Assembly: GCA_045863855.1 (NCBI GenBank)
Contig: BTVV01000148.1
Location: 1-13,817 of the forward strand
Source: Planctomycetota bacterium
GTDB lineage: Bacteria > Planctomycetota > SZUA-567 > H5-PLA8
Direction: 5' to 3'
Length of the DNA stretch: 13,817 nt
The position numbers were made by a program, and so were the translations under genes. Position 1 is the stretch's first letter. Every line of letters starts with the position of its first letter. The notes under the pieces were generated by a model. That model ran no database searches, had not been told where the DNA came from, and saw nothing but the letters and a program-made list of their open reading frames with translations. Below, in pieces: positions 1-13,817 of the stretch.

Positions 1-2
1 CC

Positions 3-1889
3 AGCGCCTTGGGCCCCGTCTACAGCCCCAGCCACCTCGTCTCGGTCGATCGCCCAGATCCCAAGAGCGCTACGATCAAGTTCAAGGAAGACTTTCTCGC
101 CAGCGACCGCGATTTCCGGCTCTACTACGCGCCCACCGCCGACGACGTTGCGCTGCGCATCCTCACCCACCGCCCCAAGGCCGAAGAAGACGGTTACTTC
201 ATGCTTCTCGTCCGCCCCGGCGAACAGCTCGACACCAGCAAAGTCCTGCCCAAGGAGATCGTCTTCGTTCTCGATACTTCGGGCAGCATGGCCGGCGAAA
301 AAATGGAGCAGGCCAAGGCCGCGCTCAGCTTCTGCCTCAACCAGCTAAATCCGCGCGACCGCTTTAACCTCGTGCCCTTCAGCACCGAAGTGAAGAGCTT
401 CAACCCCAAGCTGATTGAAGCCACCAAAGAGAACGTCCAGAAAGCCCTGGCTTACGTCGATGCGCTCGAAGCCACCGGCGGCACCAACATCGACGACGCG
501 CTGCGCACCGCGCTCGAAAACGATTTCACCGCCGGACCCGCCAACGCCAAACTCGTCATCTTCCTCACCGACGGCAAGCCCAGCGTCGGGATCACCGACA
601 TCAAGAGCATCCTGAAGGACGTCGAGAACTCCAACGGCAAGCCCCAGGCCCGCGTCTTCGCCTTTGGCGTCGGCACCGACGTCAACACCCACCTGCTCGA
701 CCGCCTCGTCATGGACGCCGCTGGCACGTGCAGCTACGTCGCGCCGAAGGAGGATTTGGAACTGAAGGTCAGCGACTTCTACGCCAAGATCAAGAACCCC
801 GTCATGACCGACCTCGCCCTCGATCTCGGGCCCTCCGCGCGCGTCCACAGCCTCTATCCGAAGAAGCTCCCCGCGCTCTTCAAGGGCAACGAACTGCTTG
901 TCTTCGGGCGCTACAAGGGCACGGGCAGCGGCGACGCGGTTCTCACCGGCAACGTCGCCGGCGAGAAGCGCGAAATCCGCCTCCCGGTGGTCTGGGCCGA
1001 AGCCGACCGCGGCAACGACTTCCTGCCCCGCGTCTGGGCCATGCGCAAAATCGGACATCTGCTCGAGGAACTCCGCCTCGCCGGGCCGAACCAGGAACTG
1101 ATCGACGAAGTCGTCGCCCTCGCCCAGCAGCATGGGATTGTCACGCCGTACACCAGCCAGCTCGTCCTCGAACCCGGCATGGACCCCAACGCGATCCGCG
1201 ACGGACGCTGGCGCGGGCGGCTGACCGAAGAGACCGCCGCCCTCGCACCCGGCGCCCCGGTGGCCACCAGCCGCGAACTCCTCGAAGGCGCCAACGCCAA
1301 TCGCGCGGAACTGCGCAAGGAGGCCGAACAGCGCGCGGGACAGGCCGTGGCGGCCAAGAGCGGCGATTTGGCCGTCTCTCTCGCCGAAGCCGAGAAGCAG
1401 CTTAAGGACGCGCAGGGCGATGCCGGATTCGCCGCGCGCGCGCCCAAGCCCGCGGAAGCCGGCGAAGCGCGCGACGACAAATCCGTCGAGCGGCGCTTCA
1501 AGAGCGACACCGCCGCGCGCGAACTGAAGGCTCAAGCGTACGCCGCCGACCGCTTGGCGCAGCAGGGCGGCGGAGCGGGCGGGAAGGTTCTGGCCCTTAA
1601 CGGCGACGAGGCCAAGGAACTCCAGGACTACGTCGAAGCCAGCGCAGAGATGACCATCAAGCAGGCCGCCGGCCGCGCCTTCTACCTGCGCCAGAATGTC
1701 TGGGTCGACGGCTCCATGAAGCTCAAGGAAGGCGAAGAACCGGTCAAGCTCGAGGCCTTCGGCAAGGACTACTTCGAATTGCTCAAGAAGCACCCCGAAC
1801 TCGGCGCGGTCTTTGCGCTGGGCGACGACGTGCTCGTCTCCGTCGGCGGCAAGGCCTACCGCGTCACCGCCCCGGCCGAGAAGAAGTAG
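3..1889 (+). CDS. VWA-domain protein of the VIT-VWA / inter-alpha-trypsin inhibitor heavy chain-like bacterial family; 5' truncated by the window edge
   Basis: The frame is open from the window edge. It has the MIDAS motif FVLDTSGSM plus ATGGTNIDDAL, IFLTDGKP and FAFGVGTDVNTHLL. The family-typical PRVWAMRKIGHLL, GIVTPYTSQLV and C-terminal GRAFYLRQNVWVD segments are present. GC3 bias is strong in this frame. Confidence 0.92.
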   Translation, partial: SALGPVYSPSHLVSVDRPDPKSATIKFKEDFLASDRDFRLYYAPTADDVALRILTHRPKAEEDGYFMLLVRPGEQLDTSKVLPKEIVFVLDTSGSMAGEKMEQAKAALSFCLNQLNPRDRFNLVPFSTEVKSFNPKLIEATKENVQKALAYVDALEATGGTNIDDALRTALENDFTAGPANAKLVIFLTDGKPSVGITDIKSILKDVENSNGKPQARVFAFGVGTDVNTHLLDRLVMDAAGTCSYVAPKEDLELKVSDFYAKIKNPVMTDLALDLGPSARVHSLYPKKLPALFKGNELLVFGRYKGTGSGDAVLTGNVAGEKREIRLPVVWAEADRGNDFLPRVWAMRKIGHLLEELRLAGPNQELIDEVVALAQQHGIVTPYTSQLVLEPGMDPNAIRDGRWRGRLTEETAALAPGAPVATSRELLEGANANRAELRKEAEQRAGQAVAAKSGDLAVSLAEAEKQLKDAQGDAGFAARAPKPAEAGEARDDKSVERRFKSDTAARELKAQAYAADRLAQQGGGAGGKVLALNGDEAKELQDYVEASAEMTIKQAAGRAFYLRQNVWVDGSMKLKEGEEPVKLEAFGKDYFELLKKHPELGAVFALGDDVLVSVGGKAYRVTAPAEKK

Positions 1890-1965
1890 CCTCGACGGCG
1901 GCAGTCCTATGAACGATTCGCGCGCCTCCGCATGCCGGAGGCGCGCGCACGAAAGGCGGCAAACG

Positions 1966-2808
1966 GTGCGGCGGTTGTTGCTGGCGGTCTTCCTGGCCTG
2001 CGCGGCTTCCTTGGCCGGCGCCGAAAACCGTCCTCCGAACGTGGACGAAGCGGACGTGCGCGCGGCGATCCGCGACGTCGCGAGCCCCGACTTCGAGGTC
2101 CGGGAAACCGCCGCCAAGAAGCTCAGCGCTTGGGGATCGGACGCCGTGCCGCAGCTCTTCGCGGCCTTGGAGCAGAAGCCCGATCCCGAACTCGTGGCGC
2201 GCTTCGGCAGCGTGAAGACCGTATACGCGTCTTGCGTGCAGCCCGTGAACGGCTTGAGCCTCAGCCTGAAGGCGGACCGCGCGCGCGTCGAGGCCGGAGC
2301 GCTCTTCGAGGTCACGCTCGTCCTGCGGAACGAAACCGACCAGCCCCTGGCCGTCTTCCTGGGTATGGAGGCCCGTCTGCCTCACCCTCACCGCAAAATG
2401 CTCCGCGCCGTCCGCTGGCCGCTCGGACGGGGGCCGGAGCTCGTCGGCGCGGGCTTGCCCGATCCGGTTCCCAACCGCGTCCAGCCTCCGGCTCCGCCGG
2501 CGCCGGTCTTCGTGACCCTTGCCGCCCGCGAAGAACGCGCCCTCCCCGCCAAAGGGACGGTCTGGTTCCGGGGCAGCGAGGCCGCCAAGGCGGCCTTCGA
2601 AGCGCCCGCAGATACCAAGGGAGCCTTCCAATTCCTGGCCGATGCCGCGGGCCGGCTGGAACTCCAGGCCGTTCTCGCCCTGAAGCAGGAGACCTTCGCG
2701 GCCTGGAAGTCCTATGCGGTCGTCAAGCAACTGGCCGCGCCGGTCTGGCTGGGCGACCTGCGCAGTGAAAGACTCGTTCTCGAAATCGTCCAGCCGGCCG
2801 CCAAATAG
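1966..2808 (+). CDS. Putative secreted protein with an N-terminal HEAT-like helical hairpin and a C-terminal Ig-like beta-sandwich (280 aa; alternative ATG start at 1909)
   Basis: GTG at 1966 follows GAAAGG and gives a Sec-like signal peptide MRRLLLAVFLACAASLAGA. The HEAT-like segment is IRDVASPDFEVRETAAKKLSAWGSDAVPQL. VNGLSLSLKADR..FEVTLVLRNETDQPL shows a beta-strand pattern. It is probably co-transcribed with the VWA gene. Confidence 0.72.
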   Translation: MRRLLLAVFLACAASLAGAENRPPNVDEADVRAAIRDVASPDFEVRETAAKKLSAWGSDAVPQLFAALEQKPDPELVARFGSVKTVYASCVQPVNGLSLSLKADRARVEAGALFEVTLVLRNETDQPLAVFLGMEARLPHPHRKMLRAVRWPLGRGPELVGAGLPDPVPNRVQPPAPPAPVFVTLAAREERALPAKGTVWFRGSEAAKAAFEAPADTKGAFQFLADAAGRLELQAVLALKQETFAAWKSYAVVKQLAAPVWLGDLRSERLVLEIVQPAAK

Positions 2809-2910
2809 TTTCGACCTACGCGGCTTTGACCTCGATCCGCGCTACATGCGCCCGCCCGAACCACGGCCCGCGTTACCCTTTCCGCTCCCGGCCGCGCGAA
2901 GCGCGCTCTA

Positions 2911-3009
2911 GCTCTGTCCCGAAACGCTTCGAAGGCGGATGCGCCGCGCGGACCAAGCTCTGCGCAGGTCCTCGCAAGCAGACGCCGAAGAAGGGTTTCG
3001 GGACAGAGC
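2911..3009. mobile_element. 99-bp MITE-like element / long inverted repeat
   Basis: Terminal inverted repeats GCTCTGTCCCGAAACGCTTC (2911-2930) and GAAGGGTTTCGGGACAGAGC (2990-3009) are 19/20 complementary. CTA flanks both ends directly (2908-2910, 3010-3012). The interior is also partly self-complementary. Confidence 0.6.
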
Positions 3010-3086
3010 CTAAAACAAACGGAACAAACACGAACCCGCCAAGCGCTTGCTTTCATACTCTGCGCGCGTCCGCGACGATCCGGAGC

Positions 3087-5672
3087 CTACTTCGTCAGCG
3101 TCCACCAATGCACGCCCGCCGCCGCGGGCAGTTCGATCCGGTACGCGCCGTCTTCCCGTGCCAGCGGAAGGGCTGCTCCGGGCTTTCCGTCCGGGCCGCA
3201 CGGGACGAGCTGCAAGCCTTCGACCTCCGACGCGAAGCGCAACGTCGCGCGCACCGGTTCGCTGTGGAAGCGGTTGACGTTTCCTTCTGTGATCGGGCGC
3301 ACGCGAGCCACCGCCGTCAGCAGCACGCGCGTCGACTTTGAGAGCGGTTCCGCCGTCAGGCTGTTCAGCGCGATCAGCGCCTTCGGCGTCCGCGATTCGG
3401 CGCTCAACGGCCCCGCGGTCAGTTTACCGGCTTCGCCCAGCCAGCCTTGTAAGGCCACCCCGCCCGGCGTGACCACCGTCTGCACGCCGCGCTTCAATTC
3501 GCGCTTCAACTCGCCGGTGTCCGAGACGATCTCGGCGGCTTCGGCCCCCAGGTAGCTCTTGTGCGGATCGTCGATCGTCTCGACGCCTTCGGCCGGCGTG
3601 CTGGCCTTCACCCAAGGCAGCTCTGGGATCGCCTCGAGGCCGATCGTGACCCGGTGCGTCTCCATCAGCGTGCGCACTGCGCGCGACTGTTCGCCGGACA
3701 GCTTTTTATCCAGCGCCGTCTCGCGCTTGGCTCGGAGCATCACCGTTTGCTTGGCTTGCCGGACGTCGCGGCGAAAAAAGAGCGCCGCGGCGGGCATCGC
3801 CGCCGTCACCCCCGGATCGCCGTAGCTCGACCAGTTGTCGATCCCGCGCGCCCCCGTGCCGAAGATATCCTGGCTGTACCCGTACAGCATCGGCGCGTCC
3901 CAGCCTTGCAGCGCCCCCACCGCCGCCCAGTACACCGGCATCGTGAAGCGGTCGCGGCCGGGGTAATGCCCGATGTTGTATTCCGTGATCGCGAACGGTT
4001 TGCCGTAAAGCTGAGCGCCGGCGGCGGTATGGAGAAAGTTCGAGCCCGTCCGCGGATCGGCGGACAGCGCTTCGTCCCCGCCGTAGCTGTGGCAATCCAC
4101 GATCCCGCCCCGCGCCAGCGAGTACAGCGCGCCCATCCCCATCCCGCCCCAGACGTGCCCCGCCGCCACCGGCGGCTTGATTCCGAAGCCTTCCAGATGC
4201 CCCAGCATCGTCTCGAAGAATTGATGCTCTTTATCGAGCAGGAAAAGCTTCGCGGGACCGTCGATCCACGTCTTCCACGTCTCGTCCGGAGGCAATCCCG
4301 TCCGCGCGCAGAACGCGCTGACTTCGGCCTGGAACATCTTCGTGTGCTCCGGCACGCCCTTGTCCGGGAGCAGCGCGTTGCCGAAGTGGTACACCAGATC
4401 GTTCTCGTTGGTCAGCAGCAGCCCCATCACCGCGGGCTCGTCCTTCAGCGCCAGGCCCGTATGCGGATTTACCGCGCCGAGGTATTTCTCCGCGAATTCG
4501 CGCATCAATTCGGCAATCCGGGGATTGTAGTAACAATATCCCTTCCCTTCGCTCACTCCGTTCTTGCCCTTCCGAGCCAGCTCGTCGAAGTTCGGAATCT
4601 CGTCCCCGGCCTTGAACGGACGCCCCACGTGTACGTCGATCCAGACGTATACGCCCTCGTCCTTCAGGCATTTCACGAACCAATGCAAGTTATCCAGCGC
4701 CTGAGCGTCCAGATCGCGGCTGTGCGGCTTCTCCAGATCGATCAGGCACGGCTTCACCCACGTCCCGCTGTCGTGATGGTGCAGCCGGATCAGGTTGAAG
4801 CCCAGCTTCGCGATGCGCTCCGCCTGCTTTTTCAGCGCGTCTTTGCTCGATCGGAAGAGCGCATACGCCTGTACGTTCGCGCCCCAGAATTTCACCGGCG
4901 TCCCGTCCGCGAAGACCAGCCGTTCGCCGTCCGCTTTCACGAAGCCGTGCTTGCCCGCCGGCGCATCGTTGAGAAACCGCAGGTCCACCGGGCTTTCGTC
5001 CGGGTGCAAGGCATCCAGCGGCCATTGCTCCAGCGGTTCCGGCCCGTAGCGCTCGTCCAGCGAAGCGACCACCTCCCCGCCTTCCGGCAGCGTCACCGTC
5101 ATCGTGAACGGAATCTGCCCTGCCGCGACCTTCTCCGCGAAGAAGAACGTACGGATCGTGTCTTTGCGTCCCTTCTCGAAGAAAATCGAACCTACCGGCG
5201 GATCGAACGTCACTTCCAGCGCCTGCCCTTTCACCGCCTCCCAGCGCCAACCCTTCCCGCCTTCCAGCAGCACCGGCTCCGGCGGCGCTTGTTCGAAAGC
5301 ATCCGGACCCAGCTTCAGCGCGAACTCCAGCCCGCCGCCGATTACGTCGGCCTTCGCTTCTGCGGCGGTCCAGTCGTAACGGTAGATCAGTTGCCGCTCG
5401 CTGGCGCGTTTGATCGTCCCGTTCAGCGTCAGGCCCAGGCCGGGCACCGCACCGCCCAACGTGTAACCGCCGTCCCCGTCGCTCTGGGCGCCCACTTTCG
5501 GAGCGGCGAATTTCCAGTTCGCCGCCCAGAAGACGTACTTCGCGCCGGCCACGCGCGAGCCGCGGTAGCCGACCGCAAGCGTCCCCTCCGACGTGGCCTG
5601 CAATTCCCAATCGGCCGCGTGAGCGCTGAAAGCGCACAGCAGCGCGCACAAGATCGGCATCGTCAATCGCAT
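3087..5672 (-). CDS. Secreted clan GH-A (GH5-like) glycoside hydrolase with extra N- and C-terminal domains (861 aa)
   Basis: GGAG lies 7 nt before ATG 5672, followed by signal peptide MRLTMPILCALLCAFSAHAA. Motifs are FADGTPVKFWGAN, LGFNLIRLHH, GVYVWIDVH, LLTNEN (putative acid/base Glu), VDCHSY and GKPFAITEYN (putative nucleophile Glu). Confidence 0.85.
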   Translation of the reverse strand: MRLTMPILCALLCAFSAHAADWELQATSEGTLAVGYRGSRVAGAKYVFWAANWKFAAPKVGAQSDGDGGYTLGGAVPGLGLTLNGTIKRASERQLIYRYDWTAAEAKADVIGGGLEFALKLGPDAFEQAPPEPVLLEGGKGWRWEAVKGQALEVTFDPPVGSIFFEKGRKDTIRTFFFAEKVAAGQIPFTMTVTLPEGGEVVASLDERYGPEPLEQWPLDALHPDESPVDLRFLNDAPAGKHGFVKADGERLVFADGTPVKFWGANVQAYALFRSSKDALKKQAERIAKLGFNLIRLHHHDSGTWVKPCLIDLEKPHSRDLDAQALDNLHWFVKCLKDEGVYVWIDVHVGRPFKAGDEIPNFDELARKGKNGVSEGKGYCYYNPRIAELMREFAEKYLGAVNPHTGLALKDEPAVMGLLLTNENDLVYHFGNALLPDKGVPEHTKMFQAEVSAFCARTGLPPDETWKTWIDGPAKLFLLDKEHQFFETMLGHLEGFGIKPPVAAGHVWGGMGMGALYSLARGGIVDCHSYGGDEALSADPRTGSNFLHTAAGAQLYGKPFAITEYNIGHYPGRDRFTMPVYWAAVGALQGWDAPMLYGYSQDIFGTGARGIDNWSSYGDPGVTAAMPAAALFFRRDVRQAKQTVMLRAKRETALDKKLSGEQSRAVRTLMETHRVTIGLEAIPELPWVKASTPAEGVETIDDPHKSYLGAEAAEIVSDTGELKRELKRGVQTVVTPGGVALQGWLGEAGKLTAGPLSAESRTPKALIALNSLTAEPLSKSTRVLLTAVARVRPITEGNVNRFHSEPVRATLRFASEVEGLQLVPCGPDGKPGAALPLAREDGAYRIELPAAAGVHWWTLTK

Positions 5673-5856
5673 CGTGAGGCTCCGGGTCGAACGCATTACC
5701 ATATATAGCGCATACACGGCCCGCACCGGATAAGCGGCGTAAGCAGCGGAAAACGAAAGCCCCTAACCGGCGGCATCGAACCGGTTTAGCTCCCGGTGCG
5801 CTCCGCGGCGAAAAGCCGCCCTCATTCAGGCGCGGAAACTAACGGCAAATCGAGCG

Positions 5857-6489
5857 TTACTTCGGGATAGCGACCTCGCTCAAGCTCTCGAAATAATACT
5901 GAAACTTCAGCCGCGGCGTCCCGGGCATCACGCCGATATGCAGCTTCAGCCGCACCGGACCCTCGAACTTCATGCCCTCGTCGTTCACGAACGCGCCGTC
6001 TTGAAAAATATCGAGATCGTGGATTACGCAGAGGTGGTCCTCGTCTTCGGACGCCGACTCCGAGTCGAAATCGGTCTTCTTGTCCGGATGAACCAGCAGC
6101 AACTCTCCGGGCTCCCAGTGCCGGAACGCACCTTGCCTTTCGGCCGGCGTCACCGTGGCCTCCAGGTGATACCACGCGCGCTTCGCGAAATCGGTTTTGC
6201 GTTCGTCGTCGCTCTCGTCCGCTTCGCCGTCCGCATCCCCGGGCTTGGCCAGCTCCGGCGCGCTCGCCGGCACGATCCCGTGCACCACCACCGACGCGCC
6301 TTTCAGGACCGCGCTCTTCATTTTGAACGGCGCCGTGAACAGACGCACGAGCAGCCATTTGATAAACCAGATCCCGAAGACGATCCCGCCGAGGACCAGC
6401 AGCACGCCGCCCCACCACGGCAGCATTTTGATCAGATAAATGAGCCCCGCCAGCAGTCCGATTAATACCAGCAACACCAGCAGTTTCAT
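5857..6489 (-). CDS. Hypothetical membrane protein with two N-terminal TM helices and an acidic soluble beta-rich domain (210 aa)
   Basis: ATG 6489 has upstream AGGAG/GGAG. Hydrophobic segments are MKLLVLLVLIGLLAGLIYLI and WWGGVLLVLGGIVFGIWFI. Codon bias fits coding. No recognisable family motif. Confidence 0.75.
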   Translation of the reverse strand: MKLLVLLVLIGLLAGLIYLIKMLPWWGGVLLVLGGIVFGIWFIKWLLVRLFTAPFKMKSAVLKGASVVVHGIVPASAPELAKPGDADGEADESDDERKTDFAKRAWYHLEATVTPAERQGAFRHWEPGELLLVHPDKKTDFDSESASEDEDHLCVIHDLDIFQDGAFVNDEGMKFEGPVRLKLHIGVMPGTPRLKFQYYFESLSEVAIPK

Positions 6490-6590
6490 GATGCGTTTCT
6501 CCGCGCTCCTTTGAATAACGCCCGATTCCCGAAACCTTTTAACGCGCGCCGCCGCGTCCGCCAACCGGATTCCCCTTCCGCCGCGCGCTA

Positions 6591-6618
6591 TGGACGTTTC
6601 GAGCTTCCTTTATATGCT
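6591..6618 (+). promoter_or_regulatory. Possible sigma70-type promoter of the MscS gene
   Basis: TGGACG (6591-6596) - 16 nt - TATGCT (6613-6618), in the divergent intergenic region and 8 nt before ATG 6627. Confidence 0.35.
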
Positions 6619-6626
6619 GCATCCAC

Positions 6627-8153
6627 ATGATCGATTACACGTTGAACGCTTTACACGACGGCGCCGGGCTGGTGCTGCTCAGTTTCGTGTTGCTGGGCGG
6701 ATTGCTGTACCGCGGGCTTCCGCATCGGGACGACCGCCGCGCGCTCACCCTGGCTTCCGGCTTCTTCGCGCTCACCTTCCTCGCGCTCATCGCCGGCTTC
6801 GTGCTCCGGCCCGCCGGACAAACCGGCCCCGATCCCCGCCTTGTGTACGCCTGCGTCTTCGTCGAAGGCCTCTGCCTCCTCACCCTCGTGATCCTGGCCT
6901 TTTTCCGCGCGCTCCTCCCCGCCTTGAATTTTCATCCGCCCAAGATTCTGCAGGACCTGGCCACCGCCGCGCTCTGGGCCGTCTGGGCGCTCGTGCTCCT
7001 CAACATCGCCGGCGCCAGTCTTACGGGGCTCATCACCACCAGCGCCGTCTTGACCGCGGTGATCGGCTTCGCGATGCAGGATACCCTCGGCAACGTCCTT
7101 GGCGGACTCGCCATACAGCTCGACCGCAGCGTCAAAGTCGGCGAATGGATCAAGGTCGGCGACCTGAACGGGCGCGTCGTCGAGATCGGCTGGCGTCACA
7201 CCGCCATCGAAACCCGCAACTGGGAAACGGTGATCCTGCCCAACAGCCAATTGATGAAAAACAGTTTTCTCGTCCTCGGCCGCCGCCAAGGACAGCCCGA
7301 ACAGTGGCGCCGCTGGGTCTGGTTCAACATCGATTACCGCCACGCGCCCAGCGAAGTCATCCGCGTCGTCGAACGCGAACTGCGCCGCGCCGAGATCCCC
7401 GGCGTCGCCGCCGAGCCCGCGCCCAACTGCATCATGATGAACTTCGACGAGAGTTTCGGGCGCTATGCCGTGCGCTACTGGCTCACCGATCTTAACCGCG
7501 ACGATCCCACCGACTCGCAGATCCGCGTGCTCGTCTACCTCGCGCTTCAGCGCGCAGGCATTCCGCTCTCGATTCCCGCGCACGCGATCTTCATGACCGA
7601 GGAATCCGACGAACGCAAAGCGCGCAAGGCCGGAGAAGCACAGGCCAAACGCATCGCCGCGCTCAAAGCCGTGGACCTCTTCGCGGGCCTCAACGCCGAA
7701 GAACTTGCCGTGCTCGCCGAAAAGGTACGCCCCGCGCCGTACAGCCCCGGAACCGTACTCACCCGCCAAGGCGACGAAGCGCACTGGTTGTACATCCTCG
7801 TCGAAGGCAAGTGCGACGTGATCCTGCAGAGTCCCGACGGCGAATCGCGCCCCATCGGCACGCTCGGCCCCGGACAGTTCTTCGGCGAATGGGGGCTGCT
7901 CACCGGCGAACCGCGCCACGCCACCGTGATCGGCCGTGCCGACGGATACTGCCTGCGCCTCGACAAAGAAGCCTTCCGCTCGACGCTCCAGCAGCGCCCG
8001 GAACTCGCCGAGCAATGTTCCAAGCTCCTCGCCGCCCGCCAAAGCGCCTTTCAGAACGCCGCCAAGGAACTCGACGAAGCCGCCCGCGCCAAACTCCTCG
8101 CGCAGTCGGCTTCCGATATTCTCGACAAGATCAAAGGATTCTTCGGCGTGTAA
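6627..8153 (+). CDS. MscS-family mechanosensitive channel with a C-terminal cyclic-nucleotide-binding domain (508 aa)
   Basis: Several N-terminal TM helices precede the MscS core IGFAMQDTLGNVLGGLAIQLDRSVKVGEWIKVG...GRVVEIGWRHT...VILPNSQL. The cNMP domain includes VDLFAGL, LTRQGDEAHWLYILVEG and the phosphate-binding cassette GQFFGEWGLLTGEPRHATV. Confidence 0.93.
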   Translation: MIDYTLNALHDGAGLVLLSFVLLGGLLYRGLPHRDDRRALTLASGFFALTFLALIAGFVLRPAGQTGPDPRLVYACVFVEGLCLLTLVILAFFRALLPALNFHPPKILQDLATAALWAVWALVLLNIAGASLTGLITTSAVLTAVIGFAMQDTLGNVLGGLAIQLDRSVKVGEWIKVGDLNGRVVEIGWRHTAIETRNWETVILPNSQLMKNSFLVLGRRQGQPEQWRRWVWFNIDYRHAPSEVIRVVERELRRAEIPGVAAEPAPNCIMMNFDESFGRYAVRYWLTDLNRDDPTDSQIRVLVYLALQRAGIPLSIPAHAIFMTEESDERKARKAGEAQAKRIAALKAVDLFAGLNAEELAVLAEKVRPAPYSPGTVLTRQGDEAHWLYILVEGKCDVILQSPDGESRPIGTLGPGQFFGEWGLLTGEPRHATVIGRADGYCLRLDKEAFRSTLQQRPELAEQCSKLLAARQSAFQNAAKELDEAARAKLLAQSASDILDKIKGFFGV

Positions 8154-8186
8154 GCGGCCGGCGTATCGTAGGCTGCCCTTGCGGTA

Positions 8187-8218
8187 TCCTCTCCTAGCCA
8201 AGGAGAAGTTGGGGAGGT
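8187..8218. repeat. Degenerate REP-like stem-loop between convergent genes
   Basis: TCTCCT-AGCCA-AGGAGA hairpin (8190-8206) followed by AGTTGGGGAGGT. This resembles the CCTCCT..AGGAGGGG..GGGGAGG class of intergenic repeats in GC-rich bacteria. Only one copy is in the window. Confidence 0.35.
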
Positions 8219-8261
8219 GAACGCAAACCTTCCGCGCGAAGCGCTCTCCTTCTGAGTGCGC

Positions 8262-8954
8262 TTACCTCTCGCTCGCCACCGCGCCCGCCAGCACCCGCAC
8301 CGCATACCCGCAGCTCAAGCTCCGGCCCGTCGCCGGATCGTGCAGCTCCGCGCGGAAGCGCCCCGCGTATCGCATCGTTCCCTTCAGCACCGGGACGGTC
8401 CCGCCGAAGAGCACCAGGCCCTCCGTCGCGCCGGCGCGAGCCAGCAGGTCTTCGGGCGGGCGCAGCAGGCTCAGCGTGCCTTGTTGGTAAAGCTCTTCGG
8501 GCCCGTCGCCCTCCTGCACGAAGCTGCGCAGCACCAGTTCGTCCCAGCGCGAACGCAGATCCGTCAGCCGCCAGACGTTCGTACCCGCGATTTTGGGGCA
8601 GACCTGCTTGGATTGCAGAATGTCGTGCCGCTCCAGACCCCGGTCGGTGTGATCGCTCCCGACGCCGACGTAAATCTCCTTCTGCGCGACGAAAAAGACC
8701 GCCTCGGCCTCGCCCGAAGTCCGCGCGCTGACCACCTCGATCTCCGCGCCCGTGCTCAGATTCCGCGCGGGCACCGGCATGATCAGCGGGATCTGCGCTG
8801 GCGGCGGCACGCCTTCGTGCTCCAGCTCTTCGATATGCGCGCGCACCGCCGCTTCGTTGCGCCCGCTGTACCCGGCGCAGATCAGCCGGCGCACGGTGAA
8901 GGCCCGCGGAGCGGGGCACGGCTCGGCGTGGACTTGCAGCGAAAGCAACGTCAT
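8262..8954 (-). CDS. DUF2848 family protein (FAH-like fold), 230 aa
   Basis: ATG 8954 overlaps the cupin TGA (ATGA). Signature segments are ICAGYSGRNEAAVRAHIEEL..GVPPP, TSGEAEAV, VGVGSDHTDRGLE..SKQVCPK, YQQGTL and LFGGTVP. Confidence 0.88.
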   Translation of the reverse strand: MTLLSLQVHAEPCPAPRAFTVRRLICAGYSGRNEAAVRAHIEELEHEGVPPPAQIPLIMPVPARNLSTGAEIEVVSARTSGEAEAVFFVAQKEIYVGVGSDHTDRGLERHDILQSKQVCPKIAGTNVWRLTDLRSRWDELVLRSFVQEGDGPEELYQQGTLSLLRPPEDLLARAGATEGLVLFGGTVPVLKGTMRYAGRFRAELHDPATGRSLSCGYAVRVLAGAVASER

Positions 8955-9316
8955 GAACGCTTCTCCCCAGGCTCGAAGTAGTGGATCTCGAAGAGCAGGC
9001 AGCCGCCTTCGCTCTTGAACGGCCCGTGCGGCGTGCCCGGCGGGCGCACCGCGTACGTGAACGGCTCGAAGCGTTCGCCGCCCACGCTCAGGTCGCCCTG
9101 CACCAGGAATACCTCTTCCCAGTACGTGTGCTCGAACGGAAGCGTCGTGAACGCGCCCGGCGCGAAGCGCAAGAGCCGCGTGCGACAGCCGTAGCGCCGC
9201 GATTCGTCCAGCGATCCGGCCAGCCGCTTCTCTTCGATCCCCGGTGGATAGCCCGGCGGCGGCGACCATCCCCCGCTCAGATCGACCGTGAAGAACTCCA
9301 GGTGTTCCTTCAACAC
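8951..9316 (-). CDS. ChrR-like cupin domain protein (121 aa)
   Basis: GTG start after AAAGGA. Cupin motifs are TRLLRFAPGAFT..FEHTYWEEVFLVQGDL and YAVRPPGTPHGPFKS, with His/Glu/His as candidate metal ligands. Confidence 0.88.
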   Translation of the reverse strand: MLKEHLEFFTVDLSGGWSPPPGYPPGIEEKRLAGSLDESRRYGCRTRLLRFAPGAFTTLPFEHTYWEEVFLVQGDLSVGGERFEPFTYAVRPPGTPHGPFKSEGGCLLFEIHYFEPGEKRS

Positions 9317-9329
9317 GGCTTTTGTCCTT

Positions 9330-10277
9330 TCAGGCCAGGCCGAAATGCCGGCGCAGGAAATCCAGTTCGCTCTCGTACGGCGTCGGCGTGTCCTTCGTCA
9401 CCAGCGTGCACTCCAGCCCCAGCGCGTCGTAGCGTTCCTTCAGCAGCTTCCCGTGATTTGGATGGTGAATATCCCCGGTCGTGTCGGACAGGGACATGCG
9501 GTAGCTTGTGTACAGCGGCGGAGCGTTCGAGCGCAGATGCGTGATCGCCGCCGAGTCGATCATCTTCCAATTGGCTTCAGGCGGCGGATCCAGGATCTGA
9601 TCCGGCGTGATCCCGAAGAGCGGCGGCAGGCACGGATTCTTGTACGCGTCCCCGGGCAGGTGAATCTTGACGAAGCGCGGATCGTAACTGCACTGACCCT
9701 GGTAGACCACGAGGCACGTCAGGCGCGTCGACTCCCGCGCCACCGGATCGGTGCTATGCGGATCCGCCCTATCGTCGCGGAAGCCGATCCACATGCTGAT
9801 CCCCGCGCCGGCCGATCCGCCCGCCGCCGCGAAGCGCGTGGCGTCCAGGTTCCATTCGCGCGCCTTCGAGCGCAGGAACTGCACCGCGCGCGCGCCGTCT
9901 TCCATCGGCGCCGGATACGTCACCTCCGGCGTCAGGCGGTAGTGAATCGAAGCCAGCGAGATCCCCGAATCGAGCAGCCGCTTGGAAGGATCGCTCGACT
10001 TCATCCATTCGCGGCTGCTGGCGGCGCTCTTATCCCCGCCCTTGAATCCGCCGCCGTGGATGAAGACCAGCAGCGGTGTCGGACGGTCCGATTTCGCTTT
10101 CCAGAAATCCAGCACCTGCCGCGGATGCGGGCCGTACGGCACGTTTGCGTAATCCGGCGCCACCGCCGGCGCTTCCGTTTCCGGCTTCGGACTCGCCGGC
10201 GCGGCGACGCCCGCGTCGGGAACGACCCGCGCGATAAGCAGCATCAGCAGGGTCATGCAGAGTATCGTGACGATCAT
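9330..10277 (-). CDS. Alpha/beta hydrolase, HSL-type / BD-FAE-like esterase, probably exported (315 aa)
   Basis: Motifs are NVPYGPHPRQVLD, PLLVFIHGGGFKGGDK (oxyanion hole), SIHYRLTP, AAGGSAGAG (nucleophile elbow) and IHHPNHG (candidate catalytic His). The N-terminus is hydrophobic. Confidence 0.9.
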   Translation of the reverse strand: MIVTILCMTLLMLLIARVVPDAGVAAPASPKPETEAPAVAPDYANVPYGPHPRQVLDFWKAKSDRPTPLLVFIHGGGFKGGDKSAASSREWMKSSDPSKRLLDSGISLASIHYRLTPEVTYPAPMEDGARAVQFLRSKAREWNLDATRFAAAGGSAGAGISMWIGFRDDRADPHSTDPVARESTRLTCLVVYQGQCSYDPRFVKIHLPGDAYKNPCLPPLFGITPDQILDPPPEANWKMIDSAAITHLRSNAPPLYTSYRMSLSDTTGDIHHPNHGKLLKERYDALGLECTLVTKDTPTPYESELDFLRRHFGLA

Positions 10278-10317
10278 CTTGGACGCCTCGCTTTCTTGGA
10301 AGGCCCCTAACCTCGCT

Positions 10318-11259
10318 TCAAGGTTTCTTGAACAGCCACGCTTTCGTGACCGGATCGGCGCTCAGGAAAGCCCAATACTTCTCGACGAATATCGCCAGCG
10401 CCTTCGGCGACGGGTGTACGCCGTCGGCGAAATAGGATCGATCCCACGTGTTGTCCCAGATGTACGGACCCCATTGCAGCCAGGGAAGCTTCCGTCCCGG
10501 GCCCGCGAAGGCCGCGGCCGGATCGCCTTTAAGCTGGCTTTCGATCAACCACTTGAAAGCGAACGCCTCGCGCCAGACGTGCGGTTCCTGCCCCGTGAAG
10601 TGCCGGAAACCGTCGCAGGTGAGGTAGCAGAGCTTCAAGTTCGGATAAGTCGCGGCGCAGCGCCCCAGCACCGTGGCCAGATCGCTCTGCATCTTTTGCA
10701 TCTCGCCCGGGAACGGGCCGGCCGGTTGGTTGCCTTTGTTGTTCGCGCCGTGATACGTGGTGTGCAGGAACAGCACCTGCACCTGCAAGGGCGAGTAGCC
10801 CGGGCGCTTGACTTGGTTGTTCAGCAAGGTCCAGACCCTGCCCTGCTCGTTCATCAGTTGCGGAAGCTGGTTGCCGCTGACGGCCCCGTTGAGCAACTCG
10901 AAGCGCGGATGAAGTTCGGCCTGCTTCGATTCCAGGTGCCGGCCCAAGGCCGTGAAGTACTGTTTGCAGTTCGAATGCCCCGCGACGAGCGCGAGGATGC
11001 GCCCGTTCGCCGCGTCGGGTTTACCGGCCTCGTCCAGCGGCTGAATCGTGGCCGCGAGCGCCTCGCCGGCTTTGCGGTGCGCCTCGGGAATCTCGTTTTT
11101 GCCGCCCGGGTACAAGCCCGTCTCGCGCCCCTCGTACGCCTCGCCCGACGTGAAAGGCTTGAGCGTAGACGGATCGAACCCGCCGCGTTCCCCCGCCGCC
11201 GAATCGCCCGCCGCCAGGACCGCCAACGCCGCAAGCAGCAGATGTAAAATCGCTCTCAT
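10318..11259 (-). CDS. Secreted uncharacterised SGNH/GDSL-like protein (paralog B, 313 aa)
   Basis: ATG 11259 follows AAAAGGGG and gives signal peptide MRAILHLLLAALAVLAAGDSAA. SGNH-like blocks are ILALVAGHSN (I), LNGAVSG (II) and ADGVHPS (V, DxxH). It aligns end to end with the C-terminal half of the upstream CDS. Confidence 0.8.
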   Translation of the reverse strand: MRAILHLLLAALAVLAAGDSAAGERGGFDPSTLKPFTSGEAYEGRETGLYPGGKNEIPEAHRKAGEALAATIQPLDEAGKPDAANGRILALVAGHSNCKQYFTALGRHLESKQAELHPRFELLNGAVSGNQLPQLMNEQGRVWTLLNNQVKRPGYSPLQVQVLFLHTTYHGANNKGNQPAGPFPGEMQKMQSDLATVLGRCAATYPNLKLCYLTCDGFRHFTGQEPHVWREAFAFKWLIESQLKGDPAAAFAGPGRKLPWLQWGPYIWDNTWDRSYFADGVHPSPKALAIFVEKYWAFLSADPVTKAWLFKKP

Positions 11260-11365
11260 TGACCGCACCCCTTTTGGTTGGCCCCAACCCCAACCCACCG
11301 CCCGTCCTAACCCACTACCGTCGCCGTTCACTGTCCGCCGTTTACTTTTCATGCCCTACCGCTTC

Positions 11366-13042
11366 CTACTTCCCCCTCACCATCCATCCCCGCGCCACCG
11401 GATCGTTCGTAAGGAAGTCCCAGTATTGCTCCACGAAATGCGCGCGTGCCTTGTCCGCCGGATGAACGCCGTCGGTGAAGTAACTCGCGTCCCACGCGTT
11501 GTCCCAGAGGTACGGTCCCCAGCTCAGCCACGGTTCCCGGCGCGCCGCGCCTTCGAACGCCGTCCCTTCCGCCCCCATCAACTGCCGCTCGATCGCCCAG
11601 CGGATCCCGAACGCCTCGCGCCACACATGCGGCTCGAAGCCCGTGTGATGCCGGAACCCGTCGGCCGTCAGGTACGCCAGCTTTAGATTCGGGCACAGTT
11701 CCGCCACGCGCCCCAGCAGCGTCTCGAGGTCGTGGCGCATCTGCTGATAGCGTGCGGGGAACGGTTCGGACGAGAAGCGGTGAATGTTCTTTGCGCCGTG
11801 GTAGGTCGTATGCAGAAAGAGCGCCTGGACCTGCTTGATCGAGTAACCCGGCCGCGCGGTGAACTCCTCGATGTTCTTCCACACCGGGCGCTTCGAGTCG
11901 TTCAGCAATTCGTGAAGCTGCTGCCCGCCGACGGCGCAGTTCAGCAGTTCGAAGCGCGGATGCAGCCGCTCGCGCTGCGTGGCCAGATGCTTTTCGAACT
12001 CAGCGAAGTACTGATTGCAGTTCGAATGCCCCATCACGATGGCCAGGATGCGCCCGTTGCGCTCGTCCACGTTCCCGTCCGCGTCCAGCGGCTGGATCGA
12101 AGCCGCCAGCCGCAGCCCCGATTCGGTGTGCACGCCCGGGCGCTGATTCGAACCGCCCGGATACAGCCCCGTCTCGTAGCGCCCCAGGTACGGCGCGCCG
12201 TCGGTGAATTTGCGCAGCGTGGACGGATCGAACGGTTCCAGCATGGTTTCGGCTCCTTGAACTACGGGGGTGGAGGCGAGCACGCGGTCGGCCAGCGCCG
12301 GGAACTCCCGCCGCGCGCGGTCCACCGCTTCGAAATCGGCTTCGGCCGTGACGAGCGCTGCTCCGGAATCGCCGGCCGCCAGCACCGCGCCCCACGGATC
12401 GACCAACTGGCTGTGCCCGGCGAGCGCGCGGCCTTCGCTTGAGCCCGTCGCGTTGCAGCTAAAAAGAAAAGCGAGGTTTTCGTGCGCGCGCGCTCGGTTA
12501 AAGAGCAGCCACGCTTCACGCCGCGCTTCGGGCCAGGCCGAGGCGACCAGGAAGCCCTTCGCGCCGCGGTCGGTCATGGCCCGGAAGAGTTCCGGGAAGC
12601 GTAAGTCGTAGCACGTCGCCAGCCCCAGCGGCCCCCACGGCGTCGGCGCCACCGCCGGCTCGCCGCCGCGGCAGAGCCGCTTCTGTTCTTCGCTGCCGTA
12701 GCCGAAAAGGTGCATCTTCCGGTAGCGCCCCAGCACCGCGCCCCCCGGACTCAAAAGCACGCTCGTGTTGTACAGACGCCCCGCATCCGACTCGACGAAG
12801 CTGCCCATGAACAGATGCAGCTTCAGCTTCCGCGCCGCATCGCTCAGCGCGCGCACCAGCGGGCCGTCCAGCGCCTCCGCGTCCGCCGCGTAACGCTCGA
12901 AAGAGAAGTAGCCGGTGGGCCAAAGCTCGGGGAGCAGCGCGAGGTCGCTGCCGCGCGCTTCGTTCAGGCGCGCCAGCGCCCGTTCCAGTGCCGCCGCCTT
13001 CGGCTCGCCCCGGCATTCAAGCGGGATGCTGGTGACGCGCAT
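11366..13042 (-). CDS. Nitrilase-superfamily carbon-nitrogen hydrolase fused in frame to an SGNH-like domain (paralog A), 558 aa; may represent two genes
   Basis: GGAGG RBS before ATG 13042. The Glu-Lys-Cys triad motifs are LLPELW, YRKMHLF and ATCYDLRFPE, and the domain ends GHSQLVDPWG...RREFPALADR. The C-terminal 292 aa from Met at 12244 carry VMGHSN, LNCAVGG and TDGVHP. Confidence 0.85.
   Translation of the reverse strand: MRVTSIPLECRGEPKAAALERALARLNEARGSDLALLPELWPTGYFSFERYAADAEALDGPLVRALSDAARKLKLHLFMGSFVESDAGRLYNTSVLLSPGGAVLGRYRKMHLFGYGSEEQKRLCRGGEPAVAPTPWGPLGLATCYDLRFPELFRAMTDRGAKGFLVASAWPEARREAWLLFNRARAHENLAFLFSCNATGSSEGRALAGHSQLVDPWGAVLAAGDSGAALVTAEADFEAVDRARREFPALADRVLASTPVVQGAETMLEPFDPSTLRKFTDGAPYLGRYETGLYPGGSNQRPGVHTESGLRLAASIQPLDADGNVDERNGRILAIVMGHSNCNQYFAEFEKHLATQRERLHPRFELLNCAVGGQQLHELLNDSKRPVWKNIEEFTARPGYSIKQVQALFLHTTYHGAKNIHRFSSEPFPARYQQMRHDLETLLGRVAELCPNLKLAYLTADGFRHHTGFEPHVWREAFGIRWAIERQLMGAEGTAFEGAARREPWLSWGPYLWDNAWDASYFTDGVHPADKARAHFVEQYWDFLTNDPVARGWMVRGK
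12242..12258 (-). promoter_or_regulatory. Internal ribosome-binding site and ATG at the nitrilase/SGNH-like domain boundary
   Basis: The minus strand reads AAGGAG (12258-12253) - 8 nt - ATG (12244-12242), in frame and exactly where homology to mature paralog B begins (FDPSTL). Confidence 0.7.
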
Positions 13043-13727
13043 GCTCGCCGCCCTCCACCAGAGCCGCGGACTCCGCGCGGCCGTCTACCAGATGCGCTTC
13101 CGTCGCCGCCAGATGCCGGCGCATCGCCAGCACCGCGCCAGCCGCGTCGCGCGCACGCAGTGCATGCAAAATTGCCGCATGTTCGCGCAGCACCTCCTGC
13201 ATGCGCCCTTCCTGTTCCAGCGCCGTGTAGCCCATCAACAGGATGCAGGCGCGAAAGTTCTCCAGCGTCGCGCGCAAAAGCCGGTTCCCGTGCTGCGCCA
13301 GCAGTGCCTGGTGAAAATCTTCGTCCGCCGCCAGAAACTGTTCGCGGTCCCGGTTGTCCGCGGCATCGGCCATGCGCCGGCCCGCCTGCTCCAACGCCTC
13401 CAGCGCCAGGTCTTCCCGAGCCGCCAGCCCCGCGACGATGTGGCACTCGATCGCTTCCCGCGCTTCGAAGAACTCCCGCACCTCGCGCCGGCTGAATCGG
13501 CGGACCTGATAGCCTCTACCTTTTAAGGGCACCAAGATGCCTTCGGCGGCCAACTGCAAGAGCGCCTCCCGTACCGGCGTCCGCGATACGCCCAGCGTGT
13601 CCGCCAACTGGTTTGCCGAATGGACGTCCTCGGCCGACAAGCGGCCGCTCAGCAGCAGGTCGCGCACGCGCCGATAGACCAAGTCTTTCAGGGTCTCGGG
13701 GCGAGCGATGGGGCGAGTGGAAGTCAT
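13017..13727 (-). CDS. GntR-family transcriptional regulator, FadR/FCD subfamily (236 aa)
   Basis: The wHTH is TLKDLVYRRVRDLLLSG...LADTLGVSRTPVREALLQLAAEG. The FCD domain includes FEAREAIE, ADEDFHQAL..GNRLL and EHAAILHAL..D...AMRRHL. AGGAAGG lies upstream of ATG 13727. The 3' end overlaps the nitrilase start by 26 nt. Confidence 0.93.
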   Translation of the reverse strand: MTSTRPIARPETLKDLVYRRVRDLLLSGRLSAEDVHSANQLADTLGVSRTPVREALLQLAAEGILVPLKGRGYQVRRFSRREVREFFEAREAIECHIVAGLAAREDLALEALEQAGRRMADAADNRDREQFLAADEDFHQALLAQHGNRLLRATLENFRACILLMGYTALEQEGRMQEVLREHAAILHALRARDAAGAVLAMRRHLAATEAHLVDGRAESAALVEGGEHARHQHPA

Positions 13728-13769
13728 GGAGCGGGTGGCCTTCCTAGCAGCGGATTTTACGAATCCGTA

Positions 13770-13797
13770 TTGCCTCTTTGCTTGCATGTAGTATACT
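13770..13797 (+). promoter_or_regulatory. Putative sigma70 promoter firing rightwards out of the window, divergent from gntR
   Basis: TTGCCT (13770-13775) - 16 nt - TATACT (13792-13797). The -10 box lies inside the palindrome. Confidence 0.5.
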
Positions 13798-13805
13798 ACA
13801 TGCAA
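13782..13805. promoter_or_regulatory. Perfect 24-bp palindrome, likely GntR operator
   Basis: TTGCATGTAGTA|TACTACATGCAA is exactly self-complementary, AT-rich in a GC-rich window, and 54 bp upstream of the gntR ATG. Its GTATAC core fits the general GntR GT..AC operator pattern. Confidence 0.8.
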
Positions 13806-13817
13806 CATGGAACGGGC

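Follow-up and report, generated by a model that had tools for sequence, protein, structure and literature searches.

The window analysed here is the whole of a 13,817-base contig (C148) from an uncultured planctomycete, whose metagenome-assembled genome measures 6.9 Mb in 287 contigs, estimated at 93.9% completeness (G000). Its relevant features, in operon order, are as follows.

13017..13808, minus strand: GntR/FCD regulator, the operon's first gene, whose end overlaps the start of the fusion gene by 26 nt
11366..13042, minus strand: fusion gene (P0001), 558 aa plus stop; 558 open codons terminated by TAG
12278..13042, minus strand: nitrilase-superfamily (CN_hydrolase) domain of the fusion, residues 1-255, with the presumed catalytic residues Glu39, Lys109 and Cys144
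12233..12277, minus strand: linker, residues 256-270, differing in length and sequence among fused homologues
12242..12258, minus strand: AAGGAG-N8-ATG, in frame within the linker at Met266; a possible internal start or a chance site
11369..12232, minus strand: predicted SGNH-fold domain of the fusion, residues 271-558, with Ser340 (in GHSNC), Gly373, Asn419 and Asp524-x-x-His527
10318..11259, minus strand: stand-alone SGNH paralogue, 313 aa from Met32 of P0002, with a signal-peptide-like N-terminus; the open reading frame extends to 11352
9330..10277, minus strand: BD-FAE / Abhydrolase_3-type alpha/beta hydrolase with a hydrophobic, signal-like N-terminus
8951..9316, minus strand: ChrR-type cupin (P0125), 121 aa, whose stop overlaps the DUF2848 start (Cupin_7, E 5.4e-7, 29.8 bits against a cutoff of 27)
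8262..8954, minus strand: DUF2848 protein, 230 aa from an internal Met (Pfam E 1.9e-64), with a predicted FAH fold

The fusion gene has GGAGG 9 nt ahead of its ATG and encodes a protein with no signal peptide. As the first-pass annotation had described, a Glu-Lys-Cys domain (CN_hydrolase at residues 21-245) runs without a stop, within one open reading frame of 558 codons, into a domain resembling the product of the next gene. Over 286 aligned columns, residues 271-556 share 59% identity with residues 59-342 of that reading frame (10318..11352, minus strand; E 3e-121). The linker reads ...VLASTPVVQGAETMLEPFDP..., matching the earlier quotation, and the stretch ...ASTPVVQGAETM... lies in it ahead of residues 271-556. 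The C-terminal domain occurs twice in the genome, in the fusion and in the adjoining paralogue. Among the database matches is a 313-aa protein encoded by the window itself (P0041), in agreement with a start of the paralogue at Met32. The long open reading frame 8262..9269 was rejected as the DUF2848 gene because its opening 105 codons run across the cupin gene in a different frame.

The fusion proved to be genuine and is shared by related genomes. Among 5.8 billion proteins searched, the full-length architecture recurs in seven further 90%-identity clusters, at 97, 70, 64, 55, 55, 55 and 53% identity, which answers the earlier question of whether relatives are fused or split: not all are split. 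Fusion sequences are already public under generic names, two of the seven clusters being called 'carbon-nitrogen family hydrolase [Planctomycetota bacterium]' at NCBI. When all eight fused proteins are aligned, both domains are conserved and the linker is variable. Among 41 related genomes, five carry the full-length fusion (its own included), three from one genus (G000, G002 and G001) and two from a second genus of the same family (G004 and G012). A profile scan with the C-terminal domain across one genome per prokaryote species returned 32 loci, of which 4 are fused, all in Planctomycetota metagenome-assembled genomes. Comparison of G000 with G002 gave dN/dS values of 0.10 (amidase half) and 0.077 (SGNH half), so that purifying selection acts strongly on both (dN/dS about 0.1).

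It is extremely improbable that the junction is a sequencing or assembly error linking two separate genes. The fragmented state of the source genome (287 contigs) and a TAG in the +1 frame, just before AAGGAG in the window, would fit such an error, but contigs from four runs in four studies cover the junction with the same open frame, with zero indels and zero stops. The X1 and X2 contigs span the whole 901-base junction stretch and X4 spans 11817-12700, with 0 differences each, and the X5 contig covers 12015-12626 with two substitutions, the one examined (12206) being synonymous; X1-X4 are all flagged as possible sources of the window DNA, and X5 is not. The first-pass annotation had named a stop at the junction in raw reads as part of what would refute the fusion, and these assembled contigs show none. 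Furthermore, the fused frame is kept, with different linkers, in the seven other clusters and in four other genomes, and the +1 TAG is absent in G002. As far as the sequence data reach, an artefact is excluded. We also considered the +1 TAG as the fossil stop of a recent fusion and rejected this, as it is absent in G002 and the fusion is old.

The N-terminal half matches Pfam CN_hydrolase (PF00795) at residues 21-245 with an E-value of 4e-44 (151.3 bits against a cutoff of 23.2). Glu39, Lys109 and Cys144, which we take to be the nitrilase triad, are invariant in the eight fused proteins and in a 42-row alignment of relatives, so that profile and triad both place this half in the nitrilase superfamily. 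Its best solved matches by sequence are mouse Nit2 (2w1v, 1.3e-31), yeast Nit3 (1f89, 1.2e-26) and worm NitFhit (1ems, 1.5e-22). Every named NCBIfam equivalog cutoff lies far above its scores, the highest being 102.8 bits for deaminated glutathione amidase (NF033621; cutoff 355), and the 2-oxoglutaramate-type amidohydrolase model PRK10438 gave 82.1 bits (cutoff 249). Judged by sequence, this half is probably a Nit-branch-like amidase of a separate subfamily. Because its scores fall so far below the named equivalog cutoffs, a substrate cannot be transferred from the named Nit enzymes, and omega-amidase chemistry serves only as an analogy.

The C-terminal half had no Pfam match even at E<=10 and no NCBIfam match, and a PDB search with its sequence profile gave nothing usable (best E 0.26). 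Its structure model, built from a 76-row alignment, has a mean pLDDT of 93.4 and a pTM of 0.92, and a Foldseek search of the PDB with this model returned 59 matches at E<=0.001, with SGNH/GDSL esterases on top. In the 76 sequences Gly-His-Ser-Asn (338-341), Gly373, Asp524 and His527 are invariant and Asn419 nearly so, and the same holds among the fused proteins. SGNH hydrolases carry Ser in block I, Gly in block II, Asn in block III and Asp-x-x-His in block V, a layout that fits positions after strands 1 to 3 and before the last helix; in the model the conserved residues follow strand 1, strand 2 and strand 3 and precede the last long helix. We thus found the three-layer alpha/beta/alpha fold and the conserved Ser, Gly, Asn and Asp-x-x-His of SGNH/GDSL hydrolases, together with a score below the curated sequence model (14.2 bits for the stand-alone paralogue against Lipase_GDSL, cutoff 23.6). 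Modelling and conservation together indicate that the C-terminal half is an SGNH-fold domain with its predicted catalytic residues kept. The label 'SGNH-like' given earlier to this domain is borne out by both the Foldseek matches and the motif residues, the modelling route having been suggested with it.

The family to which this domain belongs is an unmodelled one within the SGNH fold, as no curated Pfam or NCBIfam model covers it. An exhaustive HMMER search over 1.84 billion representatives yielded 1,726 clusters at E<=0.001, 963 of them at E<=1e-10. By a simple hydropathy rule rather than a signal-peptide predictor, a hydrophobic, signal-peptide-like N-terminus precedes the conserved FDPxTL start of the domain in 62 of 75 close stand-alone relatives (about 306-446 aa), and about ten are without one. 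Among 85 multi-domain relatives, 12 end in a type IX secretion (T9SS) sorting tail and 3 contain a BD-FAE alpha/beta esterase domain; further partners are Ig, PKD, cadherin-like, Laminin_G_3 (4), CBM96 (1) and GH26 (2) domains. The neighbours of stand-alone forms are mixed across 15 loci, and include GH2, GH9, melibiase, PcRGLX-like, 3-keto-disaccharide hydrolase, PQQ-type propeller and FGE-sulfatase domain genes. From such partners and neighbours, the family looks like one of exported esterases acting on glycans or glycan decorations. Unlike most of its relatives, the fused copy has no signal peptide, suggesting adaptation to the cytoplasm as the place where the amidase acts.

Both sets of catalytic residues being kept, the natural reading is a protein with two activities, an amidase and an esterase or deacylase, and we consider it highly probable that this is a real protein with two competent active sites. 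A different arrangement would be two products, in which an internal start at Met266 yields a free cytoplasmic SGNH enzyme in this genus, alone or beside the fused form. The AAGGAG-N8-ATG at Met266 has no counterpart elsewhere in the window (expected number 0.06), is similar to the ribosome-binding site ahead of the fusion's ATG and is kept in G002. However, such a site arose in 10 of 200 shuffles and was sought after being seen, G002 is 96% identical so that conservation there says little, and the six other fused homologues have no Met at this position. We therefore regard an internal start as quite improbable.

We then examined the genes around the fusion. The gene order GntR, amidase, cupin, DUF2848 is conserved in five relatives (G001, G002, G004, G012 and G007), and in all five an HpaB-type flavin oxygenase gene stands divergent from the GntR gene. 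This oxygenase is TIGR02309-like, at 329 bits below the cutoff of 480. In the window's own genome an HpaB-type gene lies right at the beginning of contig C2, and this contig probably continues the window contig. The alpha/beta hydrolase is confined to the window's genus, and the exported paralogue to G000 and G002. For the DUF2848 protein we obtained a structure model with a pLDDT of 92.1, and Foldseek gave 90 matches at E<=0.001, of which those listed all belong to the FAH family (top match 3v77, 3.9e-9) and include fumarylpyruvate hydrolases, the oxaloacetate decarboxylases Cg1458, FAHD1 and YisK, HpcE, and 2-keto-3-deoxy-sugar-acid dehydratases. By sequence it has no Pfam FAA_hydrolase match, and the best hit of a PDB sequence search has an E-value of 0.14. 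A protein atlas offered weak leads (score 0.82) to DUF5718, 2-keto-4-pentenoate hydratase and FAA_hydrolase. On the strength of its model, DUF2848 is predicted to adopt the fumarylacetoacetate-hydrolase (FAH) fold.

The amidase is also found with other partners. Among its 74 long relatives, 64 are fused to DUF2848 and 0 carry a Pfam GDSL domain; the fusion partner is a cupin in G007, P0047 and P0051, and DUF2390 in three clusters. The amidase C-terminus is evidently a place where a downstream gene is readily captured. Its consistent partners being DUF2848 and the cupin, the link between amidase, cupin and DUF2848 is stronger than that between the amidase and the SGNH family. The first-pass annotation had proposed a Rosetta-stone link between amide hydrolysis and the C-terminal family, which holds inside the fused lineage and fails as a general link: orthologous amidase, cupin, DUF2848 or GntR genes flank 0 of 28 loci of unfused C-domain relatives, CN_hydrolase occurs in 0 of the 85 multi-domain relatives, and a sister lineage is without the SGNH domain.

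That sister lineage and the trees suggest how the fusion may have changed over time. In the amidase tree, the amidase-cupin proteins (G007, P0047 and P0051) group with the amidase-SGNH protein P0005 (support 99/100), and in the C-domain tree the C-terminal domain of P0005 groups with that of the window (support 100). Together these groupings suggest that the G007/P0047/P0051 lineage lost the SGNH domain and that the next gene, the cupin, was fused in its place. Since this lineage retains the rest of the cluster, the core pathway can apparently do without the SGNH domain. In the C-domain tree, the exported paralogues from G000 and G002 branch together with fused domains of their own genus (g1; SH-aLRT 94), and G001 has the fused copy only. 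The tree is read most simply with the fused state as the older one, the exported gene then having arisen through a tandem copy of the domain that gained a signal peptide; the opposite order, with the exported SGNH gene older than the fused state, is a less simple possibility.

A fusion of this kind could be real and yet functionally neutral, the stop in a short intergenic spacer having been lost so that operon neighbours with different substrates are now uncoupled beads on a string. Several observations fit this view. The amidase C-terminus is joined to different downstream genes by lineage (DUF2848, cupin or DUF2390), the linker varies, a Met at the junction, here and in the G007 cupin fusion, still marks where the downstream gene used to start, one lineage has lost the SGNH domain, and the amidase and SGNH family are not neighbours elsewhere (the 28 loci above). 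The change of C-terminal partner between lineages agrees equally well with neutral capture and with functional coupling. However, the fusion persists in two genera and in homologues of only 53% identity, purifying selection acts strongly on both halves, and the fused copy is without the usual signal peptide, which indicates adaptation to the cytoplasm. We consider a neutral fusion somewhat unlikely.

The best explanation of the whole, which we hold to be probable without being firm, is one cytoplasmic two-domain hydrolase that performs two predicted hydrolytic steps on one imported compound; any particular substrate commands much less confidence than this. Such a protein would combine a Nit2/omega-amidase-like cysteine amidase with an SGNH-fold serine esterase or deacylase, so that de-esterification or deacylation would be followed by deamidation. 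The core cluster would degrade a phenolic or other cyclic compound to a 2-oxo-acid amide, with the cupin, as a guess, being the ring-cleaving enzyme. By analogy with omega-amidase, the Nit-type amidase would deamidate this 2-oxo-acid amide. The deamidated product would then go to the FAH-fold DUF2848 protein for cleavage or decarboxylation, a role modelled on acylpyruvate hydrolases and oxaloacetate decarboxylases. The SGNH domain would act on the same imported compound, or on a precursor, by stripping off an ester or acyl group. A predicted complex between the amidase domain and the SGNH domain scored 0.00 in runs made without controls, which weighs neither for nor against contact between them.

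In this two-step hydrolase the SGNH domain would be a lineage-specific addition that widens the pathway to esterified or acylated forms of the substrate. It may have been recruited from a mostly exported, carbohydrate-esterase-like family and captured through loss of the stop between adjoining genes. In the window's genus it would later have been duplicated, giving the copy with a signal peptide that stands beside the exported BD-FAE esterase, and these two exported enzymes may do the corresponding job outside the cell. A more specific version, which as a whole we think unlikely, is that the protein is the two-headed hydrolase of an undescribed catabolic island (HpaB-type oxygenase, GntR, fusion, cupin and DUF2848). 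The island would import plant- or alga-derived phenolic esters and amides freed by the exported esterases of the cluster, the fusion, a single polypeptide, would remove the acyl or ester group as well as the amide, and the resulting 2-oxo acid would be passed to the FAH-fold enzyme.

Nitrilase-superfamily domains are known in fusions with Fhit, NAD synthetase, the Lnt membrane domain and acetyltransferase-like domains. The first-pass annotation knew of no nitrilase-SGNH fusion, and none is described in the full-text literature searched, as judged partly from titles and abstract openings; a full-text literature search likewise returned no paper on DUF2848. The fusion resembles Nit1, Nit2, Nit3 and NitFhit in its CN_hydrolase domain with Glu-Lys-Cys, and NitFhit also bears a second enzyme domain C-terminal to Nit, but the partner here is a predicted SGNH-fold domain and not a HIT domain. 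Compared to known SGNH/GDSL hydrolases (GDSL esterase 7e16, Ape1 8gkd, the CE3 acetyl esterase 5b5s, Axe2 3w7v and TesA 4jgg), the C-terminal domain shares only 8-16% identity, has GHSN rather than GDS in block I and carries an extra N-terminal segment of ~65 residues. Another close architecture is that of the CN_hydrolase-DUF2848 proteins of Acidimicrobiia and others (about 485 aa), which have an amidase of the same subfamily (46-54% identity) that is likewise fused at its C-terminus; however, their partner is FAH-fold and they have no SGNH domain, whereas in the window DUF2848 is a separate gene of the operon. Their sources name these proteins 'DUF2848 family protein' or 'predicted amidohydrolase'.

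What is new here is the undescribed combination of two known catalytic folds, the second from an unmodelled family. It adds a nitrilase-superfamily amidase joined to a predicted SGNH-fold esterase to the known domain architectures, and it defines a sizeable SGNH-fold family outside the Pfam and NCBIfam models. The practical value is modest until a substrate is found. Both families gain context: DUF2848 is tied to a Nit-type amidase, a cupin and an HpaB-type oxygenase, and the SGNH-fold family to BD-FAE esterases and glycan-degrading genes. The fusions also point to a turnover in which one amidase C-terminus captured four different neighbours, with one capture apparently undone or replaced later. 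If the catabolic-island reading is true, DUF2848 and an unnamed SGNH family of about 1,700 clusters would each receive their first function, and a catalytic domain would have moved from an exported setting into the cytoplasm by fusion, and then back again by duplication and gain of a signal peptide.

We found an in-frame AAGGAG-N8-ATG (Met266), a possible internal start, inside the linker that joins the two halves of the amidase-SGNH fusion; it is the sole site of its kind in the window, and it is conserved in the same-genus genome G002.

12242..12258, minus strand: AAGGAG-N8-ATG, in frame (Met266), within the linker of the fusion

In the sister-lineage genome G007, the same amidase is fused to a cupin instead of an SGNH domain, and the start Met of the cupin is still recognisable after the linker. 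No SGNH domain is present in the G007 gene cluster at this locus.

L019 (G007:C66) 6576..7754, minus strand: amidase-cupin fusion, 392 aa, sister genus

Three multi-domain relatives of the fusion's C-terminal domain (P0149, P0154 and P0209) carry the unnamed SGNH-fold domain and a BD-FAE-type alpha/beta esterase in a single protein, a pair that the window encodes as neighbouring genes (10318..11259 and 9330..10277).

At the head of the operon, GntR is adjoined by an HpaB-type oxygenase in five relatives. Because the organism's own HpaB-type oxygenase is found right where contig C2 begins, the window's contig C148, which ends at 13817, and C2 are probably adjoining contigs of the genome.

G000:C2:75-1514 (L052): HpaB-type oxygenase, own genome, very start of contig C2

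Elsewhere in the window, a 508-aa protein (6627..8153, plus strand), 96% conserved in G002, combines an MscS mechanosensitive-channel domain with a cyclic-nucleotide-binding domain; an 879-aa protein (3087..5726, minus strand) shows no more than a weak match to GH5 cellulase (E 4.8e-6), and a von Willebrand A domain protein (3..1889, plus strand) is open-ended where the contig begins.

In its 5' part, the longest DUF2848 ORF (8262..9269, minus strand) overlaps the cupin gene in a different frame. Translation of DUF2848 most likely begins in reality at the ATG at 8954, in an ATGA-type overlap with the stop codon of the cupin.

8951..9316, minus strand: ChrR-type cupin, 121 aa, in the other frame beneath the 5' part of the longest DUF2848 ORF
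8262..8954, minus strand: DUF2848 (PF11010) protein, fumarylacetoacetate hydrolase (FAH) fold by model and Foldseek

The FAH assignment draws on a model with pLDDT 92.1 and on 90 Foldseek matches at E<=0.001, of which all those listed are FAH family members. A Nit-type amidase is joined to DUF2848 in at least 64 protein clusters (among P0094-P0123 and P0273-P0312), several with NCBI names that give Acidimicrobiia or Ilumatobacteraceae as source. The near-invariant E-x-E and DHTD motifs of DUF2848 might form its metal site.
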